A stretch of 64,000 nt of DNA from Desulfurivibrionaceae bacterium (GTDB lineage: Bacteria > Desulfobacterota > Desulfobulbia > Desulfobulbales > SURF-16): contig JBKHJR010000001.1 of assembly GCA_046537975.1 (NCBI GenBank), positions 64,688 to 128,687 on the forward strand. The letters are read 5' to 3'. A program made the translations under genes and the position numbers. Below are positions 1-64,000 of this stretch, one piece after another. Under the pieces are notes generated by a model. That model was not told the origin of the DNA. It searched no databases and saw only the letters and a program-made list of their open reading frames with translations. Numbering within the stretch: position 1 is the first letter of the stretch; every line of letters starts with the position of its first letter.

Positions 1-1
1 G

Positions 2-658
2 CCTCTTCTTCTTTACCTCTCCAGCCGGACCATAGCCCCTGTCAGCGACCATTCTTTGAAAGGGGGGACTGAGAATGCCGTTAATTACGGCCGGAGGGAG
101 GTTTTGAGGGACCCGGGTTTTTATATGGTCCTGCCTGCTGCGGTAGCTGCTCCCTTTGTGGTTACTGCTATCCTCTTTCATCAGGTGGCTATCGCCCGTA
201 TTCATGACTGGCCCCTGCCTTTGGTGGGCTCTGCTTTCAGCGGCTATGCCGCCGGTCATCTGGCAGCTCTGACCGTGGCCGGTCTTTTGGTGGACCGGCT
301 TGGAGCCAGGCGGTCTCTGGCTCTGGCACTTTTACCCATGATCGCAGGTCTGATTTTGTTGGGTGTCAGCCGGGGAGACTGGCTGGCTTTTGCCTATCTG
401 GGTCTGGTCGGGATTACCCAGGGATTTGCCGGTACCGCTGCCGGAGCGGTTTGGGCAGAGCGTTACGGGGTCCTGCATTTGGGAGCTATCCGGGCCATGG
501 TCCAGGCCATTATGGTGGTTTCCACCGCCATTGCACCGGTGGTGCTGGGTTTTCTTCTGGATCAGGCTTTGAGTCTGACTGTGCTGAGCGCTCTGCTTGC
601 TGTAGGGACTCTGTTCAGTTCAGGCCTGGCCTGGTGCGCCGGGGAAGTTAAGGGATGA
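2..658 (+). CDS. MFS-type transporter, C-terminal half (5' end lies outside the window)
   Basis: The frame is open from nt 2, with no stop before the listed TTG at 56. About six hydrophobic helices and MFS-like loops (LVDRLGARRS). Confidence 0.65.
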   Translation, partial: PLLLYLSSRTIAPVSDHSLKGGTENAVNYGRREVLRDPGFYMVLPAAVAAPFVVTAILFHQVAIARIHDWPLPLVGSAFSGYAAGHLAALTVAGLLVDRLGARRSLALALLPMIAGLILLGVSRGDWLAFAYLGLVGITQGFAGTAAGAVWAERYGVLHLGAIRAMVQAIMVVSTAIAPVVLGFLLDQALSLTVLSALLAVGTLFSSGLAWCAGEVKG

Positions 659-709
659 TTTTGCGATTATCTTACCATCAGGTATCGGTAAGCACGGTCA
701 AAGGAAATC

Positions 710-3046
710 ATGGTTGAACTGCCTATAGATGAGCTGCAATCTGAATTCACCTCCGCCCTGGCCCGGAAGCCGGTGGTGGTGGAGGCTCCGCCGGGAAGCG
801 GCAAGTCCACCAGGCTGCCGGTCTGGTGTGCGGAAAGCGGCCGGGTACTGGTGGTGGAGCCCCGGCGCCTGGCCTGCCGTTCCCTGGCCAGGTTCGTGGC
901 CCGGACCCTGGAGGTCCGGCCGGGGGGAGAAGTGGGTTATGCCGTTCGTTTTGAAGGGGAATACACTTCTGCGAGTCGGATTGTCTTTGTCACTCCGGGC
1001 ATTGCCCTGCGCTGGTACGCCGCTGACAGGTTCAGCGGCTTTGATACCGTGATTCTGGACGAGTTCCATGAGAGACGCTGGGACACCGATCTTCTGGCTG
1101 CTTTGCTGCGCACGGGGAACAGGCGGCTGGTCCTTACCTCCGCCACTGTGGAAGGCCGGCGCCTGGCCGATTATCTGGGAGGATACCGCCTGCAGGCAGA
1201 GGGCAAGCTCTTTGAGGTGGACCTGCACTACAGTGGTTCTCCTACTCTGCCCGGAAGCAGGGATCTGGACAAGCGGGTGGCTGAGACCGTAGTCCGGGCC
1301 CTGGAATACAGCCAGGGAGGGGATGTTTTGGTCTTTCTGCCCGGGAAAGGGGAGATTCAGGCGGCCCGGTCCAGACTGGAGAAGAAGTGTCCCCGAGTGG
1401 AGGTCATTCCCCTGCATGCCTCGGTGGATGCCTCCTCTCAGGACAGGGCCCTGGAGATTTCGGAACATTCCCGGGTCATCCTGGCCACCAACGTGGCTGA
1501 GACTTCCCTTACCCTGCCTGGGGTCAGGGTGGTGGTGGACAGTGGCCTGGAACGGAGGACTCATTACCGGGGGGGCCGCACCGTCCTGGCCCTCTCTGTA
1601 ATCTCTCAGGCGGCTGCGGATCAGCGTACCGGGCGGGCCGGCCGACTGGGGCCGGGAGGCTGCTTTCGGCTCTGGAGCAAAGCGGCCCGGCTTCAATCCT
1701 ATACCCCTCCGGAGGTGGTTCGGGAAGACCCGGCCGAGTTCATCCTGGCTGCAGCGGCCTGCGGCGTCAAAATCCGGGAGCTGGAATACCCCGACCCTAT
1801 TCCCGGACCTGCCCTGGACAAGGCCCTGGCCAGGCTCCAGTCCATGGGGGCGGTAGACAGGGAAGGTGTAATTACCGAGCACGGCCGCAGGCTCTTCCCC
1901 CTCCCCCTTGATTCCCAGCTTGCCCATTTGATTGCGGCCTTCAAGGATGAAAAAGTCCGGGCTGACATGGTTGATCTGGCTGCAGCCCTGAACGCCCAGG
2001 GGTCTCTCCTGGCCCGCAACCAGTCCGAGGAAGGCTGGACTGACCTGGAAGAGTTCGCCCCGGAGGCTTGCGACGCCTGTACCCTGGTCCGGCTGGTCCG
2101 GGGAAGACCTCCGGCTTCGCTCCGTTTGAATCAGGCGGCCTTGAGTGAATCCCGGCGCACCGCCGAGCAGATAAGACAGGCCCTGGGGCTGGCTCCTCCG
2201 GAGAGATCAAGGCCTCCGGCCCGGGACCGGCTGGTTGGCGGCATTATTGAGGCAGTCCCGGATCTGGCCTTTGTCAGGAGACTTAAGCGCAGCTGGGCCC
2301 TGGGTAACGGCAGTGAGGAGGTGGAGATCGGCAAGGGGACCAGGATGCCGGGAAAGGCCCAGGCTGCAGTTGTCCTGGACCGGCACAGTATACCGGGCAA
2401 GGGCACGACCAGGACCTTGACCATCGCCACCTGTCTGGCTCCGGCCGGCCTCCAGGAGCTGGCCCGGGCCGGTCTGGGAGACGTGTCCTGCCGCGAGCCC
2501 AGGCTGGAGAATAACCGGATATCAATTACCGCCGAACGCATCTACGCCGGCCGGATTATCGACTCCTGGACTGAGTATCCCGAAGGGGATCGACTGCGCC
2601 GGGCAGTGGCCGAGCTCATCAGTGGCGGCCGTCTCTGGCCCGAAGCAGGGAAACGGCTCCAGGAGGAGATTGGGGCCTGGAACCTTTATGTGAAGCTGGG
2701 ATACGGCGAGGGCGAAGAGGTTAACCTGCAGGACTGGCTGAGGAACAGGCTTGCGGATATCGGCCTGGAGACCGGGCAGGACCTTGAGGCCCTGGAGGCG
2801 GGCGACCTCGAGTTTGAAGGAATCCCGGAGTGGGAGCGGCCCAAATTCGACCGGCAGTATCCCAGGAATCTAAGTCTGGGTGATATGAAACTCAAGGTGG
2901 AATATGAACCGGGTCGCAGGCGTATTACCCTGGTGCGCCTCTCCGGAACCAGAAAGAATACCCCCCGGCGCTGGGAACTTCCCAATTGGGAGAGCAGCTG
3001 GGAATTGAGATACCGGGACGGCAACCGGGTGGTGCCTGTGACTTAA
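710..3046 (+). CDS. hrpB: ATP-dependent DEAH-box helicase, HrpB-like
   Basis: Walker A APPGSGKST and motif II DEFHERR. TSAT and QRTGRAGR helicase motifs. The 778-aa length fits HrpB. Confidence 0.85.
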   Translation: MVELPIDELQSEFTSALARKPVVVEAPPGSGKSTRLPVWCAESGRVLVVEPRRLACRSLARFVARTLEVRPGGEVGYAVRFEGEYTSASRIVFVTPGIALRWYAADRFSGFDTVILDEFHERRWDTDLLAALLRTGNRRLVLTSATVEGRRLADYLGGYRLQAEGKLFEVDLHYSGSPTLPGSRDLDKRVAETVVRALEYSQGGDVLVFLPGKGEIQAARSRLEKKCPRVEVIPLHASVDASSQDRALEISEHSRVILATNVAETSLTLPGVRVVVDSGLERRTHYRGGRTVLALSVISQAAADQRTGRAGRLGPGGCFRLWSKAARLQSYTPPEVVREDPAEFILAAAACGVKIRELEYPDPIPGPALDKALARLQSMGAVDREGVITEHGRRLFPLPLDSQLAHLIAAFKDEKVRADMVDLAAALNAQGSLLARNQSEEGWTDLEEFAPEACDACTLVRLVRGRPPASLRLNQAALSESRRTAEQIRQALGLAPPERSRPPARDRLVGGIIEAVPDLAFVRRLKRSWALGNGSEEVEIGKGTRMPGKAQAAVVLDRHSIPGKGTTRTLTIATCLAPAGLQELARAGLGDVSCREPRLENNRISITAERIYAGRIIDSWTEYPEGDRLRRAVAELISGGRLWPEAGKRLQEEIGAWNLYVKLGYGEGEEVNLQDWLRNRLADIGLETGQDLEALEAGDLEFEGIPEWERPKFDRQYPRNLSLGDMKLKVEYEPGRRRITLVRLSGTRKNTPRRWELPNWESSWELRYRDGNRVVPVT

Positions 3047-3226
3047 CCGGATTCGCCGTACAATTGATACGGCGCTGATTATAATCCGTTCATACCCATA
3101 GCTTCCCCGCCCTCCCGCCTTAGCGATTATCTTTGTTATCCCTTCCGTCTTGCAAGTCTTTTTTGCCTGAGATATTGTCTTGACAGGAATGGTCTCCCTT
3201 GCCGGCACCATTGTGACAGATCCTTC

Positions 3227-3256
3227 TTGACAAATGTGTAGCATATTATGTACATT
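3227..3256 (+). promoter_or_regulatory. Candidate sigma70 promoter of the lexA-imuB-dnaE2 operon
   Basis: Perfect TTGACA at 3227-3232, an 18-nt spacer, then TACATT (4/6 match to TATAAT) at 3251-3256, about 55 nt upstream of the lexA GTG. Confidence 0.35.
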
Positions 3257-3262
3257 TGTATA
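3249..3262. promoter_or_regulatory. Candidate LexA operator (imperfect dyad TGTAC-ATTT-GTATA) overlapping the -10
   Basis: TGTACATTTGTATA has the form GTAC-N4-GTAT, resembling the GTAC-N4-GTWC / GAAC-N4-GTTC class of LexA boxes. It lies directly upstream of an autoregulated-type lexA. Confidence 0.3.
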
Positions 3263-3309
3263 TATCTTGGATAAGATAAATATCAGCAAAATAATTGGGA
3301 GGGCAGGTC

Positions 3310-3954
3310 GTGACATCTTCATATAAAACTTTGACTGCCAAACAGCAGCGTTTCCTGGATTACCTGAATGACGAGATCAGGAGCAGGGGGTACGCTCCCA
3401 GTCTGCGACAGGCCGCGGCCGACCTCGAGGTCAGCCACGGGGCGGTGGCTCAGCTGATCAGGGCCTTGGAAGATAAGGGATATGTTTATCGGGAGGGCCG
3501 TTACAGCCGTGACCTGCGGGTTCTGGAGGACCATAAGAGCGGGGACGGGAAAACGGCTGAGGACAGCCGCCTGCGGGAGGTGGCTGTTATCGGCCGGATC
3601 ACTGCCGGCATGCCCATCTATGCCCAGCAGGAGTGGGACGGTACCGTGCTGGTGGACGGCCGGATTTTCCGGGGCGCCAATCTCTTTGCTCTGCGGGTCA
3701 AGGGGGATTCCATGCGGGATGCCGGGATCTTTTCCGGGGATCTGGCGATCTGCGAGCCCAGGCAGTTCGCCCGGAACGGGGAGATCGTCGTGGCTCTGAT
3801 CGAAAGTGAAGAGGCCACGGTAAAACGTTTTTTTCTCCATCAGGATAAGGTGGAACTGCGGCCGGAAAATCCCGCCTTCCCGGTGAAACAGTACGATTTC
3901 GGGGATATCCTGATTCAGGGTAAGGTTGTGGGAGTCATCCGGGATGAAGTTTAG
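3310..3954 (+). CDS. lexA: LexA repressor (S24 peptidase)
   Basis: N-terminal winged-HTH region (PSLRQAAADLEVSHGAVAQLIRALEDKGYV). Cleavage site ITAG-MP, catalytic GDSM Ser and VKR Lys. GTG at 3310 sits 6 nt after a GGGAGGG RBS. Confidence 0.9.
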   Translation: MTSSYKTLTAKQQRFLDYLNDEIRSRGYAPSLRQAAADLEVSHGAVAQLIRALEDKGYVYREGRYSRDLRVLEDHKSGDGKTAEDSRLREVAVIGRITAGMPIYAQQEWDGTVLVDGRIFRGANLFALRVKGDSMRDAGIFSGDLAICEPRQFARNGEIVVALIESEEATVKRFFLHQDKVELRPENPAFPVKQYDFGDILIQGKVVGVIRDEV

Positions 3955-3998
3955 ATCTAAGCGTTCACCAGCACCCCTTATTCTTTAAGTCCTTATAC

Positions 3999-5162
3999 AT
4001 GCAACGGACCATAATCCATATCAATATTACCAATTTTGCCGCGGCAGTAGAGCAGGTGGTGGACAGCAGTCTCCGGGAGAGGCCGGTGATCATCGCCCCG
4101 CAGGCGGCCCGGGCCGTAGTTTATGACATGAGTGAAGAGGCCTACAGGCAAGGGATCCGCAAGGGCATGTCCCTGGTCCGGGCCCGATGGCGCTGCCGGG
4201 ATGCGGTGCAGCTCATTCCGCGTCCCGGGCTTTATACCAGGGCGATGGCCGCCCTGCAGAAAGAGATGCGCCCTTATTCCCCTCTTATTGAACAGGCTGA
4301 AGGGGACGGCCATTTCTTTGTCGATGTCAGCGGCAGCACCAGGCTTCTGGGTCCTTCCGCGGATGTGGCCCGGCGCATCCGCAAACAGGTTACCGGCGGT
4401 TTAGGCCTCCGTCCCATCTGGACTGTGGCCCCCAATAAGCTGGTAGCCAAGGTGGCCAGCCGGGTGGTTAAACCGGAGGGAGAGCATATCGTTAAAGACG
4501 GTGATGAGGCCGTCTTTCTCTCTCCTCTTCCGGTCTCTATCCTGCCGGGGCTGCTGCTCCGGGAAAAGGAGCGGCTGAAAGAATTCCAGCTCCACCAGGC
4601 CGGGCAGGTGGCGGCACTCACCCTGGCCCAGCTCAGGTCTGTTTTCGGCAGCCGGGCCCCTTTCATCCAGGCCGCGGTCAGGGGAGAAGACCGGCAGCCG
4701 GTGGCAGCCGGGGAAGAGCGGTCAAATCTCAAGCAGGTTTTCTTTTTTGCCGGGGACAGCAATAACAAACAGCAGGTGGAAGCGGCCCTGGTCAGTCTGG
4801 TGGAAGATCTCGTAAGCCGGCTTCGCCGGCGGCGGCAGAGAGCCCGCCGGACCGGCCTCTGCCTGGAATACTCCGACGGGCGCCGATGCTGGCGTCAGGC
4901 CACCTGTAAAGAGCCGGTTGATGATGAAGACGATCTGCTGGCCTTGGCCCGCCTGGCCCTTGCCCGGACCTGGACCCGTCGGGTGCGGCTGCGGTCCCTG
5001 ACTCTTGTTTTTGATCTTTTGACCGGCTCCGCCAGGCAGTTCAGCCTCTTCCCCCAGCCCGGCCGGGAAAAAAGGCGGCAGCTGCAGGACGCCCTGGATC
5101 AGATCCGTGAACGGCACGGGGTGTCAGGCATCAGACGGGGCACCTCCCTGCCTGTTCTTTAA
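3999..5162 (+). CDS. imuB: ImuB-like inactive Y-family polymerase homologue
   Basis: Y-family N-terminus in which the catalytic acidic residues are replaced: IIHINITNFAAAVE, versus IIHIDMDAFFASVE in the true DinB at 42818-43912. It lies between lexA and dnaE2. Confidence 0.75.
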   Translation: MQRTIIHINITNFAAAVEQVVDSSLRERPVIIAPQAARAVVYDMSEEAYRQGIRKGMSLVRARWRCRDAVQLIPRPGLYTRAMAALQKEMRPYSPLIEQAEGDGHFFVDVSGSTRLLGPSADVARRIRKQVTGGLGLRPIWTVAPNKLVAKVASRVVKPEGEHIVKDGDEAVFLSPLPVSILPGLLLREKERLKEFQLHQAGQVAALTLAQLRSVFGSRAPFIQAAVRGEDRQPVAAGEERSNLKQVFFFAGDSNNKQQVEAALVSLVEDLVSRLRRRRQRARRTGLCLEYSDGRRCWRQATCKEPVDDEDDLLALARLALARTWTRRVRLRSLTLVFDLLTGSARQFSLFPQPGREKRRQLQDALDQIRERHGVSGIRRGTSLPVL

Positions 5163-5164
5163 TC

Positions 5165-8131
5165 ATGCTTCTCATCCGTTCCCACTATTCCCTGGGCTGG
5201 GGAGTCTGTTCGCCCTCGACCATCTGCCGGACCGCCAGAGATAAGGGGTGGGAGGCTGTTGCCATGATAGACCGCAACAACCTCTACGGTCTCTGGCCCT
5301 TCCTGGCCGCAGCCCGCCGGAACGGGCTCAGACCGATCATCGGGGCCGAACTCCTGGATAGTCATGGTCAGCAGGCCATCTGCCTGGTCAAGGACGATGC
5401 CGGTTACAGCAATCTCTGCCGCCTGCTCAGCGCCCGGCACTGCCGGGGCGGATTCAGCCTGGGTACGGCTCTGCCTCAGTATAAGCAGGGCCTTCTGGTC
5501 CTGAGCCGGGATAAGACTTTATTGGGGGCCTGGCAGGACAAGGGGGTGGAGGTGGCGGCTGATCTGGGTCGCAGTCCCGGGAGGCGGAGCCATAAACTGC
5601 GGCGCTTCGCCTTGGAGCGCGCCATCCCCCTCTGCTTTCACAGCGACAGTCTTTTTTGCAGGCCGAAAGATCACCAACTTCACCGTCTGCTGCGGGCGAT
5701 CACCACCGGCAGCAGTCTAAGCGCCCTTAAAGCCGGACAGGTAGCGGATCCGGGGGCTGTTCTTACCGGACCTGAAGAGCTTGAAAAAAAATTTGCCCTG
5801 TGCCCCGAGGCTGCCGGACATACCAAAAGGCTGACTGCTGCCTGCAGTTTTGCCGGTCCCCGGTTCGGTCTGGTCCTGCCGCCCCATCCCGGCAAAGAAA
5901 AGGCCGGAGATCTCCTGCACCGGGCCGCCTATAAAGGAGCCAGGCAGCGTTACGGCGCTGATCTCTCCGAGGCGGTAGTGGAACGCCTGGACCACGAACT
6001 GGCGGTTATCCATGCCATGGGTTTTTCCTCCTATTTTCTGGTGGTGCGGGACATTATTCATCATAAGGGGATCCGCCGCCGCATCTGCGGCCGGGGTTCC
6101 GGGGCTGCTTCCCTGGTGGCCTATGTCCTCTATATCACCAATGTCTGCCCCTTGAAGCACAACCTCTATTTTGCCCGCTTTCTCCATCCGGGCCGCCGGG
6201 ATCCGCCGGATATAGATGTGGATTTTGCCTGGGATGAACGGGATGAGGTCCTGGCTGACGTTCTGGAGCAGTTCTCCGGCCGGGCTGCTCTGGTCAGTAA
6301 TCATGTCCTCTTCCAGCCCCGGATGGCTATCCGGGAAACTGCCAGGGCCTACGGCCTTCCGGAAAGGGAGATCAGCCGTATAACCGGAAGGGTAGGGAGA
6401 CTCCGGTCTTTGGATGAGGTTGATCTTCTGGATCAGCTCCGGAGGCTTCCCGGCCTGCGGGACTGTGATTTTCCCGAGCCCTGGCCGGAGATCGTCTCCC
6501 TGGCTTCAGGTCTGGTGGGTATTCCCCGTCACCTTTCTGTCCATCCCGGCGGGGTGATTCTCACTCCGGAGCCCATCAGTGACTATGTCCCGGTGGAAAT
6601 GACCGGCAAAGGGGTGCCGGTTATTCACTGGGAAAAGGATGGGGCGGAGGAGGCTGGATTGGTAAAGATCGATCTCCTGGGCAACCGCAGCCTGGGGGTG
6701 ATCCGCGACTGTCTGGCCAATGTCCGGGCCAATAATATAAGCTTTGACTATCGTTTCTGGCAGCCGGAAGAAGATCGGCGTACCAGAATGCGAATTGCCG
6801 GAGGCGGAACCATGGGCTGTTTTTATATCGAGAGTCCTGCCATGCGACTTTTGCAGGAGAAGGCGGGGAGCGGCGATTTCGAGCAGCTGGTGCTCCAGTC
6901 TTCCATCATCCGGCCGGCAGCCAATGAGTTTATCCGCGAATATGTCCGCCGCCTGCATGGCGGAAGCTGGCGGCCCCTGCATCCTCTGGTGGGTGATGTG
7001 CTTGATGAGAGCTACGGGCTCATGGTCTATCAGGAGGATGTCTCCCGGGTAGCCGTGGCCCTGGCCGGATTTTCCGAGGCGGAGGCGGACGGCCTGCGCA
7101 AGGTGATGAGTAAAAAGGACAAGGAGAAGAGACTGGAGGATTATGAAAAAAAATTCGCCGCCGGAGCCGCAGACCGGGGAGTAAGCCGGGAGGTAACCCG
7201 GGAGATTTGGGAGATGATCATGAGTTTTTCCGGATATTCCTTCTGCAAACCCCACAGCGCCAGCTATGCCCGGGTCTCTTTTCAGGCCGCCTTTCTTAAG
7301 GAGCATTTCCCGGCCGAGTTCATGGCTGCGGTCCTCTCCAATCAGGGGGGCTACTACTCCGCTTTTGCCTACGTCTCTGAGGCCAGACGCCTGGGGTTGA
7401 AGGTCCTGCCCCCTGATGTCAATCAGAGTCGGACAGCCTGGCGGGGGCAGGCGGATAGATTAAGAACGGGTCTGATGGCGGTCAGCCGGTTGAGCCGCCA
7501 TACCCTGAAGGCTATCAGTGACAAAGTCCGGCAGCGGTCTTTTGCCGGGTTGGTGGATTTCCTGGACAGGGTAAGGCCCGGGGAGGATGAGGCCCGGGCC
7601 CTGATCCAGGCCGGGGCATTGGACAGCTTGGACCCTGAGGGCAACCGCACCGTTCTGCTCTGGAATCTGGCTCAGCATCGGAATAGACGGACAAATACAG
7701 CCCGGGGCCTTTTCAGATCCCCTCTGCCGACTCCTCCACCCCTGCCGCCTCCCGAGACCCGGGAGCGGCTGCGGCGGGAGTTCAAGGTCCTGGGATTTCT
7801 CTGTGAGCGTCATCCCATGGATCTCTACAGGGACAGGCTGGCCGGGACCGGATGCCTGGCGATCAGCAGACTGAGAGAGCATATCAACCGCAGAGTGACT
7901 GTAGCGGGCTGGTTGATATGCGGCAAGCTGCTCCGGACCAGGGAAGGGGAGGCCATGGAGTTTCTGAGCTTCGAGGATGAAAAGGCCCTGGTGGAGACTA
8001 CCTTTTTCCCCCGGGTCTACCAGCGCTATGCCCATATCCTGAGTCCCGGCCGGCCTTATCTGCTTACCGGACTGGTGGAGGAGGACTACGGGGCCGTAAC
8101 CCTGACCGTGGAGGAGATACAGCGGCTATAA
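5165..8131 (+). CDS. dnaE2: Error-prone DNA polymerase III alpha homologue DnaE2 (ImuC)
   Basis: 988 aa with a PHP domain, a Pol III alpha core (GRGSGAASLVAY, PDIDVDF, FYIESPAM) and a C-terminal OB region. Starts 3 nt after imuB. Confidence 0.9.
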   Translation: MLLIRSHYSLGWGVCSPSTICRTARDKGWEAVAMIDRNNLYGLWPFLAAARRNGLRPIIGAELLDSHGQQAICLVKDDAGYSNLCRLLSARHCRGGFSLGTALPQYKQGLLVLSRDKTLLGAWQDKGVEVAADLGRSPGRRSHKLRRFALERAIPLCFHSDSLFCRPKDHQLHRLLRAITTGSSLSALKAGQVADPGAVLTGPEELEKKFALCPEAAGHTKRLTAACSFAGPRFGLVLPPHPGKEKAGDLLHRAAYKGARQRYGADLSEAVVERLDHELAVIHAMGFSSYFLVVRDIIHHKGIRRRICGRGSGAASLVAYVLYITNVCPLKHNLYFARFLHPGRRDPPDIDVDFAWDERDEVLADVLEQFSGRAALVSNHVLFQPRMAIRETARAYGLPEREISRITGRVGRLRSLDEVDLLDQLRRLPGLRDCDFPEPWPEIVSLASGLVGIPRHLSVHPGGVILTPEPISDYVPVEMTGKGVPVIHWEKDGAEEAGLVKIDLLGNRSLGVIRDCLANVRANNISFDYRFWQPEEDRRTRMRIAGGGTMGCFYIESPAMRLLQEKAGSGDFEQLVLQSSIIRPAANEFIREYVRRLHGGSWRPLHPLVGDVLDESYGLMVYQEDVSRVAVALAGFSEAEADGLRKVMSKKDKEKRLEDYEKKFAAGAADRGVSREVTREIWEMIMSFSGYSFCKPHSASYARVSFQAAFLKEHFPAEFMAAVLSNQGGYYSAFAYVSEARRLGLKVLPPDVNQSRTAWRGQADRLRTGLMAVSRLSRHTLKAISDKVRQRSFAGLVDFLDRVRPGEDEARALIQAGALDSLDPEGNRTVLLWNLAQHRNRRTNTARGLFRSPLPTPPPLPPPETRERLRREFKVLGFLCERHPMDLYRDRLAGTGCLAISRLREHINRRVTVAGWLICGKLLRTREGEAMEFLSFEDEKALVETTFFPRVYQRYAHILSPGRPYLLTGLVEEDYGAVTLTVEEIQRL

Positions 8132-8238
8132 TACACTATTGCCGGGTCCCGCCATCTTGCCCTGAAACACTGGAGATCGTTCCGGCCGTTTCTGAACCGC
8201 AGGCCTCGAGATTGCCGGTTTTTAATGGCCGGATCTTG

Positions 8239-8547
8239 TCAGGTGGCATTCACCTCCAGAATCTTGGCATATTCGATGTATAGGTTTTTAAGTTTTTTCC
8301 GTAAGTCACGAATGCGCTCTGAATCTTCTTTTGAAGCAAAACGGGGTTCGCTTATGGAATAGATATACTTATGAAGTTCGTCAATAATCTGCTCGGTGGA
8401 CCGGCGCCAGTCCTTGGTGCAGGACACTCTCAACGCTTTCACTTCCTCCATGTCCTCTTCCAGTATCTTAAGGGACTTTTCCAGGTTATCCATGAAATTG
8501 CGGTGAGCAGTAAGCATGGATTTTTCCATATCTACTTGTCTTTGCAT
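8239..8547 (-). CDS. Hypothetical small helical protein
   Basis: 102-aa ORF in a locally AT-rich stretch with a charged helical sequence. No family recognised. Confidence 0.4.
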   Translation of the reverse strand: MQRQVDMEKSMLTAHRNFMDNLEKSLKILEEDMEEVKALRVSCTKDWRRSTEQIIDELHKYIYSISEPRFASKEDSERIRDLRKKLKNLYIEYAKILEVNAT

Positions 8548-8822
8548 TTTTTACTCCTCTCTTCATTGGATTTGTTAGAGATAAAAGTAAACTTATCCTT
8601 TATTATCAGCTTATAATTTCCTTCCGTGCTTAGTCAAATAATTTTCCTATCCTTCGGACCTCCATTTTCTGAGGTCATGCCGGCGAATAGCTGAAACCGG
8701 CCATACTTCTTTCCCGTGGAGTTTTTCTCTGTGCTTTGATATGATAGGTGACGTAGGAAAGTGCCGGGTAAGTACTTCTACCCGGCAATGACCACCGTAT
8801 CTGATTAACCGGAGATTGTAGT

Positions 8823-10967
8823 ATGGATGGTGTGACCTTTGCTCTGGCCTTGATCCTGGGAATGGGATTTGTGGCCTCCAAGCTTGCCCAGCTCCTGCGT
8901 CTTCCCTCGGTAACCGGCTATATTCTGGCCGGTATTGCCTTGGGACCCAGTGGATTGAATCTTATAACCCAGGGCATGGTTGAAGACGAGCTCAGTCATT
9001 TTATCCAGATCGCCCTGATGCTTATTGCTTTTGGGATAGGTGAGCATCTCGAATTAAATAAACTGCGCCATACCATAAAAAGTGTCGGCCTTATCAGCTT
9101 CTGCGAGAGCAGTGCGACCCTGCTGCTGGTTACAGCCGGCATTTTTCTGACTCTCCTGTTAATTGGTCCTCCTCAAGCGGTCTGGAACCTGACTGATTAT
9201 ATCTATGTCTCCCTGCTTTTAGGGGCGGTTTCCATTGCCACAGCCCCGGCCAGTACCCTGCACGTCATAAGGGAGATAAGGGCTTCAGGGCCGATGACCA
9301 CCACTTTGCTTCAGGTGGTGGTTGTCAATAACAGCCTGGCTATCATCGTCTTCGGAGTCGTCGTTTCCCTGGTGGATAAATTAATCAGCGGCGGAACCGA
9401 TCTCGGGATCCCATTGCTGGTTACTATTGTTTCCGGCAGTCTTGCCAACGTTCTGGTCTCCCTGTTTATGGGAGTGATCACCGGACTTTTGATTGATTTT
9501 ACCATCAATCGGCTCAAGTATCGCAGTGAAATACTTATTGCCGGACTCTCCCTCCTTCTCCTTTGCGGTGAGACAGCCCGTGCTCTGGAATACTCGCCGC
9601 TCCTGGCCGGCATAGCAGCAGGTTTCATCATTGTTAATCGCAATCTCCGGGACGTCAGGCTGTTCCGGGTTCTGAATTATTTTGAACCACCTATCTATGT
9701 ACTATTCTTTGCTCTGGCCGGAGCTCACCTTGATCTTACCCTTTTTTCCACTGCCGGCCTTCTGGGCTTCAGCTATTTTCTTTTCCGGGCCGCCGGCAAG
9801 TATATGGGAGCCAGGCTGGGTTCCAGCCTGACCGCTTCCTCCCATGCAATACGCAACAATATCGGCCTGGCCCTGATTCCCCAGGCAGGAATCGCCATCG
9901 GTCTGGTCTTTTTGATGCAGAATTTTTCCAATCTCCAAGCATATGTATCCACCATAACCACAGTGGTTCTGGCCGGCGTCTTTCTCTCGGAACTGATCGG
10001 GCCGGTTTTAGCCAAATGTGCCATGGAGGCGGTCGGGGAGGCTGTGGCCCTAAGAGATGAAGTGCAAAGACCGCCCTCCCGGGACATCTGCCCCCTGCCC
10101 TGGAAAAAGGAGGAGTTCCAGTTGGTTCCCTGGACTTGGGAACGCCTGGAACAGGCAAGAAATCCCAGCGGAGAGGTTCTTTTTGGACTTTCCCATATGA
10201 AGACGACCGGAGGACTTACCCGGATAGCCACTATCCTGGCCCATCATGCCCGTGCCATTCCGGTGGCAGTCAGGGTTAACCCTTATGATCCGTCTGTAAA
10301 TCAGCTCGAGCATCTGGAAGAGAGCCAGAATCTTTTCAGAGGCGCCATAGACGAGGCCTTCAGTATGGGATACCGACTGGAGACGCTCACCGTTCATTCG
10401 CATGACATTGCCGAAGGTATCCTGGAAGCGGCTGCTTTGGCCGATACCAGAATGATTCTTCTGGGTCACCCCAAGACTCAGCCAACCAAGCGTCTGCAGT
10501 ATGTTGTGGATAAGGTGGCAGCCAGGGCAACCTGCCCGGTGGTGGTGGTCAGATTTGCCGGGGTCTTGCATACGGAAAGAATTATTGTACCCCTGACCGG
10601 TATCGAAGAGTTGGAGAACTTGCAGGATGTAATCTCTTCTCTTGCTGCGATCGGCCGTCATAAAATTACTTTCTTTTACCTGATGCCGCCGGAGACTCCG
10701 GAAAATGAGCAGGAAGAGGCCAAAAAACAACTCCTGACCTGGGCCGAAGAAGAACTGTCTACTGCAGTTCAGGCCAAAATCGCCGCAACCGAAGCCCGCC
10801 TGGCCTCAATTGCCGAGGAGGCGGAGTATTATGATCTGGTGGTTATGGATGCTACCCCGGTGCATGGGCTGAAGCGGATTTTTTTCGGTTCTCTGGCTGA
10901 AAACGTGGCCCAGCAATGTGACAAGAATATTCTGATGGTGCACCGCAGAAAGAAGAGCCAGGGTTAA
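8823..10967 (+). CDS. CPA2-family cation:proton antiporter fused to tandem universal-stress-protein-like domains
   Basis: The N-terminal ~400 aa are polytopic ([22 protein letters not shown], typical Kef/NhaP-type start). The C-terminal ~280 aa contain two USP-like halves (ILLGHP..., CPVVVVR, LVVMDA...NILMVH). Confidence 0.8.
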
Positions 10968-11010
10968 ACATTTTACGCAGCAGTTATTCCCATTTAAGGG
11001 GGGTGAGGAC

Positions 11011-11742
11011 ATGCCGGTCCACAGTGATGTAAATGACATATCTTTAGCTGACCATGGTGAAGCCCGCATTGAATGGGCTCTGAAGGAAATGCCTGTCGTC
11101 CGGAACCTGATGGAGAGATTTGCCCGGGAAAAACCTCTGGCCGGGGGGATTGCCATGCGGGCCAAAGGACTTGGCGCTAACGTAGTAGTAACCGAAGTCG
11201 AGCCCCTGCGGGCTCTGGAAGCTGCCATGGACGGCTATCGGGTTATGCCTATGCTGGAAGCAGCGACGATCTCCGATTTCATCATCAGCGCCACGGGGGA
11301 CAAAAATGTGGTTGATAAGGCCCATTTTGAAGTGATGAAGGATGGCTGCGTGGTCGCAAATTCAGGTCATTTCAATGTAGAGATCAATATCCCCGCTTTG
11401 GAGGAAATGGCGATAAGAAAGGAACAGCCCCGGGAATACGTGGATGAATACTACCTGCCTTCGGGGCGCACTGTCCGCCTGTTGGCCAGGGGAAGACTGG
11501 TTAATCTGGCAGCTGCCGAAGGTCATCCCGCCGCGGTAATGGACATGAGTTTCGCCAACCAAGCACTCTGTGCCGAATTCCTCTGCAACAATAAAACGGG
11601 CCTGGAAAACAGGGTGCATCCTGTCCCGGGTCCAATCGACCGGAAGATTGCCGGCTTGAAGCTTGAGGCAATGAAGATCGGCATTGATAAACTGACTGAT
11701 GAGCAGACCAGGTATTTAGCCTCCTGGAAGGAGGGAACCTGA
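11011..11742 (+). pseudogene. ahcY: Adenosylhomocysteinase with a large in-frame internal deletion
   Basis: The N-terminus ([37 protein letters not shown]) joins directly to the late NAD-domain sequence ([20 protein letters not shown]...). Only 243 aa remain versus about 415-475 for the family. The C-terminus is intact ([24 protein letters not shown]...YLASWKEGT). Confidence 0.75.
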
Positions 11743-12032
11743 CAGTTCATGAACGGGGCGGTTGAATTTATCGGCACGGAATCTTTAGGAGGCCGCGGTT
11801 TAAGTTGTTCTATTAAAGCGGGATAGATGGATCGTCATTGATCCGGAAGCGGCGCTTGGTTACCTCCGGCATGGTTTACTTCCCCACCCGCTCCAGGTTG
11901 CAGAAGGTGAACGGGCGCGCCGGCGGCAAACATTATCCTGTTTTCCATATCCCGCCTTTAACAATTGTAGTTTGAATAAAGATAAATTTAAGCCTATAAT
12001 TTTGGTGAGACATTTTCCTATCTTAAATCCTG

Positions 12033-12452
12033 ATGGTTAAATATATGATACCCCGTTCAGTTAAGATTCTTATCCTGGTCCATATAATCATCAGCTTGGT
12101 GGGGATGGCTGCCCATCTTGATCAACACCCGCCCGGCCAAAGTCTTTTTTTCTGGTGGCCGGTCCTGGGGGGAGTCGTCAGTCTGGTTGTAGTGCCCCTC
12201 CTTTATGCCAGACCCGCTACTGTGGCCTGGGGCTTTCTGTTCAACGCCATGTTCGTGGTCATCGGCACCCTGGGTATGGCCTATTTCTTGCTTATTACCT
12301 TTGAAGGTTCTTTAACCTTTTATCGACTGATCACTGAATCCACTCTGCCCAAGATTTTCCTTTTATGGACGAGGCTGCTGGTAGCCTGGTTTATTCTGAC
12401 TGAAATGGAAGCACTGAAGATAAGCACGGCGGATGGAGGTTGCCTGGAGTGA
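12033..12452 (+). CDS. Small integral membrane protein (4 predicted TM helices)
   Basis: 139-aa hydrophobic ORF. Its TGA (12450-12452) overlaps the GTG (12449) of the next gene in a GTGA arrangement. Confidence 0.5.
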   Translation: MVKYMIPRSVKILILVHIIISLVGMAAHLDQHPPGQSLFFWWPVLGGVVSLVVVPLLYARPATVAWGFLFNAMFVVIGTLGMAYFLLITFEGSLTFYRLITESTLPKIFLLWTRLLVAWFILTEMEALKISTADGGCLE

Positions 12453-13816
12453 CTGGAAAAACAGCGGTGCAGGCAGAAATTTTGTCCCCGACCAGGCGCA
12501 TCCTCCTGGGCAGCCTGTTCATCATGCTGGTTGTCCTGCTGTTGATCTGTGCCGCCGGCATACCTTTTGTTTTTGAATCCCAATCCCTGCGCTATAAACT
12601 GGGAATAGACAAGACCCTGCTGCGCACAGGTAAGGTGTTGGGCATACTCGCCGCTGTTCTTCTGCTCCTGCAGCTCGTTCTCAGTGCCCGTTTAAAGGTA
12701 CTGGATAATATATATGGGCTGAACAGACTCTATATTGTCCACCGGATAAGCGCTGTAACAGTTGCCGTCCTGGCAGTCCTGCATCCCTTCTTTGTCTTTG
12801 CCCCGGAAGATATAACCAGCCTGCCCCCGGAGCTCAAATTCTGGCCTGAAATCCTGGGGGCTGCCCTGCTGCTGACCATCTGGACCATTACCTCCACCGC
12901 TCTTTTCCGGCGCTTCCTTGACCTGCCGTTTAATCTCTGGTGGCTCGCTCACCGGGCTGCGACTTTTATTGCTGTGGTTTTTCTGTTTGTCCATGTCCTC
13001 TTTGTCAGCGACACCTTTGAACAGGGGCTGCCCCGCTCGATTGTGCTGGGCGCCGCTGGATGCTGGACTGTGATTTTCGGCTGGGTAAAGCTCAAGCCTT
13101 TTCTTCATAAAAGAAAGCCCTATACGGTCAGTGAAGTGGAAAAGGCGGCCCGGAACACTTATTCGGTCACCCTTGAGCCGCAGCACGGCAGTGTTTTATC
13201 CTATCTTCCCGGTCAGTTTGTCTTTGTTTCCTTCAAAGCTGAAAATCTTCCGGCAGAAGAGCATCCTTTCACCCTATCCTCATCCCCGACCCGGCCCCAG
13301 TCCCTGCAGTTCTCTATCCACTGCAGCGGTGACTGGACCAGGAAGATCGGCCTGCTCAATGCAGGAGAGACCGCGGTGCTGGCCGGTCCTTACGGCCTGT
13401 TCAGCCATTTGGTTAGGGCAGGCCGTAGGGAAATCGTCATGATTGCCGGCGGTATCGGCATCACGCCTATGCTGAGCATGCTGCGTTACATGGCGGATAC
13501 AGGCGACACCAGGCGAATAACCCTGATCTGGAGTAACCGGACCCGGGAGGACAAAGTCTATGGCCAGGAATTTCGCGGCCTGGAAGAACGGCTTCCCGGA
13601 CTGCGGCTCATTGACGTTTTTACTCGGGAAGATGGTCAGGAAGAGGCATCCGGACGGCTGGACCGGGGGATGCTGGCAAGGCTTCTGGCTGACTGCGATC
13701 GGCGGGCCGTGGCTTTTATCTGCGGTCCACCCCGGATGATGAAGGAGATAAAGAGTATTATGGTCCGGCTCGGCTTCAAGCGGGGCTTTATCCACCTGGA
13801 GGAGTTTGCCCTGTAG
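12449..13816 (+). CDS. Ferric-reductase/NADPH-oxidase-like flavocytochrome (heme-b TM domain plus FAD and NAD(P)H domains)
   Basis: Two His pairs 14 residues apart in TM helices (HRISAVTVAVLAVLH and HRAATFIAVVFLFVH). FAD motif HPFTLSS and NAD motif GGIGITPMLSML. GGAGG RBS before GTG 12449. Confidence 0.8.
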   Translation: MTGKTAVQAEILSPTRRILLGSLFIMLVVLLLICAAGIPFVFESQSLRYKLGIDKTLLRTGKVLGILAAVLLLLQLVLSARLKVLDNIYGLNRLYIVHRISAVTVAVLAVLHPFFVFAPEDITSLPPELKFWPEILGAALLLTIWTITSTALFRRFLDLPFNLWWLAHRAATFIAVVFLFVHVLFVSDTFEQGLPRSIVLGAAGCWTVIFGWVKLKPFLHKRKPYTVSEVEKAARNTYSVTLEPQHGSVLSYLPGQFVFVSFKAENLPAEEHPFTLSSSPTRPQSLQFSIHCSGDWTRKIGLLNAGETAVLAGPYGLFSHLVRAGRREIVMIAGGIGITPMLSMLRYMADTGDTRRITLIWSNRTREDKVYGQEFRGLEERLPGLRLIDVFTREDGQEEASGRLDRGMLARLLADCDRRAVAFICGPPRMMKEIKSIMVRLGFKRGFIHLEEFAL

Positions 13817-13899
13817 AAAGCCTGGATTAATCGGTGTACTCTAAACAATAAAGAATAGGTAATCTGTTATAAATTGACGAAATAAAAAGGAGGCCTACC

Positions 13900-14499
13900 A
13901 TGATTAAAAAAACCGCCATCTTGCTTTTTGTTTTTGCTGTCCTGTTTTTGTCCGGTCGGCAGATCCAGGCCGCAGCCACTGAATGGAGGTTTGATCCTAT
14001 CCATTCCAACTTCTATTTTGAAATTGATCATACCTATGCCACGGTGCGGGGATTTTTTGACGATTTTTCCGGCACCTTCCAATTTGATCCGGATAACCTG
14101 AAAGACAGCAGAATAGTCTTTCAGGTGGAAACCAAAAGCGTCAATACCAATGAGCGGAAAAGGGATAATCATCTGCGTACCGATGAATTTCTTAATGTCA
14201 AAAAATATCCCATGATGACCTTTAAAAGCCGCGAGATCACCAAAGCCGGGGACAGTGAATACGAAATTGACGGTGAGCTGACCATAAAAGATGTAACCAG
14301 ATCTGTTACTCTTAATCTTCATTATTCAGGCATGCAGGAAAATCCCCTGGAACCCGGGCAGACCATAGCTGGTTTCGAGTCCCGTCTGACCATTGATCGT
14401 TTTGATTATAATGTTGGCACCGGCAAATTTTATGAAATGGGAGTGGTGGGCAGGGACGTTGATATTCTGATTACCCTGGAAATGGTGCGTGAGGACTGA
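13900..14499 (+). CDS. YceI-family periplasmic polyisoprenoid-binding protein
   Basis: Signal peptide followed by a YceI-like core (WRFDPIHSNFYFEIDHTYATVRGFFDDFSG...RDNHLRTDEFLNVKKYPMMTF). AGGAGG RBS. Confidence 0.85.
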   Translation: MIKKTAILLFVFAVLFLSGRQIQAAATEWRFDPIHSNFYFEIDHTYATVRGFFDDFSGTFQFDPDNLKDSRIVFQVETKSVNTNERKRDNHLRTDEFLNVKKYPMMTFKSREITKAGDSEYEIDGELTIKDVTRSVTLNLHYSGMQENPLEPGQTIAGFESRLTIDRFDYNVGTGKFYEMGVVGRDVDILITLEMVRED

Positions 14500-14546
14500 C
14501 CGCAAATCCTGCAGGCTGTTCGCTGTCTGGTCCTTTCCACCCTTGC

Positions 14547-14572
14547 CCGGCATTGACCGGCCGGATTTTTTT
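14547..14572 (+). terminator. Possible intrinsic terminator after yceI
   Basis: CCGGC (14547-14551) pairs with GCCGG (14560-14564) across an 8-nt loop, followed by a T7 run. The stem is short. Confidence 0.4.
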
Positions 14573-14592
14573 GCAGGCCTTGGTATATCATT

Positions 14593-14663
14593 AGAGATTG
14601 GCAGACGGATTATTTCATCCCGTCTTTCACGGCGGTGATTATCAGCTGTATATGCCAATCTCT
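14593..14663. repeat. 71-bp element bounded by a perfect 11-bp inverted repeat (AGAGATTGGCA / TGCCAATCTCT)
   Basis: Arms at 14593-14603 and 14653-14663. An inner GACGG...CCGTC hairpin is also present. It lies in the AT-rich leader upstream of the split-ATPase operon. Confidence 0.6.
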
Positions 14664-14880
14664 TTACCATTTGCCCTCCAATTGCCTTAAATAATTAACT
14701 GGTCAATGTCCTCTTTTCTTTTCCCGAGATTATTTGTTATCCTGCTCCACTATCACCGGTAATCTTTTACTTTAAAGGGTGCTTGGCAAAATAAATTTAG
14801 GGCGGTAATAAGATGATTAAGTTAAAATTATCGGTTTAAGATATTCTTTCCGGAAAGAAAAAAATAAGCTGTTTTTTACC

Positions 14881-16209
14881 ATGATCAGCCGCATAGAACT
14901 GAAAAATTTCATGTCCCATCCCCATACTGTGATTGAACCGGCCGAGGGACTCACGGTATTGGTGGGCGACAACAACACCGGCAAATCCGCGGTGATCAAT
15001 GCCCTCCAGGTGTTGTGCGCCAATCTCTCCGGCGACTACATGGTTCGGCACGGGGCAAAGGAGTGCCTGGTCCGGGTGGAGACCGGTGAGGGGCACGAAC
15101 TGGAGTGGCGGAGAAAGGGTAAGGTGGTCAGTTACAGGATTAACGGCCGGGATATCCACAGGCTGGGGGGCGCGGTTCCGGAAGATCTTCACGACCTGTT
15201 GCGACTCCCCCGAGTGGAAGCGGAAAACGAGACCTTTGATATTCATTTCGGTGAACAGAAGGACCCCATATTTCTGCTGAACACCTCTCCGGGCAAACGG
15301 GCCGCCTTTTTCGCCTCCTCTTCGGACACCATAAAGCTCATTGAGATGCAGGGCCTTCATAAAAGGCGGGTTCAGGATGCTAAGGGCCGGGAGGGCAGAC
15401 TGGTCAGGGAAGAGGAACGCTATAAAAAAAGGCTGGAGAAGCTGGCTCCGGTGGAGGTTATAAATGACAGGCTGAACACCCTGGAAGCTGATTACAAGGC
15501 CCTTGACCAGCGTCTTGCCGGGATCGCTGAACTCGGGCGGATAATCGGGGATCTGGCCGGGGCGGGACAACAGGTCAGGCGTTGGCAGGATGTGTTGGGG
15601 ACAATCGAGGGGCTTCCTCAGCCCCCGGTTCTGGAAGACAGCGTCTCTTTGGCCGAGACTCTAAGGAAGATGGAAAAAATCAGGATAAGTATCCTGCATA
15701 GAAAGGAGCAGAGCAGGATTCTCAGCAGTCTGACCGGGCCACCGGAAATATTTGATACACCCGGTCTGAGAGACATGCTCGTCAGGCTCCGGAAATACAG
15801 TCTTGAGATCAGCCGGGAAGAGGAGCGGACCTCTGTTCTTGAAAACTGCCCCCAGCCTCCGGTAATGGAGGATCCTGGTGCTTTAAGTGAGTTAATTAGA
15901 AAAATGGCCGAGGCCGGACAGGAGGTCAGGTCCCAGGCGGAGGTCGAATCCTGTCTTTCCGTTCTGGAACAGCCCCCGGAACTGTTTGATGTTTCGGGAC
16001 TCAGGGATTATCTGGCCATAAGGGACAAGGCGGAAAAGGACAGGCGGAACCGGCAGGCCGAGTTTGCAAAGGCAAAGCAGGAAGTTAAGCAGGCGGAGAA
16101 GGATTTCCGGGAGTTTATCGACCGCACCGGGATCTGTCCCACCTGCGGTCAGGATATGGATTTTAACAGGCTGTTGAGCACGGTTATCCCGGAAGGAGAA
16201 CAGTCATGA
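14881..16209 (+). CDS. SMC/Rad50/SbcC-like ATPase, N-terminal head half (Walker A) with a long coiled coil ending in a CPTC zinc-hook-like motif
   Basis: MISRIELKNFMSH...VLVGDNNTGKSAVINAL gives the ABC/SMC N-terminus and P-loop. About 270 aa of charged heptad-rich sequence follow. GICPTCGQ sits at residues 417-424, and the protein ends 18 aa later. Confidence 0.8.
   Translation: MISRIELKNFMSHPHTVIEPAEGLTVLVGDNNTGKSAVINALQVLCANLSGDYMVRHGAKECLVRVETGEGHELEWRRKGKVVSYRINGRDIHRLGGAVPEDLHDLLRLPRVEAENETFDIHFGEQKDPIFLLNTSPGKRAAFFASSSDTIKLIEMQGLHKRRVQDAKGREGRLVREEERYKKRLEKLAPVEVINDRLNTLEADYKALDQRLAGIAELGRIIGDLAGAGQQVRRWQDVLGTIEGLPQPPVLEDSVSLAETLRKMEKIRISILHRKEQSRILSSLTGPPEIFDTPGLRDMLVRLRKYSLEISREEERTSVLENCPQPPVMEDPGALSELIRKMAEAGQEVRSQAEVESCLSVLEQPPELFDVSGLRDYLAIRDKAEKDRRNRQAEFAKAKQEVKQAEKDFREFIDRTGICPTCGQDMDFNRLLSTVIPEGEQS
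15616..16083 (+). repeat. Tandem duplication of a 78-codon (234-bp) unit inside the coiled-coil arm
   Basis: Unit 1 is PQPPVLED..L.E.LRKM...PPEIFDTPGLRDML. Unit 2 is PQPPVMED..L.ELIRKM...PPELFDVSGLRDYL. Register is the same, with about 40% identity over the first ~56 residues. Confidence 0.7.
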
Positions 16210-17165
16210 AGGAGATTTTTACCAGCGATGACTATCAGGGACTCCTGGCCATCGGCGATCCTCATTTAGAAGGAAGGGTCCCCGGTTTCCGCCGGGACGA
16301 CTATCCCGGGGTGATTCTGGAGAAACTGCGCTGGGCCCTGGATTATGCCCGACAGGAAAATCTTTTGCCTCTTCTTTTGGGAGATATCTTTCATCTGCCC
16401 AGGAACAATCCCAATTGGCTGCTGGTCAAAGTTATTCAGCTTCTCAACCGGGAGATTGTGGGTATTTACGGTAATCATGATGTCCATGAGAACCGGATAG
16501 GCCAGGACGACAGCATTAGCGTGGTTGCGGAGTCCGGTCGGATAATCCTGCTGGATACCGAGACCGTGGTCAAGACCAGGATCAGGAACCGGGAAGTGAT
16601 TATCGGAGGCACGCCTTGGGGATGTAAACTGCCCGATGGTCTGGATCTTTCCGGTAGTAGGGATAGCGGACCTTCGGTGATCTGGCTCTGTCATCACGAT
16701 CTCAAGGTCCCGGGCTATGAAGAACAGGGCTATATCCGGCCCCGGGAGCTGTCCGGAATAGATCTGGTGGTCAACGGCCACATCCATCGTCATCTGGAAG
16801 AAGTTCGCAAGGGAGAGACCCTCTGGCTGACCCCGGGCAGCATCAGCCGGCGGGCCAGAAGTGATGCCGCCCGGAGCCACCGGCCTTCGGTCCTGCTCCT
16901 TGAACCCGGTGAGGATGACTGGTCTTATAAACGGCTGGAGGTGCCCCACCGTCCTTTTGAGGAGGTCTTTTATGACGCGGTGCTTGAAGAGGATAGTGAG
17001 GAAGAGGGTTCGGCCTTTGTGGCCGGCCTGGCTGAGCTTCAGGCCAGGAAAACCGAGACCGGGGCAGGACTGAAAAACTTTCTGGAAAAGAATTTGAGCC
17101 GATTTGATGAAGATATTGCCGGTGAAGTACTCCGGCTGGCAGAGGAGGTTACGGATAATGACTGA
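16206..17165 (+). CDS. Mre11/SbcD-like calcineurin-fold metallophosphoesterase
   Basis: Five phosphoesterase motifs in order: GDPH, GDIFH, GNHD, CHH and GHIHRH. Acidic helical C-terminal tail. The start overlaps the upstream stop (ATGA). Confidence 0.85.
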   Translation: MKEIFTSDDYQGLLAIGDPHLEGRVPGFRRDDYPGVILEKLRWALDYARQENLLPLLLGDIFHLPRNNPNWLLVKVIQLLNREIVGIYGNHDVHENRIGQDDSISVVAESGRIILLDTETVVKTRIRNREVIIGGTPWGCKLPDGLDLSGSRDSGPSVIWLCHHDLKVPGYEEQGYIRPRELSGIDLVVNGHIHRHLEEVRKGETLWLTPGSISRRARSDAARSHRPSVLLLEPGEDDWSYKRLEVPHRPFEEVFYDAVLEEDSEEEGSAFVAGLAELQARKTETGAGLKNFLEKNLSRFDEDIAGEVLRLAEEVTDND

Positions 17166-17463
17166 ACAGGAGAGCAGCAGAGAAACCATTGAGCAGCTCA
17201 CCAAACGCTATCAGAATCTGGATAAAAGGAAGACCACGGCCGAGGCTAACCTGGAAACCGCCGGTAGCCGTCTGGAAGAGCTCAAGAAAGAGGCTCGGGA
17301 AAAATACGGCACCGACGATCTGGAAGAGTTAAGAAAAAAACTTTCCGAGATGGAAACGGAAAACGAGAGAAAGAGGGCCGAGTATCAGGAGTCCCTGGAC
17401 CGGATCGAAAAGGATCTGGAAGAGGTGGAAAAGAAGTATAAGACGGAAGACAATGGAAGCTGA
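17158..17463 (+). CDS. Small (101 aa) all-coiled-coil protein
   Basis: MTEQESSRETIEQLTKRYQNLDKRKTTAEANLE... is highly charged and helical. ATG 17158 overlaps the previous stop by 8 nt, and its own stop overlaps the next start by 11 nt. Confidence 0.6.
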   Translation: MTEQESSRETIEQLTKRYQNLDKRKTTAEANLETAGSRLEELKKEAREKYGTDDLEELRKKLSEMETENERKRAEYQESLDRIEKDLEEVEKKYKTEDNGS

Positions 17464-18100
17464 AAAGTCCATCAGATCTCCGCAGGAGTCCAGAAACCGG
17501 CAGACCAAGTTGGCCGCCTTCAAGGAGCAGAATGAAAGGGATCTGGCTGCAGTCCGCTCAGAACTTGAAGAGATCCGGAAGTACCTGTCCCTGTCGGAGC
17601 GGGTAACCGAGGCCCTGGACAGCCTGAGCCAGCAGCTTTTCCGCGAGCTTCTGGACGTGATTGAACACAAGCTGACCATTGCCCTGCAGGAGGTGCTGGA
17701 GCAGCCCATTGCCCTGAAGTCCGGGGTGGACTGGAAGCGGAACGCGGCCAGTGTGGATTTCTGGATTGAGAGGGACGGCAACAGGGAAGATATCATGAAG
17801 GGGCAGGGCGGATCAGTGGCCAACATCCTGTCCGTGGGCCTGCGCCTCTTTGCCCTGACTACCCTGGATGAAAGCCGGCACCGGCGGTTTCTGGTCCTGG
17901 ATGAACAGGACTGCTGGCTCCACCCTGATCTGGTCCCTCCCCTGGTCAAGATCATCCATGAGGCAGGCCGGGCCTTGAATTTCCAGATCCTGATGGTCTC
18001 GCATCATAACCCGGATCTTTTCAGGGGGTATGCTGACCGGGTCTACCGCCTGGTTCCCCAGGGTGGGGATGGAGTAAAGCTGACCCTGGAGGATGATTGA
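17453..18100 (+). CDS. SMC/Rad50/SbcC-like ATPase, C-terminal head half (signature-like motif, Walker B, H-loop)
   Basis: About 60 aa of N-terminal coiled coil. Then GQGGSVANILSVGLRLF (signature/C-loop-like), RRFLVLDEQDCWL (Walker B and D-loop) and ILMVSHH (H-loop). There is no Walker A. Confidence 0.8.
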   Translation: MEAEKSIRSPQESRNRQTKLAAFKEQNERDLAAVRSELEEIRKYLSLSERVTEALDSLSQQLFRELLDVIEHKLTIALQEVLEQPIALKSGVDWKRNAASVDFWIERDGNREDIMKGQGGSVANILSVGLRLFALTTLDESRHRRFLVLDEQDCWLHPDLVPPLVKIIHEAGRALNFQILMVSHHNPDLFRGYADRVYRLVPQGGDGVKLTLEDD

Positions 18101-18105
18101 TTCAG

Positions 18106-19455
<1,350 letters not shown>

Positions 19456-19684
19456 TCAGTTTTTTCCGCTGGAATTTAATGTGCTGAGATAAAGCAGCAG
19501 TACTTTAGCCAAAGAAGCCGGAAAAGTCAATGAGCAGGCATCTTCCTTGACACTAAAAGGTTAATGAAGTATTCAGTTAATTATTACGCCGTAAGCGTAC
19601 CCTCAAGCAAAATTAATCGCAGAGTATTCTGTTTTTTGTCAACCCTCCCCGCCTGTGCGGGGATCATCTTAATATGTGGATAGA

Positions 19685-20032
19685 ATGTTAGGTATCGGCC
19701 TGCCTGAACTTATAGTAATTCTGGGGATCGCCTTAATTGTAGTGGGCCCGGAAAAACTGCCCGAGCTTGCCAGGTCCCTGGCCAAGCAGATGGTCCAGCT
19801 TAAAAAGACGGCTGAAGAAATTAAGGAGAGCCTGAATGAAGAGATGGAAGATCAGGATTCCCACCAGCCTGAAGAAGATATTGTCAAACTGCCTTCCGAG
19901 ACTTTTGAAGAGTCCGAAGTAGATGACGATGAAGAGTCCGGCGCTGAGGCGGCTTCCACCGAGTCCATGGCCTCCTCTGAAGCCGCAACCTCTGAGGAAC
20001 CAGACAGCAAGACCGATGCCTCTTCTTCCTGA
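19685..20032 (+). CDS. tatB: Twin-arginine translocase TatA/TatB-family subunit (TatB-like length)
   Basis: MLGIGLPELIVILGIALIVVGPEKLPELARSLAK is the typical TatA/B TM plus amphipathic helix. Acidic tail. Lies upstream of tatC. Confidence 0.8.
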   Translation: MLGIGLPELIVILGIALIVVGPEKLPELARSLAKQMVQLKKTAEEIKESLNEEMEDQDSHQPEEDIVKLPSETFEESEVDDDEESGAEAASTESMASSEAATSEEPDSKTDASSS

Positions 20033-20750
20033 GCACCTCCAGAGCCATCTCCAGGAGCTGCGGCGCAGAGTTTTAATAATTTTTGCAACCATTCTGCTCT
20101 GCGGGGCAGGGGCTTTCTTTTTTGCCAAGCCCCTGGCCCAGCTCTGCATGCTTCCTCTTTTTCAGGCCGATCCCGAGTTGGCCGGTCTGGTCTATACCCA
20201 TCTAACCGAGGCCTTTATCGCCTATCTCAAGGTTTCAGTCCTGGCTGGTCTGGCTGTTGCCTTCCCCATCATTCTCTACCAGGTATGGATGTTTGTTGCT
20301 CCCGGTCTTTTCCAGGAAGAAAAGGCGGTGTTTTTCAGGATAGTGTTCTGGGGCGGGCTCCTCTTCCTTTTCGGTATTGTTTTTTCATTCGTGGCTATTA
20401 TGCCGGAACTGCTTTCCTTTTTTATGGAATTCCACCGGGAGAACCTGGAGCCCAAGCTCAAGCTGGGAGCCTATCTGACCTTTGTGATCCGGACCTGTAT
20501 AACTTTCGGCCTGGCCTTCGAAATTCCCTTTCTAATGGCTGCCGTCGGTAAAACCGGCCTGCTGACCCCGGTTTATTTCGTCAAACAGAGGAAGTACTTT
20601 TACCTGGCGATTCTGGTTCTCTCTTTTCTGCTCAGCGCCGGTGAAATGCTGGCGGCTGTTCTCCTGGCTGTTCCCCTTTTCGGCCTCTATGAACTGGGCA
20701 TTGTTATCATGCGTTTTTTTAAGCCTTCCGGAGCTTCCAAGTCCGCCTGA
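20016..20750 (+). CDS. tatC: Twin-arginine translocase subunit TatC
   Basis: MPLLPEHLQSHLQELRRRVL... followed by six TM helices typical of TatC. The internal ATG at 20016 is preferred over the longer listed ORF. Confidence 0.9.
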   Translation: MPLLPEHLQSHLQELRRRVLIIFATILLCGAGAFFFAKPLAQLCMLPLFQADPELAGLVYTHLTEAFIAYLKVSVLAGLAVAFPIILYQVWMFVAPGLFQEEKAVFFRIVFWGGLLFLFGIVFSFVAIMPELLSFFMEFHRENLEPKLKLGAYLTFVIRTCITFGLAFEIPFLMAAVGKTGLLTPVYFVKQRKYFYLAILVLSFLLSAGEMLAAVLLAVPLFGLYELGIVIMRFFKPSGASKSA

Positions 20751-20854
20751 GGTCCTGTAACTCCATCCCCTGAACCTTGAACCCTTAACCTCTTTTTTCT
20801 ACAATATCCTCAAGGAGAATTGCGGCTGATTGAATTCCGGGCAAGGAGGCAGGC

Positions 20855-21883
20855 ATGCTTGATATTGATGGTTCCATGGGAGAGGGTGGAGGCCAGGTCC
20901 TGCGCAGTTCTCTTACTCTGGCAGCGATTACCGGCAAGACCTTCCGTATGAAAAATATCAGGGCCGGCCGTTCCAAGCCGGGACTCAGGCCTCAGCATTT
21001 AAGAGCTGTGGAGGCAGCCGCCCAAATCTGCCGGGCCGGGGTGAACGGGGCTGAGATCGGGTCCGGCCAATTGATTTTTCGGCCGGGTCAGGTTGCCGCC
21101 GGGAACTACCATTTTGATATCGGCACAGCCGGGTCAAGTTCCCTGGTCCTGCAGACCATCCTCCTGCCCTTATCCTCTGCCGGACAAAAATCAAGGGTCA
21201 CTGTCACCGGGGGTACTCATGTTCCCTGGAGTCCCTGTTTCGAATATCTGGAGCGCCACTGGTGCGTCTTTTTAGACCGGCTTGGTATTGCCGCAGGTCT
21301 CACCCTGGTGCAGGCCGGTTTTTATCCCAAAGGAGGGGGCTGTGTCCGGGCAGAGATCTATCCGATGGTCGGGCTAAAGCCTCTGACTCTCGTGGAACGG
21401 GGGAGGCTGCTTAAGATTCAGGGTTTTTCCGGCAGCGCCGATCTCCCGGACCATATCGCCGAACGCCAGCGCCGCCGGGCCTTAGACAGACTGGCAGAAA
21501 ACCATCAGGTCAGTAATATCGAGATCAGCCGGATGTCTGCTTTTTCTCCGGGGACAGTCCTTTTTCTTCTGGCTGAATTTGAGAATGGACAATGCTGTTT
21601 TTTTGGGCTGGGGGAGCGGGGCAAGCCTGCGGAGCAGGTAGCTGACGAGGCGGTTGACGCCCTGGAGGATTTTCTGGCCACTGAGGCTGCCATTGATCAC
21701 TACCTGGCTGACCAGCTCCTGTTGCCTTTGGCCCTGGCGGAAGGAACTTCCCGGTTGAGTACCTCAAAGATAACCACCCACCTTCTCACCAACGCCCGGG
21801 TGATCCGGATTTTTCTGCCGGTTGAGATTAAGATCCGGGGCAACTCCGGCAGACCCGGGGTGGTCGAGGTTTACCGGAGCTGA
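20855..21883 (+). CDS. rtcA: RNA 3'-terminal phosphate cyclase
   Basis: IDGSMGEGGGQVLRSSLTLAAITGKTFRMKNIRAGRSKPGLRPQHL carries the RtcA signature, including the His of the adenylylation motif. Confidence 0.9.
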   Translation: MLDIDGSMGEGGGQVLRSSLTLAAITGKTFRMKNIRAGRSKPGLRPQHLRAVEAAAQICRAGVNGAEIGSGQLIFRPGQVAAGNYHFDIGTAGSSSLVLQTILLPLSSAGQKSRVTVTGGTHVPWSPCFEYLERHWCVFLDRLGIAAGLTLVQAGFYPKGGGCVRAEIYPMVGLKPLTLVERGRLLKIQGFSGSADLPDHIAERQRRRALDRLAENHQVSNIEISRMSAFSPGTVLFLLAEFENGQCCFFGLGERGKPAEQVADEAVDALEDFLATEAAIDHYLADQLLLPLALAEGTSRLSTSKITTHLLTNARVIRIFLPVEIKIRGNSGRPGVVEVYRS

Positions 21884-21899
21884 AATAACTCCCCCTGTT

Positions 21900-22394
21900 T
21901 TAATCGCGATGCTCTTTGTAATAACGCACCAGGGAAAGAACATTTTCTGCTCTCAGGCGGCCGATGGCCCCGGAGCTATAGCAGGCCACTTCAATCCGGC
22001 TGTCCGGTTTGAGCAGGAAGCCGGTGGCATGGAAGAATTTTTTTTCCGGCTCATAGAAGCAACCCAGGGTTTTGGTTATGGTAGCGAACTCCAGATTGCA
22101 GGCCACCGGGAAAGTAAGTTCCAGCTTGTCGACTGTCCTGCCGGCTTGGTCCTCAGAATCAATCGAGCCGGCGATCAGCTTGATGTTTTCCTGTTCAAGG
22201 TCGCTCAGGTGTTTTTGGAAGTCAGCCAACTGCTGAGCACAGAAAGGTCACCAGTGACCGCGGTAGATCAGCAGTACTGAATAGCCTCCGGAGAGGGCTT
22301 CGGGTAATTGTTTTTCCCCGTGTTTGACTGTCTGCAGCCTGAGTTCGGGGAGCCTTTCTCCGGTGTCCAGCAGGGGGTCGTTTGATCTGGCCAT
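21900..22394 (-). CDS. Peroxiredoxin-like (AhpC/TSA/redoxin fold) selenoprotein with in-frame UGA (U-x-x-C redox motif)
   Basis: Two listed ORFs (22248-22439 and 21900-22229) are in the same frame and separated only by the TGA at 22248-22250. Read-through gives ...VLLIYRGHW-U-PFCAQQLADFQ..., matching the conserved GHWCPxC motif. GGGAGGA RBS before ATG 22394. Confidence 0.8.
22222..22236 (-). promoter_or_regulatory. Candidate bacterial SECIS hairpin
   Basis: The mRNA reads UGA, then 11 nt, then UCAGC-AGUUG-GCUGA (5-bp stem, G/U-containing apical loop). The spacing matches the usual bacterial SECIS distance. Confidence 0.5.
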
Positions 22395-22464
22395 AATTTC
22401 CTCCCTATGAATGAAGATGTTATAAACAGGTACCTGCATTTACTCTGTAGTAAGGCAGGTGTGA

Positions 22465-23691
22465 TCAGAAAGTGGGCATGGGCATCCGGCCCCATTTGTG
22501 ACGTGGAGCTATATCCTCCACTGCCAGCACTTCCCCGGTGAAGGCGTCTACATCTACCAGTAGGACGGGATGGCGGCGCATACCTACGTCAAAGACATTT
22601 TCTCCTTTAACAATCCTGCCTTTTTCATCTTCTACCCTCACAAAAATAAAGCGTTCTATATCCAGCTCTTTTTCCTTGCGGCCGATAGTCCCTATGAAAT
22701 TGGAAAAGATTTTAAAAAATTTGTGTATTCCTCCCCGGAACTTGTACTTGTGCCACTCCAGGATTTCCGGATAACGTTCAATCATGCTCTCCGGAAATTC
22801 TCTGGCCGCCTCGGTTACCAGGGCCATTAAGAAGAAATCCCGGGGCACGATATAGGCCAGGTTGATACCCGGCTGGGCCTCGAGGAACCTGTCTACTTCC
22901 TGGTGGGAACGCACCAGTTGGTAAAGGTCTTTCAGTTTTTGATCAGGGTGAGGAAAGGCGGGGAGCAGGGTCATCCTTTCCGTGGTGGCAAGGGGAAGGC
23001 TGTTTACCGTATAGGCGCGCAGTCCCAGAGTAATGGCCATGGCCAGGGCCAGGCAGGCCAGAAAGTTTACCGCCATACCCAGGCTCTTGGGTCTGATCCA
23101 GCCGAAAATTTTCTGATAGATCTTTCCGCCCGGTTCACCGGGGAAAAACATCGGTGTCCGGCGTAGATATGCCCGGTAAGAGTCTCCGGCCTCCCGGACC
23201 ATGCGGTTTTCCTCAATCCTGGCCAAAAAATAGTAGACAAAGAGCATGATGATATAAAAGAACAGGATTATAAACCGGGGCCAGTATAAGAGCAGTCCCA
23301 GGCCGGCTATGCCCAGGGCCAGGTATTGGGGATGTCGGTTGAAGGAGTAAATCCAGCCCTGGGCTATCCCGCGCCTGGTAAAGCGATGATAATAAAGGGG
23401 AACTGCCGCGGCCAGGAAGAGAATAAGGCCTATAGGCAGCAGGAGTTGCAAGTAGGAGACGGCGATGATCAGGGGATCAGCCGGGAAGACCATGTGAGGC
23501 AGGAAAAATTCAGCGGTCCAGCTGGTAAGGGGTGAGGAAAACAGGAAGTTGAGGACCGGACCGTAGACCGAGTAGAAGTAGAGAGCGAAAGGGGAGATCA
23601 TGATAAGGATCTCCAGGCCGATCAGGAGATAAATAAGCATGGTCCCGGCCGCAATCCATCTGGTTTTCCGCCTTTTTTCAGTACTCCCCAC
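22465..23691 (-). CDS. Membrane protein with ICMT/PEMT-like methyltransferase core and a ~200-aa soluble C-terminal extension
   Basis: NRHPQYLALGIAGLG...ARIEENRMVREAGDSYRAYLRRTPMFFP resembles the isoprenylcysteine carboxyl methyltransferase family motif region. The C-terminal half was not recognised. Confidence 0.55.
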   Translation of the reverse strand: MGSTEKRRKTRWIAAGTMLIYLLIGLEILIMISPFALYFYSVYGPVLNFLFSSPLTSWTAEFFLPHMVFPADPLIIAVSYLQLLLPIGLILFLAAAVPLYYHRFTRRGIAQGWIYSFNRHPQYLALGIAGLGLLLYWPRFIILFFYIIMLFVYYFLARIEENRMVREAGDSYRAYLRRTPMFFPGEPGGKIYQKIFGWIRPKSLGMAVNFLACLALAMAITLGLRAYTVNSLPLATTERMTLLPAFPHPDQKLKDLYQLVRSHQEVDRFLEAQPGINLAYIVPRDFFLMALVTEAAREFPESMIERYPEILEWHKYKFRGGIHKFFKIFSNFIGTIGRKEKELDIERFIFVRVEDEKGRIVKGENVFDVGMRRHPVLLVDVDAFTGEVLAVEDIAPRHKWGRMPMPTF

Positions 23692-23833
23692 TACAGTCTC
23701 CCTGCATACTTACAGATCGTCAGAATAACCCGGCACCCGACTCCCGATTCATTACATATTCCGGGTTATATTATTACCTGTAATTGCCCTCTAAGGTAAA
23801 TCATCAAAAGAGAAGATAGTTTTTCCTGATTCT

Positions 23834-24364
23834 TTATTCCTTTTTTTGGTCAGAAACCCATCTTATGGCGATTCCAATCACCTTCATGTAACCCGATTTT
23901 TCAGTTGCATATCTGCCTCCGTAACAGTAATAAAACCTCCGGGGGTATCCAAATCTGAAATAATAATCCCTGAAATGTCCGGGGCCATAATAATACGGAT
24001 CGTAGAAATACGGAGGATAGCCGTGTTCCAAGTAGTAGTGGCAGTCATGGGGTTGGTAAACTCCTCTGGTATATTCTTTTTCTTTCAACACATATACCGC
24101 ATCAGCACCGAATTCAGCTCCCTTGCTTCTGAATATCCTTTCAACCTGTTTCCAGCCGGTTGCCATATCAACTATGATTTCTGCCACTTCCTCGAATTCT
24201 CTGTCCGCAGGTTTTTTTTGAAATATCTTGACTGATTCAGGGTCTGTTGCCGGATAACTTTCTCTGTAACTGGACGTTTTCACCGTCGGTTCAACTGCGC
24301 AGCCGTTGGCCGCTATAACAAAAATAAAAAATAATAAGCCTGTTATGATCCTGGATTTCATCAT
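23834..24364 (-). CDS. Lipoprotein with a Tyr/Arg/Phe-rich C-terminus
   Basis: Signal peptide with lipobox (VIAANGC). The C-terminal region is low-complexity (YYLEHGYPPYFYDPYYYGPGHFRDYYFRFGYPRRFYYCYGGRY). Confidence 0.55.
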   Translation of the reverse strand: MMKSRIITGLLFFIFVIAANGCAVEPTVKTSSYRESYPATDPESVKIFQKKPADREFEEVAEIIVDMATGWKQVERIFRSKGAEFGADAVYVLKEKEYTRGVYQPHDCHYYLEHGYPPYFYDPYYYGPGHFRDYYFRFGYPRRFYYCYGGRYATEKSGYMKVIGIAIRWVSDQKKE

Positions 24365-24491
24365 TTTCTCTTCAGCAAAACCGTTTCCGCCTTTTTTGTA
24401 TTGAAGACGCAGCTATAAGGCATGATATCTGATGTCCATAGGGCCGGGGGGGCGGCACGTTTTTGAATACATTCCCTTATAACACGGACAA

Positions 24492-26030
24492 TTATGTTTT
24501 CTTGCTTTCCTTTTTTTCTACCTGTCCTTGTGTCCAGTTCTCCAGCTTTTCGGCGGCTACGGTGCGGCCGCCGATACCAAAGGCGATTGCTGCAGCCACC
24601 GCAATCGAACCCAGCAGTAAGCCGAAAGCGAGAATTATAATTTCGTTTGCCAGCCCCATCTGGCGCAGGGCGACAGCACCGGTCAGGCCGAGAATGGCTG
24701 CTTTGGCCACGATTGCCACCAGTTCCGCCTGCTGCAGTTCACTGCTGCGGATTGCCCGTCCGGCAATACTGCTCAGCCACAGACCTACGGTAAATATGAC
24801 CAGTCCGAACAGAATATGGCCTATAATGACGGTGAGTTCGGAAATCAGTTGACCGATCGCTGAAAAGCCGAGCACGTTTGCGGCCTCTATCGTCGCAAAA
24901 AGCATGATGACGACCAGCGCAACCCAGCCGGCGATTTCAGAAGGAGATTTTTCGCCCTCTTTGGGTTCACGCCAGATCCCAACCTGTGCCGGGAGATTAT
25001 CAAAGCCTACCCCGTGCAGTATTTCGGTGGCGAGCCCGCAAATCACCCGGGCGATTATGTAGGATATGGTCAGGATCAGGACTGCTGCAAAGATCAAGGG
25101 CAGTGCCTGTAGTATGAGGTTCAGCATGTTGCTGGCAGGCTGTGTTACTGCATCGAGCTGGAGGGCGTTTAAGGCCGCGATCAGTACTGGAATCAGAACC
25201 AGGACGTAGGCAATAATACCAAGAGTTTCCGAGAGATTCTCTTTGCCGAAAATCCGTTTCAGACCCGTTTCTTCAGTGAGGCGGTCTGCTCCCAGGGCCG
25301 AAGAAAAATTAACGGTTAATCGTTGCAGGATCCGGGCACCGATCCAGCCTGCAAGCATGATCAGCACTGCTCCGAACAGGTTCGGCAGGTACATAAGAAA
25401 GCGGTCCACCGTATTGCGGACAGGTTCAATAAATCCCTGCAGATCGAGGGCTCCGGCGATGGCGGGGATAAAAAGGATGATCACCAGCCAGTACACCACA
25501 TCGGCCAGGGTTTGGGAAACCGGTGCTTCTTTTGTTTCCTCTCCGCTCAGGTGTTGATCAAGTTTGGAGGCAGAACCCAGTTTCCGGATAACTGCCCTCA
25601 TAATGGTTGCGACCGCCCAGGCCACCAGGACCAAGAGAATAGCGCCGACAAAGCGGGGGATATAAGCAAAAACCCGGCTGAGCATTTCATTAAGCGGCTC
25701 AGTAGCCAGAGTGAGCCCTAATGCCTGGAGAAAGGCCACCAGAACGAGAACCAGGATGAAGTAAAATACAATCTTCGAACCGGTTTGTTCCACGTTTATT
25801 TCCTTGCCTCCCTCTTCACCGGCCATCCATTTTACCAGATTCTTGCCTAAAGAGGTGCCTTTTAGAATGCGTCGTACAACTGCAGCGAGCCCAAGCGCAA
25901 ATAACCAGCCCACAATGAGTATAAGAATTGCACCAATCAGGTTGGGCAAATACTCAGCCAACCTTGTCCATGTTTCATTTATATTATTTATCATTTTGAC
26001 TACCTCCCTTTTCTCTTGATCAAAGATCAA
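24492..26030 (-). CDS. Conserved-TM-helix repeat membrane protein (MscS-associated TM_helix-type repeats)
   Basis: Repeated units of the form LPNLIGAILILIVGWLFA / IPRFVGAILLVLVAW / LPNLFGAVLIMLAGWI / IAGWVALVVIMLFA. The true start may be the internal MINNINETW. Confidence 0.55.
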   Translation of the reverse strand: MIFDQEKREVVKMINNINETWTRLAEYLPNLIGAILILIVGWLFALGLAAVVRRILKGTSLGKNLVKWMAGEEGGKEINVEQTGSKIVFYFILVLVLVAFLQALGLTLATEPLNEMLSRVFAYIPRFVGAILLVLVAWAVATIMRAVIRKLGSASKLDQHLSGEETKEAPVSQTLADVVYWLVIILFIPAIAGALDLQGFIEPVRNTVDRFLMYLPNLFGAVLIMLAGWIGARILQRLTVNFSSALGADRLTEETGLKRIFGKENLSETLGIIAYVLVLIPVLIAALNALQLDAVTQPASNMLNLILQALPLIFAAVLILTISYIIARVICGLATEILHGVGFDNLPAQVGIWREPKEGEKSPSEIAGWVALVVIMLFATIEAANVLGFSAIGQLISELTVIIGHILFGLVIFTVGLWLSSIAGRAIRSSELQQAELVAIVAKAAILGLTGAVALRQMGLANEIIILAFGLLLGSIAVAAAIAFGIGGRTVAAEKLENWTQGQVEKKESKKT

Positions 26031-26430
26031 TAAGTTGCTTTCTCAGTAACGGTCATAAGGAAAAAACGTTACCGCCCCCTTTGAAACTAAACCCTACTTT
26101 TATCCTCTATAATCCATTCTGCTTTGTCAAGATCAAGGCGGGAATGATAGGGAAAAAATGGACGAAAATGGAATACACCATACTGCCGGGGAGAATATCA
26201 GGCCGGAGTAAACCTGCAAAGAAAGCCTATGATATTTTTGAGACCGTTTGACTGCTTTCAGGGATTCTGCGAAGATAAAATAAGAAGTCTTCAGGCTGAT
26301 TGCAATTGAACCCGCTGTTGCCGGGCTTTTAAAGAACTGGCCGGGGTAAGGGAGGTTGGCCGTCATTGATGATCAGGGCAGGCGGCTGACTTCCAGGGAA
26401 AGGATGTTCTGATGAGATTAGGAGAGGTTG

Positions 26431-26571
26431 ATGATTAATAGTGCGGAAAAAGTCACCCTTCTCTCCATTCTTGCCAATCTACTGCTGGTTTCAGTAAAGG
26501 CTTTCCTGGCCCTGGCTGAGACAATGGCTGAACTGGATATAAAAGCACTGAATAGCAGGAGGGAGAAATGA
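26431..26571 (+). pseudogene. 46-codon remnant resembling the N-terminus of a cation-diffusion-facilitator (CDF) transporter
   Basis: MINSAEKVTLLSILANLLLVSVKAFLALAE resembles the first TM helix of CDF proteins, then ends. Its TGA overlaps the mrp ATG (ATGA). Confidence 0.4.
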
Positions 26572-27014
26572 TTGATGAGGAAAAGGTTAAAGAAAAACTA
26601 AAAGAGCTGAAGCACCCCGGGTTCGGGAAGTCCTTGCTGGAGCTGGGTATGATCCGTGACATTGGCATTGTAGATGGGACGGTTAATCTGACTCTGGCCC
26701 TAAAAAATGACCGTTCTTCTTTTCGCGGAACTCTGGAAAAGAAGATAAAAGATGGTCTTTCTTCGGTTGAAGGTGTGGCGGAGGTCCGGATTGAAGTGAC
26801 CACTCTGAGCCGGGAAGAGATTGAGCGCTTGTTCCCCAAACAGGAATTAAAGGGGATTAAACAGGTGGAGAGAATTATTGCCGTGGCCAGCGGCAAGGGA
26901 GGAGTAGGAAAAACCACAGTGGCGGTTAATCTGGCCCTGGCCCTGCATCAGCAGGGGTTCAGGACGGGGCTCATGGATGCTGATATCTATGGCCCGGCCC
27001 TTCCATATCGATAA
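26568..27014 (+). CDS. Mrp/ApbC/NBP35-family Fe-S carrier ATPase, N-terminal piece (MIP18-like domain plus P-loop)
   Basis: [20 protein letters not shown] and [10 protein letters not shown], followed by TAA at 27012-27014. Confidence 0.75.
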
Positions 27015-27613
27015 TGCTTGATTTGTATAATCAGGCGGATTTCAGCGGTGATGTAGCCAGGCCCCTGGAAAAATACGGGCTCAGGATTATGTCTCTGGGG
27101 ATGTCCGCCAAACAGGATCAGGCCTTTATCTGGCGGGGTCCCTTGGTTTCCAAAATGATCCACAATCTTCTGGATAAAGTGGAATGGGGAAGGCTCGACT
27201 ATCTGGTGGTTGATCTGCCTCCGGGAACCGGAGACCCTTCTATTTCCGTGGCCCACTCCATACCAGACGCAGAAATAGTAATGGTAACCACTCCCCAGAA
27301 GCTCGCCCTGGCTGATGTCAGGAGGGCTGTGAACCTGTTTAACCTATACCATCTTGACATAATCGGTCTGGTGGAGAACATGTCCTACTTTGCCTGCGGT
27401 CACGGAGATAAAGTTTTTGATATCTTTGGTCGCGGAGGGGGGGATGAGTTCAGCCGGGAGAGCGATATTCCCTTACTGGGTTCTATCCCCCTTGATCTCG
27501 CGGTCAGGAAAAGTGAGGATTCAGGCAAGCCCTTGATGGTTGGAGCCCCCGATTCCGAGGCAGGCAGGATCGTTCAGGATATTGCCGGAAAAATCAGTGG
27601 TTGGAGCGATTGA
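27014..27613 (+). CDS. Mrp/ApbC/NBP35-family ATPase, C-terminal piece (different frame, TAATG junction; CxxC motif degenerate)
   Basis: MLDL...IWRGPLVSKMI...YLVVDLPPGTGD...VENMSYFACGHGDKVFDIFG. The family CPxC pair is reduced to a single Cys. Confidence 0.7.
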   Translation: MLDLYNQADFSGDVARPLEKYGLRIMSLGMSAKQDQAFIWRGPLVSKMIHNLLDKVEWGRLDYLVVDLPPGTGDPSISVAHSIPDAEIVMVTTPQKLALADVRRAVNLFNLYHLDIIGLVENMSYFACGHGDKVFDIFGRGGGDEFSRESDIPLLGSIPLDLAVRKSEDSGKPLMVGAPDSEAGRIVQDIAGKISGWSD

Positions 27614-27671
27614 TTGTCTTGCCCCTAAGGTTCGGGGTTGAGGGTATTTAAATACAGAGAGACAAGACTTC

Positions 27672-27929
27672 ATGATTGAGATGCTGACCGATAATATAAG
27701 CCATGCCCTGATGATTACCGGCTTTGTCTTCATGATGATGATCGTGGTGGAATACTTTAATATCCTGACCGGAGGTTTGTGGCAGCAGGCTTTTCGGGGC
27801 AGCTTATGGAAACAGTATCTGCTGGCCGGAGTCCTGGCTGAATCCCGGCTGGATTTTTTGAAGGTCAAGGCAATCAACCTGACAGCGGGATTTCTGGTGG
27901 GACTGGGGAGTTATCTGGCCGGTTGGTAA
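27672..27929 (+). pseudogene. Truncated membrane-protein remnant (resembles the N-terminus of the 10-TM ArsP_2-type putative metal permease family)
   Basis: HALMITGFVFMMMIVVEYFNILTGGLWQ...WKQYLLAGVL looks like the family N-terminus. The ORF is only 85 aa, against more than 300 expected. Confidence 0.4.
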
Positions 27930-28054
27930 AAAAATTTGCTTGATGATTTTGGTTTTCCTGGTCGGGATTTATTTGCTATCCTTTAATCTGATGGCTGGTT
28001 ATGGATGATACGACTGACCTTTATATTACCATTAAGGGACAGAGGAGAAGGCAT

Positions 28055-28711
28055 ATGAAAGAAGAAGATGAAAAGACCTGTCAGTGTCAGGATGAGCAGG
28101 AGATAGAAGAGGAACAGGGCGGAGTTACCCGGCGGGGTTTTCTGGCTACTGTCGGGGCTGGGGCTGTGGCCTTCGCCGCCGGCGGCAGGGCCGGTGCGCC
28201 GGCTCCGGCGATTGCGGCTGCAGGAGAGAGGCAAGCGGCTGAGACTGTTTCCGTTGTTCTTAATATTAACAGCACTTCCCACCGTCTTCTCGTGGAGTCA
28301 CGCTGGTCTCTGATGTATGTACTGCGGGAGCTTCTGGGGCTGACCGGAACCAAGGTGGGTTGCGGACGCGGGGAATGTGGGGCCTGTACGGTTCTGATTG
28401 ACGATGTCCCCCGCTACGGTTGCCTTACTCTGGCGGTCGAAGCTGAAGGTCACCGCATAACCACGGTGGAAGGTCTGATGGACGGCGAGGAACTGGGTGC
28501 GGTTCAACAGGCCTTTGTGGAAAAGGATGCCATGCAGTGCGGCTATTGTATCCCGGGCCAGATTGTCTCTGTTGAAGGACTTTTGCGGAAGAACCCCAGG
28601 CCCGGCAGGGATGAGATACGCCTGGGTGTAAGTGGTAATCTCTGCCGCTGCGGTTCCTATGAACATATTTTTAAGGCGGCGGAAAGGGCGTCTGAGCTGA
28701 AACGCAAATGA
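28055..28711 (+). CDS. Tat-exported [2Fe-2S] subunit of a xanthine-dehydrogenase-family molybdoenzyme (PaoA-like)
   Basis: Tat signal TRRGFLATVGAGAVAFAAGG. Two 2Fe-2S motifs (GCGRGECGACTV and CGYCIPG...CRCGSY). ATG 28055 follows an AGGAGAAGG RBS. Confidence 0.85.
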   Translation: MKEEDEKTCQCQDEQEIEEEQGGVTRRGFLATVGAGAVAFAAGGRAGAPAPAIAAAGERQAAETVSVVLNINSTSHRLLVESRWSLMYVLRELLGLTGTKVGCGRGECGACTVLIDDVPRYGCLTLAVEAEGHRITTVEGLMDGEELGAVQQAFVEKDAMQCGYCIPGQIVSVEGLLRKNPRPGRDEIRLGVSGNLCRCGSYEHIFKAAERASELKRK

Positions 28712-28715
28712 AAAG

Positions 28716-31058
28716 GTGACTTCTATGAAAGATGACAGCAGCATATATTATAAGGAAGGGATTCCGGTCCCGGAAACCCCCGAGCCGGGAGAGAATCCGG
28801 CAGCCTGGAAAAAGACCAGGATAATCGGGGGATCCTCTCCCAGGGTAGACGCCTATGAAAGGGTGAGCGGCACCGCGATATATCCCTCTGATATTACTCT
28901 GCCCAATATGATCTATGGCGCCATTCTGCGCTGTCCCCATCCCCATGCCCGGGTTAAAAAACTGGATTTAAGCGGAGCTAAGAAGATGGACGGGATCTAT
29001 GCTGTCCTGGGGGGCGAGGCAGAAGAAGGTAAATTGAAATGGCCCTACAGCGAAGAGGTCATCAGCCGGCTCTTCGACCCTGAATGCCGTTTCGAAGGAG
29101 AGGCTGTTGCTGCAGTGGCGGCAGCTACCCCTTATCTGGCCCGGGATGCCCTCAGGGCTATAAAAGTGGAGTACGAGGTTCTGTCTCATCTGGTGGATGA
29201 GAGGCAGGCTCTGAAATCCGGGGTGGTAGAGGTACATAAGGGCGGCAACAAGGTCAAGGAGGAGGCCTATGAAAGAGGGGATGTGGAAAAAGGGTTTGCC
29301 GAGGCAGACGTCGTTCTGACCCGTGAATACCGAACTTCCTGTGAACTTCATACCCCTGTGGAACTGCACGGTTGTGTGGCCAACTGGGAAGGAGATAGCT
29401 TGACCATATATGAATCCACCCAGGGGGTTTACGCCGTACAGGCCAAGGCGGCGGAAATGCTGGGTCTGCCTTTTTCCAAGGTCAGAGTGGTAGGCCATTA
29501 CATGGGGGGAGGATTCGGCAGCAAGCTCCAGGCCGGTAAATATACCATTATCGCAGCTCTTCTGGCCAGACAGAGCGGCCGGCCGGTAAAACATTTTCTC
29601 AGTCGGGAGGAGACCTTTCTTGCTGCAGGAAACAGGCCGCCTGCCAATATGAAGCTAAAGGCAGGTGCTAAAAAAGACGGAACTTTGACCGCCCTGGAAT
29701 TTGAGGCCCTGGGTACGGGAGGGGCTTATCCGGCCGGGGGTACATCCCTGCTGGACTGGCTTGCCCGTGATCTTTACACCTGCCCCAATGTCAAGACCAG
29801 GACTACGGATGTCTATATCCATGCCGGTCCGGCCCGGCCTTTCCGGGCTCCGGGCCATCCCCAGTGTTCCTGGGCCCTGGAGCAGATGATGGATTCCCTG
29901 GCTGAGGCGGTGGATCTCGATCCGGTTGATATCCGTCTGCGGAATGTGCCGGAAGTGAGTCAGGCCAGGGAGGGCAGTCCCCCCTATACTACCACGGGTC
30001 TCAAAGAGTGCCTGACCAAGGGGGCGGAGGCCTTTGGCTGGCAGGAGTCCCGCCGAAAGACTGCGTCCGGCAGGAAATCGGAAAATCATCTGAAAAGAGG
30101 TGTGGGCATGGGGGGATGCCTCTGGGTCGCCGGCGATGGCGGCCCGCCTTCCACCGTGGTGGTCAAGCTCTTCAGCGACGGCAGTGCAAATCTCAACATG
30201 GGCGCCAGTGATATCGGCACTGGTACCAAAACCATTATGGCCATGGTGGTTGCGGAAGAGCTGGGGATCAAGCCGGAAATGATCCAGATTGAACATGCTG
30301 ATACCGGTTCCACCCAGTATGCCACTCCCAGCGGAGGAAGCAAGACTGTGCCCACTGAATCTCCGGCGGTTCGGGCGGCAGCAGTGGAGGTCAAACGCCA
30401 GGTCCTGGCCATGGCTGCGGAAGATTTTGATACTGACGAGGAAAATCTGAGTTACATCGGTGATCATGTTGAGCTAAAGGGAGATGACAGCAGCAGAAAA
30501 AGAATTACCGAGATCTCCAGGCTCAAAAAGCGTGGCGTGGTAATCGGGGTGGGCTATCGCGGTCCCAATCCGGAGGGTAAGGTGGTCAATCCTTTTGCCG
30601 CCCAGTTCTGCGAGGTGGAAGTAAACACCAGGACAGGTGAAGTACGTGTTGTCCGTTTTCTGGGAGCCCATGAAAGCGGTAGAGTGATGGACCGCCTTAC
30701 CTTTGACAACCAGGTTTTCGGCGGCATAGCTATGGGTATTGGTCTGGGGCTGACCGAGCATCGTATTCTGGATGGTAAACAGACCGGTAAGATGGTCAAC
30801 CGTAACTGGCATGACTATAAGCTGCCTACCGCCCTTGACATCCCGGAAGAACAGACCTCTCTGGCGGTGGAGATGCCCGATCATGAAGCCAACAGCACCG
30901 GGGCCAAGGGCCTTGGAGAACCGGTGACCATCCCCACTGCTGCGGCCATTGCCAATGCTATATATGATGCCACCGGGGTCCGGGTTTCCGAGTCGCCCGC
31001 CAATCCTCTGAACTTAAAAAGTCTGTTGGCAGAGCACTACAGGGAGGAAAAATCATGA
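28716..31058 (+). CDS. Molybdopterin-binding large subunit of an aldehyde oxidase / xanthine dehydrogenase family enzyme (PaoC-like)
   Basis: 780 aa with family blocks (GGGFGSK, HAGPARPFRAPG, GTGTKT, GLGEP). Confidence 0.9.
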   Translation: MTSMKDDSSIYYKEGIPVPETPEPGENPAAWKKTRIIGGSSPRVDAYERVSGTAIYPSDITLPNMIYGAILRCPHPHARVKKLDLSGAKKMDGIYAVLGGEAEEGKLKWPYSEEVISRLFDPECRFEGEAVAAVAAATPYLARDALRAIKVEYEVLSHLVDERQALKSGVVEVHKGGNKVKEEAYERGDVEKGFAEADVVLTREYRTSCELHTPVELHGCVANWEGDSLTIYESTQGVYAVQAKAAEMLGLPFSKVRVVGHYMGGGFGSKLQAGKYTIIAALLARQSGRPVKHFLSREETFLAAGNRPPANMKLKAGAKKDGTLTALEFEALGTGGAYPAGGTSLLDWLARDLYTCPNVKTRTTDVYIHAGPARPFRAPGHPQCSWALEQMMDSLAEAVDLDPVDIRLRNVPEVSQAREGSPPYTTTGLKECLTKGAEAFGWQESRRKTASGRKSENHLKRGVGMGGCLWVAGDGGPPSTVVVKLFSDGSANLNMGASDIGTGTKTIMAMVVAEELGIKPEMIQIEHADTGSTQYATPSGGSKTVPTESPAVRAAAVEVKRQVLAMAAEDFDTDEENLSYIGDHVELKGDDSSRKRITEISRLKKRGVVIGVGYRGPNPEGKVVNPFAAQFCEVEVNTRTGEVRVVRFLGAHESGRVMDRLTFDNQVFGGIAMGIGLGLTEHRILDGKQTGKMVNRNWHDYKLPTALDIPEEQTSLAVEMPDHEANSTGAKGLGEPVTIPTAAAIANAIYDATGVRVSESPANPLNLKSLLAEHYREEKS

Positions 31059-32044
31059 TTCCCAAATTTAATTATATACGTCCGCAAACCTTGCAGGATA
31101 CTGTCTCCCATCTTCAGGATGAGGATGCCATGATCCACGCCGGAGGAACCGATCTGCTGACCTGTCTTCGGGACCAGATTTTTAAAGCCGGGAAGATAGT
31201 AAGCCTGAGCGGCCTCAAGGATATGGCCGGAATAAAGAAAAGGAACGGCGGCGGCCTCAGGATCGGTGCTCTTGCCACCATAGCAGAAATCGCCGACCAT
31301 GACGTGATCAGCAGGAAATACAAGGTCCTGGCCCAGGCCGCGGCAGAGGTCGCCAGCCCCCAGATCCGCAATCAGGGGACCATCGGCGGCAATCTCTGTC
31401 AGAAGCCGCGCTGCTGGTATTACCGGGGGGAGTTCCATTGCCGACGCAAGGGAGGCAAGATTTGTCATGCCGCAGACGGGGAGAATCAGTATCACTGTAT
31501 CTTTGGGGGCAAGGGCTGCTATATTGTCCATCCCTCGGATGCTGCCCCGGCTTTGGCTGCCCTGGGAGCGAGTCTCCGGATCAGAGGTCCGGCCGGCGAG
31601 AGAACCGTACCCGTGGCGGATTTTTTCGTGCTGCCGGACCAGGATGTCACCCGGGAAACCGTGCTGGAGCAGGGGGAGGTAGTTAAGGAAATCCTGCTGC
31701 CGCCTCCGCTTTCCGGGAAGGTCTACAGTTCCTACCGTAAAGTAAGGGCCCGGCAGGCCTGGGATTTCTCCCTGGCCGGTGCTGCTTTGGTCTTTCGTTT
31801 TTCCGGCGAAAGAGTTGACAGGGCGCGGGTATTTTTAAGCGGTGCCGCCCCTGTCCCTTGGCGTGCCCGGGAAGTGGAGGAGGAGATCATGGGCAGCGGC
31901 CTGGACCGGGAAACCGTGGCCCGGGCCGCAGCCGCCGGAGTTCGGAAAGCCTCCCCCCTGGCCGGTAATCACTATAAGGTTGATCTTTTTGAAGGGATGC
32001 TGGAAGAGGAGCTTTTAAAAGCCAGGGAGCAGATATCAGCTTAA
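31055..32044 (+). CDS. FAD-binding subunit of the same enzyme (PaoB/CoxM-like) with an extra Cys cluster
   Basis: FAD_binding_5-like N-terminus (IHAGGTDLL...GNLCQ). Cys-rich insert CQKPRCWYYRGEFHCRRKGGKICH...HCIFGGKGC. Confidence 0.85.
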   Translation: MIPKFNYIRPQTLQDTVSHLQDEDAMIHAGGTDLLTCLRDQIFKAGKIVSLSGLKDMAGIKKRNGGGLRIGALATIAEIADHDVISRKYKVLAQAAAEVASPQIRNQGTIGGNLCQKPRCWYYRGEFHCRRKGGKICHAADGENQYHCIFGGKGCYIVHPSDAAPALAALGASLRIRGPAGERTVPVADFFVLPDQDVTRETVLEQGEVVKEILLPPPLSGKVYSSYRKVRARQAWDFSLAGAALVFRFSGERVDRARVFLSGAAPVPWRAREVEEEIMGSGLDRETVARAAAAGVRKASPLAGNHYKVDLFEGMLEEELLKAREQISA

Positions 32045-32060
32045 AAGGAAAAGATTAATA

Positions 32061-32918
32061 ATGGAAGAAACAAAAATCTACGAAGAGATATTGCGGGCCA
32101 GAACTGAAAACGTCCCTGTTGTTCTGGCCATAGTCACGGAGAGTCACGGCTCCTCTCCCCAGAGATCCGGGGCCAAGATGCTGATCCGGGCTGACGGCAG
32201 CACCATAGGGACGGTGGGCGGCGGTCCTGTGGAAAAGGATGTCATCAATCTGGGCCGGGAATCGATTAACCAGAGAACCGGCCCCCGGACCATGGAGTTT
32301 GAACTTGATGAGAAAAATGGCTTTCTCTGCGGCGGCCGGATGAGGATTTATGTTGAACCCCTTTATCCCCAGCCCCGCCTGATAATTATTGGAGCGGGGC
32401 ATGTGGGACAGGCATTGGCCAACTTGGCCGACTTCAGCGGTTACCACACCACGGTGATTGATGACCGGGAGGAATATGCCAACCGGGAAAATATCCCGGT
32501 TGGCGAGATCCTTGTGGTCAGTGATTTCCAGGAGGCTCTGGCCGGTCTTACGGTGGATAAAGAAAGCAGCCTGCTTATCGCCACCCGGGGTCATGAACAC
32601 GACTTCAGCGCCGCACTGGGAGCTCTTGCCTCACCTGCCGCTTATATAGGTATAGTGGGAAGCAGGAAGAAGAAGGCCGGTTTTTTTAAATCATTAGAGG
32701 GAAGGGGTTTCAGCGATGCTGATCTGCAGAGAATCCATATGCCGGTAGGTCTTTCGATCGGTTCGGTGACCCCGGCCGAGATTGCGGTCAGCATTATGGC
32801 CCAGATTATTCAGCAAAGGAGATGCAATGCCAGCTCTGCAGACCGAAGCAGTGGTTCTTGCCGCCGGCCGTTCCCGGCGCATGGGTGCGAACAAACAGCT
32901 GCTGCCCCTTCTGGGTAG
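32061..32918 (+). CDS. XdhC/CoxI-family molybdenum-cofactor insertion chaperone
   Basis: VLAIVTESHGSSPQRSGAKMLIRADGSTIGTVGGGPVE plus a Rossmann-like IIIGAGHVGQAL. The 3' end overlaps the next gene by about 90 nt. Confidence 0.8.
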   Translation: MEETKIYEEILRARTENVPVVLAIVTESHGSSPQRSGAKMLIRADGSTIGTVGGGPVEKDVINLGRESINQRTGPRTMEFELDEKNGFLCGGRMRIYVEPLYPQPRLIIIGAGHVGQALANLADFSGYHTTVIDDREEYANRENIPVGEILVVSDFQEALAGLTVDKESSLLIATRGHEHDFSAALGALASPAAYIGIVGSRKKKAGFFKSLEGRGFSDADLQRIHMPVGLSIGSVTPAEIAVSIMAQIIQQRRCNASSADRSSGSCRRPFPAHGCEQTAAAPSG

Positions 32919-33441
32919 ACCGGCGATCCTGCACTGTCTTGAAGCCCTATGGCAGGCGGGATTCAGCCGGCCCGTGGTGGTCTTGTCCCCGGCAGGAACC
33001 GAGATCGCCGGGGTTCTGGCTGACCGATCTGTTACCATTGCCTGGAACGAAGAACCGGTGTGTGAGATGGCCGATTCCGTCCGGACCGGACTTAAGTCGA
33101 GTCCTTCCACCTGCGGTGCTCTGCTGGTCTATCCGGCTGACTATCCCCTGGTGAGCTCTGCGACTATAGCCGATCTGGCGCAAAGATATGAGTTCGAGCC
33201 TGAAAGGATCATTATCCCGGTATATAAAGGCAGGCGAGGACATCCCGTCCTTTTTCCCCGTTTAATTCTGGAGGAACTGGATTCAGAACAGACTCTCCGT
33301 GATGTAATTCACAGCCATTCTGCTGATGTGGTTCACTGTCCGGTTGAGGATGAGGCCATTCTACTTGATATGGATACTCCGGCAGACTATGACCTCATGT
33401 GTTTCAAGGCCGCCGCCGGAACCGGCCGAACCCCGGATTGA
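32827..33441 (+). CDS. mocA: Molybdenum cofactor cytidylyltransferase-like (MobA/MocA family, NTP_transf_3)
   Basis: AVVLAAGRSRRMGANKQLLPL... and ADYPLV. ATG 32827 follows an AAGGAG RBS. Confidence 0.8.
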   Translation: MPALQTEAVVLAAGRSRRMGANKQLLPLLGRPAILHCLEALWQAGFSRPVVVLSPAGTEIAGVLADRSVTIAWNEEPVCEMADSVRTGLKSSPSTCGALLVYPADYPLVSSATIADLAQRYEFEPERIIIPVYKGRRGHPVLFPRLILEELDSEQTLRDVIHSHSADVVHCPVEDEAILLDMDTPADYDLMCFKAAAGTGRTPD

Positions 33442-33752
33442 TTATCCCACCAGGTATTGAATGAGTAGAAATTACCCGCAGGGAATTATTAGTCTTCTCC
33501 CTTACCACCTCTTTTTTGCGCCTCTCTCTATTTTACCTGACGGAAAGCCGGATTGGATTAATGTTTCAGCTTTTCAAAAAATCCGGAAATCTGCGGACAA
33601 AAGGCTTATAGTTATAAATAGAATGGCGGAATATAGTGGACCGCAGGGAGGCTATATCCGGAATAATCCTGTTAGGGAAGAAAAAATTTATTTGGGTCCC
33701 GGAGTCAGGTATGTCATGTTTCATTGCTGCTGACAGCGGATGCTGGAATTAT

Positions 33753-34640
33753 ATGCGTATCACCACCCGCGGTGATCTGGACGGCATGACGAGTTCCGTT
33801 CTTTTGACCATTGTCGAAAAAATAGACAAGATCAGGTTTGCCCACCCCAAGGATGTCCAGGATGGTTTTATCTCGGTTACTGAAGAAGACATCCTGGTTA
33901 ATCTCCCCTACGCTCCCGGTTGTGGGATGTGGTTCGACCATCATGTCTCGGAGCAGGAAAAAAATGCGGAACTTTGTGCAATCAAAGGAAGATTTGAAAT
34001 AGCTCCGAGCTGTGCCAGGGTCATCTATAATCATTATCAGCATCCCGGCTTTGAAGAATATAAGGAGCTTCTTGAGGTGACCGATAAAATCGACAGTGCC
34101 CGGCTCACCAGGGACGAGGTATCCAATCCCGAAGGCTTGGTTCTTCTGGGTTATACCCTTGATCCCCGGACCGGTTTCAGAGATGATTTCCAGGAGTATT
34201 TCTGCTGGCTGGTTGATGTGGTCAGAGAGTGGCCTTTATCGGAAGTCCTTGAATTTAAAGAGGTTAAAAAGCGTTGCCAGCGTTTTCTGGATGAACAGGA
34301 GGATTATCAGGACTGGCTCCGGAAAAACTGCCGTCTGGAAGATAACGTGATTATTGCCGATATGCGGGAAGCCGAGGATGTTCCGGTCGGCAACCGTTTC
34401 CTGGTCTACACCCTTTTTCCGGAAGCAAATGTGGAAATAAGGATTGTTCAGGGAGTAAAAAAAAATATTGCTCTGATTGTGGGAAGAAGTATTTTTAACA
34501 GAAGTTGCCGGGTAAATATCGGCAGGATGCTTTCCTGCTACGGAGGCGGGGGACATGAAGGGGCCGGAACCTGCCAGGTTTCTCCCGAAGATCTGGATTA
34601 TGTACTACAGGGAATTATCAGCCAGCTCCGGGAAGCTTGA
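33753..34640 (+). CDS. DHH-like phosphoesterase / 'exopolyphosphatase-related' family protein
   Basis: MRITTRGDLDGMTSSVLL...FAHPKDVQDG...WFDHH... resembles a conserved family often annotated as exopolyphosphatase-related. The function is uncertain. Confidence 0.5.
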   Translation: MRITTRGDLDGMTSSVLLTIVEKIDKIRFAHPKDVQDGFISVTEEDILVNLPYAPGCGMWFDHHVSEQEKNAELCAIKGRFEIAPSCARVIYNHYQHPGFEEYKELLEVTDKIDSARLTRDEVSNPEGLVLLGYTLDPRTGFRDDFQEYFCWLVDVVREWPLSEVLEFKEVKKRCQRFLDEQEDYQDWLRKNCRLEDNVIIADMREAEDVPVGNRFLVYTLFPEANVEIRIVQGVKKNIALIVGRSIFNRSCRVNIGRMLSCYGGGGHEGAGTCQVSPEDLDYVLQGIISQLREA

Positions 34641-34801
34641 TAGACTTCAAAAACTCAATTTTCCGGCGTTAGGTCGCAAAGACCACAAGGCTTTTTTATA
34701 AAGAGCGGATATATGTCTTTGGTATTTCCGGCATTTTAATTTGTGATTTTGCTTCTTATTAACCACCAGAGCCTTTAATCCGGGGAGAGGTGAATTTTTA
34801 G

Positions 34802-36118
34802 ATGAAGAAATATTTTGTATTGGACACCAACGTATTACTGCATACCGCAGACGCTATAACTTCTTTTGCTGATAATATCGTCCTGCTGCCGATGTCGGTT
34901 ATTGAAGAGCTGGATAAATTCAAGTCTCATAGTGATGAACTGGGCCGGAATGCCAGAGAGACTATCAGGCAGTTGGATGCCTTGCGGACCCGGGGTAGCC
35001 TCAGTAAAGGGGTGGAGATGGATAACGGCGGTATGCTGCAAATATACAGCGGCAAGAATGAGATTGTAAACCCCGGTCTCGATTTAAGTGTAGCTGATAA
35101 CCGGATTGTAGCCGTGGCCTACACTGTTTTGTCGCAGGGAAATAAAGTAATATTTGTATCCAAGGACATCAATGCCCGGCTCAAGGCTGACGCCCTGGGG
35201 CTTGATGTCATGGATTTTGAGAAGCAGAAGGTCAATTTCGACGAACTGTTCAGTGGTTATCAGGATGTCGAGGTGCCGGGCTCTGTTGTCGATGAATTCT
35301 ACCAGAAGGAAGTTATGGTCCGGGAAGGACTGGACCTGGTTCCCAACGAGTTTGTGATGTTGGTGGATGAAGGCAATCCCAAGCACACGGCTCTGGCCCG
35401 GGCCGGATTACAGGGCGAGTTGATGCACCTGAATGCCGGTTATGAGCAGGTCTGGAATATCCGGCCCCGGAACAGGGAACAGCGTATGGCTCTGGAACTC
35501 TTGATGGACCAGAAAATCCAGGTGGTCACTCTGGTGGGCCAGGCCGGAACCGGTAAAACTTTGCTTGCCCTGGCTGCCGCTCTTGAATCAACGATTCGTT
35601 ACCGGCGCTATGAGAAAGTGCTGGTCAGTCGTCCCATTATTCCCATGGGCAAGGATTTGGGCTATATGCCCGGCGGTAAGGAAGAGAAGCTTTCCCACTG
35701 GATGCTGCCCATATTCGACAACCTGACTTACCTGTTGAACAACTCTTCGAATGATGGCGAGGAAGGGGATGAGAATGTAAGGCAGAAGGTAGATGATCTT
35801 CTCAATAACAATATTGTGGAGATGGAGGCTCTCACTTATATCCGGGGGCGCTCAATTCCCCGGCAGTATATTATTGTCGATGAGGTCCAGAACCTTACCC
35901 CGCATGAGACTAAGACCATTATCAGTCGGGCCGGCAAGGGGACCAAAATGGTCCTCACCGGCGATCCCTACCAGATTGACAATCCCTATCTCGATTCCAG
36001 CAGCAATGGCCTCACCTATACCGCGGAACGCCTGAAAGGCCACGACCTGCACGGGCATGTAACTTTGAGAAAGAGTGAGCGCAGTCCTCTGGCTGAACTG
36101 GCGGCGGATTACCTTTAA
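34802..36118 (+). CDS. PhoH2-type protein (N-terminal PIN domain fused to PhoH ATPase)
   Basis: PIN start MKKYFVLDTNVLL. PhoH P-loop GQAGTGKTLLALAAAL, then RGRSIP...IIVDEVQNL. Confidence 0.9.
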   Translation: MKKYFVLDTNVLLHTADAITSFADNIVLLPMSVIEELDKFKSHSDELGRNARETIRQLDALRTRGSLSKGVEMDNGGMLQIYSGKNEIVNPGLDLSVADNRIVAVAYTVLSQGNKVIFVSKDINARLKADALGLDVMDFEKQKVNFDELFSGYQDVEVPGSVVDEFYQKEVMVREGLDLVPNEFVMLVDEGNPKHTALARAGLQGELMHLNAGYEQVWNIRPRNREQRMALELLMDQKIQVVTLVGQAGTGKTLLALAAALESTIRYRRYEKVLVSRPIIPMGKDLGYMPGGKEEKLSHWMLPIFDNLTYLLNNSSNDGEEGDENVRQKVDDLLNNNIVEMEALTYIRGRSIPRQYIIVDEVQNLTPHETKTIISRAGKGTKMVLTGDPYQIDNPYLDSSSNGLTYTAERLKGHDLHGHVTLRKSERSPLAELAADYL

Positions 36119-36294
36119 GGGGACTAAATTTTCGGGATTTTTTGATTCTATGAACCATGGTTTAAGAAAATAAACAGGACCGCCTTCACATATTTCGCAT
36201 CCATGTATATGTTTTTAATTAAGAGAGCTGTAAGTGTCAGGAAATTCTATGCCGCTTGTAACTCACATAACTGAATATATGAGAGGGAAAGATC

Positions 36295-37383
36295 ATGAAA
36301 GGTTATTGTGTTTCTGCCTTTCTGCCGTTGCTTATTTTCCTGCTTTCTGCCTCCATGGGTGGATGTGGAACCCCGGATAAAAAGGAGGTTGAAGTGGCTG
36401 CTTCTGATAATCTGAAAAAGGCCACCTTTGCCGGCGGCTGCTTCTGGTGCCTGGAAAAACCCTTTGAGAAGCTGCCCGGGGTTTTATCGGTTACCTCGGG
36501 TTATACCGGCGGCAATACGGAAAATCCCACTTATGACAACTACGCCCGGGGAGGACATATCGAGGCGGTGGAGATAGATTACGATCCCGGGATCATCAGT
36601 TACAGGGAACTGCTGGATGTGTTCTGGCGACAGATAGATCCCACCGATGCCGGGGGGCAGTTCGCAGACCGCGGTCATTCCTATACCACAGCAATCTTCT
36701 ACCACGATTGGGAGCAAAAAAAACAGGCTGAGCAGTCCAGGAAAGAACTGTCAGAGAGTGGTGTCTTTGAGAAGCCCATCGTCACTCCTGTTGTCCCGGC
36801 GGATACTTTTTACAGGGCGGAGGATTACCACCAGGACTATTACCGGAAAAATCCCCTGCGTTATAAGTTCTACCGCTCCGGTTCAGGCCGGGATGAATTT
36901 CTGGATAAGGTGTGGGGTAAAGAGCGCGAGGAGGACCACCGGAAGGTCGCTTCTCTGAGCCGATTGACTCCCATGCAGTATAAGGTTACCCAGGAAGGCG
37001 GCACCGAGCCTGCTTTTGACAATGCCTACTGGGATAATAAACAGCCTGGTATTTATGTGGATATAGTCTCCGGTGAACCTTTATTCAGCTCTCTGGACAA
37101 GTTTGAATCCGGCACCGGCTGGCCCAGTTTCACCAAGCCCCTGGTTCCGGAAAATATAGTGGAGAAGGAGGATCGGAAGCTTTTTACAGTCAGGAGCGAG
37201 GTCCGCAGCCGACACGCTGGCTCACATTTGGGCCATGTTTTTGCTGACGGACCGCCGCCCACCGGTCTGCGTTACTGTATTAATTCGGCTGCCCTGCGCT
37301 TTATCCCGGATGAAGACTTGGTGAAAGAAGGCTACCGGGAGTTTCTGGATCTGTTTGAGGATCAAGAGTCCGGCGGCAGGTAG
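36295..37383 (+). CDS. msrAB: Bifunctional methionine sulfoxide reductase MsrA/MsrB, lipoprotein/secreted
   Basis: Signal peptide with MGGC lipobox. MsrA GGCFWC motif. MsrB GTGWPSF and RYCINSAAL motifs. Confidence 0.9.
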
Positions 37384-37671
37384 GGGCCGTTTCTGATTCC
37401 TGCCTGATTTCGCCAGCTCGACCTGTCTGTTTGTTGGTTGCCGCCCTGGGTGGTGAAGCAGAAAAAAAAATCCAGGGAAAGTGTAATTTTTTTTTGTTTG
37501 GACCGCATTTTGCAAAAAAATTTAAATATGACTGTTGTTCCAGTGACAGTTATTACCGGGCAAGAAGTGCTGCCTGCTCTGATTACCCGGTATCCCCCGA
37601 TAGATGAGAACTGATCTCGGAGCTGGAAGCTTTCATGGATCTTTCAGCTTACCGCAATATAAAGGAGTTTT

Positions 37672-39750
37672 ATGTTCGGGGTTAAAAATGAGAAGTTTGA
37701 GGTTGGAGCTTATCTTCCGGATGAAGAACAGGTGCAGGCTGTGTTATCCAGGGAAGTTAAGGACCTGCCCTCTCTGCCGGTAGTTGTTCTCAAGCTTCTG
37801 AAGTTATCCGGCAATCTCGAGTCCTCTGCTGATGAGCTGGTTAAGCTGGTGGAGACCGATCCTGCCATAACAGCCCGGGTTCTCAGGGTTGTTAATTCAG
37901 CTGCCTATGGTTTCCGTCAGGAAATTACCTCGATCAAACATGCCGTAGTCCTGCTCGGCTTTGACCAGATGTGGACTCTGGCCCTTGAAATTTCCATCTT
38001 TGAGCAATTGTTGAATTCGGGTACCCCTTGCGGCTTTGACAGTAAGTTTTTCTGGCGGCACTGTCTCTCTGTGGCCTGTCTGAGCAGGGCCATAGCAGAA
38101 GAACGAGGTCATCCCGATCCTGAAAAGCTCTATATCGCCGGTCTCCTCCACGACATAGGCAAAATAATATTTGAATCCCACGGAAAAATAACCTATGATG
38201 ATTTTCTCAATAATAACGGACATTTCTTTGAAAGCCTGGTAAGGGAAGAGGCCAAGATGATCGGACTCTCTCATGATCATCTGGGTGCCTATTGCTGCCA
38301 CCGCTGGGGTCTTCCGGACAGCATAACCCTGTCGGTCCGGTTCCATCATGAACGCTATTATTATCTGGATATGGATCAGGAGAAGATCCAGGAAATCGCC
38401 TTTGTATCCCTGGCTGATTTTTTAACCTGGGCTCACGGGATCGGATCGGTCGACCTTATCCGCCATCAGACTCTGCAGCCGGAGACCCTTGAGATTATCC
38501 CCCTTCGCAACCTGAAACTGTCATACCTCCTGGATAGAATGGACCGGGAAGTCCAGGAAACCGCCCGGTTCTACAATATTTCTTTTCCTTCTCTGAACGA
38601 GCTCAGAGAAAATCTGCTTCTTTTCAACATAGACCTGTGCAAAATCAATAATGCCAGTACTTACCGGCAGGATGAGCTGGAGAACAGGGTTAATGTCCTT
38701 TCCAGTCTAAGGGAGAGCATAACCATTCCCCACGGCAGCCTTAATCGTGAAGAGATCGTAAAACAGACTTTGACTGCTCTGCATCGGGAGTTTGATTACG
38801 ACCGTCTCTATCTTCTGGAAGTCGAAGAAAAGACCAGGGAATTTAAGGTCAGCTTCTTTTTTGATTTTTCCGGCATTGGGGATGATCTTACCGGTATCAC
38901 GGTAAAGATTAATCCCGGGCTTGAGAATTTTATAGACTCCCTTCGCGGCAGAAATCCTAAAGTAATAGGCGGTTCGTCCAGTGAAGAGCTCAGTATCCTG
39001 GAAAAATTCAAGATCAGGGAACTGGGGATAATCCCGGTTGTCGGTCAAGAGAGGGTGAGCGGGCTCCTCTGTGTAGATAATATTGTCTCGAAGAGGGCGA
39101 TCAGCGATTCTGTTCTTTCCGCGGTTGGTGTGGTCGCCAATGAAATGGGTAAGGCCCTGGACAATGCCGGAATCTTTGATCAGTACAGGGTTAAGGCCTC
39201 CATTGACGGCCTGACCGGTCTCTATAATCGTTCTGTAATTGAAGAAATAATTGAAGAGCAATTTCTTACTGCCGGTGATAAACAGCCATTGACCCTGGTC
39301 ATGGTTGATATAGATTTTTTCAAACGTTTTAATGACGACTTCGGCCATATTGCCGGGGATACGGTTCTTAAACTCTTGTCCAAGACCCTGCAGAAATTTT
39401 CCCGGCCCAATAACTATCTGGGCAGGTATGGCGGAGAAGAGTTTATGGCGATCCTTACAGGGACCGGATTTATGGACGGCTTCTGTTACGGTGAACGTCT
39501 GCGCAAGAGGGTGGAAAAGCTGGGTAATTTTCTGCAAAAACGTTTTCCCGGACATAGCCTCACAGTCAGCATTGGTGTAGCTTCTTATGAGCCGGGGATG
39601 GAAAAGGCTGAAGATCTCATTGCCAAAGTTGACAAGAGTCTCTATATGGCCAAAGAGATGGGGCGCAACGAGGTGGTTGGGTCCCACAGGGGAGAGAAGA
39701 AGTGGTCTGGTAGTAACACCCCGTTTCCCATCGACCGGACATCCGGGTAA
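37672..39750 (+). CDS. HDOD-GAF-GGDEF signalling protein (diguanylate cyclase)
   Basis: HDOD N-terminus (LPSLPVVVLKLLKL...LLHDIGK), a central GAF-like region, and a C-terminal GGDEF domain with GGEEF. Confidence 0.85.
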   Translation: MFGVKNEKFEVGAYLPDEEQVQAVLSREVKDLPSLPVVVLKLLKLSGNLESSADELVKLVETDPAITARVLRVVNSAAYGFRQEITSIKHAVVLLGFDQMWTLALEISIFEQLLNSGTPCGFDSKFFWRHCLSVACLSRAIAEERGHPDPEKLYIAGLLHDIGKIIFESHGKITYDDFLNNNGHFFESLVREEAKMIGLSHDHLGAYCCHRWGLPDSITLSVRFHHERYYYLDMDQEKIQEIAFVSLADFLTWAHGIGSVDLIRHQTLQPETLEIIPLRNLKLSYLLDRMDREVQETARFYNISFPSLNELRENLLLFNIDLCKINNASTYRQDELENRVNVLSSLRESITIPHGSLNREEIVKQTLTALHREFDYDRLYLLEVEEKTREFKVSFFFDFSGIGDDLTGITVKINPGLENFIDSLRGRNPKVIGGSSSEELSILEKFKIRELGIIPVVGQERVSGLLCVDNIVSKRAISDSVLSAVGVVANEMGKALDNAGIFDQYRVKASIDGLTGLYNRSVIEEIIEEQFLTAGDKQPLTLVMVDIDFFKRFNDDFGHIAGDTVLKLLSKTLQKFSRPNNYLGRYGGEEFMAILTGTGFMDGFCYGERLRKRVEKLGNFLQKRFPGHSLTVSIGVASYEPGMEKAEDLIAKVDKSLYMAKEMGRNEVVGSHRGEKKWSGSNTPFPIDRTSG

Positions 39751-39764
39751 AAAAGATTAGAGCC

Positions 39765-40346
39765 TTATATTATTCCTGTGAGGGCTCCGTGTTCGTATAG
39801 GATCTTAAAACCTATCATGAAAAGCACAAGAGCCCCTGCCACTTCCGCATATCTGCTTAACCTTCCGGCTGAACCTATTATTTTGCCGATCTGCAGGCCG
39901 GCTACTGTGAAAATACCGGCCACCAGGCCTATTATCAGGGCGGGCGTCCAGATGGAGACATCCAGCACCGAAATGCTGAACCCCACTGCCAGGGCATCTA
40001 TGCTTGTGGCAACCGATAGTATAACCAGGGAAAGGCCCTTGCTGGGATCCTTTTTTTCCTTCTTCTCATCCTGATTCAGGTAAGCTTCCCGCAGCATATT
40101 GCAGGCCACAAAACTCAGGAGTCCAAAAGCCACCCAGTGATCAAAATTTTCGATCAGGTTTTTTACTGAAAGGCCGGCACCCCAGCCTATTACCGGCATC
40201 ATGGCCTGAAAAAGACCAAAATGCCAGGAAAGCCGGAAGGTCTGCCTGAAGCTCACCTGATTGAGGCTTACTCCGGCAGCTATGGCAACTGCCAGGGCAT
40301 CCATGGCCAGGGCTATGGCAATTAAAACAATATTGACTATGCTCAT
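39765..40346 (-). CDS. mntP: Manganese efflux pump MntP
   Basis: Two DUF204 repeats (LAMDALAVAIAAG and ATSIDALAVGFS). 193 aa, six TM helices. Confidence 0.9.
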   Translation of the reverse strand: MSIVNIVLIAIALAMDALAVAIAAGVSLNQVSFRQTFRLSWHFGLFQAMMPVIGWGAGLSVKNLIENFDHWVAFGLLSFVACNMLREAYLNQDEKKEKKDPSKGLSLVILSVATSIDALAVGFSISVLDVSIWTPALIIGLVAGIFTVAGLQIGKIIGSAGRLSRYAEVAGALVLFMIGFKILYEHGALTGII

Positions 40347-40535
40347 GCGAAACCCACAAGGGATTGTTGTGGCTCTTGATCTGCCCTGCTCTAAATTTTT
40401 TTAATTGTTTTATGAATAATTTTTTAAAATATTAAAATAATTTTCATATATCGGTCTGAATCATGGAGTCGAATCATTATCTATAAAATTATTTAATGTA
40501 TAATGCTGAAAGGTTGTTATGGCAACCGGGGATCT

Positions 40536-41567
40536 TTAATTTATTCCCGGGTGCGGCAGTTCAGCCACTCTGGAATAGACCTGCCTGAAAACCTCCGGAG
40601 GGACTTCAGTATGCCAGTAGCCTGTGACCAGAGCGGTAAGCCAGCAGAGAAAAAAAACCAGCAGAATCAGGAGGGGAAGGTGGAGAGCCGGAATATTTTT
40701 TCTGCCCCCAACTGTCAGGGTCAGGCAGCCGTCAATCGGGCAGGCGGCAATACACTCGGTGCATCCTACGCACTCGGGAGTTTTCAGAACTTTCTTGTCG
40801 GTTATTTTGATGGAGGCGGGACAGATTTTTTCACATCTTTTACAATCAATGCAGCTCTCGGGTTTCCTTTTTATCACCGCGGTAAACGGCGCCAGGGCAA
40901 AAATACCAAGCATGGCCCCGTAAGGGCAGAGGTAGCGGCACCAGAAATTGCGGATGAAAAAGGAAATCACCACCAGAAAAATCATTATTCCCAGAGCCAG
41001 ACCCGAGGGGGACAGAAAGAAGAGCAGCATCTTGGCATCGGCTGCAAGGTTATAGGGTGTCTGATGGAAGGCCTCGATCTGGGGTAAGGTCATTCTATAG
41101 AGAATAAGATAGACGAAAAAAGCAAGTAAGAGGTACTTCAGGCTCAGAAGGGGGATGTCCAGCCAGACCGGAAGCCTGAAGGTGAGGCGCAGGTGGCGGC
41201 CGGCTTTTTCCGCAAGATTGGAGACAAAGCCCACCGGACAGATCCAGCCGCAGAATCCCTTGCGAAAAAGGAAAGCAATAAGAAGGGCGCTGAGCAGAAT
41301 GGTAAGGCCGGCAGGATGGACCATGTCGTAAGTGCCGGTGAGCACCAGGCGTTTCAGTCCCACCAAGGCGCTGATGGGAAGAAAGGCTTCGACTGAAGGA
41401 GGGCGGGGAATGAAGTTGTCTGTCTGACCTAAGGCCCAGAGGTAGAAGAGATAGAAGCGGTAACCGGCCCAGAGGCAGAAAAGGGCGAACCCGGCCTGGA
41501 CCAGCGAACGCAGGGCAGCAGTATTGCGGTGGTTTAGTGGAGTTGAAATACCTTTTGCTATTTTCAT
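40536..41567 (-). CDS. Membrane-bound 4Fe-4S polyferredoxin (NapH/NosR-like family)
   Basis: Multiple TM helices with CGWICP and CRYLCPYG motifs, plus two ferredoxin motifs (CIDCKRCEKICP and CVGCTECIAACP). Confidence 0.7.
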   Translation of the reverse strand: MKIAKGISTPLNHRNTAALRSLVQAGFALFCLWAGYRFYLFYLWALGQTDNFIPRPPSVEAFLPISALVGLKRLVLTGTYDMVHPAGLTILLSALLIAFLFRKGFCGWICPVGFVSNLAEKAGRHLRLTFRLPVWLDIPLLSLKYLLLAFFVYLILYRMTLPQIEAFHQTPYNLAADAKMLLFFLSPSGLALGIMIFLVVISFFIRNFWCRYLCPYGAMLGIFALAPFTAVIKRKPESCIDCKRCEKICPASIKITDKKVLKTPECVGCTECIAACPIDGCLTLTVGGRKNIPALHLPLLILLVFFLCWLTALVTGYWHTEVPPEVFRQVYSRVAELPHPGIN

Positions 41568-41975
41568 GATTTAAGAAAATAGCTCCTTTCTTTTGAAAAA
41601 AAAATGATCCAGGTCAAAAAATCCGGAAAATTTTCCATGTTATTTCAATCGGCCAGCCTGTGGTCTTTGGGGACTGCCCGAGCAGGCTTTTCCTGGTTTG
41701 GTCTGTAATCAATTAATTGTCTTTAATCTTACAGGAGGGTGTATAACCGTCAATGACCAAAGTCTTAATAAGAAAGATCAGAAAGATCCTGCTGTGCCAA
41801 GGGTTGGGCTCTTAAATAGATTTATGTTTCAACTTTGTTTTTTGCTCTTCTGTTATAAAAAAATGATGTAGTTGAGAGGTGGGTGAGTTCTTTTTGCTAT
41901 AATTGGAGAGAAGATGTTCTTGCAGGCAGGATTACCGGTCTGAGAATTTCGGTTAAAACGAAATATAACTCCAAC

Positions 41976-42011
41976 CCGTCAAAGCCGGCAGCGGCTGCCG
42001 CTTTGACGGGG
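41976..42011 (-). terminator. Strong GC-rich hairpin downstream of the coiled-coil protein gene
   Basis: CCCGTCAAAGCCGGCAGC / GCTGCCG-CTTTGACGGG forms about 17 bp with one bulge, 21 nt after the stop at 42033. A moderately U-rich tract follows on the minus strand. Confidence 0.55.
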
Positions 42012-42032
42012 GGTTACAAATTATACTATTTT

Positions 42033-42638
42033 TTACTGCTGGGGTTGGTTAAAGGACTGCTGGATCTCCTGTTGGAGTTCCTCGAGTTTCTGACCGATCT
42101 TGACGGCCTGGGGGCTTTTTTCTTCAATCCCTTTGATCAGAGCCTCCCGTTTTTCCGTGATTTCGGGATCAGTCAAAGCCTTTTCCCGGGCCTTTCTGAA
42201 TTTTTCTACTTTCTGGCGGAATTCATCCTCCAACTCGGCCTGTTTCTCTTCTTCAAGGTCCTCGCCTCCCTGCAGTTTTGCCTGAAGATCTTGTAACCTT
42301 TCGATATCAACATTCTGTTCATCAAGGTGCTTGTCCAGGGTTTCCTGAACGATTTGCCTTAGCTCTTCTTCCTGCTTTTTCAGTTCAGGATTATTTTCCA
42401 AAACCTCTTTCTGAATTTCCTGTTGTTTTTTCTGGAGATCCTTCATCTCCATTAGTTTCTGCTGAGCCTCCTGGTTCTGCTGCATTTGGCCGGATCCCCC
42501 GGAAGAGTGAGGAGCAGATTGACCGGGCTGGGCATAAAGTGGTGAGGCCAGGAGTAGAGTGGCACCAGCCAGGACCGACAGTAATTTTGAACTTAAGAGA
42601 GTGAGCCTTTTATTTTTTTTACTTAAAAAGAAATTCAT
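42033..42638 (-). CDS. Secreted Gln/Glu/Lys-rich coiled-coil protein (possible periplasmic chaperone-like protein)
   Basis: Signal peptide (LLSVLAGATLLLASPLYA), then about 170 aa of charged helical sequence. The internal ATG at 42638 is preferred. Confidence 0.5.
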   Translation of the reverse strand: MNFFLSKKNKRLTLLSSKLLSVLAGATLLLASPLYAQPGQSAPHSSGGSGQMQQNQEAQQKLMEMKDLQKKQQEIQKEVLENNPELKKQEEELRQIVQETLDKHLDEQNVDIERLQDLQAKLQGGEDLEEEKQAELEDEFRQKVEKFRKAREKALTDPEITEKREALIKGIEEKSPQAVKIGQKLEELQQEIQQSFNQPQQ

Positions 42639-42817
42639 GTAGTCACCTTTGTTATTAGGATTGAAATTAATTATACTAACTTCTGAATAACAGACAATCA
42701 AGGTGGAGGTCAACCTTAAATTGTGGCTTTCAAGCAGGTAAAGTTATTTGCTGTTCAGCATGATGTGAGCAACTGTAGGAAATAATTGAAACAAAATTCA
42801 AAAAGACCGGTAGGGTC

Positions 42818-43912
42818 CTACTGCCGGGTCCGGTTAAAGGGTAGAGGTAGTTGGCGGGGAATTGAACCGGCTGATTTCGATTGGTCTTTGAGCTTTGAAA
42901 CCGTGATTCCCAGAAGTCTTAGTTTTTTCCTTCCTGCCTCTGTAGCCCCCAGCAGCCGGGGGATATAAGTCATAATTTCCTCTGCCCGGAAAACCGGGTA
43001 TGGCAGGCTTTTAGACCTGGTAACGGTCGTGAAGTCCTGGTAGCGGACTTTCAGGGTAAGAGTCTGGCCGCAATTTTTTTTCCGTGATAGAATTTCTTCT
43101 ATTTTACCGGCAAGGTGGCTGAGTATGGAAATGATCCGCTCATGTTCGTCCGTGTCCTGCTTAAGGGTTATCTCCGTACCTATGGATTTACGCTGCCTGC
43201 TGCATTGAACCGGCCGCCTGTCCACTCCCCGGGAGATATCATAGAAAAAAGACCCTGCTTTGCCGAAATGGCTGATCAGGTCACTTCTGCTATAGTTTGC
43301 AAGGTCTGCCCCGCTTCGTATACCAATGGCCAGCATTTTTTTTTCAGTTGCTTTTCCTACTCCGTAGAATTTATTTATGGGAAGGGCGGTAATAAAAGAT
43401 ATAGCCTTTTCCGGGGTAATAACGGTTATTCCGTCCGGCTTGTTGAAGTCGGACGCGGTCTTGGCCAGAAATTTGTTGAAAGAGACTCCGGCGGAACAGG
43501 TCAGACCGGTCTCTTTGAAGATTTCTTCCCTGATCTCCCGGGCGATCCAGGTGGCCGAAGGAATGTTTTTTTTATTGATGGTGGTGTCCAGAAAAGCCTC
43601 ATCAAGGGAAAGCGGTTCCACCACATCGGTATAATGCCGGAAAATATTCATAATCTGTTTTGATATTTCCTGATATCTTTCTTTCCTGGGGCGCAGAAAA
43701 ATGCCGTGGGGGCAGAGCCGCAGGGCCCGGGAGCAGGCCATGGCCGAATGAATTCCATAACGCCGTGCTTCATAGGAGCAGGCCGCCACTACCCCCCGCC
43801 CCCGGGGGTCGCCGCCCACAATGACAGGTTTGCCTTTAAGCTCAGGATGGTCCAGCATTTCCACCGAAGCGAAAAAGGCATCCATGTCTATATGGATTAT
43901 TTTGCGGGCCAT
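42818..43912 (-). CDS. dinB: DNA polymerase IV
   Basis: MARKIIHIDMDAFFASVEMLDHPELKGKPVIVGG... is the canonical DinB N-terminus with catalytic acidic residues, plus SLDEAFLD. Confidence 0.95.
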   Translation of the reverse strand: MARKIIHIDMDAFFASVEMLDHPELKGKPVIVGGDPRGRGVVAACSYEARRYGIHSAMACSRALRLCPHGIFLRPRKERYQEISKQIMNIFRHYTDVVEPLSLDEAFLDTTINKKNIPSATWIAREIREEIFKETGLTCSAGVSFNKFLAKTASDFNKPDGITVITPEKAISFITALPINKFYGVGKATEKKMLAIGIRSGADLANYSRSDLISHFGKAGSFFYDISRGVDRRPVQCSRQRKSIGTEITLKQDTDEHERIISILSHLAGKIEEILSRKKNCGQTLTLKVRYQDFTTVTRSKSLPYPVFRAEEIMTYIPRLLGATEAGRKKLRLLGITVSKLKDQSKSAGSIPRQLPLPFNRTRQ

Positions 43913-43940
43913 GTCACAATTTGCTTGGTGGTATTTATTT

Positions 43941-46052
43941 CTATTTCTGCTCAGGGGGAAGATGTCGAAGCACCATCAGAGACCGGGCTTCCACGTTGAG
44001 TTGATCTCCGGCCTGAACGACTACTTCTTCTTCAATCCAGCCGGCAGAAGAGTCAAGTTCTATGAGCCACTGCCTTCCCCATTCCTTCCCGGGGAGAAGG
44101 AATTCCAGGGCCTTGTGGTGGGCGTTGAAGATGATGTAGAAGTTGTCATCCGTAACCGGTTCACCCTTGGGATTGGGGTTGGGGATGGTTTCGCCGTTAA
44201 GAAAGATACCCAGGTAATAGGTGGATCTTTCCGCCCAGTTTTCGTCAGACATTTGTTCTCCTTCAGAGGTAAACCAGGCGATATCCTTGACTTCCGCGCC
44301 ATGGATAGCCTGTCCCTGGAACCAATGGCGGCGGCGGAAAACAGGATGTTCATGCCGGAAGCGGATCAGGTGCTGACAGAATTTCAACAGATCCTGGTCA
44401 GGGTTTTCCCAGTCATACCATGAGATTTCGTTGTCCTGGCAGTAGCCGTTGTTGTTGCCCTGCTGTGTCCGGCTTATTTCATCACCGCCCAGCAGCATGG
44501 GAACGCCCTGGGAAAGAAAGAGGGTAGCAAGGCAGTTCCTTTTCAGGCGGTTTCTTAGTGCCATAATTTCCGGATCGTCGGTAGGTCCTTCCACCCCGCA
44601 GTTCCAGGAACGGTTATGATCTTCACCATCCTCGTTGTTCTCTCCGTTTGCCTCGTTGTGTTTGTCGTTGTAGGAGAAGAGGTCGTGCAGGGTGAAACCG
44701 TCATGCGCGGTTATGAAGTTGATACTGGCATAAGGCAGGCGGCTGGTATTTTCATAGAGATCCGAACTCCCGGTAAAGCGGCTGGCCAGTTCCCCCAGGC
44801 TCTGCTCCTGGCCCCGCCAGAAATCGCGGACGCAGTCCCGGTATTTACCGTTCCACTCCGACCAGACCGGGGGGAAGTTGCCCACCTGATAGCCGCCTTC
44901 CCCTATGTCCCAGGGTTCGGCAATAATTTTGACTGTGCTGACCACCGGATCCTGCTGGATCAGATCAAAAAAGGCGGAAAGACGGTCGACGTCATGCAGC
45001 TCCCGGGCCAGAGTCGCGGCCAGATCAAAACGGAAGCCGTCAACGTGCATCTCCTTGATCCAGTAGCGCAGGGAATCCATGAGGAGCTGGAGAACATGGG
45101 GGTTGCGCATATTAAGACTGTTGCCGGTTCCGGTATAGTCCATGTAATAGCGTAAGTCCTCGGTAAGCCGGTAGTAATAGGCATTGTCAATCCCTTTGAA
45201 GCAGAGCATGGGGCCGAGATGATTGCCTTCGGCGGTATGGTTGTATACCACGTCCAGTATTACTTCTATTCCGGCTTGGTGGAGGGTCTTGACCAGCTGT
45301 TTGAACTCTGCTGCCGCTCCTCCGGGCCGGGTGTCATAGGCATACTCATTATGCGGGGCGAAGTAGCCGATGGAGTTGTATCCCCAGTAGTTTCTGAGCC
45401 CCCGGTCCACAAGGTTTTTGTCATGGATGAACTGGTGAACCGGCATAAGCTCCACCGCTGTTATGCCCAGTTCCTTGAGATACTCAATTGAAGCGGGATG
45501 GGCCAGTCCGGCGTAGGTTCCTCTCAGTTCTTCAGGAATATCGGGATGAACTGCGGTAAACCCTTTGACATGGGTTTCATAGATTGTGGTCTGATGCCAG
45601 GGAATCTGGAGTTTGCGATCGCCGTCCCAGTTGAAAAAGGGCTGGGAGACCACTGAGAGCGGGACGTACGGGGCACTGTCCTCTTTGTTGATCACCTCCT
45701 GACCTTTCTTGAAACTGTAAGGGAAAACAGCTTCATTCCATTCTACATTGCCGGCAATGACTTTGGCGTAAGGATCCAGAAGGAGTTTGGCCGGGTTGCA
45801 GCGGTGGCCGTCGGTCGGTTCCCAGGGGCCGTGGACGCGGTAATTGTAGAGCTGGCCGGGTTCTATTTCAGGGAGGTAGCAGTGCCAGCAGTAGCCGGTT
45901 ACCTCCGGCATCTCCACTCTGGTTTCGTTTCTTTTCTCATCAAACAGACAGAGCTCAACTTTTTCGGCGATTTCGGAAAAAATGGAAAAGTTGGTTCCTG
46001 AACCGTCATAGGTGGCACCCAATGGGTAGGGTTGTCCGGGCCAGATTTTCAT
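43941..46052 (-). CDS. glgX: Glycogen debranching enzyme
   Basis: MKIWPGQPYPLGATYDGSGTNFSIFS... with GH13 motifs (VILDVVYNHT, GFRFDLA, EPWD). Confidence 0.95.
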   Translation of the reverse strand: MKIWPGQPYPLGATYDGSGTNFSIFSEIAEKVELCLFDEKRNETRVEMPEVTGYCWHCYLPEIEPGQLYNYRVHGPWEPTDGHRCNPAKLLLDPYAKVIAGNVEWNEAVFPYSFKKGQEVINKEDSAPYVPLSVVSQPFFNWDGDRKLQIPWHQTTIYETHVKGFTAVHPDIPEELRGTYAGLAHPASIEYLKELGITAVELMPVHQFIHDKNLVDRGLRNYWGYNSIGYFAPHNEYAYDTRPGGAAAEFKQLVKTLHQAGIEVILDVVYNHTAEGNHLGPMLCFKGIDNAYYYRLTEDLRYYMDYTGTGNSLNMRNPHVLQLLMDSLRYWIKEMHVDGFRFDLAATLARELHDVDRLSAFFDLIQQDPVVSTVKIIAEPWDIGEGGYQVGNFPPVWSEWNGKYRDCVRDFWRGQEQSLGELASRFTGSSDLYENTSRLPYASINFITAHDGFTLHDLFSYNDKHNEANGENNEDGEDHNRSWNCGVEGPTDDPEIMALRNRLKRNCLATLFLSQGVPMLLGGDEISRTQQGNNNGYCQDNEISWYDWENPDQDLLKFCQHLIRFRHEHPVFRRRHWFQGQAIHGAEVKDIAWFTSEGEQMSDENWAERSTYYLGIFLNGETIPNPNPKGEPVTDDNFYIIFNAHHKALEFLLPGKEWGRQWLIELDSSAGWIEEEVVVQAGDQLNVEARSLMVLRHLPPEQK

Positions 46053-46247
46053 ATATGTATCTCCTTATAAGCCGGAAATTTGTATAATTTATATTTTATG
46101 AAATGATGCCGGCAATAGTCAACGGTAATCAGGAGGATTCTCGGGTTTGATCTTAATTCAGAATCAAGTACCGTCCCTATGCGTAGCCTGTCTCTTTGTC
46201 CACTTTCCATTCTCTCCACTGGATAAGGAGTTGAAACAGAGGTTGAT

Positions 46248-47186
46248 CTATAGTCCCAGAGGCAGAAGGAGGATAAAATTCAGGCCGGTAGTTGTCAGCA
46301 TAAGACGGTTTATCTGTCTGATGTGATCGGGGCGGGGGGTCTGCCCGGGAATCCCTATGGTCGGTTTGGAAATGAGTTCACCGAAGTAGATACTGCCGCC
46401 CCCCAACTGGATATTCAGGGCCCCGGCGGCTGCCGCTTCTGTATGGCCGGAGTTGGGGCTGGCGTGTTTTTTCCGGTCCCGTTCCAGTATCCTCCAGGAA
46501 TTTTTGGCATTCAGACCGAGCATAAAAGCGGCAGCCGGGATGAGCAGGGCGGTGAGCCGGGCCGGTATGAAGTTGGCCAGGTCGTCCAGTCTGGCACCAG
46601 CCCAGCCGAACTGCCGATAATAGTCATTTTTATAACCGAACATGGAATCTGCGGTATTGATGGCCTTATAAATTACAGCCCCGGCCGGGCCGGCCAGAAA
46701 ACCGTAAAACAGGGGGGCGGTTATGCCGTCAACCAGGCTTTCAGCCACACTTTCGACTGCCGCCCTGATTACCCCGGCTTCTGAAAGGGAGCTGGTGTCG
46801 CGGCCCACTATCATTCCCACTTTTTCCCGGGCCAGGGTGAGATTTTCGGACTCCAGGGCCCGGACCACCGCCCTGGCGTGCAGAAGTAGATCCCGGATGG
46901 AGAAGGTGGTATAGAAAATAATTACACAGGCCAGGATATGGAGGACCGGATCTATAAAGGCGGCCGCCTTCAGGATCAGGAAAACACTCAGCCAGCTCGC
47001 CCCGATCATGGCGGTCAGGGTCAGGACTCCGGCCAGCCTTAAGTTGATCTCCAATGTCCGGCAACGGATTTCCAGGTGAGTTCCGAGATTGCCTAACAAT
47101 CTGACGGGATGAGGAATTCTTGCGGGATCTCCTATAAAAAGATCAAGAATAAGCGCCGCAGCTATCTGCAATGAAGTTGAATCCAT
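46248..47186 (-). CDS. cbiB: Adenosylcobinamide-phosphate synthase
   Basis: LILDLFIGDPARIPHPVRLLG..., a polytopic CobD/CbiB-family protein. Confidence 0.9.
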   Translation of the reverse strand: MDSTSLQIAAALILDLFIGDPARIPHPVRLLGNLGTHLEIRCRTLEINLRLAGVLTLTAMIGASWLSVFLILKAAAFIDPVLHILACVIIFYTTFSIRDLLLHARAVVRALESENLTLAREKVGMIVGRDTSSLSEAGVIRAAVESVAESLVDGITAPLFYGFLAGPAGAVIYKAINTADSMFGYKNDYYRQFGWAGARLDDLANFIPARLTALLIPAAAFMLGLNAKNSWRILERDRKKHASPNSGHTEAAAAGALNIQLGGGSIYFGELISKPTIGIPGQTPRPDHIRQINRLMLTTTGLNFILLLPLGL

Positions 47187-47277
47187 CTTGTGGTCTTATG
47201 TCAAGTGATCTTGCGCCTTGGCGTGGAGGAAAGTTTGCCGGACTTCACGCTCACCGGGATAAGTAGATATTAAGCAG

Positions 47278-48837
47278 TTAAAGGCCCAGCAGCTGGTAAA
47301 TGCGGTTCATATCCATCTGGGCCCGTACTGCCTCAGCCAGTCGGTCCAGAGCCGGTTCCAGGTCATAACAGGCCAGGATTCTGTTCTTGGCCTTAAGACC
47401 CTGTCTTTCCCGCAGGCCGTCGATAAACCAGCGTCGGAACTGGTCGGCATCAAATATGCCGTGCAGGTAGGAGCCCCAGACCAGGTTGTTGTCCGAAGCG
47501 GCTCCGCCGGTCTCCTCTCCGTCAAGAAGGATAAGGGGTTTTGCTCTGCCGGTGGTCCGGCCGTGATGGATCTCATAGCCGTGAACTGCATGGCCGGAAG
47601 CAAGATGTTTCCCCTCTCTTAGGATCAGGGCCTTGTCCCGGGCCAAACTGGTGGTAAGATCCAGCAGATTGAGACCAGGAACTGTCCCCCGGTCTGATTC
47701 CACCTGGTGGGGATCACTGATTCTACTGCCCAGCATCTGAAAGCCTCCGCAGATCCCTATTACCGGAATCCGGTCCTCTTGGCAGCGGATCCTTATCACC
47801 TCAGCCAGACCGGACCGGCAGAGCCAGTCCAGATCGCTGATTACGTTTTTACTGCCGGGCAGGATTATGGCAGCCGCATCCTCGAGATCAGCGGGTTTAC
47901 GTACTGTTTTGATCCTGACATCGGGTTCATCGATGAATGGTTCGAAGTCGTTAAGGTTTGATATATGGGGTAAATCCACCAGGGCGATGGTAAGTTCCGC
48001 CTTTTTGGAGCTTTCCCGTTCAAAAAGTCCCATCCTGAAGGTTACGGAGTCTTCCTCAGGAAGTCCCAGCTTCTCCAGGTAGTCCACAGTACCCAGAACC
48101 GGTTTTCCGGTTTTTTCTTCAGTGTAGCTGATTGCCTCGGCCAACAGCGATTTTCTGCCCCGGAAACGGTTGATGATAAAGCCTGCCACCAGGTCCTCTT
48201 CCCAGTCCTCCAGGGTCAGCATGGTACCCAGGAAAGAAGCAAAGACCCCGCCCCGGTCGATGTCTCCGGCCAGAAGAACGTGAGCCCCGGCATAGCGGGC
48301 CATGGGCATGTTGACAATATCGTGTTCCTTAAGGTTGATTTCGGCGGGGCTGCCGGCTCCCTCCATGACGATCACATCGAATTCGGAAGCCAGGCTGTCA
48401 TAGGCATCCATTGATTTCTGAAAGGCAACCGGTTTGTAAGCTACGTAATCTTCCACGGTCATGTTGGCCACCGGTTTGCCCATGACAATGATCTGGCTGC
48501 CCGTGTCACTGCTGGGTTTGAGGAGTACCGGGTTCATCCTGACATCCGGATCAAGGCGGCAGGCCTGGGCCTGGACCACCTGGGCCCGTCCCATCTCTTC
48601 CCCCTTCCTGGTGACAAAGGAGTTGAGGGACATGTTCTGGGATTTGTAAGGAGCTACTGCCACCCCGTCCTGCAGCAGGATGCGGCAGATAGCGGTGGTC
48701 AGGATGGATTTACCTGCATTGGAACAGACTCCCTGCAGCATAAGGGAGGGAGTCTCGTTTTTTTTCCTTTTTTTAAAAAGTTCTGCCAGGCTGTTGTTCA
48801 TTTTTTTACGCATTTTTGTTCTGGTAATTAGGGCCAA
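47278..48837 (-). CDS. cobQ: Cobyric acid synthase
   Basis: LMLQGVCSNAGKS P-loop and a C-terminal GATase domain (GICGGFQMLG). The true start is probably an internal Met (MNNSL...). Confidence 0.9.
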   Translation of the reverse strand: MALITRTKMRKKMNNSLAELFKKRKKNETPSLMLQGVCSNAGKSILTTAICRILLQDGVAVAPYKSQNMSLNSFVTRKGEEMGRAQVVQAQACRLDPDVRMNPVLLKPSSDTGSQIIVMGKPVANMTVEDYVAYKPVAFQKSMDAYDSLASEFDVIVMEGAGSPAEINLKEHDIVNMPMARYAGAHVLLAGDIDRGGVFASFLGTMLTLEDWEEDLVAGFIINRFRGRKSLLAEAISYTEEKTGKPVLGTVDYLEKLGLPEEDSVTFRMGLFERESSKKAELTIALVDLPHISNLNDFEPFIDEPDVRIKTVRKPADLEDAAAIILPGSKNVISDLDWLCRSGLAEVIRIRCQEDRIPVIGICGGFQMLGSRISDPHQVESDRGTVPGLNLLDLTTSLARDKALILREGKHLASGHAVHGYEIHHGRTTGRAKPLILLDGEETGGAASDNNLVWGSYLHGIFDADQFRRWFIDGLRERQGLKAKNRILACYDLEPALDRLAEAVRAQMDMNRIYQLLGL

Positions 48838-48972
48838 CAGCCAAAGCTACAACCTTTTGTGTATTTTGCAAGTGATGTTTTGCCCATTTTTCTTGATCGC
48901 TCGGGTAATAAATACTTATATTTAAATTATAAGAAATACGAATGACATATAGTCAATCTACAAAAAGAGGAG

Positions 48973-49362
48973 ATGGTTATGGCATCTGAGCTGACCCGAG
49001 AGGAACTTAAGGAGATCGAGAAAGGACTGCGCGAGCGCCTCACTGAGCTGAGGGAAGAGGTGCGCCGGGAATTACTTGCCACTGAGGAGGAGCATTATAT
49101 CGATCTGGCGGGCCGGGTCCATGATGTCGGCGATTCCTCTACAGCGGACCTCCTTGCTGATCTCAATCTGGTGATCAAGGATACTCATGTTGAGGAAATC
49201 CAGGCCATAGAAGATGCCCTTGAGCGTATACGGGTGATGTCGTACGGCAACTGTCTGGAATGCGGCGAACCGTTAAGGCCGGAACGGCTCAAGGCCTATC
49301 CCACCGCCACCCGATGCTATGAATGCCAGGAGAAATACGAAAGAACTCATCCGGTCTCTTAA
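48973..49362 (+). CDS. DksA/TraR-family C4 zinc-finger protein
   Basis: Coiled-coil N-terminus plus CLECGEPL...RCYECQ, a four-Cys zinc finger. Confidence 0.75.
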   Translation: MVMASELTREELKEIEKGLRERLTELREEVRRELLATEEEHYIDLAGRVHDVGDSSTADLLADLNLVIKDTHVEEIQAIEDALERIRVMSYGNCLECGEPLRPERLKAYPTATRCYECQEKYERTHPVS

Positions 49363-49399
49363 CCGGCATGGTATGGAAAAAAAGCGGCACCCGGAAATA

Positions 49400-50422
49400 T
49401 TACAGCCAGACCCCCTTTATTTCCGAGGAGCAGCCGGGACATTTGCCCTTATCTATCCTGACTCTCTCGGTAAGACCTCCCCGGCGTTCCACTACTGTTT
49501 CCCCGCATTGCGGGCAGGATGTGTTGTTGGTTGCCGGGACGTTGCCCAGGTAGATATAGTGCAGTCCGGCCCTGTCCCCGATTTCCCGGGCCTGTTCCAG
49601 GGACTGGAGGGGGGTGGAGCGCTTGCCGTCGAATTTGTAAGCCGGGTGGAAGGCGCTGATGTGCCAGGGGATGTCCCGGTCAAGTTCGGCAAGAAAAGCG
49701 GTCAGTCCTTCCAATTCTTCCCGGGAGTCATTTTCTCCGGGAATAAGCAGGGTGGTGACCTCCAGCCAGATGCCGAGATCGTGCATGTTTTTGATTGTCT
49801 TGATTACCGGTTTAAGTCTTGCCTGACATAAGTTCTGGTAATATTCATCCCGCCAGGCCTTGAGATCTACATTGGCGGCATCCAGATAAGGGGAGATCGT
49901 CTCCAGGGCTTGATGGGACATATAGCCGTTGGTCACGAAGATGTTTTTCAGTCCCGCTTCCCTGGCCAGTTTAGCAGTCTCGTAGGCATATTCAAAAAAG
50001 ATGGTTGGTTCGGTATAGGTATAGGCTATACTCTGACAATTCGCCTCTTCAGCTTCTGCCACGGCCTGATCCGGTGACAGGGGAATTCCTAATCTTTCTT
50101 CATCACCGGATAACTCTTCAGGCTGGGAAATTCTCCAGTTCTGGCAGAAGGAACAGCGGAAATTGCAGCCCACTGTACCCACGGAATAAGCCCCGGATCC
50201 GGGTAGAAAATGATAAAGCGGTTTCTTCTCTATGGGGTCGATATTGCGGGCGATAACCCTGCCGAAAACCATGGAGTAGAGAGTTCCTCCTTGATTTTGA
50301 CGAACCCGGCAGAATCCGGTTTTTCCCGCCTCTATCCTGCAGTGATGGGAGCAAAGGTAGCACCTGACTTCTTCGTTATCCAGTTTTTTGTAGAGCATTG
50401 CTTCTTTTATCATACCTGCCAC
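49400..50422 (-). CDS. amrS: AmmeMemoRadiSam-system radical SAM enzyme
   Basis: CYLCSHHCRI...GFCRVR... plus GCNFRCSFCQNW (CX3CX2C) and PIEKKPLYHF, the characteristic family pattern. Confidence 0.85.
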   Translation of the reverse strand: MAGMIKEAMLYKKLDNEEVRCYLCSHHCRIEAGKTGFCRVRQNQGGTLYSMVFGRVIARNIDPIEKKPLYHFLPGSGAYSVGTVGCNFRCSFCQNWRISQPEELSGDEERLGIPLSPDQAVAEAEEANCQSIAYTYTEPTIFFEYAYETAKLAREAGLKNIFVTNGYMSHQALETISPYLDAANVDLKAWRDEYYQNLCQARLKPVIKTIKNMHDLGIWLEVTTLLIPGENDSREELEGLTAFLAELDRDIPWHISAFHPAYKFDGKRSTPLQSLEQAREIGDRAGLHYIYLGNVPATNNTSCPQCGETVVERRGGLTERVRIDKGKCPGCSSEIKGVWL

Positions 50423-50459
50423 CTGTCATTAAATTTGTCAGAAGGGGTTTAAGAATAGC

Positions 50460-51110
50460 TCAATACTCATTCCAGCCCTGTTCTCCGGTCAGAGGCACAA
50501 ACCGGCAGCCTCCCAAGGATTCCCTTGCCAGGTTTCCCTTTTTCCTGGTAACCAGAACCAGGTCCTGCAGAAATCGATCCCCCACCGGTATCAGCATTCT
50601 TCCGCCTTCCGCCAGCTGATCCTGCAGCGCTTCGGGTACATCGGGAGCCCCGGCGGTTACCATGATCGAATCAAAAGGCTGATGCTCCTCCCAGCCCAGG
50701 GTGCCGTCCGCGACCTTGGCGGAGAAGTTGTCGTATCCCAGCTCCCGCAGAACATCGACCGCCTTTTCCAGAAGATCCGGGAACTTTTCCACTGTGTAAA
50801 CCCAGGAACTGAGCTCAGCCAGGATGGCTGCCTGATAACCGCTTCCGGTGCCGATCTCCAGAACTTTCTCCTTTCCGGAGAGCTGAAGGGCTTCAGTCAT
50901 CAGAGCCACCATATAAGGCTGGGATATGGTTTGTCCGTCCCCGATGGGCAGGGGGCGGTCGGCATAAGCTTCATATTCCATGTCTTTTCCCACGAAGCGG
51001 TGACGGGGTATCTTCCCCATGGCCTCGAGCAGACGTTCATCCCTTATCCCCCTCCGGACAAGCTGGTCCTCAACCATTCTTTTTCTGGCTTCTTCAAAAT
51101 GTGTCGTCAT
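50460..51110 (-). CDS. pcm: Protein-L-isoaspartate O-methyltransferase
   Basis: QTISQPYMVA and VLEIGTGSGYQAA motifs. The internal ATG at 51110 (MTTHFEEARKRMV) is preferred. Confidence 0.9.
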   Translation of the reverse strand: MTTHFEEARKRMVEDQLVRRGIRDERLLEAMGKIPRHRFVGKDMEYEAYADRPLPIGDGQTISQPYMVALMTEALQLSGKEKVLEIGTGSGYQAAILAELSSWVYTVEKFPDLLEKAVDVLRELGYDNFSAKVADGTLGWEEHQPFDSIMVTAGAPDVPEALQDQLAEGGRMLIPVGDRFLQDLVLVTRKKGNLARESLGGCRFVPLTGEQGWNEY

Positions 51111-51346
51111 AGGCTTATATCCTTTGCAACCAGTGTGGGGATGCTTGATAAAAATGATACGGATATACTGTCTGTTCAATGTATCAGCCTGACCCGGATC
51201 AAGCTGGCATAACAAAGAACTTTTCTATAAATAGTATAATATAGAAAATAAGCCGGGTTCAATTGAAAAAGCGGCGGCAAAATATGAAGGGCCTGCAGGT
51301 ACGGGGAAGGCGGGTTTAATGAGCAGTCCCTGAGGTGAGTATGTTA

Positions 51347-52015
51347 TTATGGTGACTTGCGAAAGACAACCAGAGCTCTTTCCGCTCCGGAGAAGGGGAG
51401 TTGATAATGGTGGATGAAGTGAAGCCTGAAGGGGCTGTCAGGCTGGGAGCTTCTCCACTCCTCTATTTCTTCTTCCGCCCGGGGTCCTTTCATGCAGATT
51501 ACTCTGCCGCCGGGCGGGTTGTATCCTCGGATCAGATCGAGAAAGCCGCTGATTGAGGCAAAGGCGCGGCTGACGATCAGGGGACAGGCATTTTTCCGGG
51601 CTTCGGGTGGAGAAGGTTCAAGACGGGCGGCCATTATCTCCACATTGGTAAGCTTAAGATTTCTTATGATGTGGCGCAGAAAAGTTGTTTTTTTCAGTCT
51701 GGCCTCCACTAAGAGTAGTTCCAGATCAGGGAGGGCTGTTTTCAGGACCAGGCCAGGGAACCCGGCGCCGGTCCCCAGGTCGAGCATACTATTGGTTTCC
51801 AGGTTGGCCAGAATGGGGAGCAGCGCCAGGGAGTCAAGGAAATGCTTGTCTATAATTTCTTGTTCTCCGGTTCTGGCAATCAGGTTTACTTTCCGGTTCC
51901 ATTTGTTCAGCTCCCGGCAGTACCAGGCAAGGTTCTCCAGGTTCTGCCGGGAGAGGACAACCCCCAGATCCCGGCAGCCTTTTGCCAGGAGATCCTCAGG
52001 TTTTTTATTCTTCAC
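51347..52015 (-). CDS. rsmG: 16S rRNA (guanine527-N7)-methyltransferase
   Basis: WNRKVNLIA...HFLDSLAL...LDLGTGAGFPGLVL, typical of GidB/RsmG. Confidence 0.9.
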   Translation of the reverse strand: MKNKKPEDLLAKGCRDLGVVLSRQNLENLAWYCRELNKWNRKVNLIARTGEQEIIDKHFLDSLALLPILANLETNSMLDLGTGAGFPGLVLKTALPDLELLLVEARLKKTTFLRHIIRNLKLTNVEIMAARLEPSPPEARKNACPLIVSRAFASISGFLDLIRGYNPPGGRVICMKGPRAEEEIEEWRSSQPDSPFRLHFIHHYQLPFSGAERALVVFRKSP

Positions 52016-52018
52016 TTG

Positions 52019-53344
52019 CTAATCCCCGGTTTTTCCTGTGTTTTCTCTCCGGATTTCCGCAGAGCGGCTGTGGGCGGTGAGCCCCTCCTGGTCCGCCAGT
52101 CTTTTGATGTGGGGCGCGTCTTTTAAGAGGGCTGTTCTGGGGCAGGATATGAGGCTGCTCTTTTTGAGAAAGGTCTCCACTCCCAAGGCTGAAGAGGTCC
52201 GGGCCGTACCCATGGTGGGCAGGACATGGTTGGGACCGGCCACATAATCACCAAAGGCCTCAGGGCAGTAATCACCCATAAAGATCGCTCCGGCGTTTTT
52301 GACTTGCGGCAGGTAAGACCAGGGATCATCAATCATCAGCTCAAGGTGTTCAGGGGCCAGGTCATTGGCCAGTCCAACAGCCTCCTCCAGGCTGTCGGCA
52401 ATCAGGATGGCCCCCCTGTCTGCAAGGGAGGTTCCGGCTATTTCGCTCCGGCTGAGCTTCTGAAGCTGTTTCTCCAGCTCCTCCACAGTCTGGTTGGCTA
52501 CTTCCGGGCTGGTGGTCACCAGTATGGAGAGGGCCTGGGGGTCATGTTCGGCCTGGGCCAGCATGTCCGCTGCTATGAATGAAGGTTTTGCCCGGTGGTC
52601 CGCTACAATCAGTACTTCGCTGGGACCGGCTATCATGTCGATCCTCACCCGGCCGTTCACCTGCTGTTTGGCTTCGGCCACAAACTTGTTGCCAGGGCCG
52701 ACAATCACCTCCGCCCTGGGAATGGTCTCGGTACCGAAGGCCAGGGCGGCAATAGCCCAGGCACTGCCCAGCTTATATATTTCCGTGATCCCGATTTCCC
52801 GGGCCGCAGCCAGAAGGGCGGGATGCACCTTGCCCTCCCGGTCCGGCGGAGTGACCATGACACGTTTTTCAACCCCGGCAATCCCGGCGGGAATGCCGTT
52901 CATCAGGACGGAAGAAATCAGGGGAGTGCTGCCTCCCTGGCCTCCGGGAACATACAGCCCGGCTGAAGCCACCGGCCTTACCAGTCTGCCGGTAATAACT
53001 CCATCATCCCTGGTAATAAGCCAGGAATCCTCCAGCTCTCTTTCATGGAAGGTCCTGATCCTGTCGCGGGCGACCCTGATACTGTCCAGGAGGTCGCTAT
53101 CAATCAGTCCGGTTGCCTGGTCGATTTCTTCACCGCTGACCTTGAGGCCGGTGATGGTCATGTCCTGGCAGTCGAATTTCCTGGTATATTCCAGAACCGC
53201 CTCGTCCCCGCGGCTGATAATGTCTTTAATAATTGCCGCCACCACTTCCCGGCAGCTGTCGTCCGAACCCTGGAAACGGCCGCTCAGGGACCTGATCTTT
53301 TCCCGGCCCGTCGCCGAAGATGTTTTAACTGGTGAGATAATCAT
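52019..53344 (-). CDS. hisD: Histidinol dehydrogenase
   Basis: Full-length HisD similarity (IAGPSEVLIVAD, AQAEHD, HVLPT). Confidence 0.95.
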   Translation of the reverse strand: MIISPVKTSSATGREKIRSLSGRFQGSDDSCREVVAAIIKDIISRGDEAVLEYTRKFDCQDMTITGLKVSGEEIDQATGLIDSDLLDSIRVARDRIRTFHERELEDSWLITRDDGVITGRLVRPVASAGLYVPGGQGGSTPLISSVLMNGIPAGIAGVEKRVMVTPPDREGKVHPALLAAAREIGITEIYKLGSAWAIAALAFGTETIPRAEVIVGPGNKFVAEAKQQVNGRVRIDMIAGPSEVLIVADHRAKPSFIAADMLAQAEHDPQALSILVTTSPEVANQTVEELEKQLQKLSRSEIAGTSLADRGAILIADSLEEAVGLANDLAPEHLELMIDDPWSYLPQVKNAGAIFMGDYCPEAFGDYVAGPNHVLPTMGTARTSSALGVETFLKKSSLISCPRTALLKDAPHIKRLADQEGLTAHSRSAEIRRENTGKTGD

Positions 53345-53353
53345 AATAATACC

Positions 53354-55162
53354 TTAATCTTCCTTGTCCCTGGTGCATTCTGTTTCAGGTGTATAATTGT
53401 CCCAGGCTTTGTCCTGATAGGTATCATGGCACCTGATGCATTTTCCCACTCTAAGGATTCCGGAAAGTTCTTCCTGATTAAAGGGACGAAGATCTTTTCT
53501 GGAACTGTGCTGCAGGGCCTTACCCTTGATGGTGACAAAGGCATCCAGAGGCGTGGTCTTGCCTGCCGGGGTATCCAGTCCCTGGTGGGCAGGCTCAAAG
53601 TGCCACTCTCCGTCTTCCTTCCAGACCCTGCCCTCGCCCAGGCCCAGGGTTTTGGGCGAGGTGTGGCAGTCGGCGCAGCTCCTGCCTTCGGCCTGAATGG
53701 TATGGGGATTGAGGGCCGCCATAGTCATGCGGTTGAACTGATCTTCAGGTTCTCCCTTTTCATTGATCAGGGTGACAATATCCTGGCAGCCTGGGGTGAC
53801 TATTATTATCTCGTCGTCCCAGAGCGCCAGCATGGGCTCTTCATAACGCAGGAAGGAACGGCCTTCCTCCCACCAGCCCGGGGTCTCTTCCATGGTCAGT
53901 TTGTCCAGATGGGTTTCGGTCTCGTCGCGTTTGACGTGGCAGCCGTAACACTGGGGAACCCAAGGGGAATGACAGGATTGACAGCTCATTCTTTCATGAA
54001 GGGGGTCGTCACAGATCTCTTTTTCAGGAGGTTTCAGAGGATGTCTTTTATCATCCAGCTTCCCCCTGATAAATGGTCCTTTCTGGTCAATATCTATGTT
54101 GTTCAGGATATCACCCTTAGCAGTCATACCAAAGGCGACCTCCTCCTCACCGGCATTTTTTTCATTGTCTGTTTTTCCTTCCCCGTTGTCTGCTGTCTCT
54201 TTTGCCTTCTCCGTTTCCCATTCTTTACGGTCCACTTCGATATGGCAGCTCCGGCAGCGGATCTCGAGCTGATCTTCGTAATGGGCGTAATTCTTGCCGT
54301 CTCCCATGATTTCATCCCTGGTGTGGCAATCAATGCAGGCCATGCCTTTCTCATAGTGGATGTCTGAGGGAAGCGAGAGGTAGTAGCGGCCGCCGGGAAG
54401 GGTCTTGGGGGACATCTCTCCTTCCTGGAGAGGGGTTCCGTAGTTTTCCGATTCGTATTCCCCCTTATAGGATGTGCCGATGCGGCCGCTTCGGTTGTGG
54501 CAGCGGACACAGTTTTCCACCGGCACTTTTTTGTTGATGAAGGGGTGGCTTTCTTTCGCCTTCTCAGGAGGAAGATCGGGGTTATTCTGGTTGTGGCAGG
54601 CGGTACACCCCCCGCCTTTGGTGGCGAAAAAACCTTCCAGGTCACCGCGTTTTTTCCAGAGATGGCAGGTGGCGCAGAGTTTGCGGAAATAGTCCAGGGC
54701 CAGGGAGTTTTTGCCGCTGGTCATGACATTTCTTACCGTGAAGTTGCCGTCCTGGTTCGGGGCTTCCCCCCAGTAGTAGAGCAGGGTGGCGAGAATGCCG
54801 CGGTTGGTGGCCATAAGTGAATTCTTCACCTGCTTGACCGCGGGGCTGTGACAGCCTTCAATGCCGCAGGTCTTCTCCACATGACGAAGATCTCCGGAGT
54901 TGAGGACTATGCCCTGATGGGCCTTTTCCTTGTCAATTGCCAGCCGGTTGCCTAAATGACAGGAAGAACATCCTATGACTTTGGCGGAATGGGCCTTGTC
55001 CAGGACTACATCCTGATGGCAGGCCAGACACATCTCTATCTCGCCGGAAGCTGTCTGGTGGACCTTTTCCGGCCGGTTAACCAGGTTTTCCCGAACGACC
55101 AGGATGAATACCAGTATAAGAAAGAAGAGAAGTATAAGACGGGATCTTTTTTGTTTAGTCAT
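53354..55162 (-). CDS. Membrane-anchored/periplasmic multiheme cytochrome c (11 CxxCH plus 1 CxxxxCH)
   Basis: N-terminal signal anchor (RSRLILLFFLILVFILVV). Heme motifs CLACH, CSSCH, CGIEGCH, CATCH, CTACH, CVRCH, CIDCH, CRSCH, CQSCH, CYGCH, CADCH and CIRCH. The start at 55162 overlaps the nadE stop. Confidence 0.9.
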   Translation of the reverse strand: MTKQKRSRLILLFFLILVFILVVRENLVNRPEKVHQTASGEIEMCLACHQDVVLDKAHSAKVIGCSSCHLGNRLAIDKEKAHQGIVLNSGDLRHVEKTCGIEGCHSPAVKQVKNSLMATNRGILATLLYYWGEAPNQDGNFTVRNVMTSGKNSLALDYFRKLCATCHLWKKRGDLEGFFATKGGGCTACHNQNNPDLPPEKAKESHPFINKKVPVENCVRCHNRSGRIGTSYKGEYESENYGTPLQEGEMSPKTLPGGRYYLSLPSDIHYEKGMACIDCHTRDEIMGDGKNYAHYEDQLEIRCRSCHIEVDRKEWETEKAKETADNGEGKTDNEKNAGEEEVAFGMTAKGDILNNIDIDQKGPFIRGKLDDKRHPLKPPEKEICDDPLHERMSCQSCHSPWVPQCYGCHVKRDETETHLDKLTMEETPGWWEEGRSFLRYEEPMLALWDDEIIIVTPGCQDIVTLINEKGEPEDQFNRMTMAALNPHTIQAEGRSCADCHTSPKTLGLGEGRVWKEDGEWHFEPAHQGLDTPAGKTTPLDAFVTIKGKALQHSSRKDLRPFNQEELSGILRVGKCIRCHDTYQDKAWDNYTPETECTRDKED

Positions 55163-56822
55163 ACTCTGGCAGGCACCTCCCTGCAACAGGCAGATCAGTC
55201 CCGAAATCAAAGGCCCGGGAAGTAAGCCGCAGACCGGGGGGAAGCTGATGCCTTTTAAACTTGTTTTTGTCAAGACGCCTGATCACGTCCTTGACCGTTG
55301 AAGAATCATAGCCTCTGTCGACGATTTCCGCAATAGAGAGCTTTTCTTCCTGCCAGGCCTCAAGGATGCCGTCCAGAATCTTGTAGGCCGGCAGATCATC
55401 CAGGTCTTGCCGGCCGGGAATAAGTTCGGCGCTCGGCGCCTTTTCCAGGCTGGACCCGGGAATGATCTCCCCTGAACCCGAACCCCATTTCCGGTTGAGC
55501 AGGGCTGCCAGTTCATAGACCATGGTTTTGGGAACGTCGGCAAGCGGGGCCAGAGCTCCGCAGGTGTCGCCGTAAAGGGTGCAGTAACCTGTGGCCACTT
55601 CCGATTTATTGCCGGTGGCCAGAAGCAGCCGATTGTACTTGTTGGCCAGGGCCATTAAAAGGACCCCCCGGATTCTGGCCTGGAGGTTGGCTTCAGTAAT
55701 GTCATCCCGTTCCTCCTGAAACAGGGGAGCCAGGGTGTCCTTCAGGGTTTGGAGAGACCGGTCAATAGGGATGATTTCAAAACTTATGCCGAGATTTGCC
55801 GCCAGCTGCCGGGCATCAGCAACACTTTCCGGGGAGGAGATCTCTGAAGGCAGGGCTGCTCCCAGGACGTTTTCCGGCCCCAGGGCCCGGACAGCCGCGG
55901 CGCAGGTCAGGGCGGAATCTATGCCCCCGCTCAGACCGATAACCACCCGGGAAAAACCCGACTTATGCACATAATCCCTGATGCCTGTGACAATTCCCCG
56001 CAGGATGCACTCCAAATCCCTGGGATGCTTTTCCCCACCCGGACTGGCCGCATCCGGTTGTTCACTGCCAACAATAAGCATGCCTTCCTCAAAGGGCGGA
56101 GTAGACTGGCTGAGCTCTCCTTTACTGTTAAAGGTCAGGCATTGGCCGTCAAAGAGCAGGGAGTCCTGCCCCCCCATCTGGTTGACGTAGAGGAGGGGAG
56201 TCTGGTATTTGCGGCAGATCCCGGAAAGCCGGTCGAATCTGGAGCTGATTTCGTCTTTGGTAAAGGGAGTGGCTGCCAGATTGATAAAGAGGTCGGCCCC
56301 GCCGTTGTGGTGGAAGTCGGCTATGGGGCTGTGGATATCCCGGAGACCGTGGTTGTCTTCTTCCGGGATGATCTCCTGTCCCAGGGTGATGCCCAAACGC
56401 CTTCCCTGGAAAGGGACAGGGAGATAGACTTCACCTTTTTCAAAGTAGTCGCCTTCCCGGTAGCTGCCGAAGCTCTCCAGGAGATGTTTGTGGATGACAA
56501 ACTGGATTTTTCCCTCTGCCATTAACACCGCACTGTTATAAAGACCTTTACCGAAAGTTGAATTGTCCCGGCTTATGACCCCGCAGAGAACGGCCATGTC
56601 TCCAATAGTCGCCAGCAGGCGGGCAAAGGCCTGGTCATGGGCCTCCAGAAAAGAGGACCTGCTTAACAGGGACATGGGGGGAGAGCCGCTGAGCACCAGT
56701 TCCGGCAGGATAAGAAGCTGGCAGCCGGCCTCCCGGGCCCGGGCCATTCCGGCTTTTATCTGTTCAATGTTTTTCTGGAAGTCACCAATAACAGGATTGA
56801 TGGACGACAGGGCTATTCTCAT
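55155..56822 (-). CDS. nadE: Glutamine-dependent NAD+ synthetase
   Basis: N-terminal nitrilase/CN-hydrolase domain and C-terminal NAD synthetase domain (GLSGGIDSA). Confidence 0.9.
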   Translation of the reverse strand: MRIALSSINPVIGDFQKNIEQIKAGMARAREAGCQLLILPELVLSGSPPMSLLSRSSFLEAHDQAFARLLATIGDMAVLCGVISRDNSTFGKGLYNSAVLMAEGKIQFVIHKHLLESFGSYREGDYFEKGEVYLPVPFQGRRLGITLGQEIIPEEDNHGLRDIHSPIADFHHNGGADLFINLAATPFTKDEISSRFDRLSGICRKYQTPLLYVNQMGGQDSLLFDGQCLTFNSKGELSQSTPPFEEGMLIVGSEQPDAASPGGEKHPRDLECILRGIVTGIRDYVHKSGFSRVVIGLSGGIDSALTCAAAVRALGPENVLGAALPSEISSPESVADARQLAANLGISFEIIPIDRSLQTLKDTLAPLFQEERDDITEANLQARIRGVLLMALANKYNRLLLATGNKSEVATGYCTLYGDTCGALAPLADVPKTMVYELAALLNRKWGSGSGEIIPGSSLEKAPSAELIPGRQDLDDLPAYKILDGILEAWQEEKLSIAEIVDRGYDSSTVKDVIRRLDKNKFKRHQLPPGLRLTSRAFDFGTDLPVAGRCLPEYD

Positions 56823-57171
56823 AACTAACTATTCTTGTGATGTTTTCTGTTCAATGCTTCTGGGATGGCGGACTGCAGACCTGTTTATTTCATATAGCAT
56901 ATCTGAATCATGACTTAAATCTAATCTGTAATTTTCTAAATACAAGTTATCAAGAACTTTTCCTTGCCATTATCCCCTGTTTTGTACTATATCTGGTTAC
57001 TGGAAGATAGTAATTATTCTTTTTTCAATGTGCTCCTGCTGTCCGGCGGGATGCCTGACAATGTTGTGCTTCCCGGATCAGCCGTTACCTCTTCGAGGGG
57101 CGTTAAGAACGGGCAAAGCGGGAATAATAGCTGGTTGTTAATAAAAAAACAACTCGAACAGAGGAACCGCT

Positions 57172-58239
57172 ATGGAATTTGAACCGAAATGGCTGGCCTG
57201 GGAAATCACCCGCCGCTGTAACCTTAATTGTGTGCACTGCCGTTCTTCTTCGGAACTGGAAGTTAAAAATCATCCGGATTTTTCCTGGGAGGAAGGCGTG
57301 CGAATTCTGGACGATATCGCTTCCTATGCCTCGCCGGTTATTGTCCTGACCGGGGGGGAACCTCTGCTGCGCAACGATGTTTTTGATCTTGCCGATTACG
57401 GGACCAAGAAGGGCCTGCGCATGTGCCTGGCCACCAACGGCACCCTGGTGAACCAGGAGGTCTGCGACAAGATCAAGGAGACCGGAATCAGAATGGTTGC
57501 CATGAGTCTGGACGGTTCTACCGCGGAAGTCCACGACAATTTCCGTAACCAGGAAGGAGCCTTTGACGGCATGATCAATGCCGCTCGCCTGTTCCGGGAA
57601 AACGGTATCGACTTTCTGGTCAATTCTTCCTTTACCAAGCGCAATCAGCACGATATCGGCAATGTCTACAAACTGGCCAAGGAGCTGGGGGCTACTGCCT
57701 GGTACATGTTCATGATTGTACCCACCGGCAGGGGTGAGGATGTCATGAATGAGCTCATCGACCTGGAGGATTATGAAGATATCCTGGAGTGGCACTACGA
57801 CATGGAAAAGGAAGAGCATGACATGCTGGTCCGGCCCACTTGCGCTCCCAGTTACTACCGGATCTTCAATCAGAAGAAAAAGGAACTCGGGGACGATGTG
57901 GAGCGCCGCACTCTCAAATTCTCCACCGGCGGTTCCAAGGGCTGCGTAGCCGGCCAGGTCATCGCCCTCCTGGATGTGGACGGCAATCTTCTTCCCTGCA
58001 GTTATTTCCCCATGGCAGCCGGCAACATTCACGAGCAGTCCTTTAAAGACATCTGGGAGAATTCCGAACTTTTCAAGAACCTGCGTGACTTCAAGAAATA
58101 TAAGGGACGCTGCGGCAGCTGTGAGTATGTAAGTATCTGCGGCGGCTGCCGGGCCCGGTCCTATGCGATTCACGGTGATTATCTGGCAGAAGAGCCTTTC
58201 TGCACACACGTTCCGTTTAAACTTAAGCAAAAAGGGTAG
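57172..58239 (+). CDS. Radical SAM/SPASM-domain enzyme, AhbD/NirJ-like
   Basis: [10 protein letters not shown] (CX3CX2C). C-terminal SPASM-type Cys cluster (GCVAG...CSYF...[17 protein letters not shown]). Adjacent to hemE and hemH. Confidence 0.75.
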
Positions 58240-58245
58240 TGACAA

Positions 58246-59274
58246 ATGAATACAAATTTTCTTAAGGCCTGCAGGGGAGAGGAAGTCAGTCATACTCCGG
58301 TATGGTTCATGCGTCAGGCCGGGCGTTATCTCCCGGACTATCACAAGGTGCGGGGCAAGGTTTCCTTCCTGGAGCTCTGCAAGACCCCGGAAATGGCGGC
58401 CGAGGTAACTCTCCAGCCCGTGGATCTGCTGGGTTTTGATGCCGCCATCCTCTTCTCCGACATACTGGTCACCCTGGAGGCCATGGGAGTGCCCCTGACC
58501 TTTGAAGAGAAAAAAGGTCCGGTCCTGCCGGAACCCGTGCGCACCGCCGAAGATGTGGAAAAACTGATCGTCCCTGACCCGGTGGACAAGCTGGGTTTTG
58601 TTATGGACACTATCCGTTTGCTAAGAAAAGAGCTGGCCCAGAAGGTACCTCTGATCGGTTTTGCCGGAGCCCCTTTCACTCTGGCCACCTATATGGTGGA
58701 AGGAGGCTCTTCCAAAAGTTTTTTCCAGACCAAGAAGATGATGTACTCTGCTCCGGATCTTTATAAGAAGATGATGGACAAGGTGACCGACTCGGTGATC
58801 GTCTACCTCCAGGCCCAGGCTGAAGCCGGAGCCCAGGCCCTCCAGGTCTTTGATTCCTGGGCCGGGTCTCTGGCCCCCTGTGATTTCGGGGAATATGCTC
58901 TTCCTTATATAAACCGGATAATCAAGGCACTGAAACCCTACGATATCCCGCTGATCTGTTTCGTCAACAACGGTGCCACCCTGCTTGACCAGGCCAGGAC
59001 CTGCGGGGCTGATGTCCTGGGACTGGACTGGCGGATCAATATAAGTGATGCCGTGGATATTATCGGTCCGGATATCACCGTCCAGGGCAACCTGGATCCC
59101 TGCGCCCTGATGCTTCCCGAGGATAAGCTGGAGAAGCGGGTCGCCGGAATCCTGGAAGAGGGCAAAAAGGCCCGCGGCCATATATTCAACCTGGGTCACG
59201 GCATCCTCCCTGAAACTCCCCCGGGAAAGGCCAAATTCGTGGTTGATGCCGTGCACCGTCTTTCCGCCAAATAG
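58246..59274 (+). CDS. hemE: Uroporphyrinogen decarboxylase
   Basis: PVWFMRQAGRYLPDY is the canonical HemE N-terminal motif, with full-length similarity. Confidence 0.95.
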   Translation: MNTNFLKACRGEEVSHTPVWFMRQAGRYLPDYHKVRGKVSFLELCKTPEMAAEVTLQPVDLLGFDAAILFSDILVTLEAMGVPLTFEEKKGPVLPEPVRTAEDVEKLIVPDPVDKLGFVMDTIRLLRKELAQKVPLIGFAGAPFTLATYMVEGGSSKSFFQTKKMMYSAPDLYKKMMDKVTDSVIVYLQAQAEAGAQALQVFDSWAGSLAPCDFGEYALPYINRIIKALKPYDIPLICFVNNGATLLDQARTCGADVLGLDWRINISDAVDIIGPDITVQGNLDPCALMLPEDKLEKRVAGILEEGKKARGHIFNLGHGILPETPPGKAKFVVDAVHRLSAK

Positions 59275-59285
59275 TTTGCAGGGGC

Positions 59286-59834
59286 ATGATACCTGATCCT
59301 GAGACATGCTACGGCCTGATGGAGAAATACGGCATGTACCCCCATATCCGGGATCATTCCCTGATAGTGGGGGAGGTTACCAGCCTGCTGGTCCACGGCC
59401 TCAATCGTTCGGGTTTCCGGCTTAACCGGGACCTGGCCCTGGCCGGAGCCCTGCTCCATGACATTGCCAAGAGCGAGTGCATTGAAAAGAGTTGCAGTCA
59501 TGACCGGCGGGGGGCGGAGATATGCCGCCAACTGGGATATGACCGGGTCGCTGAAATAGTGGAGGAACACGTTATCCTTGAAAAGGGGGAGGCGCAGCCC
59601 CTTAACGAAAAACTGATCGTCTACTACGCCGACAAAAGGGTAAACCACGACAGGATCGTCAGTCTCACGGGGCGCCTGGCTTCAATTCTTAGGCGCTACG
59701 CCAGAGGCGACCGGGAGCTGGAGCAGGCTATAGAGGATAACTTCCGGGTCTGTTTCGCGGTGGAGAGGGAGATATTCCGGCATCTCAGCTTTACCCCGGC
59801 GGATATCGAAGCCTCTCTTTTTCAAAAATCATAA
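59286..59834 (+). CDS. HD-domain (HDIG-like) phosphohydrolase
   Basis: H...LLHDIAK...D motif pattern. 182 aa. Confidence 0.7.
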   Translation: MIPDPETCYGLMEKYGMYPHIRDHSLIVGEVTSLLVHGLNRSGFRLNRDLALAGALLHDIAKSECIEKSCSHDRRGAEICRQLGYDRVAEIVEEHVILEKGEAQPLNEKLIVYYADKRVNHDRIVSLTGRLASILRRYARGDRELEQAIEDNFRVCFAVEREIFRHLSFTPADIEASLFQKS

Positions 59835-59847
59835 TTAATCGGCAATC

Positions 59848-60807
59848 ATGGCTAACCAGGAAAAAACCGGCATAATACTCCTTAACCTTGGAGGCCCTGA
59901 CACCCTCGAAGATGTTGAACCTTTTCTCTTTAATCTCTTCGCCGACCGGGAGATCATACGTCTGGGCCCTTTTTTTCTCCAGAAATTCATTGCCCGCAGA
60001 ATCGCCAAAAAACGAGCCCCGAAAAGCAAGGAATCCTATGCCGCCATCGGCGGGGGCTCCCCCCTCAAGGAAATAACCAGGCAGCAGGGCGAGGCCCTGG
60101 CCCGGAGGCTGGCGGACCAGGGGAATTTTGTGGTGGATATGGCCATGCGCTACTGGTATCCCACGGCCCGAGAAACTCTCCAGAAAATGGCGGACCAGGG
60201 CATTACCCGGATTGTAGCTCTTCCCCTATACCCCCATTATTCCAAAGCCACCTCCGGTTCTTCCCTCAGGGATCTGAAACGGGCGGCCTCAGCCCTGGAA
60301 GCCGACTTCGAGATCATCGAAATAACTTCCTGGCCGGATGACCCTTTCTATATCAAGAGCCTGGCCTCCACAATCACGGAAGGCCTGAGCTTTTTCCCTT
60401 CCCCGGAAGTGGAAGTGGTCTACAGCGCCCACAGCCTCCCTGTGAAGTTCATTGACGAGGGAGATCCATACCTTGAGGAGCTGAAAAAGACCATTAAGGC
60501 AGTGGAAAACATTACAGGGGTAACCGGCAGACTCTGCTTTCAGAGTCGCAGCGGCCCGGTGGAATGGCTCAGGCCTTCTACCCCGGAAATGCTGGCAGAC
60601 CTGGCTGAACAGGGCTGCAAACAGGTGCTCATGGTGCCGATCAGCTTCGTCTCCGATCATGTGGAAACCCTCTATGAAATAGATGTCCAGTACAAGGAAA
60701 CAGCGGCAGAGCTGGGAATCGACCTGAAACGCAGCGAATCCCTGAACCTTCGACCTGATTTTATCGACTCCTTGGCTTCCCTGGTCCTGGAGGCTGTTCA
60801 GAAATAG
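59848..60807 (+). CDS. hemH: Ferrochelatase / coproporphyrin ferrochelatase
   Basis: GIILLNLGGPDTLEDVEPFLFNLF...YPHYS...SAHSLP...VSDHVETL, the typical HemH blocks. Confidence 0.95.
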   Translation: MANQEKTGIILLNLGGPDTLEDVEPFLFNLFADREIIRLGPFFLQKFIARRIAKKRAPKSKESYAAIGGGSPLKEITRQQGEALARRLADQGNFVVDMAMRYWYPTARETLQKMADQGITRIVALPLYPHYSKATSGSSLRDLKRAASALEADFEIIEITSWPDDPFYIKSLASTITEGLSFFPSPEVEVVYSAHSLPVKFIDEGDPYLEELKKTIKAVENITGVTGRLCFQSRSGPVEWLRPSTPEMLADLAEQGCKQVLMVPISFVSDHVETLYEIDVQYKETAAELGIDLKRSESLNLRPDFIDSLASLVLEAVQK

Positions 60808-60978
60808 TGAGTACTCAGTCCCGCTCAAGCAGCCTTTCTGGCCAGCCTTAATACTCTGAACCTTTTTTATTGTTCTTTGACAGCTTCATTATAATAGAAT
60901 AACTTCTTACGGTATGTGCCCACAATTATTCTGCCACTATAGAATTACCTGATAATAAAAAGAACATGAAGGATCATT

Positions 60979-61407
60979 ATGGTTAGCGTCTGTTCAAAGG
61001 TAATTAGGCCGTACTCATTAATCAGCATCGTATCGGTTTTTCTATTTGCAATGCTGTTAGTTCTTTCCGGATGCGGCAGCCACAAAAATTATAAACCTCA
61101 TCCGGAGCTGACAGGGTATAGCGAATCCGGGAAAGCATCATACTATTCCATGAAATATCAATTCAGGAAGACCGCAAGCGGGGAAAGATTTAACAACTAC
61201 GCTATGACTGCTGCTCATGAGACCTTACCATTTGGAACGGATGTTCTGGTCACGAATTTAGGCAATGGCAAGACAGCTACTGTCACCATAAATGACAGGG
61301 GACCGTTCGTTGAAGGCAGGATAATTGATCTCTCAAGAGCCGCCTTTTCCAAGATTGCAAGCATTGACCAGGGAGTTGCAGAGGTAGAAATTAAGGTGGT
61401 TAATTAA
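60979..61407 (+). CDS. rlpA: RlpA-like lipoprotein (DPBB domain)
   Basis: Lipobox LSGC. GKASYYS...TASGERF...AAH.TLPFGT.V.VTN..NGK...V.INDRGPF..GRIIDLS. Confidence 0.8.
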   Translation: MVSVCSKVIRPYSLISIVSVFLFAMLLVLSGCGSHKNYKPHPELTGYSESGKASYYSMKYQFRKTASGERFNNYAMTAAHETLPFGTDVLVTNLGNGKTATVTINDRGPFVEGRIIDLSRAAFSKIASIDQGVAEVEIKVVN

Positions 61408-61416
61408 CTTTTTATT

Positions 61417-61474
61417 AGCCATAGCTTCAAATAAACGGAGAATTATTGGACTATGGCTGTCTTTTTGGTTTTAT
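61417..61474 (+). terminator. Possible terminator after rlpA
   Basis: AGCCATAG (61417-61424) pairs with CTATGGCT (61451-61458), followed by GTCTTTTTGGTTTT. The loop is long (26 nt), so confidence is modest. Confidence 0.4.
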
Positions 61475-61501
61475 TCCGGAAACTGCGGCGGCTGGCAGGG
61501 C

Positions 61502-62095
61502 TTACATCTTCTTTATTTTTTCTATTTCGATTTTATAGCATTCCGGGCAAAGGCCATGGGAAAAGTCGACATCCCATTTTTCCTTAAAGTAAGCTTCCAC
61601 CCGGGACCAGGTTTCTTTTTCATCCCTGACTTTTTTGCAGACAGAACAAATTGGAATCAGGCGTTGAAGCTCGGCAATTTCGCTTATATCCTCAATCACA
61701 AGCAGCACAAGCGGCCTTCCCTCGAATTGAAAGGGGGAAGCGGTGATAAGGGCATAAATGCTCAACTGCTCCCCGCTTTGTACAATCTCTATTTTTGTGC
61801 GGCGGCGGACGACCCTGTGCCCCAGGGAGGCTTCGTAGACGGAATTCCTTATAATGCAATCACTACAGAGCGGGGCATGGCCGCAACCTTCTGTTACCTC
61901 TCTCGAGTGTATGCAGTGCAGCACTTCCCCGCTGCGATGTCTTATAATGGTTTCCCTTTTATCTGCCAGGAGCTCGGCGGCTGCCGCATTGTATTCATGT
62001 ATCCTTACATCGCTGTCGACAATAAAGATCAATGAGGGCAAGGCGTCAAATACTGTTCTGAACAATTCCGTTTTTGGATTCTCCTCGACAGGCAT
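61502..62095 (-). CDS. PAS-domain protein with a Cys-rich insert and a C-terminal CxxC...CxxC motif domain
   Basis: PAS-like N-terminus (FRTVFDALPSLIFIVDSDVRIHEYN). HCIHSREVTEGCGHAPLCSDC insert. C-terminal ICSVCKKVRDEKETW...FSHGLCPEC, a motif recurrent at the C-termini of deltaproteobacterial sensory proteins. Confidence 0.7.
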   Translation of the reverse strand: MPVEENPKTELFRTVFDALPSLIFIVDSDVRIHEYNAAAAELLADKRETIIRHRSGEVLHCIHSREVTEGCGHAPLCSDCIIRNSVYEASLGHRVVRRRTKIEIVQSGEQLSIYALITASPFQFEGRPLVLLVIEDISEIAELQRLIPICSVCKKVRDEKETWSRVEAYFKEKWDVDFSHGLCPECYKIEIEKIKKM

Positions 62096-62452
62096 CAGCT
62101 CTTCTTTTTAAAGACATTTTCAGGTTCGTAGAAATCGAAGATATTTCGGTTTAATGCATTTTCTGCGCCTTCCGAATCCATGGCATTAATACAAGCAGGA
62201 AATCCGGTCGCTGTATGGCCCTGGTACTCTGGTTGATGATAAATTCATACCATATATCAATGAATCGGGATCAGCTGAACCCAAATTCTGCAGCAGAGCA
62301 TTGATTCCAAAGTCTGCCCGGCTAAAGCCTGCTGCTTTGATATGTATACAATTACCTTTTTTTATGAACTTGGTCAACTCTCTTAAATCTGATTTATTCA
62401 GCCCTCCAATAAAGGAGAGTCTGGGGTCTTGGCCGAGGTCACAAAATGAAAG
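62095..62452 (-). pseudogene. Possible frameshifted STAS-domain (anti-sigma-factor antagonist-like) gene remnant
   Basis: One frame reads RLSFIGGLNKSDLRELTKFIKKGNCIHIKAAGFSRADFGINALLQNLG. A second frame reads ...GHTATGFPACINAMDSEGAENAL...KKKS*, and its TGA overlaps the ATG of the PAS gene. No intact start was found. The STAS assignment is by eye only. Confidence 0.3.
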
Positions 62453-62878
62453 TCAAATGAAATAAGTGTTAATTCAATCCTGCTGCGGACGCTATATTCC
62501 ATTTTTCTGAGGATAGTGACAGGATCCTGATAATGGCGGGAGGAAAGGGGCTTTTTCAGCGTCAATTAGGAGTCCTGTGCCGTAAATTACAGTAAACGGC
62601 TTAAGCTTAAGATCCCTTATGCCGATTAACAACTGATAAAAGACACAGTCCGGCGGGAGGAGTTAACCGGGGATAAAGTTTTTAAAGCCGGGTCTCCGGA
62701 AAACCGGGACTACAGGTTGAGAGGCCCCGGGGTGTAAAGAAGGTTGCCTGATAGTACCTTCTCATCTTGATGGTCTGATCAGCTGTCGGGGATTCTGATT
62801 GACAACCGGGTTGGCAGTTGCTAAAGAAAGTGTTCCCCCTATCCCATTCGGAGCACAATTCGGCTAAGTGGACGTGAT

Positions 62879-64000
62879 ATGACTGTAAGCAAAACAATTA
62901 TTGACCCTCTGACCAGGGTAGAAGGCCATCTGAAGATTGAGACCCGGATAGAGGACGGGGTAGTCAGCGAGGCTCGGGTCTCAGGCGAGCTTTTCCGCGG
63001 GATTGAAAAGGCCCTGGTCGGCCACGATGCCCGGGCGGCCCGCCACATTACCCAGCGGGTCTGCGGTCTCTGCCATTATGCCCACGCCGAGGCTGCAGCC
63101 ATGGCCCTGGAAGATGCCATGGGAATTAAGCCCAATGCCAACGGGCAGTTGCTTCGCAATCTGGTGGTCGGCGCCGGCCAGATCCAGGATTATCTCCTTC
63201 ATTTTTACCAGTTGAGCGCCCTGGACTTTATCGACGTTACTGCGGTTCAAGGCTATCAGGGCAGAGATCCGGCTATGACCACCCTGCGGGAATGGGTGAA
63301 CAGCGAGCTGAAATCCGGCCGGATCTTTCCGCTGTCTCCCTTCCGGGCCAGCTATCAGGGCGATTTGTCGGATGACAGGGAACTCAACATGACCGTGGTA
63401 CGCAGTTACCTGGAATCCTTCCCTGTTATGGCCGATCTTCACAAGATGGCGGCCCTGTTCGGTGGTAAATCCCCTCATCCCGTAACTCTGGAGGCCGGTG
63501 GGGTGCCGATCAGACCCACCGTCGGCAGTCTGGCCCAGTACCGCACTATGCTGGAGAAGGTCGAGCGTTTTGTCCATACCAGTTACCGGGCCGATGTCCT
63601 GGCGGTGTGCCGGGCCTTTTCGTCCTATTTCCAGGAAGGAGGCGGCTACGGCAATTTTCTCTCCTATCCTTTCTTTCCCGATGCCGACGGCGATAATCAT
63701 TTTTTCGCCGGAGGAGCGACAATCTCCGGAGAACTTTCTTCCCTCGATCCCGGGGGGATCACCGAAGACCATACTTACAGTTATTACAACAACGAACCCG
63801 GTGCCGGGATCAGGCCTTTGGAGCTGGACAGGCTGGAACCCATTGATTGGGAAGAGTTCCAGCGCCAGAAGCAGCAGGCCGACGGCAAATACAGCTGGAA
63901 TCGGGCCCCCCGCTACCACGGCCTGGTAATGGAGGTCGGACCCGTGGCCCGGGTGATCAACACCTACCGCTCCGGCTGCAGTCCTGCCCTGAACCAGCTG
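62879..64000 (+). CDS. [NiFe] hydrogenase large subunit (3' end outside the window; not in the supplied ORF track because it is open-ended)
   Basis: My own translation from ATG 62879 is open to nt 64000. It reads MTVSKTIIDPLTRVEGHLKIE...QRVCGLCHYAH (N-terminal Ni-binding RxCGxCxxxH)...GKSPHP...KYSWNRAPRYHG...GPVARV. Confidence 0.9.
   Translation, partial: MTVSKTIIDPLTRVEGHLKIETRIEDGVVSEARVSGELFRGIEKALVGHDARAARHITQRVCGLCHYAHAEAAAMALEDAMGIKPNANGQLLRNLVVGAGQIQDYLLHFYQLSALDFIDVTAVQGYQGRDPAMTTLREWVNSELKSGRIFPLSPFRASYQGDLSDDRELNMTVVRSYLESFPVMADLHKMAALFGGKSPHPVTLEAGGVPIRPTVGSLAQYRTMLEKVERFVHTSYRADVLAVCRAFSSYFQEGGGYGNFLSYPFFPDADGDNHFFAGGATISGELSSLDPGGITEDHTYSYYNNEPGAGIRPLELDRLEPIDWEEFQRQKQQADGKYSWNRAPRYHGLVMEVGPVARVINTYRSGCSPALNQL

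What the first reader, a model, noticed from the sequence alone, without database searches (positions are those of the whole stretch)
14881..18100. Four-gene operon encoding a three-way split Rad50/SbcC-like ATPase with an Mre11/SbcD-like nuclease gene between the pieces
Seen in sequence. Gene 1 (442 aa) has an SMC/ABC N-terminal head with Walker A (GDNNTGKS), about 270 aa of coiled coil, and a CPTCG motif (nt 16135-16146) 18 aa from its C-terminus. That is where the Rad50/SbcC zinc hook (CxxC) sits at the apex of the coiled coil. Gene 2 (319 aa) has all five Mre11/SbcD phosphoesterase motifs. Gene 3 (101 aa) is pure coiled coil. Gene 4 (215 aa) starts with about 60 aa of coil, then carries a signature-like GQGGS, Walker B FLVLDEQD and H-loop VSHH, but no Walker A. 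All junctions overlap (ATGA, 8 nt, 11 nt), which suggests stoichiometric co-translation. Inference. The ascending arm and hook, the descending arm, and the C-terminal head of one Rad50/SbcC-type protein appear to be encoded as separate polypeptides. The nuclease gene sits in the middle rather than in the canonical sbcD-sbcC order. A simple frameshift pseudogene cannot explain that arrangement. SMC-like ATPase plus effector modules are a recurrent theme in anti-phage and anti-plasmid systems (Lamassu, Wadjet, Gabija, PARIS). I do not recognise this architecture as any named system. It could equally be a divergent repair complex.
Basis: partly seen in the sequence, partly recalled or inferred. 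Interest (0 to 1): 0.85.

Follow-up and report, generated by a model that had tools for sequence, protein, structure and literature searches.

The report
Split, rearranged Rad50–Mre11-like repair operon
Four overlapping genes encode a DNA-end-processing machine of the Rad50/Mre11 (SbcCD) type whose ATPase is naturally cut into pieces right after its zinc hook, an uncharacterised arrangement conserved in hundreds of bacterial species that departs from the single folded-back chain expected of such proteins.

Summary
Four intact, overlapping genes lie at 14881-18100. g1 is an ABC/SMC N-lobe with a helical arm and a CPTCG motif. g2 is a metallophosphoesterase with all metal-binding motifs. g3 is a 101-aa helical protein. 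g4 is a helix plus an ABC C-lobe. The split is real and old: a g1 relative occurs in 281 species-level genomes, and the best 80 span at least five phyla. All four genes lie in the same order in 68 of 85 loci, flanked by unrelated housekeeping genes. g1 and g4 are complementary halves of one Rad50-like head. Natural relatives fuse them, an AF2 model of the fusion is confident, and Rad50 is the best match among solved structures. In the fused relatives the order is permuted (C-lobe, N-lobe, arm, CxxC, end), and their operon is a cyclic rotation (g3 | g4·g1 | g2). The arm is modular: a fixed proximal helix, then 3-6 copies of a 39-aa proline-interrupted repeat, then a fixed 40-aa helix and the hook. 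Its length does not co-vary with g3 or g4, so g3 cannot be the whole descending arm. No defence-system model or paper matches. Best reading: a housekeeping SbcCD/Mre11-Rad50-type nuclease and a new variant of a known kind.

The parts
14881..16209 (+). g1 (442 aa). An ABC/SMC-type N-lobe with Walker A GDNNTGKS and Q-loop Q126 spans residues 1-148. A proximal arm helix follows at 149-243. Four 39-aa PP-interrupted repeats span 224-379, overlapping the C-terminal end of that helix, and a distal helix spans 372-416. The zinc-hook-like CPTCG sits at 419-423, followed by a 19-aa tail.
   Evidence: Pfam AAA_23, AAA_15 and SMC_N hit the N-terminus. NCBIfam Rad50 models hit the N-terminus at E 1e-9, and the hook region 374-427 matches the middle of halophile Rad50 models. 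Conservation is shown, the repeats, and the AF2 model. The best Foldseek match is the N-terminal fragment of P. furiosus Rad50, 1F2U.
15550..16017 (+). The repeat module inside g1. It holds four tandem 39-aa units (residues 224-379), each a helix of about 28-30 residues followed by a loop of about 10 residues with the motif LxxLxxPPxLxD. Orthologues carry 3-6 copies.
   Evidence: The PP motifs lie at residues 248, 287, 326 and 365, an exact 39-aa period. A unit HMM counts 3, 4, 5 or 6 units in 24, 39, 28 and 8 orthologues. The first unit always starts near residue 225, and the last always ends 40 aa before the CxxC. AF2 places helices at 254-282, 294-321, 332-361 and 372-416, with dips in confidence at the PP loops.
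16135..16149 (+). CPTCG, a Rad50/SbcC-type CxxC zinc-hook motif located near the C-terminus of g1.
   Evidence: C419, C422 and G423 are invariant and P420 is nearly so. A C[PA]xC motif (seen as CPTC, CPVC, CPIC or CPAC) lies 21-42 aa (mostly 21-33) from the C-terminus in 64 of 68 loci. It is also invariant in the fused family (C634 and C637 in A4).
16206..17165 (+). g2 (319 aa), a binuclear metallophosphoesterase related to Mre11/SbcD, with a conserved C-terminal helical tail from about residue 265 to 315.
   Evidence: Pfam Metallophos scores 28 bits against a cutoff of 21.5. All metal-ligand motifs are invariant. A profile search against the PDB puts Mre11 (P. furiosus, T. maritima) and SbcD in the top ten, at E 1.7e-4 to 0.02. 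There is no PADLOC hit.
17158..17463 (+). g3 (101 aa), a small helical protein made of two segments of about 40 residues joined at a conserved YGTDD motif.
   Evidence: It has no curated family, only weak coiled-coil hits. Its 41 stand-alone homologues are 92-151 aa long. Its conservation is shown. It is homologous to the small gene upstream of the fused ATPases (hhalign probability 98.9%, E 2.5e-17).
17453..18100 (+). g4 (215 aa). An N-terminal helix of 81 residues forms the head-proximal descending arm. It is followed by an ABC C-lobe with the signature-like GQGGS, Walker B plus catalytic Glu (LVLDE), a D-loop region and the H-loop SHH. There is no Walker A.
   Evidence: Alignment A3 has 57% mean column identity, with these motifs invariant. 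In the AF2 fusion model, helix 2-82 and the lobe have pLDDT above 90. The g4 module sits at the N-terminus of 600-720-aa fused relatives.
14500..14880 (+). The A+T-rich intergenic leader upstream of g1. A terminator-like hairpin of the upstream yceI-like gene lies at 14547-14564. A perfect 16-nt palindrome, TTCTTTCCGGAAAGAA, lies at 14844-14859.
   Evidence: The palindrome is not conserved in other loci. No convincing sigma-70 promoter was found on the + strand.

Best explanation
The four genes encode one ATP-driven DNA-end/hairpin-processing complex of the Rad50-Mre11 (SbcCD) type, assembled from separate polypeptides.

Shown: g1 supplies the Walker A/Q-loop lobe and g4 supplies the signature/Walker B/H-loop lobe. 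The two are complementary halves of one Rad50-like ABC head.

Inferred from Rad50/SbcC biochemistry: two g1·g4 heads sandwich two ATP molecules. g4's 81-residue N-terminal helix pairs antiparallel with g1's proximal helix (about 149-230) to form the base of the arm. A dimer of g2, a Mre11/SbcD-like Mn-dependent nuclease, docks on the heads. Its conserved C-terminal helices act like the Rad50-binding domain of Mre11. g1's CPTCG binds Zn together with a second g1 and so closes or tethers the arms.

Inferred from matching lengths only: g3, with two helices of about 40 residues, completes the 40-residue helix under the hook. The 3-6 intervening 39-aa repeats have no dedicated partner. They either pair with the same repeats of the second g1 or stack on themselves.

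The translationally coupled overlaps favour equimolar synthesis. In this family the complex is a chromosomal housekeeping repair or replication-intermediate nuclease, not a defence system. The gene layout g1-g2-g3-g4 is a cyclic rotation of the g3 | g4·g1 | g2 operon of a megaplasmid-borne sister family. That suggests it arose by tandem duplication and partial deletion of an ATPase-then-nuclease operon broken just after the hook.
For: - Intact genes, overlaps and motifs.
- Conservation of the split: 281 species-level genomes carry a g1 relative, and the best 80 include Desulfobacterota, Planctomycetota, Spirochaetota, Chloroflexota, Bipolaricaulia and a Bacillota MAG, among them isolates and complete genomes (Gimesia algae, Thalassoglobus). 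All four genes lie in the same order in 68 of 85 loci.
- Head complementarity: an exhaustive HMMER search with g4 finds 600-720-aa proteins with the g4 module at residues about 10-210, followed by Walker A, Q-loop, repeats and a terminal CPxC.
- AF2 of the window's g4+g1 concatenation gives mean pLDDT 82.7 and pTM 0.61, with the head above 90. In g1 alone, the P-loop (23-32) and residues 110-148 fall below pLDDT 50.
- Foldseek against the PDB puts P. furiosus and M. jannaschii Rad50 at ranks 1-6, then cohesin SMC3, RecF and RecN.
- NCBIfam Rad50 models match the N-terminus and the hook region.
- g2's best matches among solved structures are Mre11 and SbcD.
- All four modules are orthologous between the two families and keep the same cyclic order.
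- Housekeeping context: 120 flanking proteins from 30 loci match 117 Pfam families, and none is shared by more than 5 of them. PADLOC gives only stray kinase and ATPase hits. No relatives were found in IMG/VR. g4 is 50-75% identical across phyla.
Against: - No biochemical or genetic data exist.
- No multimer model or coordinates were available. The g1:g4 helix pairing, the docking of g2 and the place of g3 are therefore all inferred.
- The g2 profile matches to Mre11/SbcD are weak (E about 1e-4), and no capping-domain or SbcD/Mre11 family model was hit.
- All Rad50/SbcC curated models score far below their cutoffs (36 bits against 1000).
- Zn binding was not tested.
- I could not check whether these genomes lack a canonical sbcCD.
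- The sister family sits on megaplasmids next to a DUF2726 protein, so a role in conflict between mobile elements is not excluded for that branch.
Confidence: 0.72

Rival explanations
1. It is an anti-phage or anti-plasmid defence system of the SMC-like-ATPase-plus-nuclease kind, comparable to Lamassu or Wadjet. It would sense foreign DNA ends and degrade them, or kill the cell.
For: - PADLOC gives generic hits to the g1 N-terminus from GajA, AriA, LmuB and PtuA. One LmuB model aligns over residues 2-427 at E 7.6e-9, and g4 hits mad3 at 9e-8.
- Lamassu is thought to derive from SbcCD (PMC12663957).
- Fused relatives lie on megaplasmids beside a DUF2726 gene.
Against: - The hits are P-loop or coiled-coil matches only, and g2 has no PADLOC hit at all.
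- No LmuA/LmuC, JetA/B/D or TOPRIM partners are present.
- The flanks are housekeeping and unrelated between lineages, with no enrichment for defence genes.
- No relatives were found in 2.9 M viral contigs.
- Sequence conservation across phyla is high (g4 50-75% identity), which is unusual for defence genes.
Confidence: 0.12
2. It is a literal three-way split of a canonical Rad50. g1 would be the ascending strand plus hook, g3 the distal descending strand and g4 the proximal descending strand plus C-lobe. Together they would rebuild a normal full-length antiparallel coiled coil.
For: - g1 ends about 20 aa after the CxxC, and g3 immediately precedes g4 in both families.
- The fixed 40-aa helix before the hook matches g3's helices of about 40 aa, and g1's proximal helix of about 75-95 aa matches g4's 81-aa helix.
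Against: - g1's arm varies from 3 to 6 units of 39 aa while g3 (96-114 aa) and g4 (mostly 212-241 aa) stay constant, with no co-variation (rho 0.10, p 0.43).
- With four units, about 270 arm residues face at most about 160 helical residues of g3 plus g4.
- No relative joins g3 to g4 or g1 to g3. The single apparent g3-g4 fusion (P0132) looks like a frameshifted fragment.
Confidence: 0.2
3. It is an artefact or a decaying gene: a frameshifted sbcC pseudogene, or an assembly error with a nuclease gene inserted.
For: None beyond the unusual layout.
Against: - Every piece is an intact ORF with its own start, and g3 has a strong Shine-Dalgarno sequence.
- The same four-gene layout recurs in 68 independent loci, including complete isolate genomes.
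- All catalytic residues are invariant.
Confidence: 0.01

Closest known systems
Bacterial SbcCD, and archaeal or eukaryotic Mre11-Rad50
   Same: It has a bipartite ABC head of the CxxC-SMC class, a long helical arm and a CPxCG zinc-hook motif. It is genetically coupled to a binuclear metallophosphoesterase whose closest solved relatives are Mre11 and SbcD. Rad50 is the best structural match for both lobes.
   Different: - The ATPase is not one chain. The N-lobe, arm and hook form one protein that ends about 20 aa after the CxxC, and the C-lobe is a second protein.
- A third small helical protein is always present.
- The nuclease gene sits between the ATPase pieces rather than in sbcD-sbcC order.
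- The arm contains 3-6 proline-interrupted 39-aa repeats.
- Curated Rad50/SbcC models score far below their cutoffs.
Megaplasmid-borne fused g4·g1 ATPase operons (Variovorax, Bosea, Rhizobium, Pseudomonas and Vibrio megaplasmids), annotated only as 'AAA family ATPase' and 'metallophosphoesterase'
   Same: All four modules are homologous: the small helical protein (hhalign 98.9%), the C-lobe, the N-lobe with repeat arm and terminal CPxC, and the Metallophos protein. The cyclic gene order is the same.
   Different: - The C-lobe and N-lobe are fused in circularly permuted order, and the operon starts with the small gene.
- Identity is 23-28% (A4).
- The operons sit on large non-mobilizable plasmids near rep/par, recJ, thyA, gyrase and topoisomerase genes, not on chromosomes.
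Engineered two-chain Rad50 catalytic domain (PDB 1F2U/1F2T), with N- and C-terminal fragments present as separate chains
   Same: A Rad50 head built from separate N-lobe and C-lobe polypeptides. 1F2U is the top Foldseek hit for g1 and ranks 2-3 for the g4+g1 model.
   Different: It is a laboratory truncation without arm or hook. Here the split is natural, and the arm and hook stay on the N-lobe chain.
Phage T4 gp46/gp47 and the Mre11/Rad50 fusion proteins of Mimivirus, plasmids and phages (Yoshida et al. 2011, PMC3175470)
   Same: These are non-canonical gene arrangements of the same machine. T4 has the ATPase-then-nuclease order (from my own knowledge). The Bacillus phage 0305phi8-36 protein A7KV18, reported there as lacking one P-loop segment, is the top BFVD structural hit at E 2.6e-13.
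   Different: Those are fusions of nuclease and ATPase, or ordinary single-chain ATPases. No split at the hook, no permuted head and no third small subunit has been described for them.
Lamassu (LmuB, LmuC and LmuA)
   Same: It has a CxxC SMC-like ATPase derived from SbcC plus small accessory proteins. One LmuB model aligns over g1 (PMC12663957).
   Different: There are no LmuA or LmuC homologues. The effector here is an Mre11-like phosphoesterase with no PADLOC match. The genomic context is housekeeping.

Membership tests
Rad50/SbcC (CxxC-type SMC-like ABC ATPase) | ABC head with Walker A and Q-loop in an N-lobe, and signature, Walker B, D-loop and H-loop in a C-lobe | tested here: met
   All motifs are present and invariant, but on two proteins, g1 and g4. 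The AF2 head is confident, and the best PDB matches are Rad50.
Rad50/SbcC (CxxC-type SMC-like ABC ATPase) | One polypeptide whose two lobes are joined by an intramolecular antiparallel coiled coil that folds back at the hook | tested here: not met
   g1 ends 19 aa after CPTCG. The C-lobe is a separate gene in all 68 loci that carry the four genes. The fused relatives are permuted and also end at the CxxC.
Rad50/SbcC (CxxC-type SMC-like ABC ATPase) | CxxC zinc hook at the tip of the arm that dimerises through Zn | tested here: inconclusive
   The CP[TVIA]CG motif is invariant, and residues 374-427 match the hook region of NCBIfam Rad50_Halo and PRK02224 at E 1e-4 to 1e-3. Zn binding and dimerisation cannot be tested here.
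Rad50/SbcC (CxxC-type SMC-like ABC ATPase) | Score above the curated cutoff of a Rad50/SbcC family model | tested here: not met
   The best score is NF041034 Rad50_Sulf at 36.6 bits against a cutoff of 1000, matching the N-terminal 70 residues only.
Rad50/SbcC (CxxC-type SMC-like ABC ATPase) | Operonic linkage to an Mre11/SbcD nuclease | tested here: met
   g2 overlaps g1 and g3, and the linkage is kept in 68 loci and in the fused family.
Mre11/SbcD nuclease | Calcineurin-type phosphoesterase motifs I-VI, including the motif III His | tested here: met
   D18/H20, D60, N90/H91/D92, H163/H164/D165 and G191/H192/H194 are invariant in 30 sequences.
Mre11/SbcD nuclease | Closer to Mre11/SbcD than to other metallophosphoesterases | tested here: inconclusive
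   A profile search against the PDB puts Mre11 or SbcD in all top ten places, but only at E 1.7e-4 to 0.02. The best NCBIfam hits are YfcE and PdeM fragments below their cutoffs. No structural model of g2 could be made, because the alignment rows were not eligible.
Mre11/SbcD nuclease | Capping domain and a C-terminal helical Rad50-binding domain | not tested
   A conserved helical C-terminal tail is present (S269 to the end). Its fold and its binding were not modelled.
Lamassu | LmuB together with LmuC and an LmuA effector | tested here: not met
   Only a generic LmuB hit on g1. g2 has no PADLOC hit, and g3 and g4 have no LmuA or LmuC hits.
Wadjet / MksBEFG | A JetC/MukB-like SMC with kleisin (JetA), KITE (JetB) and a TOPRIM nuclease (JetD) | tested here: not met
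   Only weak coiled-coil hits of g3 to JetC models (E at or above 0.006). No JetA, JetB or JetD.
Gabija / PARIS / OLD-family ATPase-TOPRIM systems | An ABC ATPase of about 350-600 aa fused to, or paired with, a TOPRIM nuclease | tested here: not met
   The GajA and AriA hits cover only g1 residues 1-50, the P-loop. There is no TOPRIM domain, and the partner is a metallophosphoesterase.

The most novel reading that the evidence does not exclude
This family would be an SMC-like machine whose arm is not an intramolecular antiparallel coiled coil. The chain runs from the head to the zinc hook and stops. The variable 39-aa PP repeats pair homotypically with the second g1, or form a self-stacking helical ribbon. 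A separate small subunit, g3, caps the hook. If so, the family is a natural experiment showing that covalent continuity through the hook is dispensable for Rad50-type function. The permuted and rotated operons would then record how it arose.
Probability: 0.35. Interest if true: 0.8.

Novelty: new variant of a known kind. Interest (0 to 1): 0.62.

Why it matters
Rad50/SbcC and all SMC proteins are defined by one chain that folds back on itself, so that a long antiparallel coiled coil links the two head halves. How much that continuity, the arm length and the hook matter for function is still debated.

Here nature has cut the chain just after the hook and kept the pieces as separate, translationally coupled genes in hundreds of species. 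It has added a dedicated small subunit and made the arm length adjustable in 39-aa steps. In a sister lineage the two head halves are re-fused in the opposite order.

This gives structural biologists a ready-made split and permuted system for asking what the arm and hook do. It also shows that a likely core DNA-repair nuclease of Planctomycetota and many Desulfobacterota is currently annotated only as 'AAA family ATPase', 'metallophosphoesterase' or 'hypothetical'. Finally, it documents operon-level circular permutation as a route of protein evolution.

Tried and rejected
- **Pseudogene or assembly artefact.** Rejected on conservation across independent assemblies.
- **Named defence systems.** PADLOC gave only P-loop and coiled-coil matches, and nothing for g2. 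The flanks show no defence enrichment.
- **Phage origin.** Two IMG/VR scans found nothing, and the fused protein has no match in the phage collection. The only hit for g4 was a stand-alone C-lobe gene in Microbacterium phage Magritte. Its neighbours turned out to be clamp-loader, sliding-clamp and PD-(D/E)XK genes, not partners.
- **Pseudo-complex AF2 model of g3+g4+g1.** A block alignment of separate orthologues was misaligned by MAFFT, with g3 placed on g4's helix, so it was not used.
- **SOS regulation.** I looked for a shared operator between the lexA upstream region in this window and the g1 leader, and for known LexA boxes. None was convincing. The 16-nt palindrome in the leader is not conserved elsewhere.
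- **Literature.** Five full-text searches found no description of a split or permuted Rad50/SbcC with this operon. The most relevant survey, Krishnan et al. 2020 (NAR 48:10045), is not held, so prior description there cannot be excluded.

Full report
**Observation.**
The window carries four intact, co-directional ORFs on the + strand:
- g1, 14881-16209, 442 aa
- g2, 16206-17165, 319 aa
- g3, 17158-17463, 101 aa
- g4, 17453-18100, 215 aa

They overlap by 4, 8 and 11 nt. The g3 start at the ATG is supported by a GGAGG 8 nt upstream and by NCBI's identical 101-aa annotation (P0391). The window matches a Desulfurivibrionaceae MAG (P0001 is 100% identical to g1). Upstream lies a yceI-like gene with a terminator-like hairpin and a 380-nt A+T-rich leader. 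Downstream, purA converges on the operon.

**Family-level identity of each protein.**
- g1 hits only generic P-loop/SMC N-terminal models in Pfam: AAA_23, AAA_15 and SMC_N. In NCBIfam, Rad50 models hit its N-terminus at E 1e-9. Residues 374-427, around CPTCG, also match the mid-protein hook region of two halophile Rad50 models. All these scores are far below the curated cutoffs.
- g2 passes the Pfam Metallophos threshold.
- g3 and g4 have no curated family.
- PADLOC gives P-loop-only or coiled-coil-only hits for g1, g3 and g4. It gives nothing for g2.

**The split is conserved.**
- The g1 homologues listed are nearly all 390-540 aa long, and none reaches the length of an unsplit SbcC/Rad50.
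- The g4 homologues listed are about 175-245 aa long.
- The g3 homologues are 92-151 aa long, nearly all 92-117 aa.
- One scan of 185,579 species genomes found 281 that encode a g1 relative. The best 80 come from Desulfobacterota, Planctomycetota (Pirellulaceae, Gimesia, Phycisphaerae, Tepidisphaeraceae), Chloroflexota, Bipolaricaulia and a Bacillota MAG. Spirochaetota were found by a separate look-up.
- In 68 of 85 fetched loci, all four genes lie in the order g1-g2-g3-g4. Most of the others are truncated contigs.
- These include complete or isolate genomes, Gimesia algae CP036343 and Thalassoglobus neptunius. An assembly artefact or pseudogene is therefore excluded.
- Catalytic residues are invariant:
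  - g1: GxNNxGKS and the Q-loop Q126.
  - g4: GQGGS, LDEQDCW and SHH.
  - g2: D18/H20, D60, N90-H91-D92, H163-H164-D165 and G191-H192-x-H194.

**g1 and g4 are halves of one head.**
- An exhaustive HMMER search with g4 against 1.84 billion representatives gave 459 hits at E ≤ 1e-10. Besides the proteins of about 220 aa, it returned a large set of 600-720-aa proteins. In these the g4-like module lies at the N-terminus, about residues 10-210.
- Their sequences and Pfam hits show that Walker A, a Q-loop (QKxPxFLL), proline-punctuated repeats and a C-terminal CPxC follow directly.
- No hit among the best 150 places the g4 module at the C-terminus of a long protein. The nearest relatives are therefore split or circularly permuted, never canonical.
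- I concatenated the window's g4 and g1 in that natural order, aligned the result with 59 fused proteins and ran AlphaFold2. The mean pLDDT was 82.7 and pTM 0.61. pLDDT exceeded 90 through both lobes, through g4's helix 2-82 and through g1's proximal helix.
- g1 modelled alone leaves its P-loop (23-32) and residues 110-148 below pLDDT 50. This fits a lobe that needs its partner, with the caveat that the two alignments differ.
- Foldseek against the PDB ranks Rad50 first for both models (9A9J, 1F2U, 4NCJ, 3QKT, 3AV0). Cohesin SMC3, RecF and RecN follow. Because of the permutation, only one lobe aligns at a time.
- 1F2U is an engineered two-chain Rad50 head. A split head is therefore known to be viable in vitro.

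**The operon is a cyclic rotation of a sister operon.**
- The fused ATPases lie in operons of the form: small gene (about 100 aa), then g4·g1, then Metallophos.
- The small gene is homologous to g3 (hhalign probability 98.9%, E 2.5e-17, 95 columns).
- Their Metallophos proteins align with g2 over the full length and carry all the motifs.
- Both families thus share the cyclic order g1→g2→g3→g4. This differs from sbcD-sbcC.
- A simple route, which is inference, starts from an ATPase-then-nuclease operon. Tandem duplication and complementary truncation, with a break just after the hook, would give either layout. The direction of change is undetermined.
- The fused family occurs on 21 large plasmids that PLSDB types as non-mobilizable. 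They belong to Variovorax, Bosea, Rhizobium, Methylorubrum, Pseudomonas, Vibrio, Aeromonas, Alteromonas and Acidiphilium. The operon lies near rep/par, recJ, thyA, gyrase and topoisomerase genes.

**The arm is modular and does not behave like a two-stranded fold-back.**
- Window g1 has four exact 39-aa tandem repeats, with PP at residues 248, 287, 326 and 365.
- A unit HMM was applied to 110 orthologues. It finds 3, 4, 5 or 6 units in 24, 39, 28 and 8 proteins, with median lengths of 417, 446, 484.5 and 525 aa.
- The first unit always begins near residue 225. The last unit always ends 40 aa before the CxxC. The tail after the CxxC is about 24 aa.
- With an in-register alignment, AF2 models each unit as a helix of 28-30 residues (pLDDT 83-95) followed by a loop of about 10 residues at LxxLxxPPxLxD. 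pTM is only 0.31, so the overall path of the arm is unknown.
- g3 (96-114 aa) and g4 (mostly 212-241 aa) do not change with g1 length (Spearman rho 0.10, p 0.43).
- So g4's 81-residue helix can pair with g1's fixed proximal helix, and g3's two segments of about 40 residues match the fixed 40-residue helix under the hook. The variable repeats have no dedicated partner.
- Homotypic pairing between the two g1 arms, or self-stacking, would tolerate any copy number. This is inference and is the main unresolved point.
- The one apparent g3-g4 fusion (P0132) looks like a frameshifted fragment.

**g2 as the nuclease.**
A profile of 30 g2 sequences finds Mre11 (P. furiosus, T. maritima) and SbcD as its ten best PDB matches. 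The E-values are only 1.7e-4 to 0.02, and the next families start at 0.08. A conserved helical C-terminal tail (S269 to the end) is placed like the Rad50-binding helices of Mre11. This was not modelled. I therefore call g2 Mre11/SbcD-like, not a demonstrated member.

**Repair or defence?**
- In 30 loci, the 120 nearest flanking proteins match 117 different Pfam families. None is shared by more than five proteins. The families include phosphoglycerate kinase, pantoate transferase, an ATP synthase subunit and glycosyltransferases.
- PADLOC finds only two Ser/Thr kinases and two ATPases among them.
- The four contexts examined in detail are all housekeeping and unrelated to one another.
- No relatives were found in IMG/VR.
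- g4 is 50-75% identical across phyla.
- These points favour a vertically maintained housekeeping function. They do not prove it.
- BFVD holds phage proteins of about 200 aa that superpose on the g4 part (TM 0.72-0.79). It also holds A7KV18 of Bacillus phage 0305phi8-36. Yoshida et al. (PMC3175470) described that protein as an Mre11/Rad50 fusion lacking one P-loop segment. Split heads may therefore be more widespread in mobile elements.

**Comparison with what is known, and novelty.**
- The complex works like SbcCD or Mre11-Rad50.
- Tested features that are met: the bipartite ABC head, the linkage to a nuclease and the CxxC motif.
- Tested features that are not met: the defining single-chain fold-back topology and the curated model scores.
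- Five full-text searches found no description of this architecture. The Lamassu evolution paper does not mention split or permuted forms. The ABC-ATPase survey of Krishnan et al. 2020 could not be read.
- I rate it a new variant of a known kind.
- The function is probably ordinary. The architecture would surprise SMC and Rad50 specialists and is directly testable. It combines a natural split at the hook, a permuted sister form, an obligatory small subunit and a copy-number-variable proline-interrupted repeat arm.

**Confidence.**

| Claim | Confidence |
|---|---|
| The four genes form one conserved module | near certain |
| g1+g4 form a Rad50-like head | about 0.9 |
| Mre11-like nuclease partner and an SbcCD-like DNA-processing role | about 0.7 |
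| Housekeeping rather than defence | about 0.75 |
| The specific placement of g3 and of the repeats | low, not modelled |

Noticed in passing
window 3295-8131 (+): A lexA gene (TIGR00498, 171 bits, above its cutoff) is followed by a Y-family polymerase (387 aa, DinB/ImuB-like). Next comes a 988-aa DnaE-type polymerase that scores close to the 'error-prone DNA polymerase' model. The three look like an SOS mutagenesis cassette, about 7 kb upstream of the operon. I found no operator shared with the g1 leader.
   Followed up: partly
window 11011-11742 (+): A 243-aa ORF corresponds only to the C-terminal half of adenosylhomocysteinase (model positions about 220-417 of 418). The N-terminal half is missing from this frame, so the gene may be truncated or frameshifted.
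   Followed up: no
window 14844-14859: A perfect 16-nt palindrome, TTCTTTCCGGAAAGAA, lies 22 nt upstream of the g1 start codon and could be an operator. It is not conserved upstream of g1 in 81 other loci. Only L016 has TTCCGGAA at a similar position.
   Followed up: partly
window 710-3046 (+): A 778-aa DEAH-box helicase matches HrpB over its N-terminal 435 residues only (338 bits against a cutoff of 546). The C-terminal part was not identified.
   Followed up: no
P0115, P0116 (g1 relatives, 651 and 580 aa): These g1 variants keep the N-lobe and repeats. The CPxC hook is replaced by a hydrophobic, membrane-like stretch and an unrelated C-terminal region.
   Followed up: no
P0131, P0137, P0143, P0149 (g4 relatives, 475-531 aa): These g4 orthologues (about 45-52% identity) carry an extra C-terminal region of 270-300 aa with no Pfam match.
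   Followed up: no
L094 284-934 (Microbacterium phage Magritte, gene 2 'exonuclease'): A stand-alone g4-like C-lobe protein (216 aa, 28.5% identity, E 2e-9) lies at the left end of a 133-kb phage genome. The neighbouring 'ASCE ATPase' genes are clamp-loader-like and sliding-clamp-like, and the N-lobe partner was not found.
   Followed up: partly
L086 153-1183; L091 5452-6434: In the fused megaplasmid family, a DUF2726 protein and a hypothetical protein of about 137 aa precede the small g3-like gene. In Variovorax the block lies next to recJ, parAB and repB, and thyA lies downstream.
   Followed up: no
window 19676-20750 and L004 4832-5972: tatA/B and tatC lie next to the four-gene operon both in this window and in a Desulfobacterales genome. 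This is local synteny within Desulfobacterota only.
   Followed up: no

Follow-up and report, generated by a model that had tools for sequence, protein, structure and literature searches.

The closest described relatives of the protein analysed here form a selenocysteine (Sec)-containing family, named 'Prx-like protein' in an analysis of the Sargasso Sea (PMC1088965). In the GOS analysis the family appears as 'Prx-like 1' (pfam00578), with a UxxC motif and with 225 Sec and 2,740 Cys sequences (PMC2398784). A Prx-like thiol:disulfide oxidoreductase has been reported in Geobacter, Syntrophus and Desulfotalea (PMC1794560), and also in the deltaproteobacterial symbionts of Olavius (PMC1976440). 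Desulfobulbales, for example Desulfotalea psychrophila, are reported to have both the Sec trait and the Prx-like selenoprotein family (PMC1794560). A 2026 review lists the family with PF00578 and the motifs UxxC/UxxU, as 'predicted with high confidence' and not experimentally verified (PMC13188914). The original prediction of a selenoprotein gene at this locus called on Sec-for-Cys replacement in the thiol oxidoreductases of deltaproteobacteria as an established phenomenon. UxxC Prx-like selenoproteins have been known there for about two decades.

The model of the bacterial SECIS element (bSECIS) given in the same review has an apical loop of 3–9 nt, an upper stem of 4–16 bp, and a distance of 16–37 nt from the UGA to the loop (PMC13188914). 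It also has a G at position 1 or 2 of the loop, usually followed by G or U, and a minimum free energy of -7.5 kcal/mol or lower (PMC13188914).

The window considered here is the whole 64-kb stretch of DNA that was analysed. On its minus strand, 21900-22394 is a single ORF of 164 codons when the TGA at codon 49 is read through in translation. The TGA, at 22250-22248, is the only interruption of the frame between the ATG at 22394 and the TAA. The features of the locus are as follows.

21900..22394, minus strand: predicted complete selenoprotein gene, 164 codons including Sec49, then TAA (translation, Pfam, homology)
22400..22405, minus strand: Shine-Dalgarno sequence GGGAGG, 5 nt 5' of the ATG at 22394-22392 (sequence reading)
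22248..22250, minus strand: in-frame UGA, codon 49, probably encoding Sec (aligned codons in relatives)
22239..22241, minus strand: UGU codon of Cys52, the putative resolving partner in U-x-x-C (alignments)
22220..22238, minus strand: SECIS-like hairpin (RNAalifold core, and pairing in Sec versus Cys forms)
21902-21900, minus strand: stop codon TAA, which ends the read-through frame

The starting point of the original prediction was a pair of minus-strand ORFs, 22248..22439 and 21900..22229, said to share a frame and to be separated by one TGA. The coordinates and the frame were verified, and translation across the TGA reproduces the YRGHW-[UGA]-PFCAQQL sequence that had been read there, within the longer peptide ...LLIYRGHW-[TGA]-PFCAQQLADFQ.... 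The ATG at 22439 was considered as a start codon and rejected; the ATG at 22394, with GGGAGG at 22405-22400, is the real start. It had also been anticipated that gene callers would report two fragments, and the automated annotation of a near-identical contig does list exactly these two products.

With loose thresholds, the window contains 75 in-frame ORF pairs that are split by a single TGA, and apart from the target none of these is a credible selenoprotein gene. Because such pairs are common, and because the hairpin is not significant when taken alone (see below), the case for a selenoprotein rests on comparison with relatives.

The protein was analysed with the Sec residue (U) written as C. 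Pfam identifies an AhpC-TSA domain over residues 12-134 (1.1e-16, 61.3 bits against a cut-off of 26) and a Redoxin match at 9.3e-10. The AhpC-TSA match covers residues on both sides of codon 49, and the domain therefore spans the TGA. Members of '#Prx-like 1' in the GOS supplement read YRGHWUPYC...YSSGPIGR (supplement of PMC2398784), and the window protein shares with them the YRGHW-U-P[FY]C...QL and YSSGPIGR motifs and a full-length alignment. BLASTP against one of these members, JCVI_READ_1093018630248, gives E = 7e-30 over 152 residues with Sec aligned on Sec, and hhalign of the family profile against JCVI_READ_286511 gives a probability of 99.9%. The window protein thus has the PF00578 domain, the U-x-x-C motif with TGA at codon 49, and homology in which Sec is aligned to Sec. 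Further similarities are the position of U-x-x-C, found where Sec-peroxiredoxins have T-x-x-U, the abundance of C-x-x-C homologues, and the occurrence in Deltaproteobacteria/Desulfobacterota. There are also differences: the window protein is only about 29% identical to GOS Prx-like 1, and its sediment/Desulfobacterota subclade has its own QQLADFQ segment and AGUUG-loop hairpin. On the grounds of the full-length GOS homology with Sec aligned to Sec, membership in the known Prx-like selenoprotein family is established at the level of sequence.

Relatives were collected by scanning species-representative genomes and JGI metagenomes, which gave a set of 95 loci. The codon aligned to the UGA was compared in the 92 loci that contain the motif, two of the 92 being near-identical Logan contigs. 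It is TGA in 36, TGC in 46 and TGT in 10, with no other codon represented. The alignment with Cys homologues that the original prediction had proposed as a check therefore comes out in its favour, since the aligned position is always either TGA or a Cys codon. The relatives carrying TGA are 43–70% identical in protein sequence and come from several phyla; they include Desulfobulbaceae, Desulfobacteraceae, other Thermodesulfobacteriota, Tectomicrobia and Nitrospinota. The closest is a Candidatus Desulfobia MAG (Desulfobulbaceae), a TGA form that is 70% identical. The Cys forms that carry a name are Ktedonobacteria. Cys-form homologues read W-C-P-[FY]-C and are uninterrupted single proteins of 155–180 residues.

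The nucleotide sequences on the two sides of the TGA were compared in 25 distinct Sec loci. In the 47 codons 5' of the UGA, the mean pairwise differences at codon positions 1, 2 and 3 are 0.42, 0.30 and 0.62. The corresponding values for the 48 codons on the 3' side are 0.34, 0.29 and 0.60, which is essentially the same pattern. All 25 loci have an AGGAG-type Shine-Dalgarno sequence and an ATG located exactly 48 codons before the UGA. These patterns indicate that the sequence evolves as coding sequence on both sides of the TGA. Translation of the upstream 48-codon piece, on which the original prediction depended, is thus what the codon-position pattern and the conserved start site point to.

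The public databases hold the family almost entirely in incorrect forms: some entries are truncated, and others show Trp in place of Sec. Three full-length homologues came out of the first protein search, together with a series of shorter proteins, about 108 residues long, that all start with "LADFQ". This start lies just beyond the active-site motif, which is the point at which a gene caller would resume once it had met a stop. Other database relatives (P0002 and P0013-P0021) have Trp at the Sec site, reading "WWPFC". The gene of P0002 has TGA at this codon, and its translation with table 11 differs from the stored protein; the Trp is therefore an artefact of the gene caller. Such entries arise when the program switches genetic code on a short contig. 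Members of the subclade are named only as "peroxiredoxin", "peroxiredoxin family protein" or "redoxin domain-containing protein". The window protein scores below the cut-off of every NCBIfam model (the best gives 39.6 bits against 211), and in consequence it is not recognised as a selenoprotein by standard pipelines.

The fold of the protein was analysed by comparison with solved structures. Alignments by phmmer with 6q5v, 2cx3 and 5xbs place YRGHW[U]PFC on the peroxiredoxin (Prx) sequence HPGDFTPVC. The Prx Thr then corresponds to Sec49, the peroxidatic Cys to Cys52, the Pro to Arg45, and the Arg of VRAVF to Ala123, although these are pairwise alignments at about 20% identity, and the residue mapping is indicative only. 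The canonical Prx signature of P-x3-T-x2-C together with a catalytic Arg is not found in the window protein. Cys52 is an invariant column in the alignments of relatives (A3 and A4). The Cys homologue P0127, which is 48% identical to the window protein, was modelled with AlphaFold (pLDDT 88.4, pTM 0.84). In this model, helix 50-61 comes immediately after strand 38-43 and has C-x-x-C at its N-terminus. The best Foldseek matches of this model are BCP, Prx6 and AhpC peroxiredoxins (5epf, 3hjp, 4kw6 and 3a2v), with TM scores of 0.73–0.80 and 16–22% identity.

The protein thus combines a Prx scaffold with an active site of the thioredoxin type, U/C-x-x-C. It shares with canonical peroxiredoxins (BCP/PrxQ, Prx6, AhpC) the same fold, and has Cys52 in the place of the peroxidatic Cys, but carries Arg45, Sec49 and Ala123 where they have Pro, Thr and Arg. 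It differs from the Sec-containing peroxiredoxins (T-x-x-U) in that their Sec replaces the peroxidatic Cys, while the Sec of the window protein is three residues earlier. Because the catalytic Pro, Thr and Arg of Prx are replaced, and because of this earlier position of the Sec, dithiol-type selenol/thiol oxidoreductase chemistry is likelier than a classical Thr/Arg-assisted peroxidase mechanism. The original prediction described the UGA as occupying the first Cys of a WCPxC motif in proteins of the AhpC/TSA/redoxin fold. This holds for the thioredoxin-like C-x-x-C relatives within the family, but not for true peroxiredoxins, where the position is the Thr of T-x-x-C.

The hairpin proposed in the original prediction, UCAGC-AGUUG-GCUGA beginning 11 nt past the UGA, is present at 22236-22222. 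Its core is a 5-bp stem, 22236-22232 paired with 22226-22222 (UCAGC/GCUGA), closed by the apical loop AGUUG at 22231-22227. Relatives have two additional outer pairs, which in the window correspond to a G.U and a C.C mismatch. The whole element falls within the codons for A-Q-Q-L-A-D-F.

An alignment (A2) was made of the 48 nt from the UGA onward in 31 distinct Sec forms. In the stem columns, 13-19 with 25-31, 86.6% of cells are paired. When the 3' partner columns are moved by one to three positions as a control, pairing is 40.6% at most, and in 53 Cys forms 30% of cells are paired in the same columns. Run without guidance, RNAalifold recovers the 5-bp core at columns 15-19 with 25-29. The loop is AGUU[G/A] in 30 of the 31 sequences. 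Compensatory change is seen at columns 17/27, where A-U becomes G-C in three sequences (L018, L022 and L053), CAG changing to CGG (Gln to Arg) alongside a change of GCU to GCC. Columns 14/30 have A-U, G-C and G-U variants, and at columns 15/29 U-A changes to G-C. The covariation is modest, with double changes in 10 cells, in three of the seven pairs, and its score is matched by only 5 of 500 column shuffles. Synonymous sites in the stem are also held: Leu is always encoded by UUR and never by CUN, and Ala mostly by GCU. Part of the conservation of the stem operates at the protein level, because the stem is written in the codons of a conserved QQLAD peptide. There are, however, Cys forms with Q-Q-L at the same place and without the hairpin. 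As judged from these alignments, the Sec forms retain the hairpin and the Cys forms lack it.

Folding of the window sequence by itself provides a different picture. The hairpin has an energy of -5.9 kcal/mol, no better than shuffled sequences (z = -0.76 for the local 26 nt), and the 66-nt downstream region is likewise not significant against shuffled sequence (z = 0.34). When 50–60 nt are folded freely, a pairing specific to the window, GCUCAGC with GCUGAGC, out-competes the hairpin at -10.8 kcal/mol. The 19-nt element of the relatives has a median energy of -6.0 kcal/mol (range -0.4 to -9.6). A search of the whole window with Rfam at the gathering threshold found no match to a SECIS family. 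Nor did one appear in 21800-22500 with E values up to 10, where the sole match is a chance one to caiA (E = 2.2). Since single-sequence folding gives no statistical support, the support for the hairpin is comparative and does not come from the window sequence alone. A possible lower stem, in which YUG in the Cys52 codon would pair with CAR, the codon of the Gln in 'FQ', was dropped, because its bases are fixed by the protein and are found in the Cys forms as well, without covariation.

Compared with the bSECIS model, the loop of five nucleotides (AGUUG) and the stem of 5 bp (7 bp in many relatives) are within range, and the loop reads A-G-U-U-G, with G-U at positions 2-3. The distance from the UGA to the loop is exactly 16 nt (A2 columns 4-19), at the lower bound of the 16–37 nt of the model, so that the hairpin does lie at the usual position of a bacterial SECIS, as had been proposed. 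The structure is conserved and covarying in Sec forms and absent in Cys forms, with a stem that overlaps conserved codons. The energy of -5.9 kcal/mol does not reach the -7.5 kcal/mol cut-off.

Liu et al. (1998, Nucleic Acids Res 26:896) reportedly found that the minimal SECIS of E. coli fdhF is a 17-nt upper stem-loop located 11 nt from the UGA. The present hairpin resembles the fdhF element in its location within the coding region directly 3' of the UGA, in its small G-U apical loop and in its 11-nt spacing from the UGA. It differs from the fdhF SECIS and the bSECISearch consensus in that the stem is very short, with 5 bp in the window (up to 7 in relatives), and has no bulged U. Its energy lies above the cut-off of the model, and it matches no Rfam family.

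The surroundings of the gene were searched for Sec machinery. In the 64-kb window ARAGORN identified no tRNA-Sec (and no tRNA of any kind), and Pfam identified no SelA, SelB or SelD among 30 of its ORFs. A search for tRNA-Sec in 35 related loci found none, and selA, selB and selD were also not found in the related loci that were fetched. The gene order of membrane methyltransferase-like protein, Prx-like gene, RtcA and TatC is common only to the window and the Desulfobia MAG (L001). No neighbour recurs among 31 Sec loci as a conserved operon partner would.

We regard it as highly probable that the locus is a single intact gene, which carries a minimal SECIS-like hairpin and encodes a Prx-like thiol:disulfide oxidoreductase that contains Sec. 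Translation would begin at the ATG at 22394, and the UGA at codon 49 would be decoded as selenocysteine, by SelB with Sec-tRNA(Sec) tethered by the mRNA hairpin that starts 11 nt past the UGA. The product would be a selenoprotein of the cytoplasm that combines the fold of a peroxiredoxin with an active site of the thioredoxin type. Sec49 would lie at the N-terminal end of the first active-site helix, with Cys52 one helical turn further on. This pair is expected to cycle between the selenol/thiol and selenenylsulfide forms, in the manner of C-x-x-C thiol:disulfide oxidoreductases.

Other explanations of the TGA have to be considered. A former TGC or TGT Cys codon becomes TGA by a single-base change, and the locus could be a pseudogene that makes only fragments or no product, which would fit both the two fragments given by gene callers and the lack of Sec machinery in the window. 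Nevertheless, the TGA is kept in all 36 of the diverse loci described above (43–70% identity, several phyla). Both halves are under purifying selection, the start site is conserved, and the TGA-specific hairpin is conserved along with them; neither a dN/dS of about 1 on both halves nor scattered frameshifts are observed in the TGA relatives. Retention of the TGA, the selection, the start site and the hairpin implies that the gene is not dead, and we consider decay highly improbable. Two independent functional genes, encoding a 48-residue peptide and a 109-residue protein starting at TTG 22229, are exactly what the automated annotation of the near-identical contig calls, and the 109-residue piece on its own still gives a weak AhpC-TSA match. 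The split, however, falls inside one thioredoxin-fold domain and would part the first β-strands and the active-site residue from the remainder, the TTG has no Shine-Dalgarno sequence, and the Cys-form homologues run without interruption through 155–180 residues. This explanation is as improbable as a pseudogene.

A different possibility is that the UGA is read through without Sec, by reassignment of the code to Trp or Gly, or by leaky near-cognate suppression inserting Trp or Cys. Several database relatives do show Trp at the site, namely P0002 and P0013-P0021, but these residues are the gene-caller artefacts discussed above, and no homologue has a sense codon for Trp or Gly there, only Cys codons. 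TGA is an ordinary stop in this DNA, where it terminates 17 of the 48 long ORFs, and there is therefore no reassignment of the code. Moreover, the conserved hairpin with its G-U loop and canonical spacing is what SelB-dependent decoding requires. Read-through of this kind is consequently very unlikely. As to an error of sequencing or assembly in a normal Cys gene, one base is again all that separates TGA from TGC or TGT. The TGA is nonetheless identical in two Logan contigs from separate runs, SRR21542049 and SRR21542051, and occurs in at least 30 independent relatives, so that the probability of an error is close to negligible.

The Sec forms are not all alike. In a neighbour-joining tree calculated without bootstrap, the 31 Sec forms of the Desulfobacterota type make up one clade, and two others, L007 and L008 (from Tectomicrobia and Nitrospinota), make up a second Sec clade that adjoins Cys forms. 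The hairpins of L007 and L008 are different, being GC-rich and located about 30–34 nt downstream of the UGA. We raise tentatively, as something that is possible rather than probable, the idea that Sec insertion may have been solved two or more times within the family, by the GC-rich hairpin in Tectomicrobia/Nitrospinota and, in Desulfobacterota, by the minimal, sub-threshold hairpin (5–7 bp, AGUUR loop, 11 nt past the UGA, within the QQLAD codons) that neither the -7.5 kcal/mol criterion nor Rfam flags. If true, the family would be a compact example, found in nature, of Cys having been converted to Sec independently and with different SECIS solutions, and default SECIS filters would be seen to under-call a selenoprotein that is widespread in sediment.

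L007 also has a tandem paralogue with two UGAs, reading W-U-P-Y-U (U-x-x-U). It matches the "UxxU" variant listed in the review (PMC13188914), and would form a diselenide active site.

There is very little here that is new in kind: an annotation is corrected, and one member is added to a selenoprotein family that has already been described. Both a family model and a SECIS model could be seeded from the set assembled here, which comprises 36 Sec forms and 56 Cys forms together with the RNA downstream. Biologically, this is an expected case. Its practical value lies in annotation, in that correct marking of the gene would add one selenoprotein to a Desulfobulbaceae-like genome, and would imply that the organism has the Sec-decoding trait.

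The gene immediately upstream of the selenoprotein gene in the window lies on the same strand, at a distance of 70 nt:

22465-23691 (-), multi-pass membrane protein of 408 aa

It weakly resembles isoprenylcysteine and phospholipid methyltransferases (NCBIfam 1.1e-06, with a weak PEMT match), and the adjacency of the two genes is kept only in the Candidatus Desulfobia MAG locus L001.

The SECIS-like local hairpin of the window has a competing partner. Within 22202-22239 of the minus strand, the sequence GCUCAGC, which overlaps the 5' arm of the conserved hairpin, may alternatively pair with GCUGAGC, located some 25 nt farther 3' (-10.8 kcal/mol), and in a free fold this pairing beats the local hairpin. 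It is present in the window and partly in L001, and is not kept in the other relatives.

Some other genes in the window also merit comment:

11011-11742 (+), S-adenosylhomocysteine hydrolase ORF, 243 aa only
26568-27613 (+), Mrp/NBP35-type Fe-S cluster carrier ATPase with DUF59 and ParA domains
36295-37383 (+), MsrA-MsrB fusion with a signal-like N-terminal segment

The hydrolase has a normal N-terminus but then passes straight to its NAD-binding part. The catalytic domain seems to lack about 170 residues, as would be expected if the ORF had suffered an internal deletion or were a gene remnant. The ATPase is in two pieces of 148 and 199 aa with a one-base overlap (TAATG, 27012-27016), and because the break lies inside the conserved DADIYGP...ML motif it looks like a frameshift. 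The identical split is found in the Logan contig L016. The MsrA-MsrB ORF is uninterrupted and is therefore the Cys form, in contrast to some deltaproteobacteria, in which MsrA is a selenoprotein.

In the public protein collections, entries for the family are either cut at the UGA or have the TGA rendered as Trp. Proteins P0001, P0005-P0009 and P0012 are truncations of 108-113 aa that take LADFQ as their start, while P0002 and P0013-P0021 carry Trp at the Sec site, apparently because the gene caller, working on short contigs, picked a code in which TGA=Trp. A selenoprotein label is absent from all of these entries.

Two MAG contigs hold the C-terminal part only of the family gene:

L013:385-609, Desulfatiglandales MAG
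L014:3001-3150, Deltaproteobacteria MAG

The sequence upstream of these fragments is unrelated or stop-rich, and they look like gene remnants.

Outside the Desulfobacterota clade, the following regions are of note:

L007:2009-2068, Sec form, Tectomicrobia
L008:3145-3204, Sec form, Nitrospinota
L007:2533-3057, tandem paralogue of the Prx-like gene, Candidatus Tectomicrobia MAG JACPCT010000067.1

The paralogue lies directly 3' of the first family copy (1865-2365) and has two in-frame TGAs (2677-2679 and 2686-2688) spaced three codons apart. With these written as U, the motif reads YRSHW-U-PY-U-LVQL, a predicted U-x-x-U active site that is potentially diselenide-capable. A GC-rich 7-bp hairpin (UUCUCCC-GGGC-GGGAGAA) follows both UGAs, 34 nt from the first and 25 nt from the second.

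Neither Sec-form region has the AGUUG hairpin that marks the Desulfobacterota clade; both instead have GC-rich hairpins that are stronger and farther 3'. Since L007 and L008 form their own Sec clade adjoining the Cys forms in the neighbour-joining tree, the sequences suggest either a separate Cys-to-Sec conversion in this clade or turnover of the SECIS element.
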